From: an uncultured Dehalococcoidia bacterium | Lineage (GTDB): Bacteria; Chloroflexota; Dehalococcoidia; Lucifugimonadales; UBA826 | Direction: 5' to 3' | Length of the DNA stretch: 64,000 nucleotides | NCBI GenBank assembly: GCA_964500645.1 | Contig: CAZCOH010000002.1 | Coordinates: 51,735 to 115,734 of the forward strand | In this document: positions 1 through 64,000 of the stretch, piece by piece | Numbering within the stretch: position 1 is the first letter of the stretch | Layout of the letters: each line of letters begins with the position of its first letter | Position numbers and translations under genes: made by a program | Notes under the pieces: generated by a model | The model's database searches: none | What the model was told of the DNA's origin: nothing | What the model saw: the letters and a program-made list of their open reading frames with translations, nothing else

Positions 1-723
1 CTCTGGCCTGTGCTGGGCCCAATAACCCTCAGGAAACATCAATCCATTCCTCCTAGAGTTACCCATAAAAGGAGCCATCATATCGTGCGTCTTTCCATAT
101 TTTCTACAATATTCAGCAAACTGTAATGCCGTCCCATAAGAAGCAGGTGCCCCCCAAATATTTTTGATAGCACTGGTTCCATCTATCTCATTAGCAGCAT
201 TTTTTCCGCCTTGGTAGTACCGTCCTTCAAGATTATGCCAAGCCTTGAGAACAAGACATGTGCTGGTTAGTCCATCTCCTACAGCTTGAGCTGCCACATT
301 CAGTGCATTTGACATACACACAGGACCATAGGCAGTGTATTTCACGTTAGTGAGTTCTGGCATATTTTTCAATAGCCACTCCGTGCTCAATTTTGCTACC
401 CCGTCAAGAGGGTCTGAAGTCTGATTGAAAGCGTTAATAGCATCCATTGGCAGAGGCTTATCGTCAGGCCAAAAGGCACCTGTGGTCGTGACCGGGACAA
501 TAACGAGACCATCAACCTGGTCAGGAGATACGCCAGCATCTTCTATCGCCCTTCTTAAAGCCATTATGCTCCATGCACCTACTGACGTCTCAGGTCTCTC
601 ATCCCAGCGACGAGCCGTAGGAGAATGTCCGATTCCCACAGCTGCAACTTTTCCTCTGTGTTCCCAAATGCCTAAACCTTCTTTGCTTCTATACATCGAT
701 GCAGGTGCATTCTTAGTAACCAA
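1..723 (-). CDS. thiolase-like protein (SCP-x / lipid-transfer thiolase family), C-terminus cut by window edge
   Basis: Absent from the ORF track because it runs off the edge. My translation of the minus strand is open from TTG at 723 (AAGGAG 6 nt upstream) to base 1: MVTKNAPASMYRSKEGLGIWEHRGKVAAVGIGHSPTARRWDE...YGPVCMSNALNVAAQAVGDG...YGTALQFAEYCRKYGKTHDMMAPF. It directly follows its usual DUF35 partner gene. Confidence 0.6.
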   Translation of the reverse strand, partial: MVTKNAPASMYRSKEGLGIWEHRGKVAAVGIGHSPTARRWDERPETSVGAWSIMALRRAIEDAGVSPDQVDGLVIVPVTTTGAFWPDDKPLPMDAINAFNQTSDPLDGVAKLSTEWLLKNMPELTNVKYTAYGPVCMSNALNVAAQAVGDGLTSTCLVLKAWHNLEGRYYQGGKNAANEIDGTSAIKNIWGAPASYGTALQFAEYCRKYGKTHDMMAPFMGNSRRNGLMFPEGYWAQHRPE

Positions 724-766
724 GGTTAACTCCTTAACACTTAAATCAAATCTAAATCCTTAGAGA

Positions 767-1177
767 TCAAGTTACAATTTCCCACTCGGGTATTAACTGA
801 CCATTTGCACTTTTTTCAAATATCACCCTCACATTTGCTCCTGCAGGAACCTCATCCTCAGAAACGCCAGGCATGTGCGAATACATTTGAATCCCAGAAT
901 CTTCGTCTAACATGACTACAGCGAGATTAAATGGTTGATCATCTTGCAATAATCTCACTGGGCAATCATGAACTACTCCGTAGTTATATATCTTCCCTTT
1001 TCCACTCATCTCTTCCCAACCAAGGCTGTCACTTGACTCACATTTTCCGCAATGGAGCTCAGGAGGATGTTGCAACCGGTTGCAAGCACTACATTTTTGA
1101 ATCACCAATCTAGATTCATTTGCCGCAGCCCAAAACGGAGCTGTAAGTTCGTCAGGCACGACCCCTTGTTTAACCAT
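767..1177 (-). CDS. DUF35-type zinc-ribbon / OB-fold protein (thiolase partner)
   Basis: 136-aa ORF with a four-Cys ribbon (CSACNRLQHPPELHCGKC) followed by an OB-fold-like C-terminus. It ends 43 nt upstream of the thiolase-like gene. Confidence 0.7.
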   Translation of the reverse strand: MVKQGVVPDELTAPFWAAANESRLVIQKCSACNRLQHPPELHCGKCESSDSLGWEEMSGKGKIYNYGVVHDCPVRLLQDDQPFNLAVVMLDEDSGIQMYSHMPGVSEDEVPAGANVRVIFEKSANGQLIPEWEIVT

Positions 1178-1306
1178 TCATCTCACCTTTTTTTAAAAGA
1201 AACATGATTTTCTCTGATCACCTTAAAATTTCTATTGCGGCTTCATATTACAGTTAGGGCGCATAGTACCATCAATAGATCTAGATTTATAATTCCTGAT
1301 CTTTAG

Positions 1307-2173
1307 TTAAGTTTCCTTAGGATTATTTGCCCTACTGCTCGGCCTTCTCCAAGGAGTCGACTTGGTCAAATTCATAAAATCATGGTGCAGAGGTGAAGAC
1401 GCAGCAATGATTCCATCGGAATATAGACGTGCTCTATAACCCTGCCTATCCGTCACTATTCCTCCTGCCTCCTCAACTAAAAGAAGTCCTGCAGCCTGAT
1501 CGTAAGGTTGCAAACGATGATTGATATATATATCCGATCTCCCGGCCGCTACGTATGAAAGCCCCAAAGCAGAAGAGCCCAAAGTTCTCGTAGTATTAAG
1601 ATAGGGCCATAATTTACGCACAACCTGAAGGGTACTTCTGGTCCCTTCTGCCGGTCCGTTTGATGGATCAAATCCACAGCTAGCATATTCCAGCTTTAAC
1701 TTGTTAGATACTCTGATTCTTTCGTCATTTAAAAATGCCCCTTGATATATAGCTGCGTGAAACATTTCACCGTGTATAGGGTCATAATTCACGCCTACTA
1801 CTACATCTCCATCTTTTACCAATGCAACCACGATAGAAAAATGTGGTATGCCAGCAGCAAAATTCCGAGTCCCATCAATTGGATCTATTACCCACACCCA
1901 ACCCTCATTTGGATCATCACCAAATCCTTCCTCACCGAAGGTTCCATGACTAGGAAAATGGTTTTTAAGTTCCCCTCTTATAAAATCTTCACACTCTCTA
2001 TCAACATTAGTGACGATATCGGCTAGACCCTTGTTAAAAACCTGCTTGGTCTTTGGCCACCAATGCATCAATATTCCACCCGCTTGACGGGAAACTTCCA
2101 TCGCAATATCCCATGCATTCTTTCCACCTTCAGACATCGGTAAATTTCCTAATTTATATGACAACCTACTCAA
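1307..2173 (-). CDS. inositol monophosphatase family protein (SuhB/IMPase-like)
   Basis: Contains the FGEEG and WVIDPIDGTRNF metal-binding motifs. The start is uncertain (TTG 2173, TTG 2164 or ATG 2137). Confidence 0.8.
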   Translation of the reverse strand: MSRLSYKLGNLPMSEGGKNAWDIAMEVSRQAGGILMHWWPKTKQVFNKGLADIVTNVDRECEDFIRGELKNHFPSHGTFGEEGFGDDPNEGWVWVIDPIDGTRNFAAGIPHFSIVVALVKDGDVVVGVNYDPIHGEMFHAAIYQGAFLNDERIRVSNKLKLEYASCGFDPSNGPAEGTRSTLQVVRKLWPYLNTTRTLGSSALGLSYVAAGRSDIYINHRLQPYDQAAGLLLVEEAGGIVTDRQGYRARLYSDGIIAASSPLHHDFMNLTKSTPWRRPSSRANNPKET

Positions 2174-2872
2174 CCTCCTTGAGAATCTTATTATTATGCC
2201 ATCAACACAATTACCACTATTTATATCTAATTTATGTTTATTACACGTTTTTTATGAAAAAAATTGTGTTTTAAGCCACTTTTTTATTTGAAGAATCAGG
2301 AATTACATTTCATGAAGGTTAAATTCTGCCTTTCTTACCTAGAAACAGATTGACGTCAAAATTCCCGGCCTCCCCCCTTGCAAAGGTTGAAAAGACGGGT
2401 GTACAAAGTTAGAGCACTTTTTAAAGAGAGGTGCAGGGACTAATTTATTCTGTTGTAGTTATTGCAGAACAGGTCTCGAATTGGGAATGATTATGACAAT
2501 GCGATTCTTCATCAATCTTCTCGAATGTATTTCCGCAGTGACACACTGCGCATAGGCCGGCTGAGAAGTTGGTGAACCGGAGAAATTACCGTTAAGGTTG
2601 CAGTTCCGGTGGCAGCGAGCAATGTCTGGAGGACTAGACACTACTACGCTCTCGATATAGACCAAAAAGGTCGCTGTCTTCGAAAATATTGAAGACACAT
2701 TATAGAAAGAGCGATAGCTTTTAGACTTTGACAGGTATGCATAAATACAATGCAGAAAGCCTGTATGCTGCTAGTCTAGCGGAAGCACTCATTTAGTTCT
2801 TTTAAAAAGAAAGAACACAAATCCTTGGGTCGCTTTGTGCCAAAAATTAGGTCACATTTATAAAAGAAATTA

Positions 2873-4273
2873 ATGGCTTCTGAAACAAATCGGCAGGCCG
2901 CGACAGTATGGAATGCAGTTCTTGGCAAACTCGAACTAACTATACCGCGACCCAGCTATGAAACATGGATAAAAAATAGCGTAGGGCTTTCAATTGATGA
3001 GGAAAGTCTCACAGTTTCGGTTGACGACGCATTCACGGCTCAATACCTCAAAGACAGAATGTCGGGAATAATTGAAACTAAGATTCGAGATGTCACTGGA
3101 CAGAATCATCAGGTCATGTTTTTAGTAAAGGGTGACAAAAATATCACTTATACGGATGATCCCGAAACTCAAACAAAGTCTAACCAAGATCGTAAAATTC
3201 ACAATACCGTGGACGTCAATTCAGATAATAATCAAGGTTCCATGGCTAGAATGCCAAAATTAAATCCAAAATATACATTTGAAAATTTTGTTTTGGGGAA
3301 CTCAAACGAATTAGCTCTGGCTGGTGCTAAGGCAGCAGCAGAAAACCCAGGCCATTCTTTTAATCCATTGGTTATATACTCGGATGTAGGGCTTGGAAAA
3401 ACTCATCTCTTACATGCAATAGGACACGAAGTTTCAAAAAAAGGCCTAAACTGTGTTTATGTAACGTGTGAGGAATTTACTAACCAGTACGTGAAATCAA
3501 TTCAACAAGGTAGCACTGAAAAATTTCGGGATTTTTATCGTTCCTCTGATGTCTTACTTTTGGACGATGTTCAATTTCTGATTGCCAAAGAGCAAACACA
3601 AGAAGGATTTTTCCATACATTTAACGCACTCCATATGGCAAACAAACAAATCGTCGTCACTAGCGATAGGCCAGTATCCTCTCTGAATGTATTAGAGCAA
3701 AGAATAACGTCCAGGTTAGCGGGGGGTCTGGTTGCAGACATGCAACCACCGCCTTTCGAGACTAGACTTGCAATACTTCAAAAAAAAGCTCGCAAAATGG
3801 ACTGCGATGTTCCTTCAGATGTGTTGGAATATCTAGCTAAAAGAATTCAATCTAATGTTAGAGACTTGGAAGGAAGTTTGAATCGAGTCATTGCATGGTC
3901 CCAATTTCGTGAATCTTCCATATCACTGAACGACGTGACTATACTCATCGGTGAAAGCTGGACAACAATGCGAGGGAAAACAATAACAGATGCAGCCGTG
4001 ATATCAGCAGTCTCCGAACATTTTGGGATAACTACAGAGCAAATTAGAGGAAAGGGTCGGCGCAAAATGACTGTTTTATCGAGGCAGGTCGCCATGTACT
4101 TGCTTAGAGAGGAAACAGACTTAAGCTTTACAGCAATTGGAAAAATCTTAGGCGGTAGAGATCATTCCACAGTCCTACATGGTCACGAAAGAGTTTCAAT
4201 CAAGATTGAACAGGACGACTCCCTAAGAAACGACGTTATTAAGATACGTCACTCAATGATGGGGAAATTTTAG
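2873..4273 (+). CDS. dnaA: chromosomal replication initiator DnaA
   Basis: 466-aa ORF with Walker A GLGKTHLLHAIG, Walker B LLLDDVQF and the C-terminal DNA-binding region (GGRDHSTVLHG). Confidence 0.95.
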   Translation: MASETNRQAATVWNAVLGKLELTIPRPSYETWIKNSVGLSIDEESLTVSVDDAFTAQYLKDRMSGIIETKIRDVTGQNHQVMFLVKGDKNITYTDDPETQTKSNQDRKIHNTVDVNSDNNQGSMARMPKLNPKYTFENFVLGNSNELALAGAKAAAENPGHSFNPLVIYSDVGLGKTHLLHAIGHEVSKKGLNCVYVTCEEFTNQYVKSIQQGSTEKFRDFYRSSDVLLLDDVQFLIAKEQTQEGFFHTFNALHMANKQIVVTSDRPVSSLNVLEQRITSRLAGGLVADMQPPPFETRLAILQKKARKMDCDVPSDVLEYLAKRIQSNVRDLEGSLNRVIAWSQFRESSISLNDVTILIGESWTTMRGKTITDAAVISAVSEHFGITTEQIRGKGRRKMTVLSRQVAMYLLREETDLSFTAIGKILGGRDHSTVLHGHERVSIKIEQDDSLRNDVIKIRHSMMGKF

Positions 4274-4275
4274 AC

Positions 4276-4935
4276 ATGAAATTAATCTTGGTGCGTCACG
4301 GCGAAACTCATGCAAATCTGGTTATGAGATGGTCTGGTTCAAAAGATTTAGAGATAACGAATCTTACAGAGAACGGACGTGATCAGGCAGGAAAACTTGG
4401 AAGATGGTTTAAGGAAAGACGCTTAATTCCAACTCACGTTTATTCCAGTCCTCAGAAACGGGCCAAAGACACTGCGGAATTGGCTGGAGGGCACTGGGGA
4501 ATTCCCATTAGGGAGATGGAAGATTTAAAAGAGACAGGAGCGGGAATATTTGAAGGCCTAACCTGGCAAGAAATAGAAGATAGTCATCCTGAAGAAGCTG
4601 ACAAATTTAGAGACTCACGCGATTGGGCATATATAAAAGATGCGGAATCTGAGGAAAATCGAAGGGCTAGAGGAAAGAAAGTTACCCGCTATTTTATTGA
4701 TACTCATACCAATGACGACACTATAGTAGCCTTCGCTCACGCAGGAATAATTCAACAGATCATCTGCGCAATCTTAGAATCTCCCAGGCTCTGGGGCCTT
4801 TCTGCAAGAAACACAGCCCTATATGAATTTCACATCAACGTTGAGGAATGGGATAGCCAATCAAGAGCGTTATTGAACCCTACTCAATGGAAAATTGTCC
4901 GGTTCAACGAACAACCTCACTTAAACCAGAATTAA
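4276..4935 (+). CDS. histidine phosphatase family protein (phosphoglycerate mutase-like)
   Basis: N-terminal LVRHGET catalytic motif and a C-terminal AHAG histidine. It starts 2 nt after the dnaA stop. Confidence 0.75.
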   Translation: MKLILVRHGETHANLVMRWSGSKDLEITNLTENGRDQAGKLGRWFKERRLIPTHVYSSPQKRAKDTAELAGGHWGIPIREMEDLKETGAGIFEGLTWQEIEDSHPEEADKFRDSRDWAYIKDAESEENRRARGKKVTRYFIDTHTNDDTIVAFAHAGIIQQIICAILESPRLWGLSARNTALYEFHINVEEWDSQSRALLNPTQWKIVRFNEQPHLNQN

Positions 4936-4956
4936 TAACCATTCTGTACTTGTTAT

Positions 4957-5619
4957 CTAATTGTCGGCGAGATGAATGTCATCCGCAAAACGCCTAATTT
5001 CGAACAATCCAAACTGTTGTAAAGACGCCGTACCTGTAATGAAGGGGTTTTTCATATCCCAAGAACCTGGATCTATTCTAAAATCAAATATCGATGTATT
5101 CGGAATTCTTAGAGTCCAGATCCTATTAGTACCCATAAGCACCGCCACAATAAACATCAAAAAGCCACTATGAGTAAAAACAACAATTTTTTCGTTTTTG
5201 TCATGTCCTTTTACCAAAAAGTCGACAACCTTTTCTGCCCTCTTTCGAAAATCGTATCTAGATTCAGCACCCGGTACTGAATTAAAGTTTTTAGTTCTTT
5301 GAAATTCCAGAGCTATTTCAGGATATTCAGAACGAATTTCATCCATGTTCTTACCTTCAAAAACCCCGGCTCCTCCCTCTTTTAAGTCGTCTATTTTAAT
5401 TATGTTGCTATCTGGCAAAGCGATTTCTGCCGTCTCCAACGCTCTTATAAGAGGACTACTATAGACAAAATCAGGTAGAAACGCCTCAGATACAAATCGA
5501 TCTCTCAATAACTCACTTTGTTTTCTACCTTCTTCCGACAATTCATAATCTAACTGCCCTTGCCATCTCTTTTCGGCATTAGCGGTAGACTGTCCGTGAC
5601 GAACAAAAACGATTTGCAT
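4957..5619 (-). CDS. histidine phosphatase family protein (paralogue)
   Basis: FVRHGQS motif and FTHSG histidine. Its ATG overlaps the TAA of the upstream MFS gene by 1 nt (TAATG). Confidence 0.75.
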   Translation of the reverse strand: MQIVFVRHGQSTANAEKRWQGQLDYELSEEGRKQSELLRDRFVSEAFLPDFVYSSPLIRALETAEIALPDSNIIKIDDLKEGGAGVFEGKNMDEIRSEYPEIALEFQRTKNFNSVPGAESRYDFRKRAEKVVDFLVKGHDKNEKIVVFTHSGFLMFIVAVLMGTNRIWTLRIPNTSIFDFRIDPGSWDMKNPFITGTASLQQFGLFEIRRFADDIHLADN

Positions 5620-7124
5620 TACTGTATTTTGCCCCGTTTATTTATAAATTGCCCATAAACAAAAGGTATAAGAGAAAGGAAGGCCGCCACACCCATTATT
5701 ACAGTAGACACTTCATAGGCCCGGCTCATTGAAATAGTGTAAGCACTTCTAAGCCCAACATCATTTAAACTATCAGGATCTGACAGGTCTGCGTCATAAC
5801 CCATTGATGCCATCACAGCTACTACTATTGCTGTTGGGACAGCAATTCCAATTATATGAGCACCATTCCTAGTCAAATTCATAAAGGCAGATACTATTCC
5901 GTAATGTGTTCTACCGGCACTACCCATTATGGAACTCGTGTTGGGCGCCATGAACATACTCAGTCCCATTCCAGACAATCCAGAGGCCAACGCAACTATT
6001 AGAGGATCCGACTCGAGCCTTATCACAGAAAATAGATACATCGCCACAGTGCAACAACACAAACCCGTAAAAGCTGGAATAGTTGTTCCTATTTTATCTG
6101 CTACTCTTCCACTTATTGGACCTACTATCATAAGGGTTACGGAACTTGGCAGTAGATATAGTGCGGCCAATCCGGTACTCATCCCAACTACTGAAACTAG
6201 GAAAAATGGGATAAGGAAAAAAGTACTAGTCCCCGCCATGAATGCTAGGAAACGCGCGGATGAACCCACTGAAAATAAAATTTTATTAAATAAAGACAAG
6301 GGTAGCATGGGAAAAGGTGCTCGTCGCTCCCACACAATAAACATTAAAAACAAAACCACAGTGAGCACTAGTCCCACAATTATCGTTCCGGAAAACCACC
6401 CTAATTTTTGCCCAAATGTAACCGTGAGCATAAAGGTCAATAACAAAATTGCCGACAATCCTGTTCCTGTCCAATCAAACTGGCTTAACGACGGCCCTTT
6501 CCTATCTCCACTTTTATGATCCGACTGTAATATCAGGCTTGCTACCAAACAAGAGACCAAACTAAAAAGCGTAATAAATACAAAAATCGATCTCCACCCC
6601 AGCCAACTTTCCATCCCGCCACCCAACAATGGCCCTGCCATAGCCCCTATACCCACAGATGTCATATGTAACCCACTTGCTTTACCACGCTCTGAATCTG
6701 GAAATGCGCCCGCCACCATGGCCATACCGTTAGCCTGGAGAGCAGAAGCAGAAAGCCCCATAAGAACCTTCCCAAACAACACCATTTGAAAATTCGGTGC
6801 TACTGAAGTTATCAACGAGGCAATAGAGAAGGCAATTAGTCCCCAAATCCACACCCTCCTGCGACCCAGTGTGTCGGCGATTGCTCCTGCAGGCATCATC
6901 ATTGCACTAACAGCCAACATTGATCCTACCGTTAGCCATTGTGCTGTTGGTATATCTGCTCCAAATTCTCTAGCAATCGAAGGAATTACAATAGCAGTAG
7001 CTGATTGCTCAACTACTGTTATGAATGTGCCTATTGCTATTGCACAATAAGTCCAATAACGAAAATGTGGACTCTTCTCCAGGAAACTAAGTGGTAAATT
7101 CAATCGTCCTAGGCACCTAAGCAA
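5619..7124 (-). CDS. MFS transporter, DHA2 (14-TMS, EmrB/QacA-like)
   Basis: 501 aa and polytopic. It has the DTLGRRRVW loop motif and resembles the MFS genes at 55175 and 61877. The TTG start is uncertain. Confidence 0.8.
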   Translation of the reverse strand: MLRCLGRLNLPLSFLEKSPHFRYWTYCAIAIGTFITVVEQSATAIVIPSIAREFGADIPTAQWLTVGSMLAVSAMMMPAGAIADTLGRRRVWIWGLIAFSIASLITSVAPNFQMVLFGKVLMGLSASALQANGMAMVAGAFPDSERGKASGLHMTSVGIGAMAGPLLGGGMESWLGWRSIFVFITLFSLVSCLVASLILQSDHKSGDRKGPSLSQFDWTGTGLSAILLLTFMLTVTFGQKLGWFSGTIIVGLVLTVVLFLMFIVWERRAPFPMLPLSLFNKILFSVGSSARFLAFMAGTSTFFLIPFFLVSVVGMSTGLAALYLLPSSVTLMIVGPISGRVADKIGTTIPAFTGLCCCTVAMYLFSVIRLESDPLIVALASGLSGMGLSMFMAPNTSSIMGSAGRTHYGIVSAFMNLTRNGAHIIGIAVPTAIVVAVMASMGYDADLSDPDSLNDVGLRSAYTISMSRAYEVSTVIMGVAAFLSLIPFVYGQFINKRGKIQ

Positions 7125-7139
7125 GATCTTGTAGAAGAC

Positions 7140-7721
7140 TTAAGAGACAATGGCTATCTCTCCATCAGGATTTGCAATAAATATACTCTCGAAGCTATAT
7201 CCTCTAATCCTGCATTCATCACTACCTCCCGCCATCCTATCCATAATCGAGAATATTTTTACCACCTCGCAACCTTCCTCTTCGAGAACTTTTACCGCAT
7301 GAAAAATACTTGATCCTGAAGTACACGTATCATCTACGACCGCGACTTTCATGCCTTCTCTGAGAGATCCTTCAACAGATTTCATGCCCCCATGCGATTT
7401 AGTTTCTTTTCTCACTATCAATGCCGGGACACTTGTCTTTTCTATGTAACTCAATGACGCCACAGAGGAAACTATCGGATCCGCACCAAGAGTTGGGCCT
7501 GCTATTGCTTCCGCTCCACAATCCAGAATCAACGGTAGGAGTATTTTTGCCGTTAAATAAGCTCCTTCCGGATCAAGTGTCAGTATGCGTCCATCAAAAT
7601 AGTAATTGCTTGTTCCTCCTGCAGACAAATTAAATTCTCCAAATAAAAGAGCTTCTTTTTGCTTCGCAACTTCAAGCAATCTTCTTTTTAATTCGAAAAT
7701 TTCGTGCATAAACCATTCCAA
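7140..7721 (-). CDS. pyrE: orotate phosphoribosyltransferase
   Basis: LFGEFNLSAGGTSNYYFD N-terminal signature and the type I PRTase PRPP loop VAVVDDTCTSGSS. Confidence 0.75.
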   Translation of the reverse strand: MEWFMHEIFELKRRLLEVAKQKEALLFGEFNLSAGGTSNYYFDGRILTLDPEGAYLTAKILLPLILDCGAEAIAGPTLGADPIVSSVASLSYIEKTSVPALIVRKETKSHGGMKSVEGSLREGMKVAVVDDTCTSGSSIFHAVKVLEEEGCEVVKIFSIMDRMAGGSDECRIRGYSFESIFIANPDGEIAIVS

Positions 7722-7792
7722 TCTTTACTATCAAGAATTGAAGGATTGTAACTCATCTTAACCAAATACCGAAGATTAGAAGTGAAGAAGAA

Positions 7793-8398
7793 TTATTTAT
7801 AAAGTTGGTGAGTATGAATGTAATCTCTCACAGGAGCACTGATACCTTCGACATTACGTCCACCTTTTACTGTGTTTCTAATTTGTGTACTCGCTATATT
7901 TGGGGTTATCGAATCTATAATTTCTATGTTATTCAATAAGCCTCTATTGTCGTCAGCAACTATTGACGAAATGTCGACACCGGGTCGAGCTATTACTGCT
8001 ACTCTTGCCTTACTTACGATCTTTTCTGGTTCTTTCCAAAGATGAAAATAGGAAAGGGTATCCGCGCCAATAATTAGCACCAATTTATCTTTTGGAAGGT
8101 TGAAACTTTCTACAGTATCCAGTGTGTAAGAAGGTCCTTTACGAGCAATTTCAATATCAGAAACATAAAAATTACTGTCATTTTCGTAATCTAAAGCTCG
8201 ATTTATCATCTCCATTCTATGAAAAGCAGGAGATACAGTTAAAGAAGACGTTTTCATATAGGGATCACCCGCAGGTATGAATACAATCTTATCTAAATTA
8301 AGGGCTTTCAAAGCCTCTCGTGCCACAGATATATGTCCATGATGAATGGGGTCAAATGTCCCACCAAACAATCCTAGGCTTTTTGCACATATATTCAT
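7793..8398 (-). CDS. nadD: nicotinate-nucleotide adenylyltransferase
   Basis: GGTFDPIHHGH nucleotidyltransferase motif and a C-terminal ISAPVRD/IR-type motif; 201 aa. Confidence 0.85.
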   Translation of the reverse strand: MNICAKSLGLFGGTFDPIHHGHISVAREALKALNLDKIVFIPAGDPYMKTSSLTVSPAFHRMEMINRALDYENDSNFYVSDIEIARKGPSYTLDTVESFNLPKDKLVLIIGADTLSYFHLWKEPEKIVSKARVAVIARPGVDISSIVADDNRGLLNNIEIIDSITPNIASTQIRNTVKGGRNVEGISAPVRDYIHTHQLYK

Positions 8399-8483
8399 AT
8401 TTAAAAAAATTATCTGGCTATTATTTGTTAAAACGTCTAATTCATTTACATACTAGAAGTTTTTCAGTTATCCTGCCACAACC

Positions 8484-10076
8484 ATGAAATATGACTTTAT
8501 AGTGGTGGGTGCAGGATCGTCTGGAGCAATAATAGCCTCAAGATTATCCGAAGACCCGTCCATTTCCGTACTACTATTAGAAGGGGGGCCAGATTACCCC
8601 GACTTCAGGAAATTACCTGACGATATTAAGTTTGGTTATTCAACCGGGACTTACATAGCAGTTGGCCCAGAACATGACTGGGGCTACACCGCAAAAGTTA
8701 ACAGTTATGAATCAGACGGACTATCCAGATACATTCGCACACCTCGAGGAAAAATTACCGGAGGCACGAGTTCTATAAATGGACAGATTTTTCTACGAGG
8801 ACTTTCACATGATTTTGAGCTGTGGAAAAGCTTGGGACTAACCAACTGGAGTTACGAGGAAGTTTTACCGTATTTCCGAAAACTAGAAACCGACTTGGAC
8901 TTCTCAGGAGATTTTCACGGAGAAGACGGTCCAATTATTGCACACCGGTTTCCAAGATCCGAATGGACCAGTTCACAGAATGGTTTTTTTGAATCTGCGA
9001 TTGACTTGGGATTTAAAGAAACACATGATATGAACTTCCCAGATGCTAGCGGAGTGGGGGCATTTCCATGTAACAATCCGAATGGCATACGGATCAGTAC
9101 GGCTGTTGGTCACCTATCACAAGCTCGCCACAGGCTTAATCTAACAGTCAGCCCCAATACCACGGTTAACAAAATTATTTTAGACAAACAAAAAGTATCC
9201 TCTTTAGAAGTTGAAAGTGCCGGAAATACCTACCTAGCCGCTGGAGAGAATGTTGTTCTTTGCGCCGGCGCTATAGCAAATCCGAAAATCCTAATGTTAT
9301 CTGGTATTGGCCCTATGAATCATTTAGAAAAATTAGGTATACCCACTCAGATCAACTTGCCTGGTATTGGACAAAACCTAAGTGACCACCCTATAAATTT
9401 TTTAAAAGCCTCTGTAAAAGATATAGATCACTTAGACACACAAAAGCCATGTCTACAGGTTGGCCTACGATACACTGCATCAGAATCTGATATTGAAGAC
9501 GACATGCTAATGTGGATGAATTCGTATTCGCTATCAACTGATTACCGCGAAGTTGAAACTATGACACCCCAAGGAAATCTACAAAGTCAGAACATAGATG
9601 GTATACAAATAGCAGTATCTGTTTACTTAGCTACTAGCAAAGGTAGTATCCAATTAAATTCATCAGATCCTGAAGACAGTCCGGACATATTTTTAAATCT
9701 TCTTGATACAGAAAAAGACGTTGAGAGAATGGCAGAAGGTATAAAAATCGCCAAAGATTTAATGGAAAGTAAGCCGATGAGACCTATAGTTCAAAACGTT
9801 ACCTCCCCAACAGATTATATTCTAAATTCGAGAGAATCCTTTCACCATTGGCTTCGAACCAATACTGTAACTGGTCATCACTTGACAGGTACATGCCGAA
9901 TGGGGTCAGACACTGACGAAATGTCAGTTGTTGACTCAAATGGCAAGGTCAAAGGTCTAAACAATTTATACATTGCTGACGCCTCAATAATGCCAGAATC
10001 CGTGAGAGCCAATACAAATGCAACAACAATGATGATAGGGGAAAAAATATCCGCCTATTTAGAAACCAATCACTAA
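8484..10076 (+). CDS. GMC family oxidoreductase (choline dehydrogenase-like flavoprotein)
   Basis: N-terminal FAD fold DFIVVGAGSSGAIIASRLSE, the GGTSSINGQ motif and a C-terminal HHLTGTCRMG active-site region. Confidence 0.85.
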   Translation: MKYDFIVVGAGSSGAIIASRLSEDPSISVLLLEGGPDYPDFRKLPDDIKFGYSTGTYIAVGPEHDWGYTAKVNSYESDGLSRYIRTPRGKITGGTSSINGQIFLRGLSHDFELWKSLGLTNWSYEEVLPYFRKLETDLDFSGDFHGEDGPIIAHRFPRSEWTSSQNGFFESAIDLGFKETHDMNFPDASGVGAFPCNNPNGIRISTAVGHLSQARHRLNLTVSPNTTVNKIILDKQKVSSLEVESAGNTYLAAGENVVLCAGAIANPKILMLSGIGPMNHLEKLGIPTQINLPGIGQNLSDHPINFLKASVKDIDHLDTQKPCLQVGLRYTASESDIEDDMLMWMNSYSLSTDYREVETMTPQGNLQSQNIDGIQIAVSVYLATSKGSIQLNSSDPEDSPDIFLNLLDTEKDVERMAEGIKIAKDLMESKPMRPIVQNVTSPTDYILNSRESFHHWLRTNTVTGHHLTGTCRMGSDTDEMSVVDSNGKVKGLNNLYIADASIMPESVRANTNATTMMIGEKISAYLETNH

Positions 10077-10217
10077 TCTACAGATCAAATAACATTGATT
10101 GGCTAATGGAAACCACTAATTATCACTCATATTTGCACTTGCTGGTATGCTTTGGGCAAAGTTGCAGCGCTACACCACGATTTAGGTAGTAACTTTTACA
10201 AAAGGAACCTTCAGACT

Positions 10218-11615
10218 ATGACCACGATAAAGAATGATTCTGAAATTGATTTGATGGCACATTTAATGCGTCGTGCCGGATTTGGTGCTTCCCGCAAAGA
10301 ACTGGAGTCTCGCATTCAAATCGGATATGAATCTACAGTCGACGAGCTCCTGAACCCGGATTCAAATAACCAAGTGGACATTTTCAAATTCCTTCGATAT
10401 TACCCAATGTGGTGGAAACCGGGCACCATGGGAGGACTAGGACAAGCTTCTTGGGTATGGTCAATGATTAATACTAAGGCACCATTACAAGAAAAAATGT
10501 GCTTGTTCTATCACAATATTTTCGCGACAGGTGTGGCAAAAGTAGATCATTATGACGAGATTCAAGACATGATAGATATGTTTAGAGAAAATGCTTTTGG
10601 AAACTACAAAGACATTTTACTCGAAGTTGCAAAAAGTCCCGCCATGATTTACTGGCTAGACAACAACGAAAACCATTCTGATTCCGTAAATGAAAATTGG
10701 GGAAGAGAACTTCTTGAACTTTTCACAATGGGTGTAGGAAATTATACAGAGACAGATGTTCGTGAATGCTCTAGAGCATTCACAGGGTGGACTTTAGAAC
10801 ATAAATTACCGAGATTTCATATGGGTAGATGGGATTGGCAATTCAAGTTTGTACCTGAAGATCACGACTACGGTACAAAAGAATTTCTCGGCGAAAAAGG
10901 CATTTTCGACGGGGAAGAAATCATAGACATAATTTTATCCAAAAGAGCTACTTCATTGTTTATTGCCCGACATTTATATAGCTTTTTTGTTTCCGATGAA
11001 CCTCAAGTTCCTGCATGGTCGGTAACTCCGCCTAAAAACCCGGAGGCTGTTGAGTTTTTAGCAGATACTCTTCAAGAGTCCAATTTTCATATGGGAACAA
11101 CACTTGAGGCACTATTCAAAAGTGAATTTTTCAAACAACAGAGATTTAGTAAAGTCAAAAACCCAACGGAAGTTGTTGTAGGGACCGTGAGATTAGTAGG
11201 TGAAGGAGATAGACCTTCACCTCAAATTATGGATTGGACTGGTCAAATCGCATACATGGGACAGGACTTACTTAATCCCCCAAGTGTAGAAGGGTGGCAC
11301 AACGGTATCGAGTGGATCAACAGTGGAACTCTAATGAAAAGGACCAACTTCGTGTCAGGAATGATATCGCAGACATCCTTGCCTGGAGTGCATGACATTG
11401 TCGACAGGGTAAGGGAAATCAGTACAGAGCCACGAGATGTCGTCGAAGCAATTCTTGACATAATGGGACCCTTGAGGATGTCAGAGGAAACCCAGAATGA
11501 ACTAATCGAACATGTAAATAAACTAGGTAAGTTTAATTGGTCAACTTCGGGGGTAGAAAGATTGGTTGAATTAATGCAACTAGTCGTATCTACAAGAGAA
11601 TATCAATTTGCCTAA
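10218..11615 (+). CDS. DUF1800 family protein
   Basis: HLMRRAGFGAS signature near the N-terminus. I prefer ATG 10218 (AAGGAA upstream) over the track's TTG 10152. No signal peptide is visible. Confidence 0.7.
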   Translation: MTTIKNDSEIDLMAHLMRRAGFGASRKELESRIQIGYESTVDELLNPDSNNQVDIFKFLRYYPMWWKPGTMGGLGQASWVWSMINTKAPLQEKMCLFYHNIFATGVAKVDHYDEIQDMIDMFRENAFGNYKDILLEVAKSPAMIYWLDNNENHSDSVNENWGRELLELFTMGVGNYTETDVRECSRAFTGWTLEHKLPRFHMGRWDWQFKFVPEDHDYGTKEFLGEKGIFDGEEIIDIILSKRATSLFIARHLYSFFVSDEPQVPAWSVTPPKNPEAVEFLADTLQESNFHMGTTLEALFKSEFFKQQRFSKVKNPTEVVVGTVRLVGEGDRPSPQIMDWTGQIAYMGQDLLNPPSVEGWHNGIEWINSGTLMKRTNFVSGMISQTSLPGVHDIVDRVREISTEPRDVVEAILDIMGPLRMSEETQNELIEHVNKLGKFNWSTSGVERLVELMQLVVSTREYQFA

Positions 11616-11670
11616 TTTTCCGATTTACAATAGCTAATATGTACATTAAAAACCTTCAAGGGAAAACATC

Positions 11671-12801
11671 ATGAGTACTCAAACTGCCGATCCAGTCATA
11701 GTTGTCGTGCAACTAACCGGAGGTAACGACTATTTGAATACCGTGGTTCCTTACAGCGATTCTAAATACTGGGATTATCGTCCAGTTGTAAATGTTCCGG
11801 AAGAAGAAATCCTCAGAGTCAGTAACAGTATTGGATTCCACCCCGCAATGAAGCCAATTGCAGATATGTACAAAGAAGGTAATGTTGCCATAGTACACGG
11901 AGTTGGATATGAAAATTCACCCAGATCTCATTTTAGATCAATGGATATATGGCACACATGTGAACCTGAAACCCTAGGTACAGAGGGCTGGTTAGGAAGA
12001 GCAATAAAACAACTGGACCCAACGAAAGAAAACGTTGTCACGGCGGTAAGTATGGGCCCATCTCTATACAGAGCTCTTGTGGCTCCTGGAGTTCCTGTCG
12101 CCACTGTGGAAAATCTTGACAATTATGGTCTACTTACTGACATAACTCCGGATGAAAAGAGAAATCGTGTTCTCGATCGATACAAACGCATGTATTCTCC
12201 GATGATAGGTTCAGGTCCAGTAATGGACTTCTTAGGACAAACAGGCTTAGATGCCATAAAGGGAGCGGATATACTCAATATCGCTCCGGAGATGTATTCA
12301 TCGAGTATAGAATATTCAAACAATTCAATATCGCAGAAACTAAAATCAATCGCCCAGATTCATTTAGCAAACTTGGGTACTAGAATTTTTTACTGTGATT
12401 TGGGTAGCTTCGACACACACGCCTCCCAACTAGAGACCCACGCGAATTTATGGTCGTCTGCCTCCAATGCAATCCAAGATTTTTTCGACGACCTTAAACA
12501 ACACAGCGCGGCGGATAACGTGGTCATGCTTCTGTTCTCTGAATTCGGTAGAAGAGTATACGACAATGGTGCCGGAACAGATCATGGAGCTGGAGGTGTC
12601 TGTTTGGTTATCGGTGATAATGTAAAAGGTGGAGAATACGGTGAATACCCGTCAATGAAGGAAAATGACCTGGACCAAGGAGATCTAGTACCTAATATTG
12701 ATTTCCGTAGCGTATACACGACTCTTTCTGAAGATTGGATGAACCTCGACCCAATCCCAATCGTAGGAGGAAACTTCGAAAAACCGGCTTTCATCATATA
12801 G
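11671..12801 (+). CDS. DUF1501 family protein (sulfatase/alkaline-phosphatase-like fold)
   Basis: LTGGNDYLNTVVPY, FDTHA, SEFGRR and GTDHG motifs. It starts directly at the mature domain with no Tat or Sec signal. Confidence 0.75.
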   Translation: MSTQTADPVIVVVQLTGGNDYLNTVVPYSDSKYWDYRPVVNVPEEEILRVSNSIGFHPAMKPIADMYKEGNVAIVHGVGYENSPRSHFRSMDIWHTCEPETLGTEGWLGRAIKQLDPTKENVVTAVSMGPSLYRALVAPGVPVATVENLDNYGLLTDITPDEKRNRVLDRYKRMYSPMIGSGPVMDFLGQTGLDAIKGADILNIAPEMYSSSIEYSNNSISQKLKSIAQIHLANLGTRIFYCDLGSFDTHASQLETHANLWSSASNAIQDFFDDLKQHSAADNVVMLLFSEFGRRVYDNGAGTDHGAGGVCLVIGDNVKGGEYGEYPSMKENDLDQGDLVPNIDFRSVYTTLSEDWMNLDPIPIVGGNFEKPAFII

Positions 12802-12813
12802 GTACTCGCAAAA

Positions 12814-13809
12814 ATGCTAACCACATCCATCAAGGGCAGGGCTTTAGATTACTCAAGAGTTGTTGGGGGTCGACTTTTCAGGGGAATTGTCAACGTCACA
12901 ATAGGAGAGAAAGACGACGTCTACGTCGTTCTGAGAGATTCATACAATGCAGGAATCGTTAAATTAGAAATAGGTAATGCACCTGACGATGAATCAGAAA
13001 TTTTGTCTTTTAACGACACTTCCCCAGGAATTTTCGATTCCACCTGGCCTGCTTGTGCAGTGTTTTACAAAGGTGAAATATTTGTCACAGATGAGCTTAA
13101 CAGTGAAATTTTAGTTTTTACGCCGGAAGGAAAACTTCTCCGTAAATTTGGAAGTAAGGGAGACACCACAGACAAATTAGATCGACCTTCTGGAATTAGC
13201 TTTAACACTAAAGGTCAAATACTAGTATCAGACACCATGAATCATAGGATTCAAATCTTCGATATACATGGAAAACACATATCATCTTTTGGTCGAGAGG
13301 GATCCAACGACGGAGAACTGTTATCCCCTTGGGGAATCACTACTGACGATGCCGACAATATTTTTGTTTCAGATCACCTAAATCACAGGATTCAAAAATT
13401 TGATAACGAAGGCAATTTTATTTTTTCCTTTGGGAATATTGGAACTGGCCATCAAAACCTAAATCATCCATCTGATGTCACTGTTGACCCAGCAGGAGAC
13501 ATTTACGTGGCAGACTGGGCCAACAATAGAATACAAATTTACGGGCCTGACGGATACCATATTGGAGGACTTAAAGGATCAGCTTACAAACTGTCAAAAT
13601 GGCAGGAACAGTATGTCCAAGGTAATCCAGACGTTTATAAAGCACGGCGTCGGGTTGTCTCACTTGAACCAGAGAAATTCTTTGCTCTCCCAACCTGTGT
13701 CTTGTTCGACGGATCAAAATCGAGACTTTTGTCAGTAGATTCGCAAAGGTGGAGAATTCAAATATACGACAAACTTGAGAATTACTCAGATCCGCAATTT
13801 AACATCTAA
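12814..13809 (+). CDS. NHL-repeat beta-propeller protein
   Basis: Repeated blades with DRPSGI..D..NHRIQIFD, LNHRIQKFD and ANNRIQIY. It begins 12 nt after the DUF1501 stop. Confidence 0.75.
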   Translation: MLTTSIKGRALDYSRVVGGRLFRGIVNVTIGEKDDVYVVLRDSYNAGIVKLEIGNAPDDESEILSFNDTSPGIFDSTWPACAVFYKGEIFVTDELNSEILVFTPEGKLLRKFGSKGDTTDKLDRPSGISFNTKGQILVSDTMNHRIQIFDIHGKHISSFGREGSNDGELLSPWGITTDDADNIFVSDHLNHRIQKFDNEGNFIFSFGNIGTGHQNLNHPSDVTVDPAGDIYVADWANNRIQIYGPDGYHIGGLKGSAYKLSKWQEQYVQGNPDVYKARRRVVSLEPEKFFALPTCVLFDGSKSRLLSVDSQRWRIQIYDKLENYSDPQFNI

Positions 13810-13988
13810 ATAAACCAACTCACGTTTATACGAGAACCCTAGTCTCCCTTAGGATTCTATATAGGTATTAAAATTGCCGGTCTACAATGCTATCGCTGAT
13901 TATGTCGTACTTGTTACAATTACGGTTCTAAAACAATTTTTAATAGTTATTATTTTTTTGAAAGTATAAATTTTTGAACAACGAAGAC

Positions 13989-15395
13989 ATGGTGATTATT
14001 TGCGGCCTTTGTGGGTTGCACAATCCTGCGCAATCTCGGCATTGCTCTCACTGTCGTGCTCGCCTATCCAAAGGCACTTTAATAACCAGTCAAGAATCGA
14101 CAGACATCTTGATCAAAGAAAGATCCTCCTTGAAAAAGAAGCGTCTAATCTATTCAATAAGCGGAAGCTTTGTTCTTATCTTAGTTGTCGGTTGGATCGC
14201 TTTATCTTACTTTGGATCAGCTAGGTTTTTGGACCCACCTGAAACACTTATCAGTGCCAAACCAGAAAAAGGTGACTGGCCTATGTTCCAACGTGACCCG
14301 CTCCATACGGGCCTTTCTTTCGATTATTCCACTCCCAACGCAATTGGAGTGGAATGGACGTTCAAGATAGACACTCCTTTCTATACTTCACCCGCAGTCG
14401 TTGGAAATAAAGTATATGTAAGCACAGGAGACGAGCGTATATTAGCTTTAGACGCCAACTCTGGAGAATTGATCTGGGAACATTTTGTCACAGGCCCTGT
14501 AAATTCATCGCCGGCTGTTGCAGGAGATTACGTTTTTGCCGGTTTGCGTGATGGCACGATAATAGCCATAGACAAAACCAACGGCACCAAAATTTGGGAA
14601 TACGAGACAGGGTCTAATATTTATTCATCCCCAGCTGTCTACCAGGGTGTTCTATACATAGGGGCTCGTGATGGAACTTTGCATGCGTTGGATGCTAAAA
14701 CAGGTGAATCTAGATGGATCCATTTAACAAGGGGAAGAATTACCTCAAGCCCTGCTGTAAACAGGGAAGTCACAGCAGTTATGTCTCAAGATTCTTACCT
14801 ATATCTGATAGACCACGCTACCGGGAAGCGACGACTTGACTTCAGGACATCAAGAGGGGGAGGCTCTCCAACATTCCACAGTAACCTAATCTTTATCGCT
14901 GATGAAAAAGGTGCTATAAGGGCCATAGACTGGCATAAAAAAGAAGTCCCATTCGAAAAAGGTGCGCGCCGCCTCCGTACACAACTATATTTACTCGGAT
15001 TAATAGATACTCTACCTCCAACCAAAGGATTTGTTTGGGGGTTTCAAGAAAGAAATGAAAGTTTTATAGGAGCACCTGTTATAGGAAATGAGTTGCTTTA
15101 TGCAGGTTCTACGAATAGCAAAAGTGGAGACGGAACTCTATTTGCCCTAGATAAATCAAATGGTTCCATTATTTGGACTTTTGAAACACAGTCTTCGATA
15201 ACAAGTCCTATTTCTGCTTCCACAAACTCTGTTTTCGTGGGAGACGAATTCGGAATTCTTTACTCCGTTGATTCAGCCTCAGGAAAATCTCAATGGACCT
15301 TCCAAGCAGATGCTAAAATATCATCTACCCCAGTAATTGCTAACGACATGATATATGTATCTACCATGGGAGGAACTTTATACGCTCTTAAATGA
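13989..15395 (+). CDS. membrane-anchored PQQ-like (BamB/YVTN-type) beta-propeller with N-terminal zinc ribbon
   Basis: CGLCGLHNPAQSRHCSHCRARL ribbon, then one TM helix (LIYSISGSFVLILVVGWIALSYF), then repeated A.D..TG..W.. blades. I prefer ATG 13989 to TTG 13974. Confidence 0.7.
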   Translation: MVIICGLCGLHNPAQSRHCSHCRARLSKGTLITSQESTDILIKERSSLKKKRLIYSISGSFVLILVVGWIALSYFGSARFLDPPETLISAKPEKGDWPMFQRDPLHTGLSFDYSTPNAIGVEWTFKIDTPFYTSPAVVGNKVYVSTGDERILALDANSGELIWEHFVTGPVNSSPAVAGDYVFAGLRDGTIIAIDKTNGTKIWEYETGSNIYSSPAVYQGVLYIGARDGTLHALDAKTGESRWIHLTRGRITSSPAVNREVTAVMSQDSYLYLIDHATGKRRLDFRTSRGGGSPTFHSNLIFIADEKGAIRAIDWHKKEVPFEKGARRLRTQLYLLGLIDTLPPTKGFVWGFQERNESFIGAPVIGNELLYAGSTNSKSGDGTLFALDKSNGSIIWTFETQSSITSPISASTNSVFVGDEFGILYSVDSASGKSQWTFQADAKISSTPVIANDMIYVSTMGGTLYALK

Positions 15396-15403
15396 GATCA
15401 CAT

Positions 15404-18286
15404 TTATGGGCTTGAAATAGATATCAGTCTATCTGCCGTCACCTGAGTCACAACTGACACCTCACCGTTAGGCCACTCGACTCTGATTTCCTCAACCATA
15501 CTACTTTCCCCAATACCGAAGTGAGCTACACGTCCGGGTTCCTGACTAGCATAATTTGTAGATGCATGTAACTCTCTTAATTGAGTAACACCATCAGTAG
15601 TAACGTAAATACGCGCTCCTATACCGTGCGTATGGTGTCTACCTTTTCCTTGCACCATTACCTTTATCCAGTGGTTTTCATTTAATGTATCGTTGCGAAG
15701 AAGTACTGGTTCAGCCGGATTTCTTTGCAAAATCCCACCCTTTTCAACGTATTCCTGATTATTTGTTACAAAAATGTCGAGGTCTCCGTCATTATCATAG
15801 TCAAATACAATTACTCCTCGAGCCTGAGATTTAAGCCCCGCTCCAGCCTGTACTCCCACCTCTTGAAATTTCCCATCCTCAACATTTTCAAACAATTTAT
15901 TTGACTCGTTATGAAATTCCAGGGGATCTCCTTCTTCTTCATCTTGAATCCAACCATTAGCATGATATAGATCCAAATCACCATCATTATCAAAATCCCC
16001 AAAACTCGCAGCCCATCCCCAACCTCCTCTGCGAACACCTGATTCCCCTGTAACATCTGTTAGTTGCAAACCAACATCATTTCTATAAAACCTGTTACCC
16101 GTTCCAGCATGGCTGTCTTTAATCGGATCATGCTGGCCAAAAATACTAGATATAAACCAGTCGAGATCTCCATCATTATCATAGTCTGCAATTGCAGAAC
16201 CCATTCCATTTTCATCTGTCAGCGACCGAGTAGCTGACACATCCAGCTCAAACATTCCATCACCAACATTTAAATACAGTCTGGAACTATTAAAATCACT
16301 CACTACTGGCAAATCAACCAGTCCATCACCATTCATATCTGCAAAGCGGGGAGCAAAAACCCACAAATCTATTTCTCTGTTTTTTCTGAATTCATAGGGC
16401 TCCATTTGGCCTTCACCCATATTCTTGTACATGAAAACAGGAGCCAATTGATCCTTTCCTATCTTAGAATCAGATCTAAGTCTAGGTTTTCTCAAGTCTC
16501 CATCACCTGCTGGAATCGCACCTAACTCTGATGATTGATTTGAGAAGAAGTCATACTCTTCAGCACGGGAAGAATTCCACTCACCCACTACCAACTCCAG
16601 AAGACCATCATTATCGACATCACCCCAGCTTGGACTCGTGGATAATTTTTCAGGCTGAGAAAACAAATTAAAGTCAACTGTGAAATAACCTTTGCCATCG
16701 TTCCTTAGAAGAGTTGGTGATAAATCTTCATAGGTCACCACGATATCAACATCATTATCGTTGTCATAATCTGCTGCTGCGGCAGAAACTTTGAGATTCT
16801 GATCTAGCGACACTCCTCTCCTGTCCCCCTCTTCTATAAAACCAGATTTCTTATTATTCATATATAAGAGCGCCGGACCTTCACCAGTAAGAACAAATAT
16901 GTCTATCCAACCATCTCCATCAAAGTCTTCCGCAACCGCACCAGCAATCATATCTCTAGGTTCAGTTCTACCAAAGACAACATCTGTCACGACATGTTTG
17001 GAAATTATCCCCGATTCGAGAGTAACATCTGTGAACTTTAAGTTAGTAGACCGACCGGGATATAGAGGTTCCTTAAATTCAAAATTTACATTTCCCCCGT
17101 GTCCACCCTCATAGTCTTCACGAAAGGTAAAGTTCCTGTCCTCTTCAATAATTGAAGTCACAAATAAAAGAATTAATCCACCCAACACACCCAGAGACCA
17201 GGTTGCGAAAAAAAGTGTGAATACTCCTCGCTTAGGCATAACCTTGGACAATCCCCAAAAAGTAATAGGTCCACCTGCAGCAGCAGTAAATAATATCGCG
17301 CCTGCGGGTGCTGTACCCATCCCAGCTAGTAACATTGCTGCCACCAATGGAATTTCAAACATAAGGGGTACATTGATAAAGACCCCGATCGTAGCAGCAA
17401 CCAAGACCCCTAAAATATCATCTCCGATCCACGTCGTCACAGTTTGAGGGCTTATCCACTGTATTACGAATCCACTTGCAAACCCAGCGATGAGCATTAT
17501 AGGTCCAAGTCGAATGAAATATCCAAAAGTGGCCCTCAAAAATTGAAGAGAAGCTGTATACAGGGTCTCACGCCATCCAGATTCGTCAGGAATCTCTATC
17601 ACCGTTGGTATATTTCCAAACGGGTCATCCTCAGGATTAGAAGTCACTGATGACCTGGAAACCCAGGCAACTAGCGGACCCAAAAGAAGGGCCCCGGCCA
17701 AGCTAAGAGATATACGCGTCACGCTTATCGTTGGAGCAAAAGCTATCGCCGCCATCACTAACGCCAATAAATTCAAGGTGGAAGAACTCTGCGTAATTGC
17801 TACCGTCGTCTCCAAACCCGCACCTGTTCTTCTAAATCCATTTGCAATAGGCACGATACATGCTGAACACAAATTCACTACAGGGCCAATCAAAACCCCC
17901 TTAATTACACCTCTAAATCCAGACCCAATGAATCTCTCTCTTTTGTCAGGCGGGAAAATAAAAGCCTCTGTTAATCCTGCCATAACGAATGCAAACAACA
18001 TTCCGATGGAGACATTCCTCAAATACTCTAGCGAAAAATCCCACCACCTTTCCAACAAAGACCTTTGTTCCACATCTTCTATACAAAACCCTTGGAAACA
18101 CTGAGAATCTGGGGATGCCACTATTGCTAAATCGGCATCAATGGTGTCGATCTTAGGGAATCTATTTAACGAAAGAAATGCCGCAAGAATAACCAGGATT
18201 AGTAATACCCCAACCATGCGGCGTTTTTTTAAAGACGTGTCAGTTAAAGGAAATATACGTCCTATAACGGAACTAAAAAGAAACAT
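15404..18286 (-). CDS. fusion protein: polytopic DUF318/ArsP-type permease domain plus FG-GAP/VCBS repeats plus ASPIC/UnbV domain (CRTAC1-like)
   Basis: The N-terminal ~400 aa are multi-TM and carry the NLCSACIVPIANGFRRTGAG permease motif. The C-terminal half has repeated DYDNDGDLD/DFDGDGWID calcium-type FG-GAP loops. It ends with GIGARIYV...ASQEPGRVHFGIG...VEWPNG, typical of ASPIC/UnbV. I prefer the ATG at 18286 because the track's TTG at 18301 sits in the upstream terminator tail. Confidence 0.7.
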   Translation of the reverse strand: MFLFSSVIGRIFPLTDTSLKKRRMVGVLLILVILAAFLSLNRFPKIDTIDADLAIVASPDSQCFQGFCIEDVEQRSLLERWWDFSLEYLRNVSIGMLFAFVMAGLTEAFIFPPDKRERFIGSGFRGVIKGVLIGPVVNLCSACIVPIANGFRRTGAGLETTVAITQSSSTLNLLALVMAAIAFAPTISVTRISLSLAGALLLGPLVAWVSRSSVTSNPEDDPFGNIPTVIEIPDESGWRETLYTASLQFLRATFGYFIRLGPIMLIAGFASGFVIQWISPQTVTTWIGDDILGVLVAATIGVFINVPLMFEIPLVAAMLLAGMGTAPAGAILFTAAAGGPITFWGLSKVMPKRGVFTLFFATWSLGVLGGLILLFVTSIIEEDRNFTFREDYEGGHGGNVNFEFKEPLYPGRSTNLKFTDVTLESGIISKHVVTDVVFGRTEPRDMIAGAVAEDFDGDGWIDIFVLTGEGPALLYMNNKKSGFIEEGDRRGVSLDQNLKVSAAAADYDNDNDVDIVVTYEDLSPTLLRNDGKGYFTVDFNLFSQPEKLSTSPSWGDVDNDGLLELVVGEWNSSRAEEYDFFSNQSSELGAIPAGDGDLRKPRLRSDSKIGKDQLAPVFMYKNMGEGQMEPYEFRKNREIDLWVFAPRFADMNGDGLVDLPVVSDFNSSRLYLNVGDGMFELDVSATRSLTDENGMGSAIADYDNDGDLDWFISSIFGQHDPIKDSHAGTGNRFYRNDVGLQLTDVTGESGVRRGGWGWAASFGDFDNDGDLDLYHANGWIQDEEEGDPLEFHNESNKLFENVEDGKFQEVGVQAGAGLKSQARGVIVFDYDNDGDLDIFVTNNQEYVEKGGILQRNPAEPVLLRNDTLNENHWIKVMVQGKGRHHTHGIGARIYVTTDGVTQLRELHASTNYASQEPGRVAHFGIGESSMVEEIRVEWPNGEVSVVTQVTADRLISISSP

Positions 18287-18301
18287 AAAATGATCTGCCA
18301 A

Positions 18302-18342
18302 AAACTAAAGAGGGGTGTGACGACTCATAGCCATCACACCCC
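18302..18342 (-). terminator. rho-independent terminator after the SBP gene
   Basis: Minus-strand RNA reads GGGGUGUGA-N13-UCACACCCC, followed by UCUUUAGUUUUU. Confidence 0.6.
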
Positions 18343-18370
18343 CACACTTATCGTGTGTTAGAAGGAGAGA

Positions 18371-20287
18371 TTAGTCAGCGAAACCTGTCTCTCTTTCTCT
18401 GTGCTCCCGATCAACCCAAACATACATCCACCTGGAAGCGTAGTCGACGAATGCCAATACACGCTCACCATTGTGGTTCTTCAACCAAGGTTGCCAGTAG
18501 TCTCCACCTAGACCTGCCGGAGTATTAACCGACGGGAATAGCTCTAAGTAACCAGTCGCTGCCTTCTTTATCAACTCTGCTTGTTTACCAGAGTCGGTAG
18601 CAACAAGTACGTCGTCCCACATTTCATGGAAGTCTGTATCGTTCAAGTTTGACCTGTTCCACTGGTGGCCAGCTCTGAAGTCGTTCAAAGCATTAGGTCG
18701 CCCTGTTACGTTGTTAGCAAAGAAGTCGAACTGCTTCTCGAAAAGCCTGCTCTGGTGAACAGGACCATCAACAAGCTCTAGGTTTACCTTGACCCCGATA
18801 TCATCCCAGAATCCAACTGATATTTCAGCTGCTTCCAGTTCCATCTGGTTGGTATTCCTTATCAACAAGTCAATTTCAAATCGGACGCCGTCGCCATCTC
18901 TCGTGAGGCCCGCTTCATCAAGCAGGGCTTCAGATGCGGCTGGGTCATATGAGAACCCTTCCTGAACGCTCGCTGGCTGTGCATCAAGGTCTTCATAGTG
19001 CAACGGCCATTCGGGCTGTAGTGGGAAGGACAAGATAACAGAGTCGCCTTCAAATAGAGCGTCTGTGTATACCTGTCTGTCGATAGCCATACTCATAGCC
19101 TTTCTGACTCTTACGTCATCAAAAGGAGGCTTGTTCATTGGCATGAAGTAGCCAAACGAATCTTCTAGAGCGAGGGCTCTTCCCAATTCAGGGTTAGATT
19201 TCTCGAGTACAGGCCTATCAGCGGTTCTTACCCTCATGACGTGGTCTACTTGACCTGTCCTGATAGCAGCAAGCCTAGTGGCTTCCTGAGGGATAATAAC
19301 TTCCGTTACGCCATCTAGGAAGGGTAGATCGTAATCCTCACCTTCGTAGGTGTACTTTTGCCAGTAATCTGGGTTCTTCTCGAACTCAATTGTGCTACCA
19401 GCTGTGTAATCTTTTGTCATCCATGGTCCGGTACCTGACTGGTTGTCGGGGTTATCCGTGCCAAGTTCAATAGTTTCCGGTGGTGCATATATGAAATATG
19501 GGCCCCAAGCAAACTCATATCCCCAGAAGGATATAGGCATGTTTGTGTGGAAGGTTAGGGTGTCATTTACACCGTCGCCATCACTGTCGTCACCGGTAAT
19601 ATCGTCAACAAAGTCATGTCTTGGGAATCTGCAATCCCAAATTCTTATGGCTTCAGCAACGAGCTCATCGACGTTAACGGCTCTACCGTTTGTTACATCA
19701 TTAGGCTGCCACTTTATGCCTTCTCTCAAGTGAAAGCTGTACGTCAAAGGATCTGGAACTGACCAACCATCGGCAAGTGCGCCAATAGCCAGTTTGTCTG
19801 TTCCAATACCAAGACGTGGCTGGAATGTTGTGGATCCGTCTCCAGATGGGCCCTTATGATAGTCACCCATTAAGAAGTTCTCGACAGGGTATGAAAGCAT
19901 ACTCTGTGCCTTGAACTCACACATATCCCACTTTGATCCTGGGTCAGCACCAAGAACAACTCTTAGTGTGCCGCCATACTCAGGCCCGCCCGTGGTCTCA
20001 ACCACTTTTGCGGATTCCGATAGTTTCTTAGGTGCTGTTGTAACACCCGCTACCGGCTTTGCTGGTATAGCAGTCGGGTTTGCTGCTGGTGCAGCAGGGG
20101 CTGGTGCAGATGGCGCAGGGGCCGCTGCAGCAGGGGCTGGGGCAGCCGCGGCAGGTGCCGGGGCGGCAGCAGCAGGAGCTGCAGGAGCGTCTGCCTCATC
20201 ATCAGCAGAACTACACGCAGTCCCGATGATCGAGATCAAGGCCACTAAGGCCAAAATCGCAATCCCGTACTTTCGTCCAATACTCAT
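18371..20287 (-). CDS. ABC transporter substrate-binding protein, family 5 (peptide/nickel, DppA/OppA-like), probable lipoprotein
   Basis: 638 aa. It has a signal peptide ending IIGTAC, an Ala/Pro tether and then an SBP_bac_5-like body. GAGGAG lies upstream of the ATG. Confidence 0.85.
   Translation of the reverse strand: MSIGRKYGIAILALVALISIIGTACSSADDEADAPAAPAAAAPAPAAAAPAPAAAAPAPSAPAPAAPAANPTAIPAKPVAGVTTAPKKLSESAKVVETTGGPEYGGTLRVVLGADPGSKWDMCEFKAQSMLSYPVENFLMGDYHKGPSGDGSTTFQPRLGIGTDKLAIGALADGWSVPDPLTYSFHLREGIKWQPNDVTNGRAVNVDELVAEAIRIWDCRFPRHDFVDDITGDDSDGDGVNDTLTFHTNMPISFWGYEFAWGPYFIYAPPETIELGTDNPDNQSGTGPWMTKDYTAGSTIEFEKNPDYWQKYTYEGEDYDLPFLDGVTEVIIPQEATRLAAIRTGQVDHVMRVRTADRPVLEKSNPELGRALALEDSFGYFMPMNKPPFDDVRVRKAMSMAIDRQVYTDALFEGDSVILSFPLQPEWPLHYEDLDAQPASVQEGFSYDPAASEALLDEAGLTRDGDGVRFEIDLLIRNTNQMELEAAEISVGFWDDIGVKVNLELVDGPVHQSRLFEKQFDFFANNVTGRPNALNDFRAGHQWNRSNLNDTDFHEMWDDVLVATDSGKQAELIKKAATGYLELFPSVNTPAGLGGDYWQPWLKNHNGERVLAFVDYASRWMYVWVDREHRERETGFAD
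20060..20188 (-). repeat. GC-rich Ala/Pro heptad repeat coding region (linker of the SBP)
   Basis: Translates as DAPAAPAAAAPAPAAAAPAPAAAAPAPSAPAPAAPAANP. The three APAPAAA heptads use different synonymous codons. Confidence 0.7.
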
Positions 20288-20482
20288 ATTTTTCTCCTCA
20301 AGCTATTAAAAGCTACTATTTTTCTAATCTTCCTAAAGAAAATCCGAAAACAAACTAATTAAAACCAGTCATAAAATGCCTAATCCTAAGTTCGCAGCGG
20401 ACACTATATCACAGCATCATTCAAATTTTAAAGGGGTATAACCCGAATATTAAGATAATCTGAAACACCTTTACGTGTAACG

Positions 20483-21418
20483 CTAGAAACCGCCTCCACT
20501 TCCCTTGCCTCTCAAGCGAGGATCAAGGAGGTCTCTCAAAGCATCCCCAAACATGTTACTTCCATAAACAACAATGCTTAAAACAAGGCCAGGCCAAACA
20601 GATAACATAGGTGACGAGAATATATGATTCATTCCCGACCCACTAAGCATTCCACCCCAACTAGGGGCCGGTGGGGGAACTCCTAATCCGAGGAAACTCA
20701 GACCAGCTTCCGATAACATCATGCCAGGCATCCTTGTAGTGACTAATACAAGTAGAAATGGAGCAACGTTAGGAAGTAGATGTCTTAAAAGAATTCGGAG
20801 TGTGTTGGCACCATTTGCCTCCGCCGCCTCTACATAGGCATTTTCTCTAATACCTATCACAGCTCCTCTTACAGATCTTGATCCACCTAAGCCATAAGAG
20901 ATGCCCAAGATAAATACGATGGTCCACAAACCGGGACCAACAACAGCAACCATCAATATAAGTATGATCAGTTCAGGAAGACAAATCCAAGAGTCTATTA
21001 CCCTTTGAACTACTAGATCAAACTTGCCTCCGAAATAACCGGAAGGTAAACCAATCAGCAGAGATATTATGAGCGAGAATACACTACCGACCACTCCCAC
21101 AATCATCGATATTCTTGCCCCATACACTATCCGGCTGAAGATATCTCTTCCAAGATTATCCGTCCCTAACAGATGCTTCCATGATGGGCCTTCTAGATAT
21201 TGTCCTCTAAATTGTTCGTTGAAACCAAACGGGGCAACAATGTTCGCAAACACGCCGACAAAGAAGAAAACCAACACTATAACTGCAGAGGCCGTGCCCA
21301 GCGGTTTTTCCCTGTAGAGTCTTACAAAAAATTGAGCAACCGGGTTCAATTTTTTTCGTCTCTGGCCAGGAAATTCTATTTCCGAACCTGGCTGGTTATC
21401 TACTGTACTTTCAACCAT
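20483..21418 (-). CDS. ABC transporter permease (DppC/OppC-like)
   Basis: Polytopic, with the conserved loop YVEAAEANGANTLRILLRHLLPNV. Confidence 0.85.
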   Translation of the reverse strand: MVESTVDNQPGSEIEFPGQRRKKLNPVAQFFVRLYREKPLGTASAVIVLVFFFVGVFANIVAPFGFNEQFRGQYLEGPSWKHLLGTDNLGRDIFSRIVYGARISMIVGVVGSVFSLIISLLIGLPSGYFGGKFDLVVQRVIDSWICLPELIILILMVAVVGPGLWTIVFILGISYGLGGSRSVRGAVIGIRENAYVEAAEANGANTLRILLRHLLPNVAPFLLVLVTTRMPGMMLSEAGLSFLGLGVPPPAPSWGGMLSGSGMNHIFSSPMLSVWPGLVLSIVVYGSNMFGDALRDLLDPRLRGKGSGGGF

Positions 21419-21435
21419 ATTATTGAATTCCTCTT

Positions 21436-22401
21436 CTAGCTATACCGGATTCTTGGATCCAGTAGAGCGTAACTAATGTCTGTAATTAAAATGATAATAA
21501 GGGCGAATATACTGAATACCAACGCCACTCCCACCATTAGAGGGAAATCTCTTATGAATGCTGCTTCAACAGCCAGTCTTCCCATGCCAGGAAGCCCAAA
21601 TATTTGTTCAATTATGATCGACCCCCCCACAACCACAGGAACATTTAATCCAATTACTGTCACTACTGGGATCAACGCATTTTTAACCGCATGTCTTAGG
21701 ACCACCACTCTTTCCACGAGCCCTTTAGAATATGCTGTCCTGATGTAGTCTTCCCGCACTACCTCTAACATCATCGTCCTCATAAGCCTCATATTGACGC
21801 CGTTAATTGCCATTCCCATAATCGCAGCAGGGAGTAAGTACATTTTAAAATTGCCCCATGGGTCATCCCATAGAGATATGTTTATGATTGGTGGTGACCA
21901 TCCCCACCATACGGAAGGAAACACCACACACATAATCCCAACCCAAAACGAAGGGACACTGATTAGCAAAATAGCCATACTTCTAGCTATGTAGTCTCCC
22001 AGTGTATCCTGCCGTATTGCAGAATATATCGCCACCGGAAACGATATAAGCATCGCAATTATTAGTGCCATGATGCCCAACTGAAAAGTGATTGGAAGCC
22101 TTTCTACAACGTGGTCTCTAACAGGTCCACCAATAAATATCGACTCGCCTAAGTTTCCGTGGAGAATAACTTCTTTCCAGAACCTCAAATACTGTATGTA
22201 TATTGGGGCATCAAGACCTAGTTCCTTCTCTAATTGTGCACGTAGCTCTGCCCTATTTTCCTTTCCTGACAAGTCCATTTGACCCACTAATACGTCAATG
22301 GCGTCTCCCGGTATCAGTCTGATGATAACCATTACGAGAGCAACAACTATCAACACTGTCGGAAAAAGTAAGAGTACCCGTCTGGCTATATAAGTTCGCA
22401 T
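21436..22401 (-). CDS. ABC transporter permease (DppB/OppB-like)
   Basis: Begins MRTYIARRVLLLFPTVLIV and has the conserved loop DYIRTAYSKGLVERVVVLRHAVKNALIPVVT. Confidence 0.85.
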   Translation of the reverse strand: MRTYIARRVLLLFPTVLIVVALVMVIIRLIPGDAIDVLVGQMDLSGKENRAELRAQLEKELGLDAPIYIQYLRFWKEVILHGNLGESIFIGGPVRDHVVERLPITFQLGIMALIIAMLISFPVAIYSAIRQDTLGDYIARSMAILLISVPSFWVGIMCVVFPSVWWGWSPPIINISLWDDPWGNFKMYLLPAAIMGMAINGVNMRLMRTMMLEVVREDYIRTAYSKGLVERVVVLRHAVKNALIPVVTVIGLNVPVVVGGSIIIEQIFGLPGMGRLAVEAAFIRDFPLMVGVALVFSIFALIIILITDISYALLDPRIRYS

Positions 22402-22416
22402 ACTGCTATTTAACCT

Positions 22417-23229
22417 CTAAAATTTAACGTCCACTCCTGCAGCTTCAAGCGCAGGGATGACATTATTTATCGAATTGTCATCTAGGGGAACTCCCCAGCA
22501 TCTGATCTCTGTTCCTTCACCCCATCCCGCATCCAACAATGGAGATAAATCCGTGACATTGTTCTTTGAAAACTCCAAAGCCTTAACATTTGGAAGACCA
22601 GCTAGAGGGGACAAATCAGTAATTTGGTTTGTATTCAATCTAATTACCTCTAAACCTTTCATGCTAGCTAGAGGTGAAATATCACTAATCAAGTTATCTT
22701 GTATGTTTATCTCTGTTATACCCGTCATACCAGCCAAAACGGATATATCGGTTATCTGGTTCTGCATGAGATGAAGATAGTACACATCCGTTAACGGTGC
22801 TAAGGCCGAGATATCGACAATAGCATTCTGGCTAAGGTTAAGTCGTTTCATTTTAGTAAGCTGACCAACCTGAGTAACATCAACAAGTTTATTTTGAGCG
22901 AGATCCAAATCTTCAAGATTGGACATTTTCTCTAAACCGGAAAGATCTTCGATATACAACTCAAGTGCCGCATTGAAAACTGTAAATTGCGTGAAGTCTG
23001 TATCTGCTGGAATGTCCGCCCCTTCCGGTAGATTCAATTTCAACCTGATGTTTTTCGCAAGAGTCCCGTCTGGGAAAAGTGACGAAGCTGTTGTTGAGAC
23101 TCTGTTAGACGTCCCAGACCCTAGGTCTGCTTCACTACTAGAACTTGAAGAGCCGCATGCCATTCCCAAGATCGAAAATAAAGCTACCAAAGCAAGCAGG
23201 GCGATTGTAAATTTTCGTCCAATACTCAT
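22417..23229 (-). CDS. leucine-rich-repeat (internalin-like) lipoprotein
   Basis: Signal peptide MSIGRKFTIALLALVALFSILGMAC, then about seven 22-residue repeats of the form L..L.L..N.I.DIS.L. It is the first gene of the ABC operon. Confidence 0.75.
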   Translation of the reverse strand: MSIGRKFTIALLALVALFSILGMACGSSSSSSEADLGSGTSNRVSTTASSLFPDGTLAKNIRLKLNLPEGADIPADTDFTQFTVFNAALELYIEDLSGLEKMSNLEDLDLAQNKLVDVTQVGQLTKMKRLNLSQNAIVDISALAPLTDVYYLHLMQNQITDISVLAGMTGITEINIQDNLISDISPLASMKGLEVIRLNTNQITDLSPLAGLPNVKALEFSKNNVTDLSPLLDAGWGEGTEIRCWGVPLDDNSINNVIPALEAAGVDVKF

Positions 23230-23788
23230 TTCTTAAACCCTCATACCTAACCAGTATTTTTCTAAAACTTTTTTAACTTGCCGATGTTAACATCCCACAT
23301 AACTTTTATGATAGCCCATTGGCGTACCTCTATATTTACCAATCGCCACTATTTTTAAAAGAAGCGAGATTTCTCCAACCTGGGCGATCACCTTAACGTG
23401 AACCTCACCGCGGTCAATATGCTACTAATAAATTTTTAAACTTAGATGCCCAATCATTCGTGACCAAAATAATAACCTATTTGTCAGAACCTTCAGGACC
23501 TATGGCCTATTTACATTCCATCTCATATAAAACAGGGGATGATAGTCTAGCAAATTTTCGAGTTTTATCAATCAAATTCGAAAAATAACTCAACTTTATT
23601 TCGTTTAATAGCTTCCTGTTTTTCTAAAAAACTAAACCCTTTCTGACAAAAATTTTGCCAAAGTAACTTCCGGTGAGTAACATTTACGGACTAATTTTCA
23701 AGCTCACATCGCTGTAAGGAAAATTCTAAGAAACGAGTAGATTTAAAGGGTATCGAGAATATACAGGTATCAAAGTAAGGTATCAGAA

Positions 23789-25045
23789 TTGCTTAGCTTC
23801 AATAAAAAATCGCTTATCGATAGGTGGTCATCTCTAAACGTAGAATCGTTGCTTTCTGAGGCTGCACAAGGAATAGAAGCAGGAAGTGCAACTGATTCAG
23901 GAAGATTCGGAAAAATACCCACAAATCACCCGGATCCCATCTTCCTCGCCGGAGGAATACCCGATGACACGGCCTTACCGATTGAAGACCTAATTCATGG
24001 ATTCACAAAGGCGATTAAAAATCAATCTAGTGAGTCTTTGATGTATGGGGGCTGGTTTGGATATAGTGGATGTCGTGAAGCAATAGCCAAGAGACAAAAC
24101 AAACTCGAAGGCACAAACCTAACAGAAGCCAACATAATAATGCACAACGGATCCTCAGGATGTTTAGAGAACATTCTCCGGGCTTTTGTACAACCAGGCG
24201 ATGTTGTACTTGTGGAATCGCCTAGCTACTCAGGAACCGTTAGAGCCATACTCGGTTATCAAGCAGAAGTTGTTGAAGTCTCGATGAATAGACATGGTAT
24301 AGATCCTGACCTATTCGCAGAAACGGTCCTCAACCTAAAATCCCAGGGAAAAAGGGTAAAACTTTTTTATACAATCCCGGACTACCACAACCCGATGGGG
24401 AATGTCACCGATTTAGAGATTAGGCAGTCCATCCTACAAACCTGCGCTGAACATAAAATTATCGTAGCTGAGGACGCAGCCTATTCTGAGCTTCATTATG
24501 ACGTCCCTCCGCCTCCCTCATACTATGCTCTATCAGATGGTCACGGTGTATTGAGAATGTGTAGCTTTAGCAAAATAATTGCTACTGGCCTGCGTGCGGG
24601 ATGGATCCAGGCGAGAAAGGATTATGCGGATGTTCTAACGCGCGTGCGATTTGATATGGGAAACAGCCCACTAGTTCACTTTGTTTTAGAAGATTTTATT
24701 AAATCTGGTCGTCTCGACACTCATGTTGAAGCCATGAGAAAACTGTATAGAGAAAAATGTTTCGCTATGATTGACTCTCTAAAAACGCATTGCGAACCAT
24801 ACACAGAAGTAGATACTCCAGAGGGGGGATATTTCCTGTGGGTTCGAGCCCGCTCGGGTAAGGCTAGCGAACTGGTAAAAGCCGCGACTGATGAGGGCCT
24901 TATTTTCCCCGAGGGTAATGTGTTCTTCGTAGATAAAGAACCCGATGACGATCACTTCAGACTAGCCTTCACTCGGGCTTCACTTGAACATATTGAGGAG
25001 TCAGGGAAACGTCTCCGAAAGGCGTTCGAAAAAATCTTAGACTAA
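23789..25045 (+). CDS. PLP-dependent aminotransferase, class I/II (2-aminoadipate/LysN-like)
   Basis: SFSKIIATGLRAGW PLP-lysine motif and NPMGNV and PSYSG motifs. TTG start. Confidence 0.8.
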   Translation: MLSFNKKSLIDRWSSLNVESLLSEAAQGIEAGSATDSGRFGKIPTNHPDPIFLAGGIPDDTALPIEDLIHGFTKAIKNQSSESLMYGGWFGYSGCREAIAKRQNKLEGTNLTEANIIMHNGSSGCLENILRAFVQPGDVVLVESPSYSGTVRAILGYQAEVVEVSMNRHGIDPDLFAETVLNLKSQGKRVKLFYTIPDYHNPMGNVTDLEIRQSILQTCAEHKIIVAEDAAYSELHYDVPPPPSYYALSDGHGVLRMCSFSKIIATGLRAGWIQARKDYADVLTRVRFDMGNSPLVHFVLEDFIKSGRLDTHVEAMRKLYREKCFAMIDSLKTHCEPYTEVDTPEGGYFLWVRARSGKASELVKAATDEGLIFPEGNVFFVDKEPDDDHFRLAFTRASLEHIEESGKRLRKAFEKILD

Positions 25046-25051
25046 ATTAAG

Positions 25052-25126
25052 TGGAGCCGACGATCAGGATTGAACTGATGACCTGCTGTTTACAAAACAG
25101 CTGCTCTACCACTGAGCTACGTCGGC
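25052..25126 (-). tRNA. tRNA-Thr (anticodon UGU), CCA encoded
   Basis: I folded it by hand as a 75-nt cloverleaf: acceptor GCCGACG/CGTCGGC, D arm GCTC-AGTGGTA-GAGC, anticodon arm GCTGT-TTTGTAA-ACAGC, T arm ATCAG-TTCAATC-CTGAT, discriminator T and CCA. Confidence 0.9.
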
Positions 25127-25178
25127 ACGAGAGAAATTATAACTCAGGCAGGACGTTTACACTTCGAGTGACAGTCAT

Positions 25179-26507
25179 TTAATCCCATTCCCATTCAACA
25201 GATCCTATTTGAACAGTGTCCCCAGCCTGTATTCCTGCTTCTTCTAAGGCTCGAACCACCCCCGTTTTCAATAGATGCTTATAGAATTGCATCCTTGCTT
25301 TCCAATCTTCGTAATCGATCCTTTGAGCAATTCTTTCGACACCTGGGGCATCCACAATGAATATTTCATTTTGCACGTGAACACGGACTCCTCTCCTCCG
25401 AGGCTCAGGCCTGATAACAGGCAATTCTTCATCAAAACTTGTCGTGGACGCAGAAGCAAAGTTTGCAGATTCAAAATCTTTTTCTGGCTTATTCGACAAA
25501 GGTCTAAAACCTCTGTTAATTTCGACCTCTGGTGCTACCAAAAGTCGAACTACTTCATCCATTAAAGATTCAACTCCTTCACCTGTTGCCGATGAAATAA
25601 CATAACAGTTCACATTATTGTCTTTAATAACATCAACTATATCGTCTATCAAAACTCTGACATCGTTGATATCTATCTTGTTTATCGCAACAACCCTCGG
25701 CCTATTTAATAAACTCTTATCGTACAGTTTTAATTCACTGATAATCTGATTGTAAGAATCCTCTGGGTCTTCATCCGATCCATCAACTAGATGAACCAAC
25801 ACTTTTGTACGCTCTATGTGCCTTAGAAACTCGTGTCCCAGACCGATTCCTTCACTTGCTCCTTCAATCAGGCCTGGTATGTCTACCATTACAAAATCCA
25901 TATCCCTATGATCAACTACACCTAGATTAGGCTCTAGAGTCGTAAAGGGATAATTAGCTATTTTAGGGGTAGCTTCTGTAACAAAAGACAACAGTGTTGA
26001 CTTGCCTGCGTTCGGTTTCCCTACTATACCCACATCTGCTAACAACTTAAGTTCAAGGCCTATTTCAAGCTCTTCCCCTATCTCTCCTGCTTGCGCAATT
26101 ACAGGGTATTGATTGGTTGATGAGGCATATTTAACATTTCCATATCCACCTCTTCCTCCATTAGCTACTACAAATTTCTGGCCATTTCTCTCCACATCCG
26201 CGATGATGTTTTGGTCTTGATCAACCAGTTGAGTCCCTAAAGGTACTGATATCAATACATCTTTGCCATCTGCCCCATGTTTTTTAGCCCCTGCTCCATT
26301 TCCTCCGTGACCAGCAGCAAAATTTCTTTTATATCTAAATCCTAGCAGCGTGTTCTCATTGGTATCTCCAATTATGATAATATCCCCTCCTTTTCCTCCG
26401 TCTCCCCCATCAGGTCCACCTCTAGGAACGAATTTTTCATGTCTACCACTTACAGCACCGTCTCCCCCATCCCCACTCTTTATTGTTATTTTTACTTTAT
26501 CGATCAT
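25179..26507 (-). CDS. obg: GTPase Obg/CgtA
   Basis: Gly-rich Obg fold (SGDGGDGAVSGRHEKFVPRGGPDGGDGGKGGD), G1 GKPNAGKST and G4 NKID, plus a C-terminal OCT-like domain. Confidence 0.9.
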   Translation of the reverse strand: MIDKVKITIKSGDGGDGAVSGRHEKFVPRGGPDGGDGGKGGDIIIIGDTNENTLLGFRYKRNFAAGHGGNGAGAKKHGADGKDVLISVPLGTQLVDQDQNIIADVERNGQKFVVANGGRGGYGNVKYASSTNQYPVIAQAGEIGEELEIGLELKLLADVGIVGKPNAGKSTLLSFVTEATPKIANYPFTTLEPNLGVVDHRDMDFVMVDIPGLIEGASEGIGLGHEFLRHIERTKVLVHLVDGSDEDPEDSYNQIISELKLYDKSLLNRPRVVAINKIDINDVRVLIDDIVDVIKDNNVNCYVISSATGEGVESLMDEVVRLLVAPEVEINRGFRPLSNKPEKDFESANFASASTTSFDEELPVIRPEPRRRGVRVHVQNEIFIVDAPGVERIAQRIDYEDWKARMQFYKHLLKTGVVRALEEAGIQAGDTVQIGSVEWEWD

Positions 26508-26781
26508 ATCTTCATTTTTGAAATATAAATTTTTTAAGATAATAACAATATCTCATAATACTGTAGATTCTGTGGAAAATATGAGTAACAGCCAGAGAAT
26601 AGTCAGAAATTTTCTTGCTGTTTCTAGTGGAGCGAATGTGAGTAATAATATCTATATTGTGGATAGAAAATAAAGAGAATAGAAATTGTGGAAAATTGTT
26701 TATCTTATAGACAGTGTTTGGTACGTTTCAACAAAATATATGCACTGAAATGTTTGTAGCTAATATTGGAGAAAAATAAAA

Positions 26782-28110
26782 ATGTCATCAATAAATGAGT
26801 CAATCAAAAATCTTCTTACCAGGAAATCCATTTATCAGGCTTATCTTGATGTGGAAGTGGCGCTGGCCAAAGCACAAGCAAAGCAAGAAATAATACCTTT
26901 ATGGGCAGCAACAAAAATTCAAGAAAAAGGGAAATTAGAATTAATAGATTTAGATAATGTAGATGAAGGATTAAAAAAGACCGGGCATCCGCTTGTCCCT
27001 TTAATTTGGGAATTAGACAGGGTATGTGGAGATGATGCAGGCGGCTACATACACTGGGGAGCGACGACTCAGAACATAACGCAAACTGGAAAACTTTTAA
27101 TAGTTAAAAAATGCCATGACTTTTATTTAGAGGGCTTAGGTGAATTACTACTTACTTTGAGTGACTTGGCGGAAAAATCTAAGAACTATTCAATGCCAGG
27201 AAGGACACACGGGCAACATGCTGTTCCTGCAACGTTTGGGTATAAGGTTGCTGTTTGGATTGATGAATTAATTAGGCATGTATCGCGATTAAAAGAATGT
27301 GAAGATCGTGTATTTGTAGCAATGCTTGGAGGAGGTGCCGGTACTATGGCATCTGTAGGATTGGAAGGAATAGAAACCCAAAATCTCATGGCAAAGGAAT
27401 TGGGATTAGCGTCAATGTCTATGCCTTCTCGGACAATCGGTGATCATCTCACAGAATATATAACTCTTTTAGCAATGCTAGCGGCTACCTCGAGTAAGAT
27501 GGCTCGTGAGGTGTACACCATGATGAAGCAGGAATTTGGTGAAGTTGAGGAACCAGTACCACTGGGGGCTGTTGGATCTTCTACAATGCCTCAGAAAAGA
27601 AACCCACGATTGAGCCAAGATGTGGTGGCTTGGGCATCAGAGGTCCGGACATTTGTGCCTATGGCGTTGGAGGCTATGCAAACTGAACATGAGGCCGATA
27701 AAACTACAAGTATGATGATAAATTCAGCAATCGACAGAGTGTGTTTTTTAATCGCTCAGATTTTAGATAATCTAAATGAGATATTTTCAGGCCTCACGTT
27801 GTTTCCGGACAGGATGAGAATCAATCTAGATTTGTCGGGAGGGTTAATAATGTCCGAGAAAATAATGTTAGAGCTAGGGAAGGAAATGGGAAGACAAAAA
27901 GCTCATGATGTTGTTTATGATGCAGCCCAGAAATCTGTTAATGAAGGACGACCTTTCAGGGAGACTCTGTCTGAAGAAAGCGAAGTGTCAAACAGACTAA
28001 CACCAGAACAGATTTCAGATCTTCTTAATCCTGAGCACTATATCGGCTTGTCAACATATTTTGCCGAGGTTTATGCAAAAAAAGGCAGGGAAGTTGCTTC
28101 TAAATTGTAA
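26782..28110 (+). CDS. fumarate-lyase superfamily enzyme (adenylosuccinate lyase / 3-carboxy-cis,cis-muconate cycloisomerase-like)
   Basis: GSSTMPQKRNP signature loop and HWGATTQNI motif. Confidence 0.8.
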   Translation: MSSINESIKNLLTRKSIYQAYLDVEVALAKAQAKQEIIPLWAATKIQEKGKLELIDLDNVDEGLKKTGHPLVPLIWELDRVCGDDAGGYIHWGATTQNITQTGKLLIVKKCHDFYLEGLGELLLTLSDLAEKSKNYSMPGRTHGQHAVPATFGYKVAVWIDELIRHVSRLKECEDRVFVAMLGGGAGTMASVGLEGIETQNLMAKELGLASMSMPSRTIGDHLTEYITLLAMLAATSSKMAREVYTMMKQEFGEVEEPVPLGAVGSSTMPQKRNPRLSQDVVAWASEVRTFVPMALEAMQTEHEADKTTSMMINSAIDRVCFLIAQILDNLNEIFSGLTLFPDRMRINLDLSGGLIMSEKIMLELGKEMGRQKAHDVVYDAAQKSVNEGRPFRETLSEESEVSNRLTPEQISDLLNPEHYIGLSTYFAEVYAKKGREVASKL

Positions 28111-28123
28111 AGTGACTTTTTGT

Positions 28124-29341
28124 TCAGATTAGAGGAATCGGTAGATCAGCAGGGATAGCTCCGCTTTGTACCATACGTGAGATATCTATGTCAGAAATGC
28201 CTATCTCTTTTAGAACTTGATGAGTATCTGCTCCAAATGAAGGGGGAACAATGTCGATGAGTTTGTTTCCTGACATAGATACAGGGTTACCTGGCCAGGT
28301 AGTATTTCCCCAATTTGTTTGATCTTTTGGAGTGTCATCAGAGGAATATTCATAATCTGTTTTTATAACCATTCCATTCTCTTGGTTGTAAGGATCTGAA
28401 TGAAGGTCTAGAGCCGTGTTATTACGAACAGCAGGAATTCCTGCTGTATTCAAAATAATTTCCCAATCTGAAACAGACTTTGTTTCAAAGATTTTCTCTA
28501 TTAAATGAACTTCACCTGACTGTATTGCCTTACAAAAAGCTGGAATTGCCTTGAAATTGTCACGTTCTGATTTAGTGGAAGCAGAAATGAAGATCCATCC
28601 GTCACTGCATTCGTAAAGTCTGTTGCAACAGTCTTTACCTCTAGCCCCGGGTCCACCTATCTCTTCCCTATTAAAACCATCGTAATCAATGTTATAAGAA
28701 CCGGTAATTGTTGATGAGGTATATGACAGGGCGGCTTCGACTTTTTGTCCTCTACCTGTTTTGTTGCGTTCCAATATAGCTAACATAATTGCGAATGCGG
28801 CTGATATTCCTGTTCCGTAATCATTCAAAGTAAATGTAGCCGGACGAGGTTTTATAGTTTCACTATTGGGATCGGCCGGAATTCCGGAATTTCGCAGTTG
28901 TACGCCTGTGGCGGCCTGGGCATTTTGTTCAAACCCTGGTCTCAATTGCCACGGGCCTTCGTGTCCGAAGCAATTTATTGAGCCGTAAATAAGAGATGGA
29001 TTTCTCTCGGAGAGCCTTTCGTATCCGATTCCAAGTCGATCGGCCACTCCTTTTCTAAATCCTTCTATGATTACATCAGCAGAATCTGCCAATTTCAGGA
29101 ATGCTTCAATACCTCCTGGCTTATTCAAATTAAGTGAAATACTTCTTTTTCCACGCCCTACGTCAAGCCAAGGTGTAAGTTGAGGGAGACGGTGATCCGG
29201 GTCTATTTTTATTACTTCTGCGCCATACTGTGCCAAAGTTCTTCCGCAAGTAGGACCTGCAAGGACAATACAGAGATCTAGAACCCGTATTCCTTCCAAC
29301 GGCGGTGATTCAGTCATTTGAACCTGCTCTTTGCTATTCAT
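28124..29341 (-). CDS. family III CoA-transferase (CaiB/BaiF/Frc-like), catalytic-Asp-containing module
   Basis: LEGIRVLDLCIVLAGPTCGRTLAQYGAEVIKID N-terminal motif and LNDYGTG...LERNKTGRGQ active-site region. I prefer ATG 29341, which overlaps the upstream stop as ATGAATAG, over the track's ATG at 29380. Confidence 0.85.
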   Translation of the reverse strand: MNSKEQVQMTESPPLEGIRVLDLCIVLAGPTCGRTLAQYGAEVIKIDPDHRLPQLTPWLDVGRGKRSISLNLNKPGGIEAFLKLADSADVIIEGFRKGVADRLGIGYERLSERNPSLIYGSINCFGHEGPWQLRPGFEQNAQAATGVQLRNSGIPADPNSETIKPRPATFTLNDYGTGISAAFAIMLAILERNKTGRGQKVEAALSYTSSTITGSYNIDYDGFNREEIGGPGARGKDCCNRLYECSDGWIFISASTKSERDNFKAIPAFCKAIQSGEVHLIEKIFETKSVSDWEIILNTAGIPAVRNNTALDLHSDPYNQENGMVIKTDYEYSSDDTPKDQTNWGNTTWPGNPVSMSGNKLIDIVPPSFGADTHQVLKEIGISDIDISRMVQSGAIPADLPIPLI

Positions 29342-30416
29342 GGCTATTTCCAATGTATGGCGCGCCACCAGAAACTGCACCCGGATTAGACAGAGTCCTA
29401 ACTAAAACCCCGGGTTGTTTCATTTTCCCGAAACGAGGATCATTAATTTCTATAATCGCACTAGATCGCAAGGCGTGTTCTTCATTAACCCACTCGTCGA
29501 TACTTCGACACATAGTAACCGGTAGGCCCACATCTGACATTAAAGATTCCCATTCCAGAGCGGTTCGTTGTTTCCAAACTGCATTAATTTTGTATTTCCA
29601 AGAAGCTATCAAGGAGGAATCAGGATTGGAGAGCCCGATACTAGAAATCTCTTTCATCCATTCAGGATGCTCTATAACATCAAGAAATATCTCTAAAAAC
29701 CTTGGGATCGATAGATTTACATTTACCCATCTATTGTCTGAGCATTCATAGAACCTCTCGATAATTGGATGGCCTTCTTGCCTACCATGACTCCTCTTTG
29801 CATGGCGTATTAGAGCAGTTCCCATACCTTGGAACATAGCATCATGTATTGGTACCGTGATTCTTTGACCTATTTTTGTGAGATCTCTTTGAATAAGAGC
29901 TGCTACGACTGCGGGAGCAGCAGTCATGGCAGCAAAGGTGCTGGCGTAGTGAAGACTATGAAAAGAGGGTCCCTCTCCTTCAACAGGGAATTCACCTGAA
30001 GGATTGAGAGCATAGATCGCTGCAGATGCGGCAACTAATTCTTCTCTGGCGGGTATATTCTCGTATTTATGGCCTTCCCGGAATGCAGGCAACGAGACAG
30101 TAATTAGGCCTGCATTTGTTTTAGAAAGGATATCTGACGTCAGTCCTATATCATCTGCCTGATGTGGATTTAAGCACTCGATTAAAACATCAGCGTCACT
30201 AAGAAATTCAAGAATAGTTTCTAAGGAAAATGAAGTGTTGATTTGAGTCTTACCCCTGTTCCAAACAGCGTGTTCAGCAGTGCCTTCTAGGGGATTTCCT
30301 TCTTCAGGGCAAATTTTTAACACGTCGGCACCTTGGTCAGCCAACAGCATTCCTAAAATATGACCCGCAGGATAGTTACTGAGTTCGACTACCTTAAATT
30401 GATCTAGGACACCCAA
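29334..30416 (-). CDS. family III CoA-transferase paralogue without an Asp at the catalytic position
   Basis: FKVVELSNYPAGHILGMLLADQGADVLKI N-terminal motif. The equivalent active-site stretch reads LHYASTFAAMTAAPAVVAALIQRDLTKIGQ, with no acidic residue. Confidence 0.8.
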   Translation of the reverse strand: MGVLDQFKVVELSNYPAGHILGMLLADQGADVLKICPEEGNPLEGTAEHAVWNRGKTQINTSFSLETILEFLSDADVLIECLNPHQADDIGLTSDILSKTNAGLITVSLPAFREGHKYENIPAREELVAASAAIYALNPSGEFPVEGEGPSFHSLHYASTFAAMTAAPAVVAALIQRDLTKIGQRITVPIHDAMFQGMGTALIRHAKRSHGRQEGHPIIERFYECSDNRWVNVNLSIPRFLEIFLDVIEHPEWMKEISSIGLSNPDSSLIASWKYKINAVWKQRTALEWESLMSDVGLPVTMCRSIDEWVNEEHALRSSAIIEINDPRFGKMKQPGVLVRTLSNPGAVSGGAPYIGNSHE

Positions 30417-30512
30417 TATAAATATGCCTTTCTACTAATCAGTAAATCTTGCCGAGTTACAGATGGGCCCCGAGTTTGTACTCTATGGTGGACCCACCTG
30501 CAAATGTTTAAC

Positions 30513-32156
30513 TTATTTGCGATATTGGTCTATTCCGACGGTAGCAGCCGTGGGACCAGATGGGAATACCAGTGTTTTGGCCCTATCTGCTCCTACTACA
30601 ACTAGATCGATATTGTCTGCACTATGAAGCAGGGGTACTTCAATTGCCAATCTTTCCTTTTCTGTCTTGTCTTTGAGATAGTGCCATTGTTCATCAACTC
30701 TCGCATCATTAAGGGGCATATACTGAATCATTTTTCCGAGACTGTGGTTGGCATGCTTGTGTATAAACTCTTTGGCATCTTGCTTTGTGAAGCCCTCGTT
30801 GCCTACCGGCCCTGCTACGTCCGGAGGCATGAATATAAGTCTCTCATGACCCTGTGCATGACTACCCCCCAAGGTGGTATTTCCGAAGGTTATGCCGTAT
30901 GCCAATGTTTTTAGTAACCCTTCTGCTGATGTATTACCTTGGTCCTGAACATCAAGCTCTCCATCTGTAACAAAAATAGAAATAGCACTTTCTTTTCCGT
31001 CAAACCCACGATCCTGAGAATAGCTCGGCCAGGGGCTCATATCTTCATTTTCAGCCACGCATTGAATAAATTTCCTTGTCGTGCCTATGGTGTCCATATC
31101 CATTTTGTTCGGATACCACATGCCTATATTTCGGAGACACAAATAAAAGGCTCTACCTATAGTTATGTTTATCTCGTTTTCTTTTCCAGGTCCAAGAGCT
31201 GACCGGGGATTCAAGCCAACCTCTTTGGCGATTGGACCGTTAACAACAAGAATAGGGGCGTGCGGGCTAGTAGACATAAGTAAAGATTTGCCGCCGTGGG
31301 CGCCCATTTCTGATAAGCATTTCACGCCGGCGATTATAATTGGCATGTGTTCCGGCTTCGCCCCGGCGAGAGCGGAGTTTATTGCTATTTTCTCAACGGT
31401 GGCGACACCAAAACCCGGGGGCATATCGCACACAATATCGTCCGATTTCAGACCTGTTCCAGAAATTAAGTCAGCCACTGCTTCATCTGTTGCGGGATAT
31501 AAAGGAAGGGCATCCGACCACTCTCTTTTATTGAATTCCGCATTCATCTTCAAAACAGCGTCGTATCTATCCTCTCCTTCAAATCGTATTTTAGATTCTT
31601 CCTCTTCCTCTGTTACGGATGAGATTCCCTCCGATGTCAGGCAAGCTATAAGATCGTCTATGGCTTCTTCAGTTTGTGAGACACACAGATCATCTGCTAG
31701 ATTGCGGTAAATACGAGGAACAATAACAAATTGGAGGTCTGGCATCCCGAAGGTTTTGCTACTTGCGATTGCATCGTCTTTAAAACGCCCAGATACAATT
31801 GGAACCGCAGGTTTTCCCATTTTCTCAATTTCTATCATGTCGTGGCACATCCACGACGCGCAGGTCCCTCAATCAGCTGTGGCTCCGATTACAACGTCGC
31901 ATTCTTCTCCCGCTTGTTTCACTATGGGTGGAGGAGTAGGGTAATTTCCCCCAGTGTAAAAATTGATTTTAACGTTGGAAAATCTTTCCTGAATTATTTC
32001 TCCGGCCCTGTTGAGAGCTAAGTCCCCACCATGGGTTCCACTCCATACTAAACCTATTGTTAAGTCATTTAAGGTACTTGGACGAGGATTAGTTTTTAGT
32101 ACATTCATCATGCCTCGTTGCTGAGCAACTGGGTTTGAAACTTCAAGAAGGTGCAT
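30513..32156 (-). CDS. candidate selenoprotein (in-frame UGA at 31869..31871 read as Sec); GrdB/PrdB-like or UGSC-like Sec loop plus ~450-aa domain of unknown function
   Basis: Track ORFs 31869..32156 and 30513..31850 share strand and frame. They are separated only by TGA plus 6 sense codons, giving ...CDVVIGATAD-U-GTCASWMCHDMIEIEKMGKPAVPIV... A strong SD (GGAGGA) precedes ATG 32156 and none precedes ATG 31850. A SECIS-like hairpin lies 11 nt after the UGA. Confidence 0.65.
31839..31857 (-). promoter_or_regulatory. candidate bacterial SECIS hairpin
   Basis: Minus-strand RNA reads UGA-GGGACCUGCGC-GUCGUGG-AUGUG-CCACGAC. This is a perfect 7-bp stem with a 5-nt loop containing G and U, and the stem starts 11 nt after the UGA. 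Confidence 0.55.
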
Positions 32157-32345
32157 ATTGATCCTCCAGACAGATATCTAATTATTTATAGAAAAGTCAC
32201 ATATTTAATTAATTCATCGTGATTATACAAGAGGTCATAAATTCAAGTTTTGTCTATGCTCACACTATTGAACGTTACAATCAGAGAGAGTTGGAACGGT
32301 ATAATTCTGGGCAATGGTGATGACTTCACGATAAAGGCCGAAGAA

Positions 32346-32942
32346 ATGAAACTGCTTGTAGCAACAAGAAATGAAGGAAAAATTTTGGAATTGGCTGAAA
32401 TGCTAAAGGATCTTCCCTATGATTTGGTATCTCTCGCCGATTTAAATATTGATCATGAAGTTGACGAAACTGGCTCTTCATTCGAACAAAATGCGATTCT
32501 CAAAGCAGAAGAATACGGCTTTTTAGCGTCTATGATGACGATAGCGGATGACTCGGGAATAGAAGTAGATGCTTTGGGAGGGGAACCTGGTGTCTTTTCT
32601 GCAAGGTATGGTGGAGATGGTTTAGATGACCAAGATCGGAATAAGTTGCTTTTAAAAAATGTATCAAATGTAGAGGAAGAACTATTAACAGCTAGATTTA
32701 GGTGCGTTGTAGCAATCTATCAGCCATGTCAGGAGACAATAACATTTGATGGTAAAGTGGAGGGATACATTACTAGGGAACAAAGGGGAAGTAATGGGTT
32801 TGGGTATGATCCCCTGTTTTTTTACCCACCAAAAGGAAAGACCCTAGCGGAAATACCTTCCCGTGAAAAACATGAGGTTTCCCATAGGGGCTCTGCAGTA
32901 AAAAAAGCTAGAGAATACCTAATTTCGCAAGCGTCTATATAA
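32346..32942 (+). CDS. rdgB: non-canonical purine NTP pyrophosphatase (RdgB/HAM1 family)
   Basis: MKLLVATRNEGKILE..., DDSGIEVDALGGEPGVFSARY and GFGYDPLF motifs. I prefer ATG 32346 to the track's TTG at 32250. Confidence 0.85.
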   Translation: MKLLVATRNEGKILELAEMLKDLPYDLVSLADLNIDHEVDETGSSFEQNAILKAEEYGFLASMMTIADDSGIEVDALGGEPGVFSARYGGDGLDDQDRNKLLLKNVSNVEEELLTARFRCVVAIYQPCQETITFDGKVEGYITREQRGSNGFGYDPLFFYPPKGKTLAEIPSREKHEVSHRGSAVKKAREYLISQASI

Positions 32943-32955
32943 GAAGAATAGATAA

Positions 32956-33972
32956 ATGAAAAGCGGACAAGTAATCGATCAATATAAAAGACCCTTAAGG
33001 GATTTACGAGTTTCTGTTACTGACAGATGTAATTTCAGATGTCCTTATTGTATGCCGGCAGAAATATATGGTGAAAGGTATCAATTTCTCCCAAGAAACG
33101 ACCTACTGACATTTGAGGAGATAACCAATGTCGTGGAGGCCTGTGTGGAACTTGGTGTAAGAAAAATCCGCCTGACTGGTGGAGAACCCTTGGTTAGACA
33201 GGATGTTCATGAACTCATCGCCATGCTGGCTAATATAGATGGAATCGATGATATAGCAATGACAACAAACGCATATCTTTTGGCTGGCTCGGCTCAGACC
33301 TTGAAAGATGCTGGATTAAATCGAATCACTGTTAGTATGGATTCTCTAGATGATGAAGTTTTCCAAAAAATGAATGGTAGGGGTTTTAGTACAGCAAAAG
33401 TTATAGATGGAATTAGTGCTGCTAAAGATGCGGGATTAGTTCCGATCAAAATAAACGCCGTAGTCCAAAAGGGCGTTAATGATAAATCAGTGATTGATTT
33501 GGCTCGCTGGTGTCGCGAAAGTGGTTACACTCCTAGGTTTATCGAGTATATGGATGTAGGTAACTTAAATAATTGGAAACTTGAAGAGGTGGTGCCAGCC
33601 CAAGCTATAGTTGAACTTATAGGTAATGTGTTTCCGGTTCAACCAATCCAATCTTCCTATGTGGGTGAGGTAGCAAAACGTTTTAAATACAAAGATGGCA
33701 AAGGTGAATTTGGTGTAATTTCATCAGTAACTCAGCCATTTTGTGGAGATTGTACGAGAATGCGTCTTTCTCCAGAGGGACAGGCCGTAACTTGCCTGTT
33801 TGCTGAAAAAGGTACTGATCTCAGGACGCCTTTAAGAAATGGGGCTGGCAAATCTGAATTAATGGAACTTATACAAAATATTTGGAGAGTTCGGGAAGAT
33901 AAATATTCAGAAAAGAGAACGGAAATGACGGATACAAGGCAAAAAGTAGAGATGTACCACATTGGTGGATAG
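32956..33972 (+). CDS. moaA: GTP 3',8-cyclase MoaA (radical SAM)
   Basis: [10 protein letters not shown] radical-SAM cluster motif, a C-terminal [10 protein letters not shown] cluster motif and a GG tail. Confidence 0.9.
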
Positions 33973-33977
33973 TTAAA

Positions 33978-34892
33978 GTGATTACTATATACACAGATGG
34001 GGCTTGTTTAGGTAATCCTGGACCAGGTGGTTGGGGGGCCGTGATCTTAGGTGATGGACCTCGACGAGTTCTTCATGGGAACGATCCCGATACAACAAAC
34101 AATAGAATGGAGATAAAGGCGGTAGTAAAAGCCCTGCAAAGCATTCCATTGAAGTCAGAAGTGACTGTTTATTCAGATTCATCTTATGTAATTAATACAA
34201 TGACAAAGAACTGGAAGCGTAAAAAAAACAATGATATGTGGGACCTTTTAGATAAAGAGGTTTTGATAAGAAATGTAAGTTGGGAATGGGTTAAAGGTCA
34301 TGCGGGAGACCCATTGAATGAGGAGGCCGATAGGTTGGCCCATGGAGAGGCGACGGGAACCATAGATTCTAAAGAAAAAAGAGATGAGGTAAACATGAGT
34401 GCCATAAAGGAAAATCTCGAAGAAAAACTTACTCATGTTGATGATTCCGGTAAAGCAAGTATGGTAGATGTGGGAGCGAAACCGGATACGGAGAGGGTTG
34501 CGGAGGCGGTGGGAACGGTAAAAATGCTACCAAGCACCTTGCAATTGGTTAAAGAGAATTCTCTTGAGAAAGGTGATGTGCTGGCTATTGCCAAAATTGC
34601 AGGAATTATGGGTGCAAAGCAGACATCAAATCTCATACCTCTTTGTCACCCACTACCTATAACGCACGTAGATCTAAGTTTTGAAATAAATTCAAAAGAT
34701 TCGGCCGTAGAAATTAAAAGTATGGCTAAAACGCAGAGTAAAACCGGGGTGGAGATGGAGGCCTTAACTGCGGTTTCTATAGCCGCTTTAACCATCTATG
34801 ATATGTGTAAGGCTGTAGATAAGGGCATGGAGATGAGTACGAAACTTCTTAGTAAGAAGGGAGGTAGATCAGGTGATGTCTATCTTGGCTAG
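33978..34892 (+). CDS. single ORF encoding RNase HI domain fused to MoaC (cyclic pyranopterin monophosphate synthase)
   Basis: Residues 1-125 are [20 protein letters not shown]...TNNRMEIKA...YSDSSYV...[20 protein letters not shown] (RNase HI; the D, E, D, D catalytic residues all appear present). Residues ~150-304 are [18 protein letters not shown]...[28 protein letters not shown]...[27 protein letters not shown] (MoaC). There is an internal SD plus ATG at 34395. The fusion depends on the length of the A6 run at 34375..34380. Confidence 0.7.
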
Positions 34893-35905
34893 ATACGATT
34901 TTTCTTTCTATATACCGCGATGCCACTAATTGCTTCTAACATTATTCTATGTGCTGCCTCCGCAGTAATACCCGCAGGTCCATCATAATGTGGTGCAACT
35001 TCAACGATATCAACTGCGACGATCTCAACTGACTTGGATATTGTTCTTATGGCACGTAATAGTTGTGATGAGCTTAACCCGCCTGGTTCCGGGGTGCCGG
35101 TGCCGGGGGCAAATGCAGGATCTAGAACGTCTATATCGACCGATAAATAGATTTTGTCCGGTCCATCAAGTGCTTCATTTATTGCCTTATCCAGTACAGT
35201 GTCAAATCCATCTGTCTCGATTTCAGACATCGGGTGCCATCTCATTTGTTGCTCTCTCATCCAGTCGAATAAGGTGTGAGGAGGCCAATATCCCCTAAGG
35301 CCGACCTGTATAAAATTCTTACCGGGTATGGCTCCGGATTCAATCAATCTCCGCATTGGAGTGCTATGTGACTCTAGAACACCTCCGTAAGAGGAAGGGG
35401 CTGTATCGGCATGAGCGTCAAAATGTACCATGCCTACATTTCCAAAGCCAAAATGATTTGCAACGGCTGTCGCTGAAGGCAAGGTGATCGAGTGATCTCC
35501 CCCAATAACTAGGGGAATAGTATCTGTGTCGAGAATTTCTCGAACCTTCTCTTCTATGGCTCTGTGGCTTAATTCAATAGAATTTGGAGGACAATTAGCG
35601 TCGCCATAATCCACGACTTTCAGTTCATCTGTTGGGTATATACCTAAGTCCATGTGATAAATATCATCGTTTGGAGCGCCAAAATATCCAGCTTGTCTGA
35701 TAGCACGAGGACCAAATCTCGCTCCTGGTTTATGTACAACCCCTAGGTCAAATGGGGCTCCGATTATGGCAACGTCGGCTTTATATTCACGAAGTTGGTT
35801 TGGAGTTTTAACGAAGGGACCTTGCAGAAAAGTATCAATGCCAACAAAAGCTGGCGTGTCATCATCGGTCTCCGCATAAATATGACTTTCGTCAGAACAT
35901 GTCAA
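34889..35905 (-). CDS. arginase/agmatinase/formiminoglutamase family hydrolase (agmatinase-like)
   Basis: Mn-binding motifs GGDHSIT, HFDAHAD and SVDIDVLDP. Confidence 0.85.
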
Positions 35906-36015
35906 TTGTTAACTCCCTTAAGCCCCGGTTATCTCTAGCTCAATAGAAGAATCGTAGCACTACTACCAGGATTAATGCAGAAGTTCGTTTATAGATAGGC
36001 TATGCGTTAAAGTAT

Positions 36016-37317
36016 TTGCTCATGATGTCATCAATTCTTGTGAGATTACTTGGTCCGGCTATGGGATTTGATTCATTTAGGTCCTATTGGTTTGGAACCT
36101 TGGCTTCTGTGACAGGTTTTCAAATGTTGACGTTTACTCAATTTTGGTTGATACATCGACTAACAGAAGATCCTATTTTTCTAGGTTATGTTGGACTTGC
36201 TAATGCGGGACCTGCAATAGCATTAAATCTTTTTGGTGGGCTCGTGGCTGACAGGATCGAGCGTAAACGTCTCATCGCGATCACACAAGCTATAAATGGA
36301 CTTCTGATATTAGTTTTAGGAACTTTGACGATCATAGGTGTTGTGAGTTCATCACATGTCATAGTTATTGCTTTTCTTGCGGGTGGGGTCAATGCTTTTG
36401 ATCAGCCAGCAAGACAGGCTTTTTATCCGAGTCTAATTGAACGTTCGGCGATGAGTAACGCAGTTGCACTCAACTCAACTATATGGATGAGTAATAGGAT
36501 AATTGCTCCAGCTTTAGCCGGGTTCATAATTGCCTGGGGAGGGGAGGGAGTATCTTTCTTACTTTCATCTGCCGGGTTTTTCGTTATGGTGTTTGTTGTG
36601 ATGACGTTGGAGGTAAGAAAATCTTGTAACAATAGAATTACAGAGAGTAAAGAGCTTTTACCTGAGGATGATGGATTATTTGGCGTTATAAAATTTTTGG
36701 CGGCGAATAATATTTTCTTGATATTGATTTCCATGACGTTCTTCAACAGTTTTTTTGGAATGGCATACATTCCTATGATGCCGGTTTTTGCAAAAGATAT
36801 CTTGCAAGTAGGAGCAGATGGCCAAGGTTTACTAGTTGGAATTAGTGGGACAGGTGCCTTGGCTATGAGCCTCTTATTAGGTCGAATAGGTACGGTTGGA
36901 AGGACGCGGTTTTTGCTGATGGCGGGATCTGTGTTATTCGGGATCACTCTAACAGTTTTCTCCCTGACTTCATTGAAATATGAACATTATTATCTTGCTA
37001 TGATCTTTATGTTGATCATGGGTTTAAGTAATTCGGCCTACTTAATATCGATAATGAGCACAATTCAGCTGCTGGTTCCCGATCATATGAGGGGAAGAGT
37101 GATGGGATTTCATGGGATGACGTTTAGTATTATGCCTTTGGGTGCAATGTATGCAGGTGGACTGGCAGGATTTTTTGAAAACGGCAGTGTTGGTGTAGCC
37201 ACAACTGTTGCCGTAGGAGGAGTACTTGTATCAATGTTCTCAATAGCTTGTGGATTACTAAATTCAAATGTTAGAGGTATAGACGATCTGATAAAAAAAC
37301 ATCAGGAAAGCTCTTAG
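36016..37317 (+). CDS. MFS transporter (12-TMS type)
   Basis: 433-aa polytopic protein with a GGLVADRIERKRL loop motif. TTG start. Confidence 0.75.
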   Translation: MLMMSSILVRLLGPAMGFDSFRSYWFGTLASVTGFQMLTFTQFWLIHRLTEDPIFLGYVGLANAGPAIALNLFGGLVADRIERKRLIAITQAINGLLILVLGTLTIIGVVSSSHVIVIAFLAGGVNAFDQPARQAFYPSLIERSAMSNAVALNSTIWMSNRIIAPALAGFIIAWGGEGVSFLLSSAGFFVMVFVVMTLEVRKSCNNRITESKELLPEDDGLFGVIKFLAANNIFLILISMTFFNSFFGMAYIPMMPVFAKDILQVGADGQGLLVGISGTGALAMSLLLGRIGTVGRTRFLLMAGSVLFGITLTVFSLTSLKYEHYYLAMIFMLIMGLSNSAYLISIMSTIQLLVPDHMRGRVMGFHGMTFSIMPLGAMYAGGLAGFFENGSVGVATTVAVGGVLVSMFSIACGLLNSNVRGIDDLIKKHQESS

Positions 37318-37390
37318 TCTATTGCGGAAGAATTTTTTATTATCGCTTTCTATAAAAAGTCTGAATTGATGTTAAAGAGAGGAGATAGTT

Positions 37391-38152
37391 TTGGATTACA
37401 TTAGTCAGAATTTGGACATAGAAATATTGGCTAAAACTGATGTAGGGAAAAAAAGAACTAGAAATGAGGACAATTTCATTCAGCTTCCAAAATCTATTGG
37501 AGAAATAAAGGCGGTTTTGGGAGTTGCTGATGGGATGGGTGGGCATGCTGCAGGAGATGTTGCGAGTAGAATCGCGGTTGAAACTTTCCAGGAAGTGTTT
37601 TCTAGAACTAGTATCGGACATCGGCAGATCAAGGATTTACTGAATGACACTTTCTTGATGGCTAACAAGGAAATTGTAAAAAAAGGAAAAACTAACTCCG
37701 AAGGGTCAATGGGGACGACGTGTACAGTTGCTGTCTTTACAGGTGTTGAGTGTCATATAGGCCATGTTGGTGATAGCAGGGCATACTTGATGAGAGATGG
37801 AGAATTGAACCAGTTGACCGACGATCACAGTTGGGTTGCGCAATTGGTGAAAGATGGACATATAACGAACGAACAAGCGCGAGTTCATCCAAACCGTAAC
37901 GTTATAACCAAGGCTCTTGGTATTGACGATGATGTGAAGTCCGACTTCATAAAATTAGAAATACATTCTGGGGATCGATTATTAATATGTTCGGATGGTC
38001 TTCATGGCTTGGTGGAAGATTCAACAATTTGCGATTTCTTGAGAGAGGGATCGGCTGAAGAGATGGTTGATAGGCTAATTGAAGAAGCAAATGACAATGG
38101 TGGGCATGACAACATAACTGTAGCCATTGCCATGTTTGAGCAGGCTATCTAG
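37391..38152 (+). CDS. PP2C-family Ser/Thr protein phosphatase (Stp-like)
   Basis: RTRNEDN, GVADGMGGHAAGDVAS, GDSRAYL, CSDGL and DNITV motifs. TTG start. Confidence 0.85.
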   Translation: MDYISQNLDIEILAKTDVGKKRTRNEDNFIQLPKSIGEIKAVLGVADGMGGHAAGDVASRIAVETFQEVFSRTSIGHRQIKDLLNDTFLMANKEIVKKGKTNSEGSMGTTCTVAVFTGVECHIGHVGDSRAYLMRDGELNQLTDDHSWVAQLVKDGHITNEQARVHPNRNVITKALGIDDDVKSDFIKLEIHSGDRLLICSDGLHGLVEDSTICDFLREGSAEEMVDRLIEEANDNGGHDNITVAIAMFEQAI

Positions 38153-40727
38153 TTCCTAGAAGTTTTTTAGAAATAGAGCCACTTTGTTTCATAGAAGAGA
38201 TAGTTTCTTCGTCGTATCCTAGGCCTTTCAGGATTTCTTCATTATGTTCTCCAAATAACGGACTGGATATAGAAGGAAGACTAGTACGGTTAGAAAATCT
38301 CCAGGTTGGCCTAACTGTTCTATGAGTACCTACAATAGAGTGAGTCACAGAGATAAAAACGTTTCTTTCTTTGATGTGATCATCATCTAGAAGAGAAGCA
38401 GCTGTTGCCACTGATGATGCTGTGATTTGTTTTGACTGAAGTAAGTTCTCTAATTCGTCAGCATCTTTCTCGCGGGTCCATTCTGATATCACTTTATCTA
38501 TCTGTTCCGTATATTTTAGTCTGCCCTGCAAAGTCGAATATTCCCGGTTATAGAGTCTGGGATCTTCTACGATTTTTTGTAGGGCTTCCCACTCTTTGTT
38601 ACTTTGACAATCAATGGCGATCCATCTATCAGACACTTCACCTACGGGATTTCTGTCAGGCCCTAGAACTATTCTTGGTTTATCGTCTGTCTTGCATGGG
38701 TATATATTATGAGGAATAGAAGAATTGGAACTGTTGCCTAGCCTTAATTCCATGGGAAATCCTAATGATTCCGCTATAAAAAATTCTCCAACAAGGCCAG
38801 TGACTCCATCTCTTTGAGGCAGGACACAATAGCATCCGTAGCCTGTTTTCTCTCTTCTTAACAGCGCGGCGGCAATAGCAGCAGCACATGTGGCCCCTGC
38901 GATAGGATCGCCATAGGAAATTCCTGTTTTGTGTGGTTCTCCTCCCTTATATCCTTGTAGTGCGACAAGCCCTCCCATTTGCTCTATAGTTGGGCCAAAT
39001 CCCACCATGGATGAATCTGAACCCTCGTGACCAAAACCTGGCATGGTGACGTATATGATTTTGGGATTAATGGCTCTTATGTCTTGATAACCTAAAGCGT
39101 TTCGATCAGCCACCCCGGAAGACCAATTTTCAAGGAAGACATCTGAGGTGGCTATTAGCTTTTTCAGTGCTTCTAGGCCACTTTTTTGTTTTATATCGAC
39201 GGCGAACCCTCTCTTACCCCGGTTATATTCACTAAAGTATGCGGATATGTTTATGTCTGGTTCCCCAGCACGATGTTGTCTTGTGGCGGTTCTGATGGGG
39301 TCGGGAAAAGTAGGCCCTTCTACCTTTATAACATCCGCGCCCATATCCGCGAGGAACCGGGCAGCGTAGGGGCCAGACCAGACTTGAGTCATGTCAATAA
39401 CTCGAAGGCCCTTAAAAGGAGGGGCATATGGGTCCTCACATTCTGTTGATTCCGTAATATTGGTTGTATTTTTAGGAGTTTTAGATTGGCTACGTAATGT
39501 TTCAAGTACTTCTTTTGTGTGTTGTCCTAAGGTTGGCGCAGGCCTAAACACCCCTTTATCTGGAAGTGCTTTTTTTCCTCCTTTATCAGGGCTAAACCAT
39601 ATTGGTCCAGACGGGACGGGGTGATCACCTAATACTGGATGAGTAACTTTCTGCCAGAATTCTATTTCTTGATAGTGGCGCCAATTTAAAAGGTCTCTAG
39701 GTTCTGGGATCATGGCAAACGGAGCGCGGTAAGAATTTGCTACTTCAAAAATCTCCTCAGCGTTATGTTCTAAAGTAAATAATGGTACTAAATGTCTTAA
39801 TAAATCGTCAGCTTCTTGACTCCAAGTATTGTCTTTGAAAAGAGGATCATCTTTTAATGTTGAGGCGTTTATTGTGTCCAAAACAGAGTGGGTTTGACGA
39901 GGCATGGATGCAACACCGATCCATCCATTTTTGCAAGGGTGGACGCCCCATAAGGCCCTTGGATTGTTGCCTCCTCTCGGTTGTTCAGATCCATACCAAA
40001 GGGCGGCTGGGCCTGCCCCTTCAAGGGTGGCGGCCTGAACTTCTTGTAAAGATATGTCAAGAATATCTCCTTTACCGGTTCTCTCGGCTGCGAATAAAGC
40101 GGTTAATGTACCACCGAGTGCGTGAAGACTTCCTTGTATGTGTGCCTGATGTCCTGCCGTCATAAGTGGTTCCCTGTCCGGGTCACCTGTTAGGTACATC
40201 TGGCCACCAGATGCAAAACTTGTCATTGCACTGGTTTTCCATAAGGATTTAGGTCCAGTTTGTCCGTAGGGAGATATCCTTGTGACACACAGTGATGGTT
40301 TGATATTCGAAAGCTCTTCAAGATCTATGCCGAATTCTGTCAGATATCCTGGCTGGTAGCTATCAACTACGGCGTCTGAGCTGAGAACAAGATCCTTTAA
40401 TATACGAATATCCTTCGGTTGATTTAAGTCTAGGCGTACGGATTTTTTTCCTGTGCCCATGTATGCAAATAGGATACTTTTTTCAATATCATACTGTGAT
40501 GTTAAGGGGTTACCTCCATCTCCATAAGGAGGGAGTCGCCTGAGGATATTCCCCTCCGGTGGCTCAACGAGTATAACTTCGGCACCGTAGGCTGCCATCA
40601 ACCTTCCAACGTTGGCGGCAGCTACGTCGTTTCCAAATTCCACTATTCTCAAACCACTGAGAATTTGATCCAATGTTTTTGTCTCCCTCAAAAGTTTAAT
40701 TGAATATTGGCAGGACCCTGTCGGCAA
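38145..40727 (-). CDS. tandem fusion of two family III CoA-transferase modules
   Basis: 860 aa. Module 1 starts LSGLRIVEFGNDVAAANVGRLMAAYGAEVILVE and module 2 starts FKGLRVIDMTQVWSGPYAARFLADMGADVIKVE. Only module 2 has the GDxxxG active-site Asp (YGDPIAGATCAAAIAAALLRREKTGYG). An alternative TTG start at 40673 lies behind GAGGGAG. Confidence 0.85.
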   Translation of the reverse strand: MPTGSCQYSIKLLRETKTLDQILSGLRIVEFGNDVAAANVGRLMAAYGAEVILVEPPEGNILRRLPPYGDGGNPLTSQYDIEKSILFAYMGTGKKSVRLDLNQPKDIRILKDLVLSSDAVVDSYQPGYLTEFGIDLEELSNIKPSLCVTRISPYGQTGPKSLWKTSAMTSFASGGQMYLTGDPDREPLMTAGHQAHIQGSLHALGGTLTALFAAERTGKGDILDISLQEVQAATLEGAGPAALWYGSEQPRGGNNPRALWGVHPCKNGWIGVASMPRQTHSVLDTINASTLKDDPLFKDNTWSQEADDLLRHLVPLFTLEHNAEEIFEVANSYRAPFAMIPEPRDLLNWRHYQEIEFWQKVTHPVLGDHPVPSGPIWFSPDKGGKKALPDKGVFRPAPTLGQHTKEVLETLRSQSKTPKNTTNITESTECEDPYAPPFKGLRVIDMTQVWSGPYAARFLADMGADVIKVEGPTFPDPIRTATRQHRAGEPDINISAYFSEYNRGKRGFAVDIKQKSGLEALKKLIATSDVFLENWSSGVADRNALGYQDIRAINPKIIYVTMPGFGHEGSDSSMVGFGPTIEQMGGLVALQGYKGGEPHKTGISYGDPIAGATCAAAIAAALLRREKTGYGCYCVLPQRDGVTGLVGEFFIAESLGFPMELRLGNSSNSSIPHNIYPCKTDDKPRIVLGPDRNPVGEVSDRWIAIDCQSNKEWEALQKIVEDPRLYNREYSTLQGRLKYTEQIDKVISEWTREKDADELENLLQSKQITASSVATAASLLDDDHIKERNVFISVTHSIVGTHRTVRPTWRFSNRTSLPSISSPLFGEHNEEILKGLGYDEETISSMKQSGSISKKLLGTR

Positions 40728-41748
40728 ATAATTTCATGGAGTTTTGAACTTCTTCAGTGGTAAGGCGACCTCGTCTATTAAATTCAAGAATACATTGATC
40801 CAGTATCGGTACTCGTTTTTCAATTTCTCTTAGTCTTTCCACACATCCCTCGGGGCTGTCGTAGATGCAATGTTTGGTGGCTGACTCGAAATCCCAAGTT
40901 CCCCATCCCCCCTCTCCGGAAGAAAAGTCATGTCTTCCTCCTCCAATAGCAGTGTTGTGTACAGGTGGGCCATCAGATATAACATCGGATTTAAGCCAAT
41001 TCCTCGACATTATTTCATGTGCTTTTTCTTTTGTTTCGGCAACGAAAAAAGAAATTGCGAGATGAAATGGTTGAGGTTTTAAATAATCGTTGTTGGAATA
41101 TATAGTGGAAAAAGTTTCAGAGTGTTTTTCTATATTTGATAATGGTTGGCTCAGCGTGGTGCCTATTACTCCCAAATTTTGTTGCGCCGCGAAGGCGAAG
41201 CTTCCGTCGCTATTGGCAGCCATTAGCAATGAAGGTCCTTCACTTTGAATTGGTTTTGGCAGTACAGGGACATCTTGGAATTTCCAAAACTCGCCGTTAA
41301 AGTCTAATCTGTCGGTTTTCCAGGCTCTACGGAGTATATTTGTGAATTCCCTTACCATGCTTCTGCTTTGATCAGAACTGATTTGGTCGGATACTCCCAT
41401 GACGTTACTAGATGCCCCCCCGTACCTTCCACCTAGGCATAAATCTAATCTGCCCTTCGTCATGATGTCACATGTAGCGGCTGATGTAGCGTACTCAATG
41501 GGGTGATGCATTGGTACCTGTGTTGCTAGGGTTCCAAATCTAATTTTGGAAGTGTGTTGGGCGGCCGCAGATATGACAAATAAAGGTTGTGACATTGGCC
41601 TGGTTGGGTAGAACGGAGATTCTGCTAACCAAGCTTCGTAAAAACCGAGTTCTTCGCCAAGTATGATCTCTTCCACTGTTTCCCAGTGACGCATAGACAC
41701 GGCAGATTTTTCGTGGCCTGGAACTTGCCAGAACAAGCCGAATTTCAT
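40696..41748 (-). CDS. luciferase-like monooxygenase (LLM) family flavin/F420-dependent oxidoreductase
   Basis: MKFGLFWQVP...LGFYEAWLAE N-terminus typical of LLM TIM-barrels; 350 aa. Confidence 0.8.
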   Translation of the reverse strand: MKFGLFWQVPGHEKSAVSMRHWETVEEIILGEELGFYEAWLAESPFYPTRPMSQPLFVISAAAQHTSKIRFGTLATQVPMHHPIEYATSAATCDIMTKGRLDLCLGGRYGGASSNVMGVSDQISSDQSRSMVREFTNILRRAWKTDRLDFNGEFWKFQDVPVLPKPIQSEGPSLLMAANSDGSFAFAAQQNLGVIGTTLSQPLSNIEKHSETFSTIYSNNDYLKPQPFHLAISFFVAETKEKAHEIMSRNWLKSDVISDGPPVHNTAIGGGRHDFSSGEGGWGTWDFESATKHCIYDSPEGCVERLREIEKRVPILDQCILEFNRRGRLTTEEVQNSMKLFADRVLPIFN

Positions 41749-41812
41749 ATACCTTTACCTTCTCCGTAAGATGTCTACATACGAAACTTAGATTTGGAGA
41801 ATACTACAGTAA

Positions 41813-43129
41813 CTATCTTTTGTTTTCAGTTCGGCCTGTAAAGGATCTTTTGTTTCTGGTTCCTCGAAATTTAGATTTGCTCCACGGTCTTCCGGATTTA
41901 TTGTTGTGATCTGAAGTTGGCTTAGATCCGTTTCTGTGCCCTCTCTCCTGTCTTGGGCCTCTTGATGATTTATGACGATCTAATGTGGGAGTAAATCCTC
42001 CGTAGTCAAAATCTTCTATAGTTCTGCGTTCAATTTCTGAACCCAGGACCTTTTCAACTTTCTTTATAAGTTGCTCGTCTTCGTGAGTTGAAAAAGTGAA
42101 AGCTTCTCCAATATTTTCCGCTCTACCGGTTCTTCCTATCCTGTGGATGTAGGTATCCACAGTATTTGGCATGTCGAAGTTAATGACATGGGTTACATCA
42201 GATACATCTATCCCTCTCGAAGCGATGTCAGTAGCTACGAGGATGTCATATTTACCTTTCCTGAACCCCGATATAGCTTGTTGTCTCTTGTTTTGGGACA
42301 TATTTCCCTGTAACGGAGCTACTTTAAATCCATCATTTTCAAGGTCGCTGGCAAGAAATCGAGCTCTTCGTTTTGTTCTCGTAAAAATCATGACCTGCCC
42401 TGTTGCGGTTTGTTTCAACAAATGCATGATCATACGCTTTTTCATTTTGTCAGTGGTTGGATAGAGAGCGTGTTTGACGGTTTTTGCTGGAGCTATGATT
42501 CCTATCTGGACAGATTTAGGAGAGTTCAAGATGTCAGATGCTAGTGTTTTTATTGGTGGCGGCATGGTTGCTGCAAAAAACATGGTCTGTCTTTCGGTTG
42601 GAAGATGAGAAAGTATGCTGCGTATGTCTGGGAGGAATCCCATGTCGAACATGGTATCTGCTTCGTCGATCACTAACATTTCTATTTTAGAAAGAGTTAT
42701 GGTTTTTTCTCTTATGTGGTCCAATAGCCTTCCTGGACAAGCAATTACAATATCTACTCCTTTAGATAGAACTTCATTTTGAGGATTTTTGTTTACACCT
42801 CCATATATAGTTGTACTTTTCAGACCTGTTTTCATTCCCAGTTGTTGTATCGACTGATTTATTTGATCTGCTAGCTCTCTGGTAGGTGCGATAATCAAAG
42901 ATCTGGGATGTTGTTTTTTTTGCCCAACATGGCTTGATAAAAGTTTTTCAAGGATGGGCAGGGCAAACGCAGCTGTTTTTCCGGTTCCGGTTTGTGCAAG
43001 CCCTAATATGTCGTTCCCTTCTAGTGCGAGTGGAATCGACTTCTCTTGAATAGGAGTAGTTTCCGCATACCCCGTTTTTTGGATTCCATATAGAATCGTC
43101 TTCGATAGGTTTAGTTGTTCGAATTTCAG
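41813..43129 (-). CDS. DEAD-box ATP-dependent RNA helicase (RhlE-like) with basic C-terminal tail; proposed CTG start
   Basis: The track ORF starts at an internal TTG (42898). The frame stays open upstream to 43156 and encodes the Q motif (GYAETTPIQ) and Walker A (AQTGTGKTAAF) with no ATG, GTG or TTG. A CTG at 43129 lies 6 nt after GGAGGA and gives MKFEQLNL... The DEAD box is VIDEAD, followed by SAT-like and HRIGRTGR motifs. Confidence 0.8.
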   Translation of the reverse strand: MKFEQLNLSKTILYGIQKTGYAETTPIQEKSIPLALEGNDILGLAQTGTGKTAAFALPILEKLLSSHVGQKKQHPRSLIIAPTRELADQINQSIQQLGMKTGLKSTTIYGGVNKNPQNEVLSKGVDIVIACPGRLLDHIREKTITLSKIEMLVIDEADTMFDMGFLPDIRSILSHLPTERQTMFFAATMPPPIKTLASDILNSPKSVQIGIIAPAKTVKHALYPTTDKMKKRMIMHLLKQTATGQVMIFTRTKRRARFLASDLENDGFKVAPLQGNMSQNKRQQAISGFRKGKYDILVATDIASRGIDVSDVTHVINFDMPNTVDTYIHRIGRTGRAENIGEAFTFSTHEDEQLIKKVEKVLGSEIERRTIEDFDYGGFTPTLDRHKSSRGPRQERGHRNGSKPTSDHNNKSGRPWSKSKFRGTRNKRSFTGRTENKR

Positions 43130-43367
43130 AACGTGTCCTCCAAGAATTACTATGGATTAAATTCAGTATATTGAAATTGATATTCAGTGTACCGAATAGT
43201 GAAATTCTGGAGACCCAAATGGGTAAATAGAGTAGATTAGACGACCCGGCATAACAATTATACAGTTCATTTTAGTTTTCACAGGGATTTAGGGGACCGA
43301 TCAATGATCCGATTTTGTAGTAATTTACATTGTGGGACCGTTTTTAGAGCATGTTTCGGAGGAAAAT

Positions 43368-44228
43368 ATGAAGATAGGATTACATTCTGCATTTAATTCT
43401 AATTCCGTAGATTTAGCTGACTTCTCTTCAACTGCAGAGGAAATAGGGTTCGAATCTATTTGGTTACCTGAACATGTCGTCATACCTGTGAATCCTTCTG
43501 TTGGCCCTGGTGGTGTCGTGGGTGCTCCAATCCCCGATTCTTATCTAAGGATGGTGGATCCTTTGATTGGCTTGAGTATCGTGGCGGCAGTAACAGAAAA
43601 AATGATGTTAGGAACAGGGGTTTGTTTGGTTCCTGAACATCACCCAATTGATCTAGCAAAAAAGATTTCAACCCTGGATTTATATTCGAAGGGAAGATTC
43701 TTATTTGGTATTGGTGCCGGTTGGCAACCCGAGGAAACTAAGGCGTTGGGTGGAGATTTTCCTCGTCGATGGACACAAACTACGGAGTCTATTGAAGTCA
43801 TGAAGAAAATGTGGACGGAGGACCAACCAGAATACCAAGGGAATTACTATAGTTTCCCACCTTTAAGATTTGATCCAAAACCTGTCTCTTCGCCCCATCC
43901 TCCTATTATATTGGGTAGTCGTGGACCGAGAGTCTTTCAGAGAACAGCCTTGTGGGGAGATGGGTGGGCTCCGTTTAAAGTTTCTACAGACGCTATATCT
44001 GATGGGCGGAAAAATTTGACACTAGAATGCCAGAAGATAGGGAGAGATCCTTCAGAAATAGAGATAACGGTTTTCGTTGATCCGGTAAACGAAGATGAAA
44101 TAGAGATGCAGGCCCGAAATTATTTTGAAGCAGGTGCAAATAGAGTTGTATTTATTGTGGACTCATCTCCGCATAAAGACCCGTTGGAGGTCATACGAAA
44201 TATAGCTGTTTCAACAAAAATCCAGTGA
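43368..44228 (+). CDS. LLM-class F420-dependent oxidoreductase
   Basis: MKIGLHSAF...IGFESIWLPEH; about 287 aa. ATG 43368 follows GGAGGA, and I prefer it to the track's GTG at 43332. Confidence 0.8.
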   Translation: MKIGLHSAFNSNSVDLADFSSTAEEIGFESIWLPEHVVIPVNPSVGPGGVVGAPIPDSYLRMVDPLIGLSIVAAVTEKMMLGTGVCLVPEHHPIDLAKKISTLDLYSKGRFLFGIGAGWQPEETKALGGDFPRRWTQTTESIEVMKKMWTEDQPEYQGNYYSFPPLRFDPKPVSSPHPPIILGSRGPRVFQRTALWGDGWAPFKVSTDAISDGRKNLTLECQKIGRDPSEIEITVFVDPVNEDEIEMQARNYFEAGANRVVFIVDSSPHKDPLEVIRNIAVSTKIQ

Positions 44229-44233
44229 CCGTG

Positions 44234-45652
44234 CTATGGACTTCTAGATCTTCTTCCGTTTAGTAATAGCCCGATTGGCGTGTATCTAACCAGACATCTG
44301 TAAGTCACCAGACACACCACCATGGTAAAGATGCAAGATATCAAGAATTTTGATTCTGCATTCCATTCAATCCCGGTCAATTTCTTCAACCACTGATTTC
44401 TATCCATGTGACCTAAATAAAAGGTTGTCAGCGATACTAGTGGCAGGTGGATGATATAGATCCAGTATGAGGAATCGGAAAGCCATCGCACCCATTTCCT
44501 TGAGCTATTCATCGAGGCTTCGAAAACTCCTATTAATGCAAGTGTAATTAATACTGCTGAGGACCCGTAACAAATCAAATTCAGAAATTCAAAAAGTTGA
44601 ATTGAGGCCAGATCGTTTCTTAAGTTGAGTGAATCCATAATGGTAACGCAAACTAAGTGAGAAACGTAAAAGATGAAGGCACTCAGGCATAAGAGTACTA
44701 AATAGGAGGACCCTTTTAGACGATCAATCAAACTCCTATTTGCCCAGAGTCCGTATCCATAGAGGAAGAAAAGGGATGAATATAAAAAGTCGGGCGCGTT
44801 TATTGGCCAAATAGGTTTTGATTCGTTACCTGCTCTAAATCCCAGAATCAAACAAGCAGCTATTACAAATAAGATGGGAATCCTAGAATAGATTGTTTTT
44901 GTAAATATGATACCCAGTCTGGATAGGAATAGAAATTTTATGAGACTAGTCAAAGTGATAGTAACGGTTATGAAACTTGCTATAAGAAATCCAAAAATAA
45001 TCAGTCCGATTGCGCTTAGAGCACTAACACCGTTGAATGGACCGAAGCCGTACACGTAGACCAACAATAATAAGAAGCCTATCCATGTAAAAAGTAACAG
45101 GCTAAGTGAATATTTCGATTTAGTGAAAAAACAGATGATGCCTAGGCTAAAGTACATAATTGATAGGTAATAGAGAAACCATAGATGCCCTATAAGTTCC
45201 CCACTTGAACCTAAGTCATTTGTATTTTGAATAACCTCTTGAACTAATCTGAACGAAAAATATCCTTTCCAGCCGTATAGCCAAATTGTCGGTAATAAAA
45301 GTGCCATAATCGGACCAAAAATCAGGAGCGGAAGGAGTATTCTTTTTAATCTGTCACGGAAAAAATAAAAAAAGTGTCTGCGCTCAATTACCATATGAGC
45401 GAAGAATCCTGCCAGGAGAAAAAAAGTCGGCATTCGCCAAGTGTGTATAAAATCAAACAATAATGCCAAATTAAGAGATTGGTCACTGTCTGTTGGCCAG
45501 ATTGATTCCATGCTGAAAAGTTGTGAAAAATAGGTGATTGAGCCGTGAAGAAGAATCCCCGAGAACATGGCCATTGCTCGCAAAGCATCTAATCCGTTAT
45601 ACCTTTTGTTTTCAAGTAAGTCGGATTCTTTCACATTGATACCTTCCAACAC
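44234..45652 (-). CDS. acyltransferase family 3 integral membrane protein
   Basis: NGLDALRAMAMFSGILLHG N-terminal motif and about 10 TM segments. Confidence 0.75.
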   Translation of the reverse strand: MLEGINVKESDLLENKRYNGLDALRAMAMFSGILLHGSITYFSQLFSMESIWPTDSDQSLNLALLFDFIHTWRMPTFFLLAGFFAHMVIERRHFFYFFRDRLKRILLPLLIFGPIMALLLPTIWLYGWKGYFSFRLVQEVIQNTNDLGSSGELIGHLWFLYYLSIMYFSLGIICFFTKSKYSLSLLLFTWIGFLLLLVYVYGFGPFNGVSALSAIGLIIFGFLIASFITVTITLTSLIKFLFLSRLGIIFTKTIYSRIPILFVIAACLILGFRAGNESKPIWPINAPDFLYSSLFFLYGYGLWANRSLIDRLKGSSYLVLLCLSAFIFYVSHLVCVTIMDSLNLRNDLASIQLFEFLNLICYGSSAVLITLALIGVFEASMNSSRKWVRWLSDSSYWIYIIHLPLVSLTTFYLGHMDRNQWLKKLTGIEWNAESKFLISCIFTMVVCLVTYRCLVRYTPIGLLLNGRRSRSP

Positions 45653-45832
45653 GTTAATGGCATTAACTTACTTCTGATGATGGTGCTGTTGTTACTTTTA
45701 GTTTCCACTGTTGAAAAGCATTTTGCGAAGAAGATATATTCTTATCTTCCGTCAGTATAGAAATTGTTACAAGAAGGTTTTATAGAATTTTGTACTGGCG
45801 TGAATCATTTTTATGTTTGTTGAATGTAGTGT

Positions 45833-46840
45833 ATGGAGGGTAGGAAATTGGATTATAGGAAATTTGGAAAAACCGACCTTGATATTTCCGTTTTGGGATT
45901 TGGTTGTGGTGCTGTTGGTGGGTTGATGGTTCGGGGAGAACACAAAGATATGTTAAAAACCGTGGAATTTGCTTTGCAAGCGGGGATTAATTATTTTGAC
46001 ACGGCCCGAGCCTACGGTGATGGTCTTTCTGAAATTCATTTGGGCGCGCTTTTGCGAGAATTAGGTAGTCCTAATGTAATTATAGGAACCAAAATCAAAT
46101 TGAATAAAGAACACTCCGGATCGATACAAAATAATGTGTTAGACCAAATAAACAATAGCCTTAACAGGCTCGGTTCCGAATCCGTAGATATTGTTTATAC
46201 TCACAATCGTATTACACATAACTCATTATCAAATAGCGGAGATCTTAATCAATCAGACATGGAAGATGTGGTCATAGCTTTTGAGAAGGCTGTTTCTGAA
46301 GGCAAAATTAGATACTGGGGGTTTAATGGGTTAGGGCATACGTCGCCTGTGACAGATACGATTGAACAGTTCCACCCATCTGGGATCCATACTTGCTACA
46401 ATCTACTGAATCCTTCAGCTGGCGAGCCTGTAAGCCCGCAATTTCCCTACCAAGACTATGATTCGTTGATTGGCAAGTGTAATTTGTCTGGAGTTGGCAC
46501 TGTAGCGATTCGTATACTCGCCGGAGGTGCACTTACTGGTTCATCTGCACGACATCCTATTTCCGCTCAGGAGGTGGCTCCTATATCGACCGGACAATCG
46601 ATGAATGACGATGTAAACCAGTCTCTCAACTATTCTTTTTTAGTTGATGAGGGATATGTCGATAGCTTGTCCGAAGCGGCTATTCGGTTTTCAGTAACCA
46701 ATAAGAAAATAGATACGGCTTTAATAGGGCTGTCTAATTTGAATCATCTAGAACACGCGGTTAAAGCCGTAGAAAAAGGTCCTCTCGAGGAGGAGGTCCT
46801 AGGAAAAATAGCTACAGCACGAAAAGAGTTCTTTTCCTAA
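45833..46840 (+). CDS. aldo/keto reductase
   Basis: GKTDLDISVLGFGCGAVGG and FDTARAYGDGLSE motifs. Confidence 0.85.
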   Translation: MEGRKLDYRKFGKTDLDISVLGFGCGAVGGLMVRGEHKDMLKTVEFALQAGINYFDTARAYGDGLSEIHLGALLRELGSPNVIIGTKIKLNKEHSGSIQNNVLDQINNSLNRLGSESVDIVYTHNRITHNSLSNSGDLNQSDMEDVVIAFEKAVSEGKIRYWGFNGLGHTSPVTDTIEQFHPSGIHTCYNLLNPSAGEPVSPQFPYQDYDSLIGKCNLSGVGTVAIRILAGGALTGSSARHPISAQEVAPISTGQSMNDDVNQSLNYSFLVDEGYVDSLSEAAIRFSVTNKKIDTALIGLSNLNHLEHAVKAVEKGPLEEEVLGKIATARKEFFS

Positions 46841-46844
46841 GCCA

Positions 46845-47882
46845 ATGGTATCAAGGTCAGATTCATTACGTGATAAATTTGAAGATTTTGCCAATGAGTG
46901 CAAAATCTTGTTTGCACCGATGTACCAGTATTTTTCAGAGCGTGTTGCCGGGGACGAAGATCTTAAATCAATTTGTTTAGCAGTAGAGAAGGGTCAGCCT
47001 GTACCGAACCTTTTTTTTGCCGCAATAAGATTTCATCTACTTACTGGATTTGAACATTCGCTCGGAGATATATATCAAAAGATTCAAAACGGTCAGCCAG
47101 TCGATTATGAGTATGCCTATAGGCAGTTGCACTCTTTTTGTCTCGACAATGCGGGTTTGATCAGACAAACCATAAGCGAAAAACTTGTTCAAACTAATGT
47201 TCCTGCTAGATGTTCGTATCTAATGCCGGCTTTCTCAAAAATGTGCGAAAGATTCAATATCGTGAACTTCCATGTAGTAGAAATTGGGGCTAGTGCTGGA
47301 CTTAATTTGCTTTGGGATCATTATTACTACGACTACTCTGTTGAAACGCATGGAGATCCTTCCTCGCCGGTACATATTAAAAGCACTTTTAGAGGGGAAA
47401 GTCCACTGGCTGGAAGATCCCATAAATATCAGGTAGCTAGCAGAACTGGGATAGATTTAAATCCAATAAATTTATCAAACGCAAAAGACCTGTTGTGGTT
47501 GCGTTCTCTTGTGTGGCCCGAACGTATTGAGGAAGAAAAAGTTTTATTGAGTGCGGTGGATTATGCACTAAACAGTAATTTATATGAAGTCAGAAAAGGT
47601 AATGCCATTTCATTACTTCCTAAGTTGTTAAATGATATTCCGTCACAATCTGATGTTTGCCTATTTGATACCCATGTAATGAATCAAATTTCGATGGGTG
47701 GTCGTGCCGAGTTAGATCAAATTATTCTCGCTGAAAGCAAGCAAAGGGATATATATAGAATTTCCGTTGGTGGTTTGAGTATCCCGGCAGAGATTAGGCT
47801 CACCGTAGCAAAGTCTGGAAAAACATACCAAATTTTAATGGGATACAGTGATGCACATGGGTTATGGTCGGAGTGGATTTAA
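46845..47882 (+). CDS. conserved hypothetical protein (DUF2332-like, from memory)
   Basis: 345-aa ORF starting 4 nt after the AKR stop. The N-terminal region (FAPMYQYFSERVAGDEDL...PNLFFAAIRFHLL) recalls DUF2332. Unverified. Confidence 0.45.
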   Translation: MVSRSDSLRDKFEDFANECKILFAPMYQYFSERVAGDEDLKSICLAVEKGQPVPNLFFAAIRFHLLTGFEHSLGDIYQKIQNGQPVDYEYAYRQLHSFCLDNAGLIRQTISEKLVQTNVPARCSYLMPAFSKMCERFNIVNFHVVEIGASAGLNLLWDHYYYDYSVETHGDPSSPVHIKSTFRGESPLAGRSHKYQVASRTGIDLNPINLSNAKDLLWLRSLVWPERIEEEKVLLSAVDYALNSNLYEVRKGNAISLLPKLLNDIPSQSDVCLFDTHVMNQISMGGRAELDQIILAESKQRDIYRISVGGLSIPAEIRLTVAKSGKTYQILMGYSDAHGLWSEWI

Positions 47883-47927
47883 AAATTTGGTCATTATTTA
47901 TTAGGTGGATTTCGATAGGGGGACAAA

Positions 47928-49139
47928 TTGAAGATAACTGACATAAAAACTTTTATCGTAGATGCTGGTTGGAGACCTTGGATGTTTGTGAAGGTTGAAA
48001 CGGATGAAGGAATTTATGGGTGGGGAGAATGTAGTGACGGAAAATTACCTAACGGAATAGATGGAGTTATAAAAGATCTAAAGCCCGTTTTGATAGGTAA
48101 AGATCCAAGGGCATTTGAAATGCGGTTCACAGAGATGTTGATTAATACACGCCAGAGTAGATGGGGTGTTGCGGCTAAAGCATTGGCTGGATTGGATTGT
48201 GCTTTTATCGATATTAAAGCGAAAGCGCTTGGTATATCAGTTGCGGAACTATTCGGAGGTCCCACAAGAGATAAGGTAAGGGTTTATTGGTCTCATTGTG
48301 GGTCCAGTAGGATTCGTCACGCGGATATTTTGGGGACTCCTCCCATTAATTCATGGGCGGATGTAACTGCTCTGGGGAAGGAAGTAAAAGAGAGGGGATT
48401 CACTGCTTTAAAGACTAATGTTTTACTTCCGGGTGAGGGAGCTACATTCGGCGGCGGTTCATTTGGTGGGGCTGGTACTACTGATCAAATAGCACCTAAG
48501 TGGCTTATTCCACATATAGAAACTCTAATTGGGACGTTTAGAGATGCCGTGGGTGACGACATAGACATCAATCTGGATCTGAATTTTCACTTTAAAACCG
48601 AAGGTTGCTTGAGGATAGCTAAAGTCTTAGAACAATTCGATATGTTGTGGCTTGAAATTGACATGTATGATCCATCGAGTTTACGTCAAATTAAAGACTC
48701 TACATCCACCAAAATTTGCACAGGTGAAAATCTTTTCTACATGGACCAGTATCTGCCTTATTTTGAAGGACATGCAGCTGACATATTCATGATAGACGTT
48801 CCTTGGAATGGGTTTAGCCAATCTAAGAAGATTGGTGATCTAGCTGAAGTATTTCAACATAACGTGGCTCCACACAATTATTACAGTCACCTGTCCAGTT
48901 TTGTGAGTGCATCTTTGTGTGCATCCTTGCCTAACGTAAGAATCATGGAAATAGATATTGATGATGTTCCTTGGAAAGATGAATTAACAACTAACGTTCC
49001 TGAAATAGTTGACGGCTACATGACGGTACCGTCAGGGCCTGGTTGGGGAACTGAAATTAATGAGGATATTGCGAGGGCACATCCATGGGATGAGAATAAG
49101 GTAATGTCGGTGATGTCACATGGATATAAGGTGATATGA
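47928..49139 (+). CDS. enolase-superfamily enzyme (mandelate racemase / D-galactonate dehydratase-like)
   Basis: MKITDIKTFIV...VKVETDEGIYGWGE capping domain, then a barrel with LDLNFHF, WLEIDM and TGENL metal-ligand regions. Confidence 0.85.
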   Translation: MKITDIKTFIVDAGWRPWMFVKVETDEGIYGWGECSDGKLPNGIDGVIKDLKPVLIGKDPRAFEMRFTEMLINTRQSRWGVAAKALAGLDCAFIDIKAKALGISVAELFGGPTRDKVRVYWSHCGSSRIRHADILGTPPINSWADVTALGKEVKERGFTALKTNVLLPGEGATFGGGSFGGAGTTDQIAPKWLIPHIETLIGTFRDAVGDDIDINLDLNFHFKTEGCLRIAKVLEQFDMLWLEIDMYDPSSLRQIKDSTSTKICTGENLFYMDQYLPYFEGHAADIFMIDVPWNGFSQSKKIGDLAEVFQHNVAPHNYYSHLSSFVSASLCASLPNVRIMEIDIDDVPWKDELTTNVPEIVDGYMTVPSGPGWGTEINEDIARAHPWDENKVMSVMSHGYKVI

Positions 49140-49168
49140 AATAAATTTTCGCTGTTGCAGTTTTAGAG

Positions 49169-50047
49169 TTATCTGGTGTTAACCTGAGTTGCAACAAACT
49201 CTTTCATCATCTGAATGGCGGCGTGAGATTCTGGTTGCGGAGTTCTCACAAAACTGTGAGGCATATTTTCAAACCTCCTCAGGTCTATATCACCACCCAA
49301 ACTGGCATAAGTTCTAGAAAATCTATTTGGTATTTCATTTGGCACATTTGCATCAACGGTACCATGAATAAGTAGGCACGAAGGTAGATGCTGATGGGAT
49401 TTGGAGTCCAACACGTTTTGGGGGTTTGCTAATCGCATATTCTCTTCGGTAATAAAATACGATTCAGTTCCGCGTATCAAGCTCTCAATGTCTGCTCCTT
49501 TGGCGTAAAGGTAACGCTCATATGAGTCTAAGACAGCTGACACCCCAATAAAATAGTCGAGAGTTGAATCGGTATCTAAGAATTTCTCTGAAGTGTGTTT
49601 GGAATAAGTAGGGTCGTGAGGTTTTAAAGAATTTAGCATCAGGGTATGGCCCCCACTCGATATTCCCATCCCTCCAAAAGTTGAAGGGTCTCCTCCGTAA
49701 TTATGGCATTCTGATTTCCACCATCTAACCGCGTAATTGACATCTTGCACTTGTCTTGGGTAGGGGTCTAGGGGAGCTACTCTAAAATCTACGGCTGCAA
49801 CAACCATACCGCTCGCTGCCAAAGACCTGTCGATATATTCTCCGTCAATACGCGAGCCAGATTGCCAGGCTCCTCCATGAACATCTAGGAATGCAGGGAA
49901 GGTTCTTTCTTTGGATACAAAGTTGGGACGATAAATCGTTGCACTGAAAGATCTTTTTTCAGAACCTGAACCTATTTCTAGGTAAGTGGTATCGGAGGAG
50001 GTTATGTCGAACAAGTCATTTAGATCGTACATTTGTATCTGCAACAC
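49169..50047 (-). CDS. alpha/beta hydrolase (HSL-type esterase/lipase)
   Basis: HGGAW oxyanion motif and GISSGGH nucleophile elbow. The start is uncertain (GTG 50047 or ATG 50032). Confidence 0.8.
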   Translation of the reverse strand: MLQIQMYDLNDLFDITSSDTTYLEIGSGSEKRSFSATIYRPNFVSKERTFPAFLDVHGGAWQSGSRIDGEYIDRSLAASGMVVAAVDFRVAPLDPYPRQVQDVNYAVRWWKSECHNYGGDPSTFGGMGISSGGHTLMLNSLKPHDPTYSKHTSEKFLDTDSTLDYFIGVSAVLDSYERYLYAKGADIESLIRGTESYFITEENMRLANPQNVLDSKSHQHLPSCLLIHGTVDANVPNEIPNRFSRTYASLGGDIDLRRFENMPHSFVRTPQPESHAAIQMMKEFVATQVNTR

Positions 50048-50102
50048 CTGAAAGATTAGTCGCCTTATAGTAACCCAAGAGGCGTAATTTAGCTTTATAT
50101 AT

Positions 50103-50132
50103 TTGTTGAGGTATGGATAAACAAACTATAAT
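50103..50132 (+). promoter_or_regulatory. putative sigma70-type promoter of rbp copy 1
   Basis: TTGTTG-N18-TATAAT, about 107 nt upstream of the GTG start. The same element occurs at 50711..50740 for copy 2. Confidence 0.3.
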
Positions 50133-50239
50133 GGAGTATCTTTTATGAGGCGATTTGCCAAATGTGGTAAAATTCGCGTCTTTAAATCAGTAGGTTGCTC
50201 CTATAGGGTAACCGTTTAGTTTCGGAGTGGAAGAATCGC

Positions 50240-50491
50240 GTGAATATATATGTTGGGAATATTTCGTACAGTACTTCTGAGGACGACCTCAGGGACCTTT
50301 TCGCACGGTACGGTGAGGTTACTGCAGTACGCACGATTACCGATAGAGATACAGGCAGGTCGAAAGGTTTCGGCTTTGTCGAGATGACTGATGATGATCA
50401 GGCCAAGGAAGCAATCAGCGCTTTAGATAGCAATGACTTCATGGGACGTGACATCAGGGTTAACGAGGCCAGGCCTCGAGAACCCAGATAA
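50240..50491 (+). CDS. RRM-type RNA-binding protein (Rbp, copy 1)
   Basis: 83 aa with RNP2 IYVGNI and RNP1 KGFGFVEM. GTG start. Confidence 0.9.
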   Translation: MNIYVGNISYSTSEDDLRDLFARYGEVTAVRTITDRDTGRSKGFGFVEMTDDDQAKEAISALDSNDFMGRDIRVNEARPREPR

Positions 50492-50540
50492 ATTTGTCTC
50501 CTAGTCTCCTCAGATTACTCTAGGAGGCTCTCTCATTTAT

Positions 50541-50580
50541 CACATGGCAAGTAGCTTATGTAAGTTTTGCTTGCCATGTG
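50541..50580 (+). other. long hairpin downstream of rbp copy 1 (terminator or stability element, no U-tract)
   Basis: CACATGGCAAG-N18-CTTGCCATGTG, a perfect 11-bp stem. Confidence 0.5.
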
Positions 50581-50847
50581 AATATCCCATTTAAGCGGGT
50601 CGATTATGGCCTTGGTGTTTCGACTTGTCTCGAATTATCAAAGTAAACTCCTTACTTGAAAGATTAGTCACTTTATAGCAACCCAAGAGGCGTAATTTAG
50701 CTTTATATATTTGTTGAGGTATGGATAAACAAACTATAATGGAGTATCTTTTATGAGGCGATTTGCCAAATGTGGTAAAATTCGCGTCTTTAAATCAGTA
50801 GGTTGCTCCTATAGGGTAACCGTTTAGTTTCGGAGTGGAAGAATCGC

Positions 50848-51099
50848 GTGAATATATATGTTGGGAATATTTCGTACAGTACTTCTGAGGACGACCTCAG
50901 GGACCTTTTCGCACGGTACGGTGAGGTTACTGCAGTACGCACGATTACCGATAGAGATACAGGCAGGTCGAAAGGTTTCGGCTTTGTCGAGATGACTGAT
51001 GATGATCAGGCCAAGGAAGCAATCAGCGCTTTAGATAGCAATGACTTCATGGGACGTGACATCAGGGTTAACGAGGCCAGGCCTCGAGAACCCAGATAA
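50848..51099 (+). CDS. RRM-type RNA-binding protein (Rbp, copy 2, identical protein)
   Basis: Translation is identical to copy 1. Confidence 0.9.
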   Translation: MNIYVGNISYSTSEDDLRDLFARYGEVTAVRTITDRDTGRSKGFGFVEMTDDDQAKEAISALDSNDFMGRDIRVNEARPREPR

Positions 51100-51148
51100 A
51101 TTTGTCTCCTAGTCTCCTCAGATTACTCTAGGAGGCTCTCTCATTTAT

Positions 51149-51188
51149 CACATGGCAAGTAGCTTATGTAAGTTTTGCTTGCCATGTG
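51149..51188 (+). other. long hairpin downstream of rbp copy 2
   Basis: Identical to 50541..50580. Confidence 0.5.
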
Positions 51189-51273
51189 AATATCCCATTT
51201 AAACTGGCTAATAAAGTCTTGGCTTTTCATGACGTTTCCAATCGTCATGAGATAAGTTCTTTGCGGTTCTTAA

Positions 51274-52302
51274 TTAGTTTACTGTTACTTTGTACGTTTT
51301 CACCGCAGTGTCATGAAACAGCGCATTTATCGTCGATTCATCGAAATCAGACGATATTTTCTTAAAAGCGTTGTACATTACATGATAGGAAAATGACACT
51401 TTGTCTACTGGAAAATTACTTTCGAACATGCACCGGGTTGGCCCAAATTTATCTATACAATAAGAGATAAATGGTTCCATGTCATGAGCGAGTTCTTCGG
51501 ATCCTACCGGTATGTCCCTGAGATGCCAGTCGAACCCCATCATAGGCATCCCCATTCCTCCCAGTTTAATCACGACATTTGGACATTCAGACACAGCATC
51601 TATACCTTCTTTCCAAATTGATATGGTCTGATCATCTTTACCAAGATAGGGCCCAGTTCTTAATAAGCCACCGATATGGTTCAGAATAATGGTTAAAGTG
51701 GGGACGGATTTCGCAAAGTCTGCAAGATCTTTAAGTTGGTGGTGATACATCCATCCTTCGAGGCTCAAATCCATATCCGCTAAAATTTGAGCTCCTAATC
51801 TGAATCGCTCATTTTTCATCTGGTCAGCTCCTCCCTTTGAGGAGGATGAAGCAAATTCTGGATTTGAATCCCAAGTTAGCCTATGTCTTATTCCTCTGAA
51901 CCTGTTGGAGCTTGCCTCTTTTAATCTGTTCAGAACAGGTCTGACATCCTCTCCGAGGTTCAAGTCAGCTGATCCTATTATTGATGCTGCAATTCTTGAT
52001 TCTCCGTAAAGTCCACTGGCTGACATAGCGGATATGCCCTGAACAAATTCGACTTCTCCTACAGGTTTCATTTCCTCTGGACCAGAAGCTCTTAGCATGG
52101 ATTCAGCTTCTATAAACACAGTTGACCTGATGTTATGTCCCGAATTTGTATCTTCTAAAAGTTCGTCTAAAAGATATCGTTGATAAGGAATTCGTACTTG
52201 ACGATGGTCCCATAGATGATGATGTGGATCACAAATCGGGAGATTAGGATTTATTGGTTCTTCCTTAGTCTGAGATAGCCAGTCATTTCCACCAAATGCC
52301 AT
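51274..52302 (-). CDS. amidohydrolase-2 family metal-dependent hydrolase (TIM barrel)
   Basis: CDPHHHLWD metal-binding N-terminal motif and an ILNHIGG middle motif; 342 aa. Confidence 0.8.
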   Translation of the reverse strand: MAFGGNDWLSQTKEEPINPNLPICDPHHHLWDHRQVRIPYQRYLLDELLEDTNSGHNIRSTVFIEAESMLRASGPEEMKPVGEVEFVQGISAMSASGLYGESRIAASIIGSADLNLGEDVRPVLNRLKEASSNRFRGIRHRLTWDSNPEFASSSSKGGADQMKNERFRLGAQILADMDLSLEGWMYHHQLKDLADFAKSVPTLTIILNHIGGLLRTGPYLGKDDQTISIWKEGIDAVSECPNVVIKLGGMGMPMMGFDWHLRDIPVGSEELAHDMEPFISYCIDKFGPTRCMFESNFPVDKVSFSYHVMYNAFKKISSDFDESTINALFHDTAVKTYKVTVN

Positions 52303-52470
52303 TTTCTTCTCCTGATTAGCTAGATCTATTAACGTTTTTATCGAATTCGACTGAGATTCTGTTCATTGTATTAAGGGATTTTTATTGTGAGATAATTGGT
52401 TTGTATTTATAAATATTATTTTGCCTTGCGTCACAATATCAGTAAAAGAAATGGATGGGTAGTTAACGTT

Positions 52471-54729
52471 ATGAACATAAAGATTGTGGTATCCCTTGTT
52501 TCTTTGATTGCAATAGCCCTCATAGGATGCGGAATAGTGGACGAGGAGGAAGCACAGGCGGCTCTAGATATAAAAAAGCAAATTTTAGAGATACAAACTA
52601 CTGAACTGGATCCCTTGATGGACCAAATTGCGTTGCTTCAAGAATCGATAGAGCCTTTGGAACAGGAGATCGAAGCTCTTGAATCGCAAAGAGAGGATCT
52701 TTACGACCAAGGTAGGGAACTTGGCGATGAATTTGAAGATGAGATGCGAGACAAATTTGATGTCCTTTTCATGAAAGAAGGAGAAGGACGAGACAAATTT
52801 GAAGACGAAATAGAAGCAGAGTATGACAACCTGGAAAAAGAGCGAGGCGTGATAGAGGATAAAGCTGAGGATCTCTTTGAAACTCGAGTAGAGGACAAGC
52901 AAAAAGAGCTCTGGAGGAAATTTGAGGCTGAATTGGAGGAATCTCGGAAGAGTAAAGATAAGGAAATCCAAGCTATATGGAGATCCCTTGATGATGAGAT
53001 TCAAGAACGGATGGAGGAAGCTGAAGGAGGACCAGATGACTTCAAGGCTGAAGCGAAAGCTTTGAAGGACGAGTTCAACCTTTTGGAAGATCAGAGGAAA
53101 GATATAGACAGGCGTAGCAATGATCTTCGAGAGAAATTGATGGACATAGAAGAAAAACAAATGGATATAGAAGATCAAAGGTACCCGTTAGAAGACCAGC
53201 GTGAAGAGCTTAGGGAGCAAGAAAGAGATGTTTGGGAGAGAGATGAACCGAAAGATTTTGATGACTTAATAGATGATAACCATAAGCAAATTGATGCTTT
53301 AAGAGAGACTGTAAATGATGCGTGGGATGCTTTTGATCAGAAGAAGGATAGAGATTTTCAAGAATACGATCAAAAAATAGATGCAGCATGGGGTCAGTAT
53401 GAAGAGCAATTGCGGGCTATAGAGAATCAGAGATCTGAGGTATACAACAAGGCTGATGCTGCGGCTGCTTCAGCAGATGCTTCAGTGGATTTAGAATCAC
53501 TTAATAATCAGTATCAATTAGATGTCGATAATTATAAGAAACTTATTGAAGAGGCAGATAGCAAGATTACTGACTTAAAGGCTGCCGGCAAGGGAGATGA
53601 TGATTCTGAAGTGATGACAATTTCCGATAAACGCTCTGAATACTCATCGATACTTGTGGACCTTAAGAAAAGTCATGATGACAGGAAAAAAATCCTTGAA
53701 GCCTCAATTTCTAATGTTGGATCGGTTGATATTGCTTCCGAAGAAGCAAAATTTAAAGACATGCAAAAAGATGCTGAAGATGACCTAAACTCGCTGTTGG
53801 TGAAGATAGATGATGACATGTACGGGTCGTCGTCTTCGCAACCCGATGGGGTCTCAGATATTGAAAAACAGATTGACCTTTTAGAGGCAGAAATTAAACA
53901 GCTATGGGATGAAAGTGATTCATTCCATAAATCAAAAGAGGAAGACGCCAAGGGCATAAAGAAACAGATTCGTGAAATCGAAAACTTGATCGATCCTTTA
54001 CAAGATGCCCAAAGGGCACTGCAATTAGAACAACGTCCATTAAGAAGAGAGGAGATGTCTTTTAACAAAGAACGTATGGAGCTTGATTCGAAGTGGGATG
54101 ACCTTGATGAGAGACGCGGGGATATGGAACGGAGAGGTGAGGATATAAGAGAAGAAATCCGGGATGAAATGATGGCATGGGAAAAACAACGCAGACGTGA
54201 AGTTGAAGACCTCACTCAGGACATGTGGGATGAGTTTGAAGATGAGAACAGGGATATCCGCAACAATCTGGAAGACCAGAATGAAGATATTAGAGAGAAA
54301 GTAGAAGAAGAAATTGAGGCAATGTTCTCGGAACTCGAGGATCGATACAAGGAATTGGATGGAAGAAGAGATAATCTGGAGGAGGCCTTTCAGAAAGAAA
54401 TGGAATCTCAGCGTGATGAACTTGAAGGCAAAAAAGATGAACTCTTTGCCGAAAAAATGGCTCCTTTGGAAACCCTGGCTAAAAAGCTAGATGCTGAGTT
54501 GGAAAATAAGTGGAATGGTTTGGATGATCTATACACTGAGCAGGAAAAGCTGACTTCTCAATTAGGGGAAATAGAGAAAAGAGTAAGAGATCTGGATAGA
54601 CAGGCAGAAACCGGCCTAATTAATGTCATATCTGGGGCATTAGAAAATGCAAAAGAACTGGAGAAGGGAAAAGCCAGTAGTTTCGAGTCATTTTTGCCTC
54701 AAGTTGGCAATAGTGACAAAGGTAACTAG
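52471..54729 (+). CDS. hyper-charged (D/E/K/R-rich) coiled-coil lipoprotein of unknown function
   Basis: ATG 52471 gives MNIKIVVSLVSLIAIALIGCG (signal plus lipobox LIGC). About 730 residues follow, dominated by E, D, K, R, Q and L with internally similar segments, for example DEFEDEMRDKFD and DEFEDENRDIRN. A perfect terminator follows. Confidence 0.7.
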   Translation: MNIKIVVSLVSLIAIALIGCGIVDEEEAQAALDIKKQILEIQTTELDPLMDQIALLQESIEPLEQEIEALESQREDLYDQGRELGDEFEDEMRDKFDVLFMKEGEGRDKFEDEIEAEYDNLEKERGVIEDKAEDLFETRVEDKQKELWRKFEAELEESRKSKDKEIQAIWRSLDDEIQERMEEAEGGPDDFKAEAKALKDEFNLLEDQRKDIDRRSNDLREKLMDIEEKQMDIEDQRYPLEDQREELREQERDVWERDEPKDFDDLIDDNHKQIDALRETVNDAWDAFDQKKDRDFQEYDQKIDAAWGQYEEQLRAIENQRSEVYNKADAAAASADASVDLESLNNQYQLDVDNYKKLIEEADSKITDLKAAGKGDDDSEVMTISDKRSEYSSILVDLKKSHDDRKKILEASISNVGSVDIASEEAKFKDMQKDAEDDLNSLLVKIDDDMYGSSSSQPDGVSDIEKQIDLLEAEIKQLWDESDSFHKSKEEDAKGIKKQIREIENLIDPLQDAQRALQLEQRPLRREEMSFNKERMELDSKWDDLDERRGDMERRGEDIREEIRDEMMAWEKQRRREVEDLTQDMWDEFEDENRDIRNNLEDQNEDIREKVEEEIEAMFSELEDRYKELDGRRDNLEEAFQKEMESQRDELEGKKDELFAEKMAPLETLAKKLDAELENKWNGLDDLYTEQEKLTSQLGEIEKRVRDLDRQAETGLINVISGALENAKELEKGKASSFESFLPQVGNSDKGN

Positions 54730-54756
54730 GTTGTCGGTCCGTTGTAAACATTAATT

Positions 54757-54790
54757 AAAAATAGGAGAGGATTCACCCTCTCCTATTTTT
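54757..54790. terminator. bidirectional rho-independent terminator
   Basis: AAAAATAGGAGAGG-ATTCAC-CCTCTCCTATTTTT lies between convergent genes, and the T/A tracts serve both strands. Confidence 0.8.
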
Positions 54791-54794
54791 AATT

Positions 54795-54989
54795 TTAATT
54801 AACTGAGTTTACGCTTTCTGACGTTTGTTTGGAGCGAATCCAAGAGTCGATATCAGACCTGAAAAAACGCCACTGGTGACCCACCCTATTAGCAGGAATA
54901 TCTCCTGATTTTAGAAGTTTGTAAATGGTCATCCTGTCGAGTTGTAAGTACTCGGCTAGTTCCTTGGTTGTCATTAGATCATCTAGCAT
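54795..54989 (-). CDS. excisionase-family / MerR-superfamily helix-turn-helix DNA-binding protein
   Basis: 64 aa. MTTKELAEYLQLDRMTIYKLLKSGDIPANRVGHQWRFFRSDIDSWI is typical of the excisionase-type HTH_17 domain. Confidence 0.75.
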   Translation of the reverse strand: MLDDLMTTKELAEYLQLDRMTIYKLLKSGDIPANRVGHQWRFFRSDIDSWIRSKQTSESVNSVN

Positions 54990-55174
54990 AATTCCCTCCT
55001 AAAATATGACTACTAAAAAGTTTATCCCAGTTACTATATAAAGTAAATATGACTAATTTATTAACAATATTTGTTTAAATTAGAATATATATGTTCAGGA
55101 ATCTGAGAGTAATTAATACGTTATTCAGAATTGTTTCTGAAGATAGAAATAAAAGTTTAATATTTGGATGAATT

Positions 55175-56704
55175 TTAAGGTCTGATCTGATTGGGACGTT
55201 GCACTAGGAGATGAGACATGGCAGAAAGCACCTGTATTGTGCCCATTATCATGTACACGGTCTTCATTCCTGATATGAAAGTTTTGAGAAGTTGACTTCC
55301 TTCACCAGCTCCGAGTACTGCTTCTACGTCAGATGAATAACCTTGAGCAAACATAATTCCAGAAATTGTGGCCGTTGTTATTGCTATACCTGTTACATTT
55401 CCTGCATTTCTAGAGAGATTAACTAATCCTGAAACAATCCCATGGCGATCCTGGTTCGATGACTTGAAAATAGCTGCATTATTGGGAGACATAAAGATCC
55501 CAGATCCGGTACTGAAAATTAAAATTGATAAAACAACATAAAAAACCGAGGTGCTTTCTCCCATAAGCGCCATTAGATACAACCCGGCGGCGCATAAACC
55601 AAGACCTACGGTTGTGAATATTTTCGTTCCGAAATGATCTGAAATATTTCCTGATATGGGACCCAGGATAATTCTGCTTACAGCGTTCGGAATAAGAACT
55701 AATGAAATTTGTGCAGGAGTTAATTTTAATGCTGCTTGAAGGTAGAAAGGGATTAGAAATCGAAAAGATGTTACGCCAAGAAAGGAAAGGTAATTAGTAA
55801 CTATACCAATAGAGAAAAGTTTGCTATTAAACAGTCCCAAGTCAAGTATTGGAGATTCGTTGTTCAGTTCCCACCTTATAAATGTCACCAGTGTCGCAAT
55901 AAAGATCAAGATACCTGCCAGCATTGGGAAGGAGAAAAGTCCGATTCTACCTATGCTTGACAATGTAATCAGGAATGTAAGTAATACTGTTGTTGATAAT
56001 CCTGCACCAATCCAATCATATGATTGATTTGTTGGAGATTTTTTGTTGAATCTTGCGGGATCAATCAAAAAAATAGTGATTATGAACGTCAAGGCACACA
56101 ACGGAACATTTATCCAAAAGACCCACTGCCAGCCTACATAGGTGATTAGAAAGCCACCTATTATCGGCCCAATTATTCCCCCGGTTCCAATTATTGCACC
56201 ATGCGCTCCTAGGCCTTTTCCGCGTTCCTCATTTGAAAATACGGTAGTTATCATCGCCATACCGGTTGCTTGAGTCATAGAGGCTCCCAAACCTTGGAAT
56301 ATTCTAAAAATAATAATTAGAACAATTGGTGACCCAATGCTTAGTGAGGTAGATAAAGCTGGAGAAATACCTGTTAGAAAAGAGGTCAGTCCGAAGAGTG
56401 TGATTCCGGTTATGTACATAGACTTTCGACCAATCATGTCCGAAAGTCTTCCCATAGGCAGTAGCATGGCACTTATTGTCAAAGATTCTGCTAGCACCAC
56501 CCACTGAACTGTTGTCAGCGATACACCGAAAAACTGTGCGATTGTTGGTAGAGCGATGCCAACACTGCCGTGATGTGCAACATTTGTTACAGATCCAAGC
56601 CCAAGAGCGAAAAACAGCATCCATTTATAGTGGGTGGAATTGTAGAGGCGAGGTTGCATGACAGCTATGTTATACCTTGCAGTAGTAGGTTCGAAAATAT
56701 ACAT
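55175..56704 (-). CDS. MFS transporter, DHA2 (14-TMS)
   Basis: Paralogue of 5619..7124 and 61877..63361, with IALPTIAQFFGVSLTTVQWVV...LPMGRLSDMIGRK. The start could be the ATG at 56659. Confidence 0.8.
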   Translation of the reverse strand: MYIFEPTTARYNIAVMQPRLYNSTHYKWMLFFALGLGSVTNVAHHGSVGIALPTIAQFFGVSLTTVQWVVLAESLTISAMLLPMGRLSDMIGRKSMYITGITLFGLTSFLTGISPALSTSLSIGSPIVLIIIFRIFQGLGASMTQATGMAMITTVFSNEERGKGLGAHGAIIGTGGIIGPIIGGFLITYVGWQWVFWINVPLCALTFIITIFLIDPARFNKKSPTNQSYDWIGAGLSTTVLLTFLITLSSIGRIGLFSFPMLAGILIFIATLVTFIRWELNNESPILDLGLFNSKLFSIGIVTNYLSFLGVTSFRFLIPFYLQAALKLTPAQISLVLIPNAVSRIILGPISGNISDHFGTKIFTTVGLGLCAAGLYLMALMGESTSVFYVVLSILIFSTGSGIFMSPNNAAIFKSSNQDRHGIVSGLVNLSRNAGNVTGIAITTATISGIMFAQGYSSDVEAVLGAGEGSQLLKTFISGMKTVYMIMGTIQVLSAMSHLLVQRPNQIRP

Positions 56705-56774
56705 ATAGTTCGGATATACTGACCTTCACGCAAAAACGCTTGTAAAAGACAGGCTAATAGTCAGGAGAAAATTT

Positions 56775-58511
56775 ATGAGATTGAGACCTATTACTGGAAC
56801 CCCATCTGAGATATTGGTTGAACAATTAGTGGCATCCGATGTTAAGTATCTTTTCTACAATTCAGGCTCCCGTGAGGCATTATTTTTCGATGCATTGCAT
56901 CGAAACCCCAATATACAAGGTATCTTGGGGCTTCATGAGGGAACAGTGACGGCCATGGCGGGTAGCTACAGCCAGGTCGACAATGAACCTGCGGTGATGT
57001 TGGTTCACTTGGGAGCTGGATTAGCTCAATGTATGGGTCAACTAATAAACGTTTGGTATGGTGGGCTTCCTGTAGTGGTAATTACATTTTATGGGGATAC
57101 TGGCAGCTGGACTGATCGAATTAATTTAGATTTGGATCATTCATTTGGACCGGCTTCTATCTCAGCACCTATGACAAAAGCGACATGGACTGTCATTGAT
57201 CCAGAAGGACTCCCTTCAGCAGTAGAAAGGGCTTTAAGAGTAGCTAGAACTCCTCCGTTCGGACCTGTACATCTGGCTGTATACGACAGGCTTCTAGAAA
57301 ATCGTCAAGTAACAACAGACATCATTGAAGATACGGATATTGGAATACGTTCAGGTATAGCTTTGAATTCTGAGTTAGAGGAGATTGTTCAAGCCTTGGA
57401 TGCTGCTGAGCGTCCATTGATTTATGCTGGTGACGGCATTTGGAAAAGTGGTGCCGATCGGTTGGCTGAGAACTTAGCAACTCATTTTGGAACTGGCGTG
57501 TCAACTACTGCCTATGTTGAGCACAGAGGTATATCGATAAAACATCCTCAACATATGGGAGGATTTGAGTTGGCGTCTGAATCTTACGATCCAGATCTAA
57601 TACTTTCTATAGGAGTACGACATCAAGGTGCGGGCAAGCCTACAGACTACGCTGGGTTTAGAAGGTTGTGGGGCAGATCCGGGAAACACATTGCCCTAGG
57701 TTCTGATATGGATTACATATCACATTACCCCGGTATACATTTGGGAATTATTGCCGATGAAAGAGATGCTTTATCACGACTTCTCAGTATGGCTGAAAAC
57801 GAATATCCTTCTTCTAAGTATGACGATAGGCGAAAGGAATCACTCTCAGTGGCAGGCGATTGGAGAAATGGCAGAAGGCAGGCGATGATGCCTGATCCTG
57901 TAAAAGGTAAAGTTCGCCCTGGGATACTCATTGATGCGGTTGATGATGCTCTAGAGGCGATTGGTGGTGGGATCGTAACAAATGAACAGTTCGCCGCATC
58001 ACATGAGGCATTGAGACCTGGTTTATCTGAAAATATGAACACGTATCTTCGTGCAGGTGGTGGATCTGAAGGTTGGGGCGTAGGGGCTGCGATTGGTGCA
58101 AAACTTGCTGCAGGAGATATACCTGTAGTGGGATTTGTTGGTGACGGCTCACTGTATTATGCGGATTCCGGATTGTGGACTTCAGTTCATCATAATATTC
58201 CGGTTTTGTACATAATCACCAATAATGGAGCCTATGGAATTGTGGCAGGATTCTATGGGAGAGCAGGTGGTTCTATGAGTGATACAGGAAAGTATGGTGG
58301 GGTAGTACTAGACGGAATTGATCCTCTTAAGATAGCAAATGCATTTGGGATGGATGGAGAATCAGTCGATGATGAAGACAAGGTGCAAGAGGCGGTTCAG
58401 CGGGGTCTGAAAATTGTTACAGAAGAGAATCGACCTTATTTATTAGAATTCAAATTGCCCATAGGTCTTCCAGAAGGCGGGATAGCAGATAAACAGTATC
58501 GAATGAGATAA
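56775..58511 (+). CDS. thiamine-pyrophosphate-dependent enzyme (acetolactate synthase large subunit / benzoylformate decarboxylase-like)
   Basis: Three-domain length (578 aa) and the TPP-binding motif GDGSLYYADSGLWTSVHHNIPVLYIITNNGAYG. Confidence 0.8.
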   Translation: MRLRPITGTPSEILVEQLVASDVKYLFYNSGSREALFFDALHRNPNIQGILGLHEGTVTAMAGSYSQVDNEPAVMLVHLGAGLAQCMGQLINVWYGGLPVVVITFYGDTGSWTDRINLDLDHSFGPASISAPMTKATWTVIDPEGLPSAVERALRVARTPPFGPVHLAVYDRLLENRQVTTDIIEDTDIGIRSGIALNSELEEIVQALDAAERPLIYAGDGIWKSGADRLAENLATHFGTGVSTTAYVEHRGISIKHPQHMGGFELASESYDPDLILSIGVRHQGAGKPTDYAGFRRLWGRSGKHIALGSDMDYISHYPGIHLGIIADERDALSRLLSMAENEYPSSKYDDRRKESLSVAGDWRNGRRQAMMPDPVKGKVRPGILIDAVDDALEAIGGGIVTNEQFAASHEALRPGLSENMNTYLRAGGGSEGWGVGAAIGAKLAAGDIPVVGFVGDGSLYYADSGLWTSVHHNIPVLYIITNNGAYGIVAGFYGRAGGSMSDTGKYGGVVLDGIDPLKIANAFGMDGESVDDEDKVQEAVQRGLKIVTEENRPYLLEFKLPIGLPEGGIADKQYRMR

Positions 58512-58528
58512 GAATCAAAAAGGGTTAC

Positions 58529-59044
58529 ATGGATTCAGACAATTTGACGAGAGAAATAGTGATAGAGATGGCTTCCCTCGGAAAGTCTCTGGCAGGTTTA
58601 TGTCTATCTGGCATAGATTTGTCACGGACTAATTTGGCTGGTGCAAATTTTCAACAATCTGATCTAAGTTGGTGTGATTTTTCCAGGTCAAACCTTAGAG
58701 GTGCTCTGTTGAATGGGGCCAATATGGAGCATGTTACGGCTGTTAGAGCTAATTTTTCGGTTGCTGAAATGAAAAATGTGAGTCTTAGAAATGCAAATTT
58801 TGAGGGATCTAATTTAAGTGGTGCTGCTTCTAATTCTATTCAGACTACTGCAAGGGTAATAGGTGCGGACTTACATGGGTCAGACCTCAGGGGAGCCAAT
58901 TTTAAAGGTGCCTCTTTATATCGGGTTCGTCTGGATAATTCAGATCTCAGCGGAGCCGATTTCACGGGCGCCGATGTTATAAGGATCTCTCTTTCAGGAG
59001 CTACTTATTCTGAAGACGCCTTTGATAATGCCATTGGAGTTTAA
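58529..59044 (+). CDS. pentapeptide-repeat protein
   Basis: Runs of A(D/N)LxG-type pentapeptides: NLAGANFQQSDLSWCDFSRSNLRGALLNGANM... Confidence 0.8.
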   Translation: MDSDNLTREIVIEMASLGKSLAGLCLSGIDLSRTNLAGANFQQSDLSWCDFSRSNLRGALLNGANMEHVTAVRANFSVAEMKNVSLRNANFEGSNLSGAASNSIQTTARVIGADLHGSDLRGANFKGASLYRVRLDNSDLSGADFTGADVIRISLSGATYSEDAFDNAIGV

Positions 59045-59235
59045 CTCTACATTCTGTTTGTTCACCATAGTATTTTTGTAGACATTTCTTAATTACTCAG
59101 CTACTTTGTGCTTCTTGTTAAACTATCAAGACATGATTTATAGGTTAAATGGATTCCAGATAGTTTTCTCAAATAAATTTCCATCCAAACCAAGCAGAAT
59201 TGTAAGCCGATTGCGTATAAAAGGACTTCCAAGTT

Positions 59236-59814
59236 ATGGAAAAAGGCAAACTAGATTTATTGGTTGTAGGTTTGGGTAATCCTGGACCAAAATATGATCA
59301 AACTAGGCACAATGCTGGATTTTGGCTAGTAGACCTTATAGCGAAAAAGAAACGAACCAGTTTTTCGCGCGCTCATCGCTCAACTCTCATATCAGAACCT
59401 GTATGGCTTGATGAAGGGTCAATTTTGCTGTGTAAACCTAGAACTTACATGAATAATAGTGGCGATAGTCTCAAATACCTAGTTTCTAGATACAACTTAG
59501 AACCTAGTCATCTTTTGGTTGTCTATGATGATATTCATCTTCCGGCTGGAAAACTTAGACTTAGGGCAAAAGGTAGTGCTGGTGGCCATAATGGCATGAG
59601 ATCAATCATATCTTCTTTAAATACGAGCGATTTTCCGCGGATACGGATCGGTGTTGGTTCTCCCTCCATTAGTGAGGATCAAATTGGGTACGTCTTAGGC
59701 AGACCAAATAAAGAAGAAATGGGAAAAATAGATATTGCTCTTGAAAACGCTGTTCAAATTATGCCTTACTTACTTTCAAATGATATAGACGCTGCAATGA
59801 GTGAATTCAATTAG
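59236..59814 (+). CDS. pth: peptidyl-tRNA hydrolase
   Basis: LVVGLGNPGPKYDQTRHNAGF and GHNGMRSI motifs. Confidence 0.9.
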   Translation: MEKGKLDLLVVGLGNPGPKYDQTRHNAGFWLVDLIAKKKRTSFSRAHRSTLISEPVWLDEGSILLCKPRTYMNNSGDSLKYLVSRYNLEPSHLLVVYDDIHLPAGKLRLRAKGSAGGHNGMRSIISSLNTSDFPRIRIGVGSPSISEDQIGYVLGRPNKEEMGKIDIALENAVQIMPYLLSNDIDAAMSEFN

Positions 59815-59818
59815 AATT

Positions 59819-61777
59819 ATGAAATTTCCAAAGTCTTGTTTTTGGGTTGTCATTTTGAGCGTTTTTATTGGCTGTTCAACTGGTGAAGTTAAAGACACAC
59901 AGACTTATGTTGATACTCCTGAAGAGAAGAATGAGAACTTGATAGAGACGCCTGTAAAAAAGCAGGCTCAAAATCCTACAAAACTTAAGATACAACCAAC
60001 TGCTACCCCTATCCCTGATAACCAAAATGTGAGTGATGTTCCACCCGAACGGGACTTAGAAAGTTTGGCGAAAAGATATCGCTTGAATGCGACTTTGAAT
60101 CAACAGGCAATAGTGACTTCAAGCATAGAGGAAGCTAGAAAAGTCGGTGAGGAGATATTTTTTACAGTCACTGATCCCATGAGTGCTCAGACGTATGAAA
60201 TTGAGGCTAAACTTATAAAGATTACGGAGAATGTTTACTGGTACCTGGATACGTCTATTGATATATCTCCGGGTTCTTTTGATACAGCAGCTGAAAGATG
60301 GGAAACTGATATTCGACCAACTATCATTTCCACATTTGGTGACATAAATAAACCTGGCATCGATGGTGACGACAGGCTTGTTGTCTTAAACACCCCGCTA
60401 AATGGAGCTGCTGGTTATTTCGGGAGTCAGGACACTCAGTACAAATGGGTTCATCCTTCTAGTAATCAAAGGGAGATGGTTTATATGGACCCTCTGAAAT
60501 TATCTCCACTCACATCCAAATATCTGGCGGTCCTGACACACGAATATCAACACGCTATTCATGACCACTTGGATCGAGGGGAAGAGTCATGGGTCAATGA
60601 GGGACTATCAGAGGTAGCTTCCTACATAGCTGGATTTGAAAGTTCTTTTACAAAATATTTTCTGGATTCCCCATCTATTTCTCTTGTCCACTGGCCGGAT
60701 GATCCATCGGATACAGTTCCACACTATGGGGCTTCGTCACTGTTTTTTATGTTTTCTGCTGGAAGGAATGGTGGTCTTAGTACATTGGGGGAACTTGCTG
60801 GACTTGGAGAGGATGGTATTGATGGAGTCGATTCTTGGCTGTTTAGTCGAGGAACTAGTTTTGACAACGAATTCTCGGATTGGATAGTTGCAAATTATGT
60901 TGGGGCTGTGGAGGGGGCTTATTCCTATTCTGATTGGGCATTAGCTATTACTGCCAAGGCATCTTCGATTCCATGGGGTGGTTCTAGGCATCAGGTTCCG
61001 CAATATGGTGCTAGGTATTTCAAAATTCCTAGACAGGGAGATGCTCCGGGTGAAAAGACATTAGTGTCGCTGAGAGGTGACCAAATATCTCCAAGATTTT
61101 CGACAACATGTTCTTCAAAATGCTGGTGGTCAAACCGAGGGGACTCTATTAATACAAGATTGACTCTTGATCTTGATCTTAGCGATGTGCGTAACCCTTA
61201 CCTCTCGTTTGAAGCATGGCATGACATTGAAAAAGATTGGGATTATGCATACGTTTCAGTTTCTGAAGATAACGGGGAAACTTGGAAAACAATAAGAGCT
61301 TCCGGTACAACGGATTCGAATCCATCTGGAAACAACTATGGTCATGGTTACACAGGATATAGAAACTGGGATACTCACTTAGTGAGTCTAGATAATTATT
61401 CGGGGAAAGAAATAAAGCTGAGGTTTGAATACGTTACTGACGATGCAGTTCATAGGGATGGATTTATGTTAGGGATAGTGGAGGTACCTGCGCTTGACCT
61501 GAGGTTGAAACCTGACGATACAAGGTGGAATTCTGAAGGCTTTGTTTTGATTGACGCGCCTCTTAAGCAGAACTTTATTGGCCGTGTCATAACTATCAAA
61601 GCTGATGGTAATTTTGCAGTGACTGAAATAGATTTCGATGAATTTAATCGTGCTAGATTTGAGATAGAGGGATTTGGTACAAGTGTGAATGATGCGGTAA
61701 TGGTAATTTCTGGAACCTCTCGGGACACAATTCACCCAACTTCAATCAAGATAGACACGGTTCCCTTAGATCCATAG
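59819..61777 (+). CDS. putative secreted zinc metalloprotease lipoprotein (gluzincin-like HExxH...NEG)
   Basis: ATG 59819 gives MKFPKSCFWVVILSVFIGCS (lipobox FIGC). The motif is LTHEYQHAIHDHLDRGEESWVNEGLSE. The family is not assignable by eye. Confidence 0.55.
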   Translation: MKFPKSCFWVVILSVFIGCSTGEVKDTQTYVDTPEEKNENLIETPVKKQAQNPTKLKIQPTATPIPDNQNVSDVPPERDLESLAKRYRLNATLNQQAIVTSSIEEARKVGEEIFFTVTDPMSAQTYEIEAKLIKITENVYWYLDTSIDISPGSFDTAAERWETDIRPTIISTFGDINKPGIDGDDRLVVLNTPLNGAAGYFGSQDTQYKWVHPSSNQREMVYMDPLKLSPLTSKYLAVLTHEYQHAIHDHLDRGEESWVNEGLSEVASYIAGFESSFTKYFLDSPSISLVHWPDDPSDTVPHYGASSLFFMFSAGRNGGLSTLGELAGLGEDGIDGVDSWLFSRGTSFDNEFSDWIVANYVGAVEGAYSYSDWALAITAKASSIPWGGSRHQVPQYGARYFKIPRQGDAPGEKTLVSLRGDQISPRFSTTCSSKCWWSNRGDSINTRLTLDLDLSDVRNPYLSFEAWHDIEKDWDYAYVSVSEDNGETWKTIRASGTTDSNPSGNNYGHGYTGYRNWDTHLVSLDNYSGKEIKLRFEYVTDDAVHRDGFMLGIVEVPALDLRLKPDDTRWNSEGFVLIDAPLKQNFIGRVITIKADGNFAVTEIDFDEFNRARFEIEGFGTSVNDAVMVISGTSRDTIHPTSIKIDTVPLDP

Positions 61778-61876
61778 CATCGCATGATGTGATCGGGTGT
61801 TATTTTTAGAAAGTTAATATCTGGTTGTTTGATACATTAAAGCTACTTCCCCTTTATTTTCTCAAAAAGGTTTCAA

Positions 61877-63361
61877 TTGACGGCAAGCGCAAAAAATATA
61901 CTTGGATCACAAAAATGGTGGGTTTACACCTCGGTAGCGCTAGGGGCATTTGTTACAGTAGCTGACCAAACTGGTACTAATATTGCATTGCCTGCTATTA
62001 GCGATGAGTTAAGTGTAGATATTCCGACGGTCCAATGGATGTATCTTCTTTACACTCTATGTATTAGCGCGCTTCTACTCCCAATGGGACGGATTTCAGA
62101 CCTTTTTGGAAGGAGGCTAATCTACTGTTGCGGACTGTCAATTTTTTCCCTAGGAGCTTTTTTTGCCTATGCGTCCCCTGGGTTGCCTGTTCTCCTATCT
62201 GCTAAAGCTATCCAGGGGATTGGGGCTGCGATGGTGCAGGCAAACGGTATGGCTCTTATGGCGGAGGCATTTCCTGATCGACAGCGAGGAATGGCAATTG
62301 GTTTATATATGACGATTATAGGTCTTGGTGCGGTCGGAGGTCCTGTAGTTGGTGGAATTTTGATTGGGTTTTTTGGGTGGAGATCAATATACATTGGAAC
62401 ATTGGTTCTTGGATTGATCGCCTTGGGGGTGTCTTTATTTGTTATAAAAGATGTCAAGGAAAAAGAAAGTGTGGACGGCCCTGCTAAATTATCGAGTTTT
62501 GATTGGATAGGGGGACTACTCTCTGCCTCAGCCTTGACTGTTTTTCTTTTGTCGATGACTTATTCTTATAGGTTGGGCTGGACTAGTTGGCCAGTTTTGA
62601 TAGGGTTTTCTACATTTTCGATTCTTGCTATTTTATTTGTTTATCGAGAGTTTACTTACTTCGAACCAATGATTAACTTAAGGCTTTTTAAAATCCCAAC
62701 TTTTTCTATCGGGATGGCCTCAAGGTATTTGGCTTTTATGGCAGGATCTCCAGCTTATTTTCTTCTACCCTTTTTCCTTATACAGGTATCTGGGATGGAG
62801 GAATACAAAGCGGCACTACTTCTTGCACCCAGCTCCGTGATGATGGCTTTGGCGGGTCCCTTGAGCGGAAAGCTCTCCGATCATATCGGAACCAAATGGC
62901 CTGCCGTTGGTGGTCTTATGTGTTGGACGATCGGTCTGATTATTCTTACAACCCTTGAGGTTGGATCTTCTCCTTACATTGCTTCTGTGGGTATGATGAT
63001 GATGGGCGCCGGTAATGGCATATTTGGATCTCCAAATACTGCATCTGTAATGAGCGTTGTAGAAAGAAAGAGATTTGGTGTTGTATCTGCTTTAGTAAAT
63101 ATGGTTAGAACTTCTGGTAATTTAACTGGAATCTCAGTTGGGACTACGTTGGTTGTTCTAATGATGGCATCTAAAGGATTTTTACCTGATCTTTCAGCTT
63201 TAACCAACTCTGCTGACGGAGTGGCTTTTGATGGTTTGTCAATGGCATTTACAGCAGGGATGCGAAGAGCTTTTATACTGGGTGTATTTCTTGTTGGTTT
63301 TGGGGCCATTATCACCTTACTGACTCCAAATAGACCGGGAAAGCATAGTGACAAAAAATAG
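61877..63361 (+). CDS. MFS transporter, DHA2 (14-TMS)
   Basis: Contains IALPAISDELSVDIPTVQWMY...LPMGRISDLFGRR. TTG start. Confidence 0.8.
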   Translation: MTASAKNILGSQKWWVYTSVALGAFVTVADQTGTNIALPAISDELSVDIPTVQWMYLLYTLCISALLLPMGRISDLFGRRLIYCCGLSIFSLGAFFAYASPGLPVLLSAKAIQGIGAAMVQANGMALMAEAFPDRQRGMAIGLYMTIIGLGAVGGPVVGGILIGFFGWRSIYIGTLVLGLIALGVSLFVIKDVKEKESVDGPAKLSSFDWIGGLLSASALTVFLLSMTYSYRLGWTSWPVLIGFSTFSILAILFVYREFTYFEPMINLRLFKIPTFSIGMASRYLAFMAGSPAYFLLPFFLIQVSGMEEYKAALLLAPSSVMMALAGPLSGKLSDHIGTKWPAVGGLMCWTIGLIILTTLEVGSSPYIASVGMMMMGAGNGIFGSPNTASVMSVVERKRFGVVSALVNMVRTSGNLTGISVGTTLVVLMMASKGFLPDLSALTNSADGVAFDGLSMAFTAGMRRAFILGVFLVGFGAIITLLTPNRPGKHSDKK

Positions 63362-63548
63362 ACGTATATAGAGGATATATTTTGTAAAGACGTTGTTTTA
63401 TAGCTCTGATATACTGGATTCGATATTGAGCTAATGTTAACGAGCATGGTTTGCAGGACATAGTCTGGAATGTTGAGCCAAGTTGTAGTTATGGTAGCTA
63501 AGTAAGTCAACAAATAAGAAGGTTATTGGTCACAGGGTAATAGGGAAA

Positions 63549-64000
63549 ATGGCAGGTAGCGATTTTACATTTGCAACATTTTCTAAAAATGAATTTTATG
63601 CGACTTTGAATGCACGTCTGGTAGACATGGCTGATGTCAGCTCTGATAAACGGGTTGTTGATCTGGCTTGTGGTGCTGGAGGTGTTACAAGACTAATATT
63701 GGAGAGGATCAATCGTACTCGTGACACAGTAGTAATTGCCTTGGATCACTCGTCGATTGCTCTTAAGTCCGCTATGGATGAATTGAAGGATATATCCAAT
63801 AATGCCGTGAAATATGTTCAACTTGGCGTTGAAAACGTTTCAGATGCTCTTAAGGAGTCCGTTGACACCATAGTTTATTGCAATGCAATTCACTACGTCC
63901 CAGATAAAGATGCTGTAGTTGCAGATATTGCCAATTCGTTGCGACCTGGTGGCAAGTTTGCTTTTAATACATCCTTTTATGAAGGGGGCCAACACGAAGA
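63549..64000 (+). CDS. class I SAM-dependent methyltransferase, C-terminus cut by window edge
   Basis: Absent from the ORF track because it runs off the edge. ATG 63549 gives MAGSDFTFATFSKNEFYATLN...VVDLACGAGGVT (motif I)...LRPGGKFAF. Confidence 0.7.
   Translation, partial: MAGSDFTFATFSKNEFYATLNARLVDMADVSSDKRVVDLACGAGGVTRLILERINRTRDTVVIALDHSSIALKSAMDELKDISNNAVKYVQLGVENVSDALKESVDTIVYCNAIHYVPDKDAVVADIANSLRPGGKFAFNTSFYEGGQHE

Follow-up and report, generated by a model that had tools for sequence, protein, structure and literature searches.

A UGSC-family selenoprotein fused to a recurrent partner domain, upstream of a CoA-transferase pair in a SAR202-type genome

Described systems and the present locus

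The UGSC-containing selenoprotein family has been known since 2005-2008 from the work of Zhang & Gladyshev; its Sec forms far exceed its Cys forms, and it is abundant in aquatic metagenomes (PMC2398784, PMC1976440). Fusion variants of UGSC are already in print (PMC2398784). Among them is a "UGSC/Unknown_1 fusion" in the GOS selenoproteome paper (PMC2398784, Fig. S1A), in which Unknown_1 may correspond to the domain called X below; the paper contains no gene-context, expression or structural analysis.

A second described group, GrdB/PrdB (PF07355), resembles the present protein in carrying Sec in a UxxC-type motif and in having a larger substrate-binding partner, and PrdB-like forms occur in aerobic marine bacteria too. 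It differs in that no sequence relationship to the present protein is detectable; here GrdA, GrdC, GrdE and PrdA are missing, and there is no sign of a pyruvoyl group. The downstream genes are comparable to benzylsuccinate CoA-transferase BbsEF (PDB 9fn0), which likewise consists of two family III subunits, one with the catalytic Asp, but the genome has about a dozen pairs or fusions of this kind, the present one included.

We analysed a window of 64,000 nt from an uncultured Dehalococcoidia bacterium (assembly GCA_964500645.1, contig CAZCOH010000002.1), and its relevant features are collected in Table 1. The ORF coordinates agreed with the layout given by the first-pass annotation, namely a selenoprotein gene, a 96-nt gap and a CoA-transferase pair on the same strand, and the converging fumarate-lyase-superfamily gene that it had reported was recovered as a Lyase_1/ADSL_C gene separated from the pair by 13 nt. 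The divergent rdgB on the other side is part, together with moaA, moaC and agmatinase, of one block that is syntenic in close relatives.

Table 1. Features of the selenoprotein locus, in window coordinates
Feature	Position	Strand	Basis or remark
Convergent fumarate-lyase superfamily gene, adenylosuccinate lyase / carboxymuconate cycloisomerase-like	26782..28110	+	Lyase_1/ADSL_C
Family III CoA-transferase subunit 2	28124..29380	-	PF02515 248.6 bits
Family III CoA-transferase subunit 1	29334..30416	-	start TTG 30416; PF02515 165.7 bits
Gap, selenoprotein gene to first CoA-transferase gene	30417..30512	-	96 nt
Terminator-like GC-rich hairpin	30457..30503	-	begins 10 nt past stop codon; not followed by a U-run
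UGSC-X fusion selenoprotein gene	30513..32156	-	547 codons; GGAGG 5' of ATG at 32156
Unnamed "X" domain, residues ~190-547 (~370 residues)	30516..31589	-	homologues, AF2 model
UGSC domain, residues 7-174	31635..32138	-	PF24696 match and predicted flavodoxin-like alpha/beta fold
SECIS-like hairpin	31833..31863	-	fold prediction; conserved in 80/80 loci
In-frame TGA read as Sec 96, motif U-G-T-C	31869..31871	-	conserved TGA, Cys form, sel genes
rdgB (XTP/dITP diphosphatase), divergent	32250..32942	+	synteny in close relatives

Reading frame and selenocysteine codon

The gene at 30513-32156 (-) comprises two ORFs in one frame, 31869..32156 (95 aa) and 30513..31850 (445 aa), which a single TGA at 31869-31871 joins into a 547-aa protein with the motif ADUGTCASWMCHD. 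Homologues in 80 genomes matched residues 1-546 of this protein. A profile search with PF24696 (UGSC) yielded 96.4 bits over residues 7-174, against a cut-off of 25, and the score for the NCBIfam equivalog NF041046 was 86.9 bits, under its cut-off of 125. The N-terminal 170 residues, with the motif U-G-T/S-C, thus match the family, whereas the whole protein differs from the small stand-alone UGSC proteins (about 150-190 residues) in being fused to the 370-residue C-terminal domain X. The 547-residue product is a genuine Sec protein of the already known, uncharacterised UGSC family.

The TGA at codon 96 was kept in 80/80 related loci from species-level genomes, and a Cys homologue (P0127) carries ADCGSC at the Sec site. 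The core stem of the SECIS-like hairpin, GTCGTGG/CCACGAC (31857-31839), has 7 GC-rich base pairs and a 5-nt loop, ATGTG, and begins 11 nt past the UGA. Two relatives (L013 and L014) carry GTCATGG/CCATGAC, a double compensatory change by which pairing is kept; the stem is otherwise invariant in the clade. The fold energy of the hairpin by itself was unexceptional (z = -0.9). Profile scores for selB (320.6 bits), selA (543 bits) and two copies of selD (388 and 382 bits) in this genome were all above cut-offs, and both selD copies also have an in-frame TGA. No tRNA-Sec scored above the Rfam cut-off in the 93%-complete assembly, where the top matches were tRNA-Ser. The best 120 database homologues were all truncations of ~440 aa beginning after the TGA. 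Taken together, these comparisons show that UGA-96 is decoded as Sec, aided by the hairpin 11 nt downstream. The candidate selenoprotein of the first-pass annotation was thereby confirmed as a true one by the conserved TGA, the compensatory change in the hairpin, the Cys homologue and selA/selB/selD.

The UGSC-X module and its predicted structure

Of 88 diverse loci, 76 have a UGSC match next to X, and in 74 of these the match contains an in-frame stop; the motif D*GSC was found in 74 standalone UGSC genes. All six standalone X genes that were looked up adjoin a TGA-split UGSC gene, fusions of UGSC and X in reverse order were also found, and the present genome contains three paralogous UGSC-X modules. 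Judged from these arrangements, X is the recurrent partner of UGSC across bacteria, fused in either order or encoded adjacently. In the diverse loci, the module's 124 immediate neighbours matched 113 different Pfam families, the most frequent of which was seen 6 times; they are too varied for a third constant partner beyond UGSC and X.

Two functional settings were considered and rejected. A glyoxalase system had been conceivable, since 27 loci have a VOC protein 3' of the gene and 7 have an MBL protein 5' of it, and was dropped because the VOC protein is YjdN-like and the MBL protein lactonase-like. For a module driven by thioredoxin reductase the only signs were a single TrxR-like neighbour, in L088, and a single FTR-B fusion, P0261, with none among the top neighbour families. 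In another subclade, the gene is placed between sucC and sucD in 16 other genomes, which is another CoA-linked setting.

The UGSC domain is predicted to adopt a flavodoxin-like alpha/beta fold with Sec at a helix start, in contrast to the thioredoxin-like fold guessed in 2008. Foldseek with the whole AF2 model returned generic flavodoxin-like matches only, all to the N-domain. The X domain belongs to a very large family, with matches to 3581 cluster representatives at E<=1e-3, and conserves D215, N306, N330, R335, D353, K362, C366, E369-N370-E371 and W376. It had no Pfam or NCBIfam match, and PDB sequence searches with the whole protein and with a 128-sequence X profile gave no matches. Structural analysis of this domain, as suggested by the first-pass annotation, produced a confident AF2 model (pLDDT 89.5, pTM 0.90) but no convincing fold: class I fumarate hydratase, Toblerone-fold cyanuric acid hydrolase and RidA were rejected at Foldseek TM values of only 0.2-0.25 (0.22-0.25 for the top PDB matches) and rmsd >10 A, matches too weak for a fold or function to be assigned.

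The gene would thus encode a UGSC-family selenoenzyme that has two domains and is self-contained. In the redox mechanism that we infer, the Sec-x-x-Cys centre at the helix start of the flavodoxin-like domain would alternate between selenol/thiol and selenenylsulfide states, and would pass reducing equivalents to, or attack, a small polar substrate bound by X. The pocket of X would likely include the conserved Arg, Lys, Glu-Asn-Glu and the single Cys366.

Transcription, the CoA-transferase pair and competing explanations

The longest ORFs of the two CoA_transf_3 genes overlap by 47 nt, and the actual start of subunit 2 (28124..29380) probably lies close to where subunit 1 ends. When subunit 1 (29334..30416) was aligned to a solved racemase/transferase, STF stood where relatives have the catalytic D, and alignment to SUGCT (9br6) showed the catalytic Asp of subunit 2 in LNDYGTG. 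The pair is a predicted heteromer of an Asp-less and an Asp-containing subunit, of a type found many times in this genome. A profile search gave 43 CoA_transf_3 matches, many of them tandem; in a genome of ~2 Mb, about 40 family III CoA-transferase genes account for ~2% of genes and include about a dozen pairs or fusions.

Related loci were compared in a 20-row SAR202 clade, a 61-row sister clade and 88 loci of other lineages. The results revealed that the linkage on which the first-pass annotation had built its operon was strong within one clade but not beyond it. A CoA-transferase directly follows the selenoprotein gene in 18 of the 20 rows of the SAR202 clade, exceeding the ~2% that a neighbour drawn at random would give; six of the 18 have another CoA-transferase in this place, a lone 403-aa paralogue of 26-32% identity, and differ in the rest of the flanking genes. 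The sister clade held a single case (L074), with transferases at +2/+3 behind an opposite-strand gene, and in the 88 loci CoA-related genes were at background (7/267 within two genes of the module versus 4/247 farther away). Neither of the other two UGSC-X paralogues in this genome has a CoA-transferase next to it. Within the clade, rdgB, moaA, moaC, the lyase and obg are conserved to the same degree as the CoA-transferases, which points to block synteny, and with about 40 family III genes per genome chance adjacency is easy. Since the adjacency is confined to one SAR202 subgroup, it argues against a general selenium-plus-CoA pathway. A GRDB-type selenoprotein gene on contig C29, found by the PF07355 profile and unrelated in sequence, also adjoins a CoA-transferase pair; this array was rejected as a better case, its linkage not being conserved in 20 relatives.

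A consensus scan of the 96-nt gap found no sigma-70-like promoter and no canonical terminator, and an Rfam scan of 28000-32400 found no family. The 126-nt stretch with the post-stop hairpin folds at -35 kcal/mol (z = -2.9); similar hairpins lie 3' of the gene in most lineages, with U-runs in two. Metatranscriptome contigs covered the selenoprotein gene (30430/30453..32278) in 12 runs, with one contig ending at 30453, and the CoA-transferase genes (28124-30416) were represented by only three short low-depth RNA pieces in 2 runs. No contig in the 12 runs bridged 30417-30512, although contigs cannot prove absence and, being assembled, reflect depth and transcript ends poorly. In two relatives the gap measures 36 nt (L008) and 11 nt (L013), leaving no room for a promoter, so that read-through into the transferase is likely there. 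With its own Shine-Dalgarno, its post-stop hairpin and far higher RNA coverage than the downstream genes, the selenoprotein gene is probably transcribed mainly as a unit of its own. Of the co-transcription envisaged by the first-pass annotation, the RNA data thus support expression of the selenoprotein gene but not passage across the gap; of the terminator and promoter that it thought might separate the units, the gap offers a strong hairpin and no promoter.

Other readings of the protein itself fared poorly. Were the TGA a real stop, the region would contain a 95-aa gene and a distinct 445-aa gene, or else a pseudogene; gene callers do annotate only the 445-aa part, and the undetected tRNA-Sec fits this, but the frame, TGA and hairpin shared by all 80 species-level genomes, the Pfam UGSC match spanning the TGA, the Cys homologues, the Sec machinery genes and the in-frame TGA of both selD copies make it almost certainly wrong. 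A selenoprotein B of the GrdB/PrdB type, from a Stickland-like reductase with its usual partners replaced, would account for the UxxC motif and the almost exclusive use of Sec, as in PrdB and GrdB, in a protein not explained by any other known family. It is nonetheless highly improbable: the PF07355 profile did not match the 547-aa protein even at E<=10, the genuine PF07355 selenoprotein on C29 is unrelated in sequence, and GrdA, GrdE, PrdA and pyruvoyl-proprotein families were absent from the top families of the 124 module neighbours. The GrdB/PrdB-type label of the first-pass annotation therefore gives way to UGSC (PF24696, 96 bits). Its remark that Grd/Prd partners are absent agrees with the ten neighbouring genes scanned, and its reading is likewise supported in that this is a true selenoprotein without such partners, of undescribed biochemistry, in an aerobic SAR202-type genome.

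An operon of the selenoprotein with the CoA-transferases is weakly supported at best. We regard as unlikely a clade-specific functional operon in which UGSC-X and the heteromeric transferase serve one pathway of the SAR202 subclade. The chemistry proposed for it, in which an organic acid would first be converted to its CoA thioester and the selenoenzyme would then reduce or cleave it, is just as doubtful, as is the idea that the hairpin between the cistrons does no more than attenuate transcription or stabilise the message upstream and so yields an excess of selenoprotein. The shared strand, the transferase at +1 in 18/20 including a non-orthologous replacement, the short gaps in L013 and L008, the lack of a promoter-like site in the 96-nt gap, the low-level transferase RNA pieces found together with selenoprotein RNA in run X28, and a family I CoA-transferase directly 3' of the module in a distant lineage (L088) all speak for such an operon. 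However, the clade amounts to one evolutionary event in which rdgB, moaA, moaC, lyase and obg are equally conserved, enrichment is missing outside SAR202, the sister clade offers one loose case in 61, two paralogues of the same genome are unlinked, adjacency is cheap among about 40 CoA-transferase genes, and RNA coverage falls off steeply at the hairpin, with no RNA contig bridging the gap. The operon idea is weakened only, because in-clade conservation is high, the gap has no promoter and the relatives' gaps are 11-36 nt. We favour, at a probability of about 0.68, a self-contained UGSC-X selenoenzyme that is mainly its own transcription unit, with the CoA-transferases downstream through synteny inherited in one SAR202 subclade, in a genome with ~2% CoA-transferases, and not through a need of the enzyme.

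Less likely still than the operon is that one SAR202 subclade recruited UGSC-X into a heteromeric family III CoA-transferase pathway. If true, this would be a selenium-dependent reduction or cleavage of a CoA-activated organic acid in an aerobe, with no described precedent, and the embedding between sucC and sucD in a different subclade would count as another pointer to CoA thioesters. With the self-contained selenoenzyme as the favoured reading, the CoA-transferases should not be used as a functional clue for UGSC-X, and at ~40 CoA-transferase genes per 2-Mb genome, neighbourhood arguments in SAR202 need a background control. The locus adds to the UGSC family a SAR202 member that is well expressed and has UGSC fused to its recurrent partner domain.

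The UGSC-family selenoprotein and its decoding

The first-pass annotation had placed a candidate selenoprotein gene ahead of a CoA-transferase pair, and reading the ORFs of the window confirmed its coordinates and gene layout (see table). A single TGA (31869-31871) parts two ORFs of one frame, which starts at ATG 32156 behind a GGAGG and stops at 30513. Translation of this TGA as selenocysteine (Sec, U) yielded 547 residues with the motif GATAD-U-GTC-ASWMCHD. The longest ORFs of the two CoA-transferase genes overlap by 47 nt. Elsewhere in the window, one 304-codon ORF (33978-34892) directly following moaA showed full matches to RNase HI (residues 2-123) and MoaC (162-296), and close relatives gave the same combined match.

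Features of the selenoprotein locus and of related loci in the genome carrying the window (G000; C-numbers are its contigs)
Feature	Position	Strand	Remark
ORF, 95 aa	31869..32156	minus	upstream part of selenoprotein frame
ORF, 445 aa	30513..31850	minus	same frame as 31869..32156
First family III CoA-transferase gene	29334..30416	minus	TTG start 30416, 96-nt gap after selenoprotein gene
Second family III CoA-transferase gene	28124..29380	minus	downstream of 29334..30416
Lyase_1/ADSL_C gene	26782..28110	plus	converges on CoA-transferase pair
UGSC-X fusion	C1:73297-74952		37% identical to the window's protein
X and UGSC pair	C65:7050-8558		X, then separate TGA-split UGSC gene
selD	C111:1756-2679		one in-frame TGA (Sec-type SelD)
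selD	C32:3904-4827		one in-frame TGA (Sec-type SelD)
selA	C18:20064-21389
selB	C3:16810
Array L180	C29:4088-11168	same strand throughout	luciferase-like monooxygenase, two family III CoA-transferases, enoyl-CoA hydratase, 119-aa unknown, PF07355 selenoprotein, second luciferase-like monooxygenase

Residues 7-174 matched Pfam PF24696 'UGSC' (96 bits) and scored 86.9 bits against NCBIfam NF041046 'UGSC family (seleno)protein', under its 125-bit equivalog cut-off. The GRDB profile gave no match to the 547-aa protein even at E<=10, so the earlier comparison with GrdB/PrdB was rejected; the selenoprotein is a member of the known orphan UGSC family. UGSC-containing proteins have been listed as selenoproteins of unknown function since 2007-2008 and were among the most abundant GOS families, with 255 Sec vs 21 Cys forms (PMC2398784, PMC1976440); recent reviews still describe the protein as uncharacterised (PMC9312934, PMC13188914). 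A 'UGSC/Unknown_1' fusion was named in the 2008 paper (PMC2398784), and Unknown_1 is not equated here with the C-terminal domain described below.

We searched for relatives using one genome per species and aligned the best 80 of the 249 found. The codon aligned to position 96 was TGA in all 80, and a hairpin, GTCGTGG-ATGKK-CCACGAC, begins 11 nt 3' of it; two relatives (L013 and L014) carry GTCATGG/CCATGAC, in which both sides of the stem are altered and pairing is kept. The best 120 protein-database matches were all truncated ORFs of ~440-446 aa beginning just 3' of the TGA, indicating that gene callers stop at the Sec codon nearly everywhere, while a more distant full-length homologue (P0127) has Cys at the Sec position (ADCGSC). 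The G000 assembly (2.07 Mb, 93% complete) encodes SelA, SelB and two SelD copies, all above curated cut-offs. It yielded no tRNA-Sec above the Rfam cut-off, the best matches being tRNA-Ser; only here is the selenoprotein evidence incomplete. The invariant TGA, the paired hairpin, the Cys homologue and the sel genes together establish the candidate as a real selenoprotein. In many metatranscriptome runs, high-depth contigs of 31-44 nt coincided exactly with the SECIS region (31833-31874); rather than a separate small RNA, they probably reflect a sequence that is nearly invariant among SAR202 species.

Domain X and its recurrent partnership with UGSC

Residues ~190-547, termed domain X, had no sequence match in Pfam, NCBIfam or PDB. 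The domain X family is very large: 3581 representatives of 50%-identity clusters matched at E<=1e-3, and at least 8000 proteins of the 90% database matched, of which every one carrying a source name is called hypothetical. Its architectures comprise stand-alone proteins of ~350 aa, fusions in the order UGSC-X or X-UGSC (the latter likewise cut at the Sec codon), and X-X tandems (P0178, 714 aa). In one case (P0261, 494 aa), UGSC is replaced by the catalytic domain of ferredoxin:thioredoxin reductase (FeThRed_B), fused to X. A stand-alone X gene adjoined a TGA-split UGSC gene in 6/6 cases looked up. Across 88 loci sampled from metagenomes and from other lineages, a set skewed toward close matches of the profile used, a UGSC match adjoined X in 76, with an in-frame stop (D*GSC) in 74 of these. 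G000 itself holds three such modules, fused or in adjoining genes: the window gene and those on C1 and C65 (G000 modules L097, L098). These results demonstrate a two-domain architecture and a recurrent UGSC-X partnership.

The full-length predicted model (pLDDT 81.7) showed the UGSC part as a five-stranded alpha/beta/alpha domain, with Sec starting helix 97-112 and generic flavodoxin-like domains as PDB neighbours. Domain X modelled alone was predicted with confidence (pLDDT 89.5, pTM 0.90). Its best PDB matches (class I fumarate hydratase, Toblerone-fold hydrolases and RidA) gave TM of only 0.22-0.25 with rmsd above 10 A, too weak to assign it a fold or function. Polar residues D215, N306, N330, R335, D353, K362, E369, N370, E371 and W376 of X are invariant and Cys366 nearly so, a pattern that suggests a pocket for a small polar ligand. 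The U-x-x-C centre would act on a substrate bound by X, through selenol/thiol redox chemistry or as a nucleophile. Possible hints of an electron donor were isolated, namely a TrxR-like neighbour (L088) and the FTR-B fusion of P0261.

Transcription around the 96-nt gap

A long, GC-rich hairpin (30503-30457) without a U-run occupies part of the gap; the 126-nt stretch folds at -35 kcal/mol (z = -2.9), and 3/200 shuffles folded equally well. A terminator and promoter separating the genes had been considered; the strong hairpin is present, but a consensus scan of the gap scored neither element. Comparable hairpins follow the UGSC-X gene in most lineages, with a canonical stem plus U-run in three loci (L008, L038, L039). 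In 12 marine metatranscriptomes, assembled contigs spanned 30430 or 30453 to 32278, one ending 4 nt past the hairpin, and the selenoprotein RNA was thereby covered. The contigs gave no support for the suggested co-transcription: none of them crossed the gap, a result that cannot by itself prove termination, and the transferase genes (2.3 kb) were represented by only three short pieces at depth 2-3 in 2/12 runs. These results indicate independent expression of the selenoprotein gene, which we read as strongly expressed and largely monocistronic, any read-through into the transferases being attenuated. Gaps of 36 nt (L008) and 11 nt (L013) make some read-through likely in those relatives.

The CoA-transferase neighbourhood

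The CoA-transferase pair lies downstream only in the closest relatives, where rdgB, moaA, moaC, the lyase gene and obg are also kept, indicating block synteny. A maximum-likelihood tree built from 81 fusion proteins placed all loci with an adjacent CoA-transferase in one 20-row clade (SH-aLRT 100; 18/20), whereas the 61-row sister clade contributed only L074, with two transferases at +2/+3 behind an opposite-strand gene. Unrelated settings in other clades were ADH, FGE-sulfatase, UGSC-X gene and DUF1697 (10 genomes); SBP, DUF4286, MBL lactonase, UGSC-X gene and DegT aminotransferase (9 genomes); and many singletons. In 16 SAR202-type genomes the order was sucC, a 170-aa protein without family, UGSC-X, a YjdN-like VOC protein and sucD. 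Loci with UGSC-X inside such a split succinyl-CoA synthetase operon include L038 (6331-11152), L029, L030, L032, L036, L040, L044, L055, L060, L062 and L067. Counting CoA-transferase I and III, SucC/D, ECH and AMP-binding families as CoA-linked, the SAR202 fusion loci had 49/307 such genes within two positions vs 22/822 further away. The 88 other loci showed no enrichment (7/267 vs 4/247, three of the seven near genes being one contig fetched three times as L088, L089 and L101), and their 124 immediate module neighbours matched 113 Pfam families, none more than six times.

The case for a clade-specific coupling of UGSC-X to CoA thioesters is built on the different, non-orthologous transferase (a single 403-aa protein, 26-32% identical) found at +1 in six further genomes, and on the sucC/sucD embedding, in which that sucD is the sole copy in the three genomes checked. 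We consider this coupling improbable. With 43 CoA_transf_3 matches, those at 38145-40727 of the window included, the family makes up ~2% of the genes of G000; many of its members are arranged as tandem pairs or as fused double modules of ~800 aa. The pair checked combines an Asp-less first and an Asp-containing second unit, suggesting that heteromeric family III transferases may be a standard unit in this organism. Neither of the two other UGSC-X modules in G000 has a CoA-transferase beside it; their neighbours are dnaN or a 3-hydroxyisobutyrate-dehydrogenase-like gene, and an MDMPI-like gene. Contig C29 served as an internal control: its true PF07355 (GRDB/PrdB-type) selenoprotein gene, whose in-frame TGA (9328-9330, VPT-U-PAC) is followed 11 nt later by a hairpin, shares the tight array L180 (gaps of 23-38 nt) with a CoA-transferase pair and an enoyl-CoA hydratase. 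Homologues with one in-frame TGA occurred in 23/41 relatives; the CoA-transferase/ECH linkage was absent in 20 relatives carrying this selenoprotein, and a luciferase-like neighbour was commoner. A position beside a CoA-transferase means little in these genomes. Of the proposed selenium-plus-CoA operon, the adjacency stands within one clade; it is lineage-restricted and only weakly indicative of a shared function. What merits experimental work is the UGSC-X pair itself.

Follow-up and report, generated by a model that had tools for sequence, protein, structure and literature searches.

A UGSC-family fusion protein probably encoded through an in-frame UGA selenocysteine codon in an uncultured Dehalococcoidia bacterium

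We describe a gene on the minus strand of a 64-kb stretch of DNA from an uncultured Dehalococcoidia bacterium (the window, by which we mean the whole of the DNA analysed) in which an in-frame UGA very probably serves as a selenocysteine (Sec) codon and is read through to yield one protein. The wider account, in which 32156..30513 is a single gene for a 547-residue selenoprotein, is also highly probable. By sequence comparison, the product, from a marine SAR202 bacterium, belongs to the UGSC selenoproteins, a family that is known but uncharacterised. It is, as far as sequence and structure models indicate, a fusion of a UGSC module to a C-terminal domain (C-domain) of ~360 residues that is found together with UGSC, either fused to it or encoded nearby. 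The Sec assignment by itself will not surprise a specialist.

Structure and annotation of the gene

The predicted coding sequence (30513..32156, minus strand) comprises 547 codons, with Sec as codon 96, and a TAA stop (30515..30513). In the ORF listing, the two ORFs on either side of the TGA share one frame. The start codon ATG (32156..32154) is preceded by a Shine-Dalgarno sequence, GGAGGA (32162..32167, minus strand), which was read directly from the DNA and is separated from the ATG by a 5-nt spacer. The N-terminal sequence MHLLEV.NPVA is kept in orthologues, and this conservation together with the strong Shine-Dalgarno sequence supports the proposal, made in a preliminary description of this DNA, that translation begins at the upstream ATG. 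Between the UGA (31869..31871, minus strand) and the next ATG, at 31850, lie six sense codons, G T C A S W; as had been claimed, no Shine-Dalgarno sequence precedes ATG 31850. Read-through gives the sequence ...VVIGATAD-U-GTCASWMCHDMIEIEK..., in which the redox-type motif U96-G-T-C99 (31860..31871, minus strand) lies directly 3' of a hydrophobic beta-strand according to both the sequence and structure prediction. C96, G97 and C99 are invariant in the alignment of UGSC domains. The placement of the UGA in a UxxC motif after such a strand was correct in the preliminary description, and each feature it listed was found at its coordinates on the minus strand. No other plausible pair of TGA-joined ORFs was found in the 64-kb window. 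One such pair, at 6517, was considered as a second selenoprotein gene and rejected, being antisense to an MFS transporter gene.

The prediction that gene callers would split this gene is borne out by the databases, in which matches break at the UGA. The best 120 of 726 database matches to the read-through protein all start just after the UGA and cover 63-81% of the query; no match to the N-terminal domain extends across the UGA. All the entries of the SAR202 orthologue group that were examined are cut at the Sec codon, and the group is thus systematically mis-annotated, the UGSC domain included. The source names of ten family members are 'hypothetical protein' or, for a redoxin fusion, 'peroxiredoxin'.

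Conservation of the UGA and its flanking codons

The gene was compared with 80 related genome loci (SAR202/Dehalococcoidia and Entotheonella), giving 81 sequences with the window. TGA is present at the Sec codon in all of them (80/80 loci; 81/81 aligned sequences). In each of the related genomes a conserved N-terminal domain lies in frame upstream of the TGA, and the protein sequence is conserved on both of its flanks. Both halves of the gene are under strong purifying selection, with 67-98% identity; the relative on contig CAYFIW010000001.1 is 98% identical. Immediately 5' of the UGA, the sequence GATAD is the best-conserved stretch of the upstream ORF. The six codons 3' of the UGA show almost solely synonymous change among the 81 sequences, with four Gly codons, four Thr codons and two Cys codons in use; the sole exception is a change from Ala to Cys at codon +4 in locus L071. 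Since these codons vary almost only synonymously, they must be translated.

Outside this group the same position is occupied by either Cys or Sec. Distant full-length homologues (33-38% identity) have Cys at the Sec position in the sequence D-C-G-S-C, and the form D-C-G-[SA]-C is found in P0227, P0229, P0239, P0241, P0246, P0260 and P0286. In other lineages, further metagenomic contigs among them, U-G-S-C or U-G-A-C is found. Of the 150 top-ranking representatives, at least 44 begin right behind the Sec position and 19 extend across it, and Sec forms outnumber Cys forms. Among the findings that the preliminary description had named as counting against it are that homologues end at this codon or show no Cys/Sec column there, and that reads reveal the TGA as an error. 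In fact the homologues do not meaningfully end at this point, the column is Sec or Cys, and the same TGA recurs in 80 independent assemblies from different projects.

Genes for the Sec machinery (selA, selB, selD and tRNA-Sec) were not found in the 64-kb window by Pfam searches of 30 window ORFs and by ARAGORN, nor did ARAGORN find a tRNA-Sec in the 60 loci L001-L060, as is expected when so little sequence is covered.

A SECIS-like hairpin 3' to the UGA

A SECIS-like hairpin is located at 31839..31857 (minus strand). Its sequence, GUCGUGG-AUGUG-CCACGAC, forms a perfect 7-bp stem with a 5-nt loop, AUGUG; the hairpin begins 11 nt, and the loop 18 nt, downstream of the UGA. The hairpin is part of the minimum-free-energy fold and alone has a dG of -10.2 kcal/mol; as the fold of a single sequence it is unexceptional (z = -1.67). 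Across the alignment, codons +3 to +10, which overlie the hairpin, are nearly frozen, with a codon entropy of at most 0.5 bit as against 0.6-2.3 bits for variable flanking codons. Thus Ala is GCG in 76/80 sequences, Ser is TCG in 79/81, His is CAC in 79/81, Asp is GAC in 81/81 and Val is GTC in 57/58, whereas the same amino acids use all their codons elsewhere in the gene. Of the stem cells in the alignment, 99.1% are paired, compared to 14-57% when the partner strand is slid. There is one compensatory stem pair, a change from G:C to A:U in two related genomes (L007 and L009). Because most stem pairs never vary, the support for the hairpin is mainly synonymous-site conservation. Considering the TGA in 81/81 sequences, the low codon entropy and the 99.1% pairing, the hairpin is not a chance structure; the element noted in the preliminary description, with its 7 bp and its distance of 11 nt, behaves as a conserved RNA element.

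The hairpin was also compared with models of bacterial SECIS elements. The limits used for bSECIS elements are a stem of 4-16 bp, a loop of 3-9 nt, a UGA-to-loop distance of 16-37 nt and an MFE of -7.5 kcal/mol or lower, and the window hairpin (7 bp, 5 nt, 18 nt and -10.2 kcal/mol) falls within all of these. The bSECIS consensus also asks that one of the two bases opening the apical loop be a G and that the base after it be G or U (PMC13188914, Fig. 2). In the window loop, A-U-G-U-G, the G is at position 3 and so falls outside the consensus positions. Most orthologues have the loop A-U-G-G-U, which can close an A:U pair to give an 8-bp stem with the loop UGG, a form that fits the consensus. 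The Rfam SECIS family gave no match in the whole window at gathering thresholds or in 31760..31920 at E<=10; the sole Rfam match obtained lay on the opposite strand and was due to chance.

Alternative explanations

All the database entries found present this locus as two genes. On this view the UGA would be the true stop of a 95-residue protein and AUG 31850 the start of a 445-residue ORF, translated on its own through a process such as termination-reinitiation, and the two products would associate non-covalently. A conserved ATG does occur 18 nt past the UGA, and separate UGSC and C-domain genes are present in other organisms. However, a split at this point would bisect the PF24696 domain (residues 7-174) and part U/C96 from C99, and the six codons that would be intercistronic are those found to be under protein-level selection in the 81 sequences. 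The conserved ATG, which has no Shine-Dalgarno sequence of its own, corresponds to a Met that is also found inside the ...SW[LIM].HD... segment of the full-length Cys homologues, and these are continuous polypeptides. Two genes are therefore very unlikely. A single base change from TGC or TGT (Cys) would likewise suffice to produce the TGA by sequencing or assembly error, or by a recent mutation that left a pseudogene, but the recurrence of the TGA in the 80 assemblies and in further metagenomic contigs, and the purifying selection acting on both halves at the identities given above, make such an origin exceedingly improbable.

The remaining alternatives accept read-through. UGA might be read as a standard amino acid, with no selenium involved, either by near-cognate suppression (Trp/Cys) or after lineage-wide reassignment. 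The scarcity of TGA stops in the window, where TGA is a genuine but rare stop (4/45 ORFs, versus 19 with TAG), would fit this, as would the failure to find Sec machinery in the window or in the loci scanned. Yet further stops follow soon after the TGA-ending ORFs and no other gene in the 64 kb is split by a TGA, from which it follows that there is no general reassignment. In addition, the UGA aligns with the Cys of a redox motif, a classical Sec/Cys pair, it is followed by a conserved hairpin at SECIS spacing, and UGSC is an established selenoprotein family (PMC2398784). Marine Dehalococcoidia MAGs are moreover reported to rank with the bacteria richest in selenoproteins, having 46-49 of them (PMC13326102). 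Decoding as a standard amino acid is accordingly given little credence. Finally, Sec may be inserted with the help of another element that recruits SelB, the conservation at 31857..31839 reflecting instead codon or amino-acid constraint on ASWM[CV]HD, mRNA stability or ribosome pausing. [quoted passage not shown] What is frozen, though, are third positions that could vary freely, in codons for Ala, Ser, Val/Cys, His and Asp, and every one of them has a further third position as its partner in the stem, and this in a gene where these amino acids otherwise use all their codons; no alternative conserved structure was found within 60 nt past the UGA. A role of the hairpin other than that of SECIS is thus unlikely, and Sec insertion directed by the hairpin is the reading adopted below.

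The N-terminal UGSC domain

Residues 7-174 (31635..32138, minus strand) match the UGSC family in Pfam (PF24696) with 96.4 bits against a cut-off of 25, over model positions 3-171 of 172. This confirms the link to a UGSC-containing marine selenoprotein family that had been drawn in the preliminary description. The corresponding NCBIfam model, NF041046, gives 86.9 bits, which is under its equivalog cut-off of 125; hence the domain is kin to the standalone UGSC (seleno)protein and not an equivalog of it. U, G and C of the motif are invariant in the alignment, and across the UGSC family the third position varies between S, T and A, with T in the window. Uncharacterised since 2005, UGSC ranks in the top four or five selenoprotein families of ocean metagenomes by abundance, with 255 Sec versus 21 Cys forms counted in GOS (PMC2398784), and a later survey put the share of UGSC-containing genes at 8.2% of its selenoprotein genes.

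A thioredoxin-like fold has been suggested for UGSC in the work of Zhang and Gladyshev on the Sargasso Sea and GOS selenoproteomes (PMC2398784). Structures were modelled on the full-length Cys homologue P0229 for the UGSC domain and on the window sequence, separately, for the C-domain. The AlphaFold model of P0229 (pLDDT 92) differs from the suggestion in the literature in that the Foldseek matches listed for it in the PDB are to flavodoxin-like folds (azoreductase, flavodoxin and FMN reductase), these matches being weak (E ~1e-4, TM ~0.4). No thioredoxin-fold protein was among the 50 PDB matches listed for this model, which is that of the homologue and not of the window protein. The domain is accordingly predicted to have a flavodoxin-like alpha/beta fold.

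The C-terminal domain and its association with UGSC

The C-domain (residues ~189-547; 30516..31592, minus strand) is part of a large family that is uncharacterised and has no Pfam or NCBIfam model; a search at E<=1e-3 gave 3,583 cluster representatives. AlphaFold predicts its structure with a pLDDT of 93 and a pTM of 0.92. Foldseek found no significant fold relative in the PDB, the best match being cyanuric acid hydrolase (E=0.04, TM 0.21), and a profile of the C-domain had 0 matches to PDB sequences. The family has no universally conserved Cys; D215, R335 and E369 are invariant C-domain residues and mark a putative conserved pocket.

In 6/6 loci with a standalone C-domain, a UGSC gene is found within two genes. 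As fusion partners, the C-domain has UGSC, AhpC/TSA-type redoxin domains (P0315) and an FTR-beta-like domain (P0360). One locus, L082, joins three domains in a single protein, UGSC(Sec)-C-domain-FTR-beta, in which CPC/CHC motifs are present.

Gene neighbourhood and a possible function

A family III CoA-transferase gene (29334..30416, minus strand; Pfam PF02515) lies immediately downstream of the selenoprotein gene, with no terminator-like site between the two, and is followed by a second gene of this family (28124..29380, minus strand; PF02515). Both are probable operon partners. The first is kept downstream in the closest SAR202 clade, and the second is conserved in L001-L012. Genes for the C-domain often have family III CoA-transferase genes near them. 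A CoA_transf_3 gene adjoins in the window and in 19/80 loci, and it does so too in L081, L082 and L083, a group in which it borders unfused UGSC and C-domain genes. Since CoA-transferase III paralogues are abundant in the lineage, the adjacency in SAR202 could partly be due to chance; the window itself has at least three such genes. In other clades the neighbours are sucC/sucD, TctC, aconitase-like and Lyase_1 genes, and the neighbourhoods differ between clades.

A mechanism may be proposed as follows. Translation would start at ATG 32156 and, by analogy with the canonical bacterial mechanism, the hairpin at 31857..31839 would recruit SelB with Sec-tRNA(Sec) at the UGA (31871..31869), where selenocysteine would be incorporated as residue 96. 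The U-x-x-C pair would alternate between selenol/thiol and selenenylsulfide states and act as a built-in redox or nucleophilic partner for the reaction of the C-domain. The fusions and gene neighbourhoods give such a redox partnership about an even chance. The substrate might be a carboxylic acid activated with CoA, perhaps one with two or three carboxylate groups, and the two downstream family III CoA-transferases might handle it jointly with the fusion protein; a CoA-linked carboxylate, suggested by the same fusions and neighbourhoods, is a tentative proposal. A system of the thioredoxin type would return the oxidised U-C pair to its reduced state, and to this end one relative may have had an FTR-like (ferredoxin:thioredoxin-reductase-like) domain fused on.

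More broadly, and speculatively, UGSC and the C-domain may constitute an unrecognised Se-dependent enzyme system, either two-component or fused. The C-domain would bind a CoA-activated di- or tricarboxylate, and U-x-x-C would perform either a reduction or an isomerisation that depends on a nucleophile, after which thioredoxin or an Fe-S module of FTR-like type would regenerate it. We consider this reading as a whole, details included, possible but doubtful. If true, the system would correspond in function to the glycine and proline reductases and would be widespread in SAR202 as well as in other marine and groundwater bacteria. This locus and its relatives show UGSC with an obligate partner domain from a very large unannotated family, one with a confidently predicted fold and no solved relative, and the pair recurs with family III CoA-transferases, with carboxylate transporters and once with an FTR-like domain. 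What has been an 'unknown redox protein' thereby becomes a testable hypothesis, that of a Se-dependent step of organic-acid metabolism in SAR202, a dominant lineage of the deep ocean.

Comparison with known systems

The B subunits of glycine/sarcosine/betaine reductases (GrdB) and of D-proline reductase (PrdB) depend on Sec, act in concert with further subunits and regain their reduced state through systems of the thioredoxin type, traits that would be shared by the window protein. The resemblance to GrdB/PrdB proposed in the preliminary description stands for the local motif, in that a hydrophobic strand is followed by U-x-x-C, a helix and then a strand of the form ..lE..G[IV]PTV... It does not extend to a family match, the read-through protein having none to Pfam GRDB (PF07355) at E<=1. 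Alignment of UGSC domains to GOS PrdB-like sequences with hhalign gave a probability of 52.7% over 57 columns, with the first Cys/Sec aligned. There is also a difference in genetic context; GrdA/GrdE/PrdA-type partners are not found nearby, and the partners here are the C-domain and the CoA-transferases.

The hairpin resembles the SECIS of E. coli fdhF in lying inside the coding sequence and starting at the same distance from the UGA, and it shares with fdhF-type and bSECIS elements a 7-bp stem, a 5-nt loop containing G and U, and 18 nt to the loop. Unlike the fdhF-type SECIS, it has no bulged U and its loop G is at position 3; the majority form in the orthologues (8-bp stem, loop UGG) fits the bSECIS consensus better than the window form does.

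With the UGSC family the protein shares the place of Sec, in U-G-x-C after a beta-strand, and a marine origin, the motif being U-G-T-C here and U-G-S-C in the family as described. Standalone UGSC members typically have ~175-200 residues, whereas the window protein has 547 because of its ~360-residue C-terminal domain. A fusion of UGSC with a domain named 'Unknown_1' is known from the GOS metagenome (Zhang & Gladyshev 2008, PLoS Genet, Fig. S1A; PMC2398784), and the architecture of the window fusion is therefore already known in kind. In that report, as here, UGSC is fused to a conserved domain that also occurs standalone in some aquatic organisms. By this description of the fusion pattern, 'Unknown_1' is a candidate identity for the C-domain.

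Probable read-through of the UGA

Two ORFs of 95 and 445 amino acids, listed separately, share one frame on the minus strand. The upstream ORF opens with an ATG at 32156, preceded at a 5-nt spacing by the Shine-Dalgarno sequence GGAGGA (32167..32162), and ends at a TGA at 31871..31869. Six sense codons (GGG ACC TGC GCG TCG TGG) then lead to an ATG at 31850, the supposed start of the downstream ORF, and the frame closes with a TAA at 30515..30513. Translation through the TGA gives a product of 547 residues, ...EECDVVIGATAD-U-GTCASWMCHDMIEIEK.... A preliminary description had proposed that the UGA joins both ORFs into a single 547-codon selenoprotein gene. The minus-strand features that it listed, from the Shine-Dalgarno sequence to a hairpin beyond the six codons, were each found in place, and comparison with related genomes supported the proposal.

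For this comparison one genome per species was scanned and the best 80 of 236 relatives returned were used. Nearly all were MAGs of SAR202 or other Dehalococcoidia, along with Candidatus Entotheonella; one contig, CAYFIW010000001.1 ('uncultured Dehalococcoidia'), had 98% identity. In all 80 loci TGA occupied the same codon, with in-frame conservation upstream (M[HY]LLEV.NPV...GLxWSGTHGGD...FYTGGNYP...ECDVVIGATAD) and downstream (GTCASWM[CV]HDMIE). The GATAD directly before the UGA ranks among the most conserved residues of the upstream ORF. Substitutions in the six codons that separate the UGA from the presumed start of the downstream ORF are almost all synonymous (Gly GGG/GGA/GGC/GGT, Thr ACG/ACC/ACA/ACT, Cys TGC/TGT); the one exception is found in locus L071, where codon +4 changes from Ala to Cys. 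Such a pattern marks translated sequence and is not that of a spacer between cistrons.

A search of 5.8 billion proteins with the read-through protein gave 726 matches, of which the 120 with the highest scores start just after the UGA (query coverage 63-81%); no UGSC-domain match in this database crosses it. Every database entry found thus carries the same 'split', mis-called by gene callers as the preliminary description had anticipated. A C-domain search of 1.84 billion cluster representatives recovered distant full-length homologues (550-580 residues, 33-38% identity) with Cys aligned to the Sec position in the motif D-C-G-S-C, so that the Cys/Sec column sought in homologues is present. Further Sec lineages have GATAD-U-GSC and GSTGD-U-GAC at this position. 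Sec forms dominate: at least 44 of the 150 best representatives begin just after the U position, versus 19 that span it.

A general reassignment of TGA would also place a sense codon here. The 45 long ORFs of the window end in TAA (22), TAG (19) or TGA (4), and each of the four that end in TGA has further stops soon after; no other window gene is split by TGA. Since TGA is a true stop in the window and interrupts no second gene, general reassignment is ruled out. TGA makes up about 14% of stops in genes neighbouring the closest relatives' loci (L001-L018) versus about 31% in more distant Dehalococcoidia loci. As to decoding by Sec insertion, selA, selB, selD and tRNA-Sec were not found in the window or related loci (tRNA scan of the window and L001-L060), and our literature search found no publication linking SAR202 with selenoproteins. 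In a 2026 database paper (PMC13326102), MAGs of Dehalococcoidia with 46-49 selenoproteins rank with the bacteria richest in such proteins, so the Sec trait is likely to be present in this lineage. Several independent lines of sequence evidence argue that the UGA is decoded.

A conserved hairpin after the UGA

The hairpin GUCGUGG/AUGUG/CCACGAC (31857..31839, minus strand) begins exactly 11 nt past the UGA, a distance also reported for the minimal fdhF SECIS of E. coli. The minimum-free-energy fold includes this hairpin, which in isolation has a dG of -10.2 kcal/mol. As a single sequence the fold is statistically ordinary (z = -1.67), and the case for the hairpin therefore rests on comparison with other genomes. 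In an alignment of 81 sequences, third positions are nearly frozen across codons +3 to +10 (Ala GCG 76/80, Ser TCG 79/81, Val GTC 57/58, His CAC 79/81, Asp GAC 81/81). Elsewhere in the alignment the same amino acids draw on their full codon sets, and codon entropy reaches 0.6-2.3 bits at variable flanking codons. The frozen third positions pair with one another in the stem: standard pairs occupy 99.1% of cells, versus 14-57% after a shift of the 3' strand by 1-3 columns. A compensatory change from G:C to A:U (UCA...CAU) occurs in L007 and L009. Covariation is thin, being one pair in two related genomes, and the main argument is selection on synonymous sites. The window element agrees with the published bSECIS consensus (PMC13188914, Fig. 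2) in stem (7 bp), loop (5 nt), UGA-to-loop distance (18 nt) and energy. The consensus also places a G within the first two positions of the apical loop; the window loop AUGUG has G at position 3, and the majority form, which can fold into an 8-bp stem with the loop UGG, fits. No Rfam family matched this element.

The UGSC domain and its partner

The N-terminal part of the protein (residues 7-174) belongs to Pfam PF24696, 'UGSC family' (96.4 bits, cut-off 25), by a match that extends across the Sec codon; the resemblance to UGSC-containing marine selenoproteins named in the preliminary description is thereby confirmed. With a score of 86.9, the protein falls short of the equivalog cut-off (125) of NCBIfam NF041046, 'UGSC family (seleno)protein'. 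For P0229, a full-length Cys homologue, the AlphaFold model (pLDDT 92, pTM 0.93) matched only flavodoxin-like proteins in the PDB (E ~1e-4, TM ~0.4), over 150-210 aligned columns, roughly the length of that N-terminal UGSC domain; none of the 50 PDB matches listed is a thioredoxin-fold protein.

The remainder of the protein (residues ~189-547), here called the C-domain, has no Pfam or NCBIfam model. Its family is large, with 3,583 representatives at E<=1e-3; ten members carry the source name 'hypothetical protein', or 'peroxiredoxin' for the redoxin fusion. The fold of the window's own C-domain is predicted by AlphaFold with confidence (pLDDT 93, pTM 0.92); against the PDB the model found nothing significant (best, cyanuric acid hydrolase, E=0.04, TM 0.21) and a sequence profile gave zero matches. 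Invariant residues are D215, A264, G307, R335 and E369; no cysteine of the C-domain is universally conserved.

N-terminal fusion partners of the C-domain are UGSC, in Sec or Cys form, or an AhpC/TSA-type redoxin with CxxC (the homologue P0315 and relatives); the C-terminal partner is a ferredoxin:thioredoxin reductase (FTR) beta-like domain (homologue P0360). Translation of the P0360 locus (L082 5452..7488) revealed a triple fusion, annotated as two genes, of UGSC (IAS-U-GSC), C-domain and FTR-beta with CPC/CHC motifs. Genes for a fumarate-reductase-like flavoprotein and a 2Fe-2S protein lie downstream of it. In each of the six loci examined in which the C-domain has a gene of its own, UGSC is encoded no more than two genes away, usually by a TGA-split gene, meaning the Sec form (U-G-S-C in L081 and L083). 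In these sequences the C-domain is always accompanied by a redox domain, and since UGSC and C-domain are fused or near-adjacent, the window protein is a 'Rosetta-stone' fusion of two obligate partners.

On groundwater contigs L090 (5001..7827) and L091 (4907..7736), two genes without annotation, with products about as long as a C-domain (343 and 352 aa), stand beside a UGSC gene split by TGA; of the two products, the one of 343 aa alone was confirmed as a C-domain homologue. An SBP_bac_5/ABC transporter and a VOC/PhnB-like gene are located nearby. Four homologues of 713-741 aa (P0276, P0281, P0295, P0296) and L088 266..2491 have about 375 residues lacking a Pfam match before the C-domain.

Genomic setting and possible function

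The window has a G+C content of 42% and encodes SAR202-typical families: CoA-transferase III paralogues, luciferase-like monooxygenase, enolase-superfamily and MFS proteins. It probably adjoins the chromosomal replication origin, since a DnaA gene lies at 2873..4273 (plus strand). Directly after moaA (32956..33972), a single 304-residue ORF (33978..34892, plus strand) encodes both an RNase H domain (residues 2-123) and a MoaC domain (162-296); it is matched over its whole length in L001, L004, L006, L011, L012 and L016, and in its MoaC part only in L003, L007 and L009.

Two family III CoA-transferase genes lie directly downstream of the selenoprotein gene, with no terminator-like site in between. 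As listed, these ORFs overlap by 47 nt (29334..29380), probably because the GTG start of 28124..29380 was called too far upstream. A third CoA_transf_3 gene within 12 kb (38145..40727, minus strand) encodes an 860-residue protein of two family III units. Of the 80 loci, 19 have family III CoA-transferases, which are likewise present in L081, L082 and L083; other loci have TctC carboxylate-binding proteins, an aconitase-like pair, Lyase_1 or a fumarate-reductase-like flavoprotein. About 16 genomes of one Dehalococcoidia clade carry the selenoprotein gene between sucC and sucD, two genes that are normally direct neighbours. In this clade (L028, L035, L039, L041, L042, L043, L054, L058 and others) a VOC/PhnB-like gene is also inserted, and most of its tRNA-scanned loci have tRNA-Ser(UGA) just upstream of sucC.

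The genes that recur near the selenoprotein gene speak for a link to the metabolism of carboxylates and CoA esters. Together with the redox-domain fusions, they suggest but do not prove a role in which the U-x-x-C pair would supply the selenol/thiol redox or nucleophilic centre of a C-domain reaction. A carboxylic acid linked to CoA would be the substrate, and thioredoxin-type systems would re-reduce the pair. It should be noted that SAR202 is very rich in CoA-transferase III paralogues and that neighbourhoods vary from clade to clade.

Comparison with known selenoproteins

The preliminary description also saw a likeness to GrdB/PrdB. The local pattern (strand, U-P-x-C, helix, then lE..GIPTV) is indeed shared with GOS 'PrdB-like' selenoproteins, and hhalign aligned the Sec/Cys positions of the two, at just 53% probability over 57 columns; family membership did not hold, as the read-through protein has no match to Pfam GRDB. 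GrdB/PrdB may thus serve as a lead for mechanism by analogy.

The analysis supports a UGSC-family selenoprotein gene with the motif U-G-T-C, fused to a partner domain and mis-split by gene callers. Selenoproteins of this kind are already known: the 'UGSC-containing protein', with its UxxC motif, is among the top marine-metagenome families (in GOS, 255 sequences with Sec and 21 with Cys), with no function assigned (PMC2398784, PMC9402790, PMC13188914). A fusion of the window protein's type was probably reported in 2008, since the 'UGSC/Unknown_1' fusion described in that year fits its architecture; Unknown_1 is also reported there to occur by itself in some aquatic organisms (PMC2398784). Absent from the searchable literature are the obligate partnership of UGSC and C-domain, a confident predicted C-domain fold that has no solved relative, and the recurrent CoA-transferase and FTR-like context; taken together, these open the long-unknown function of UGSC proteins to experiment.
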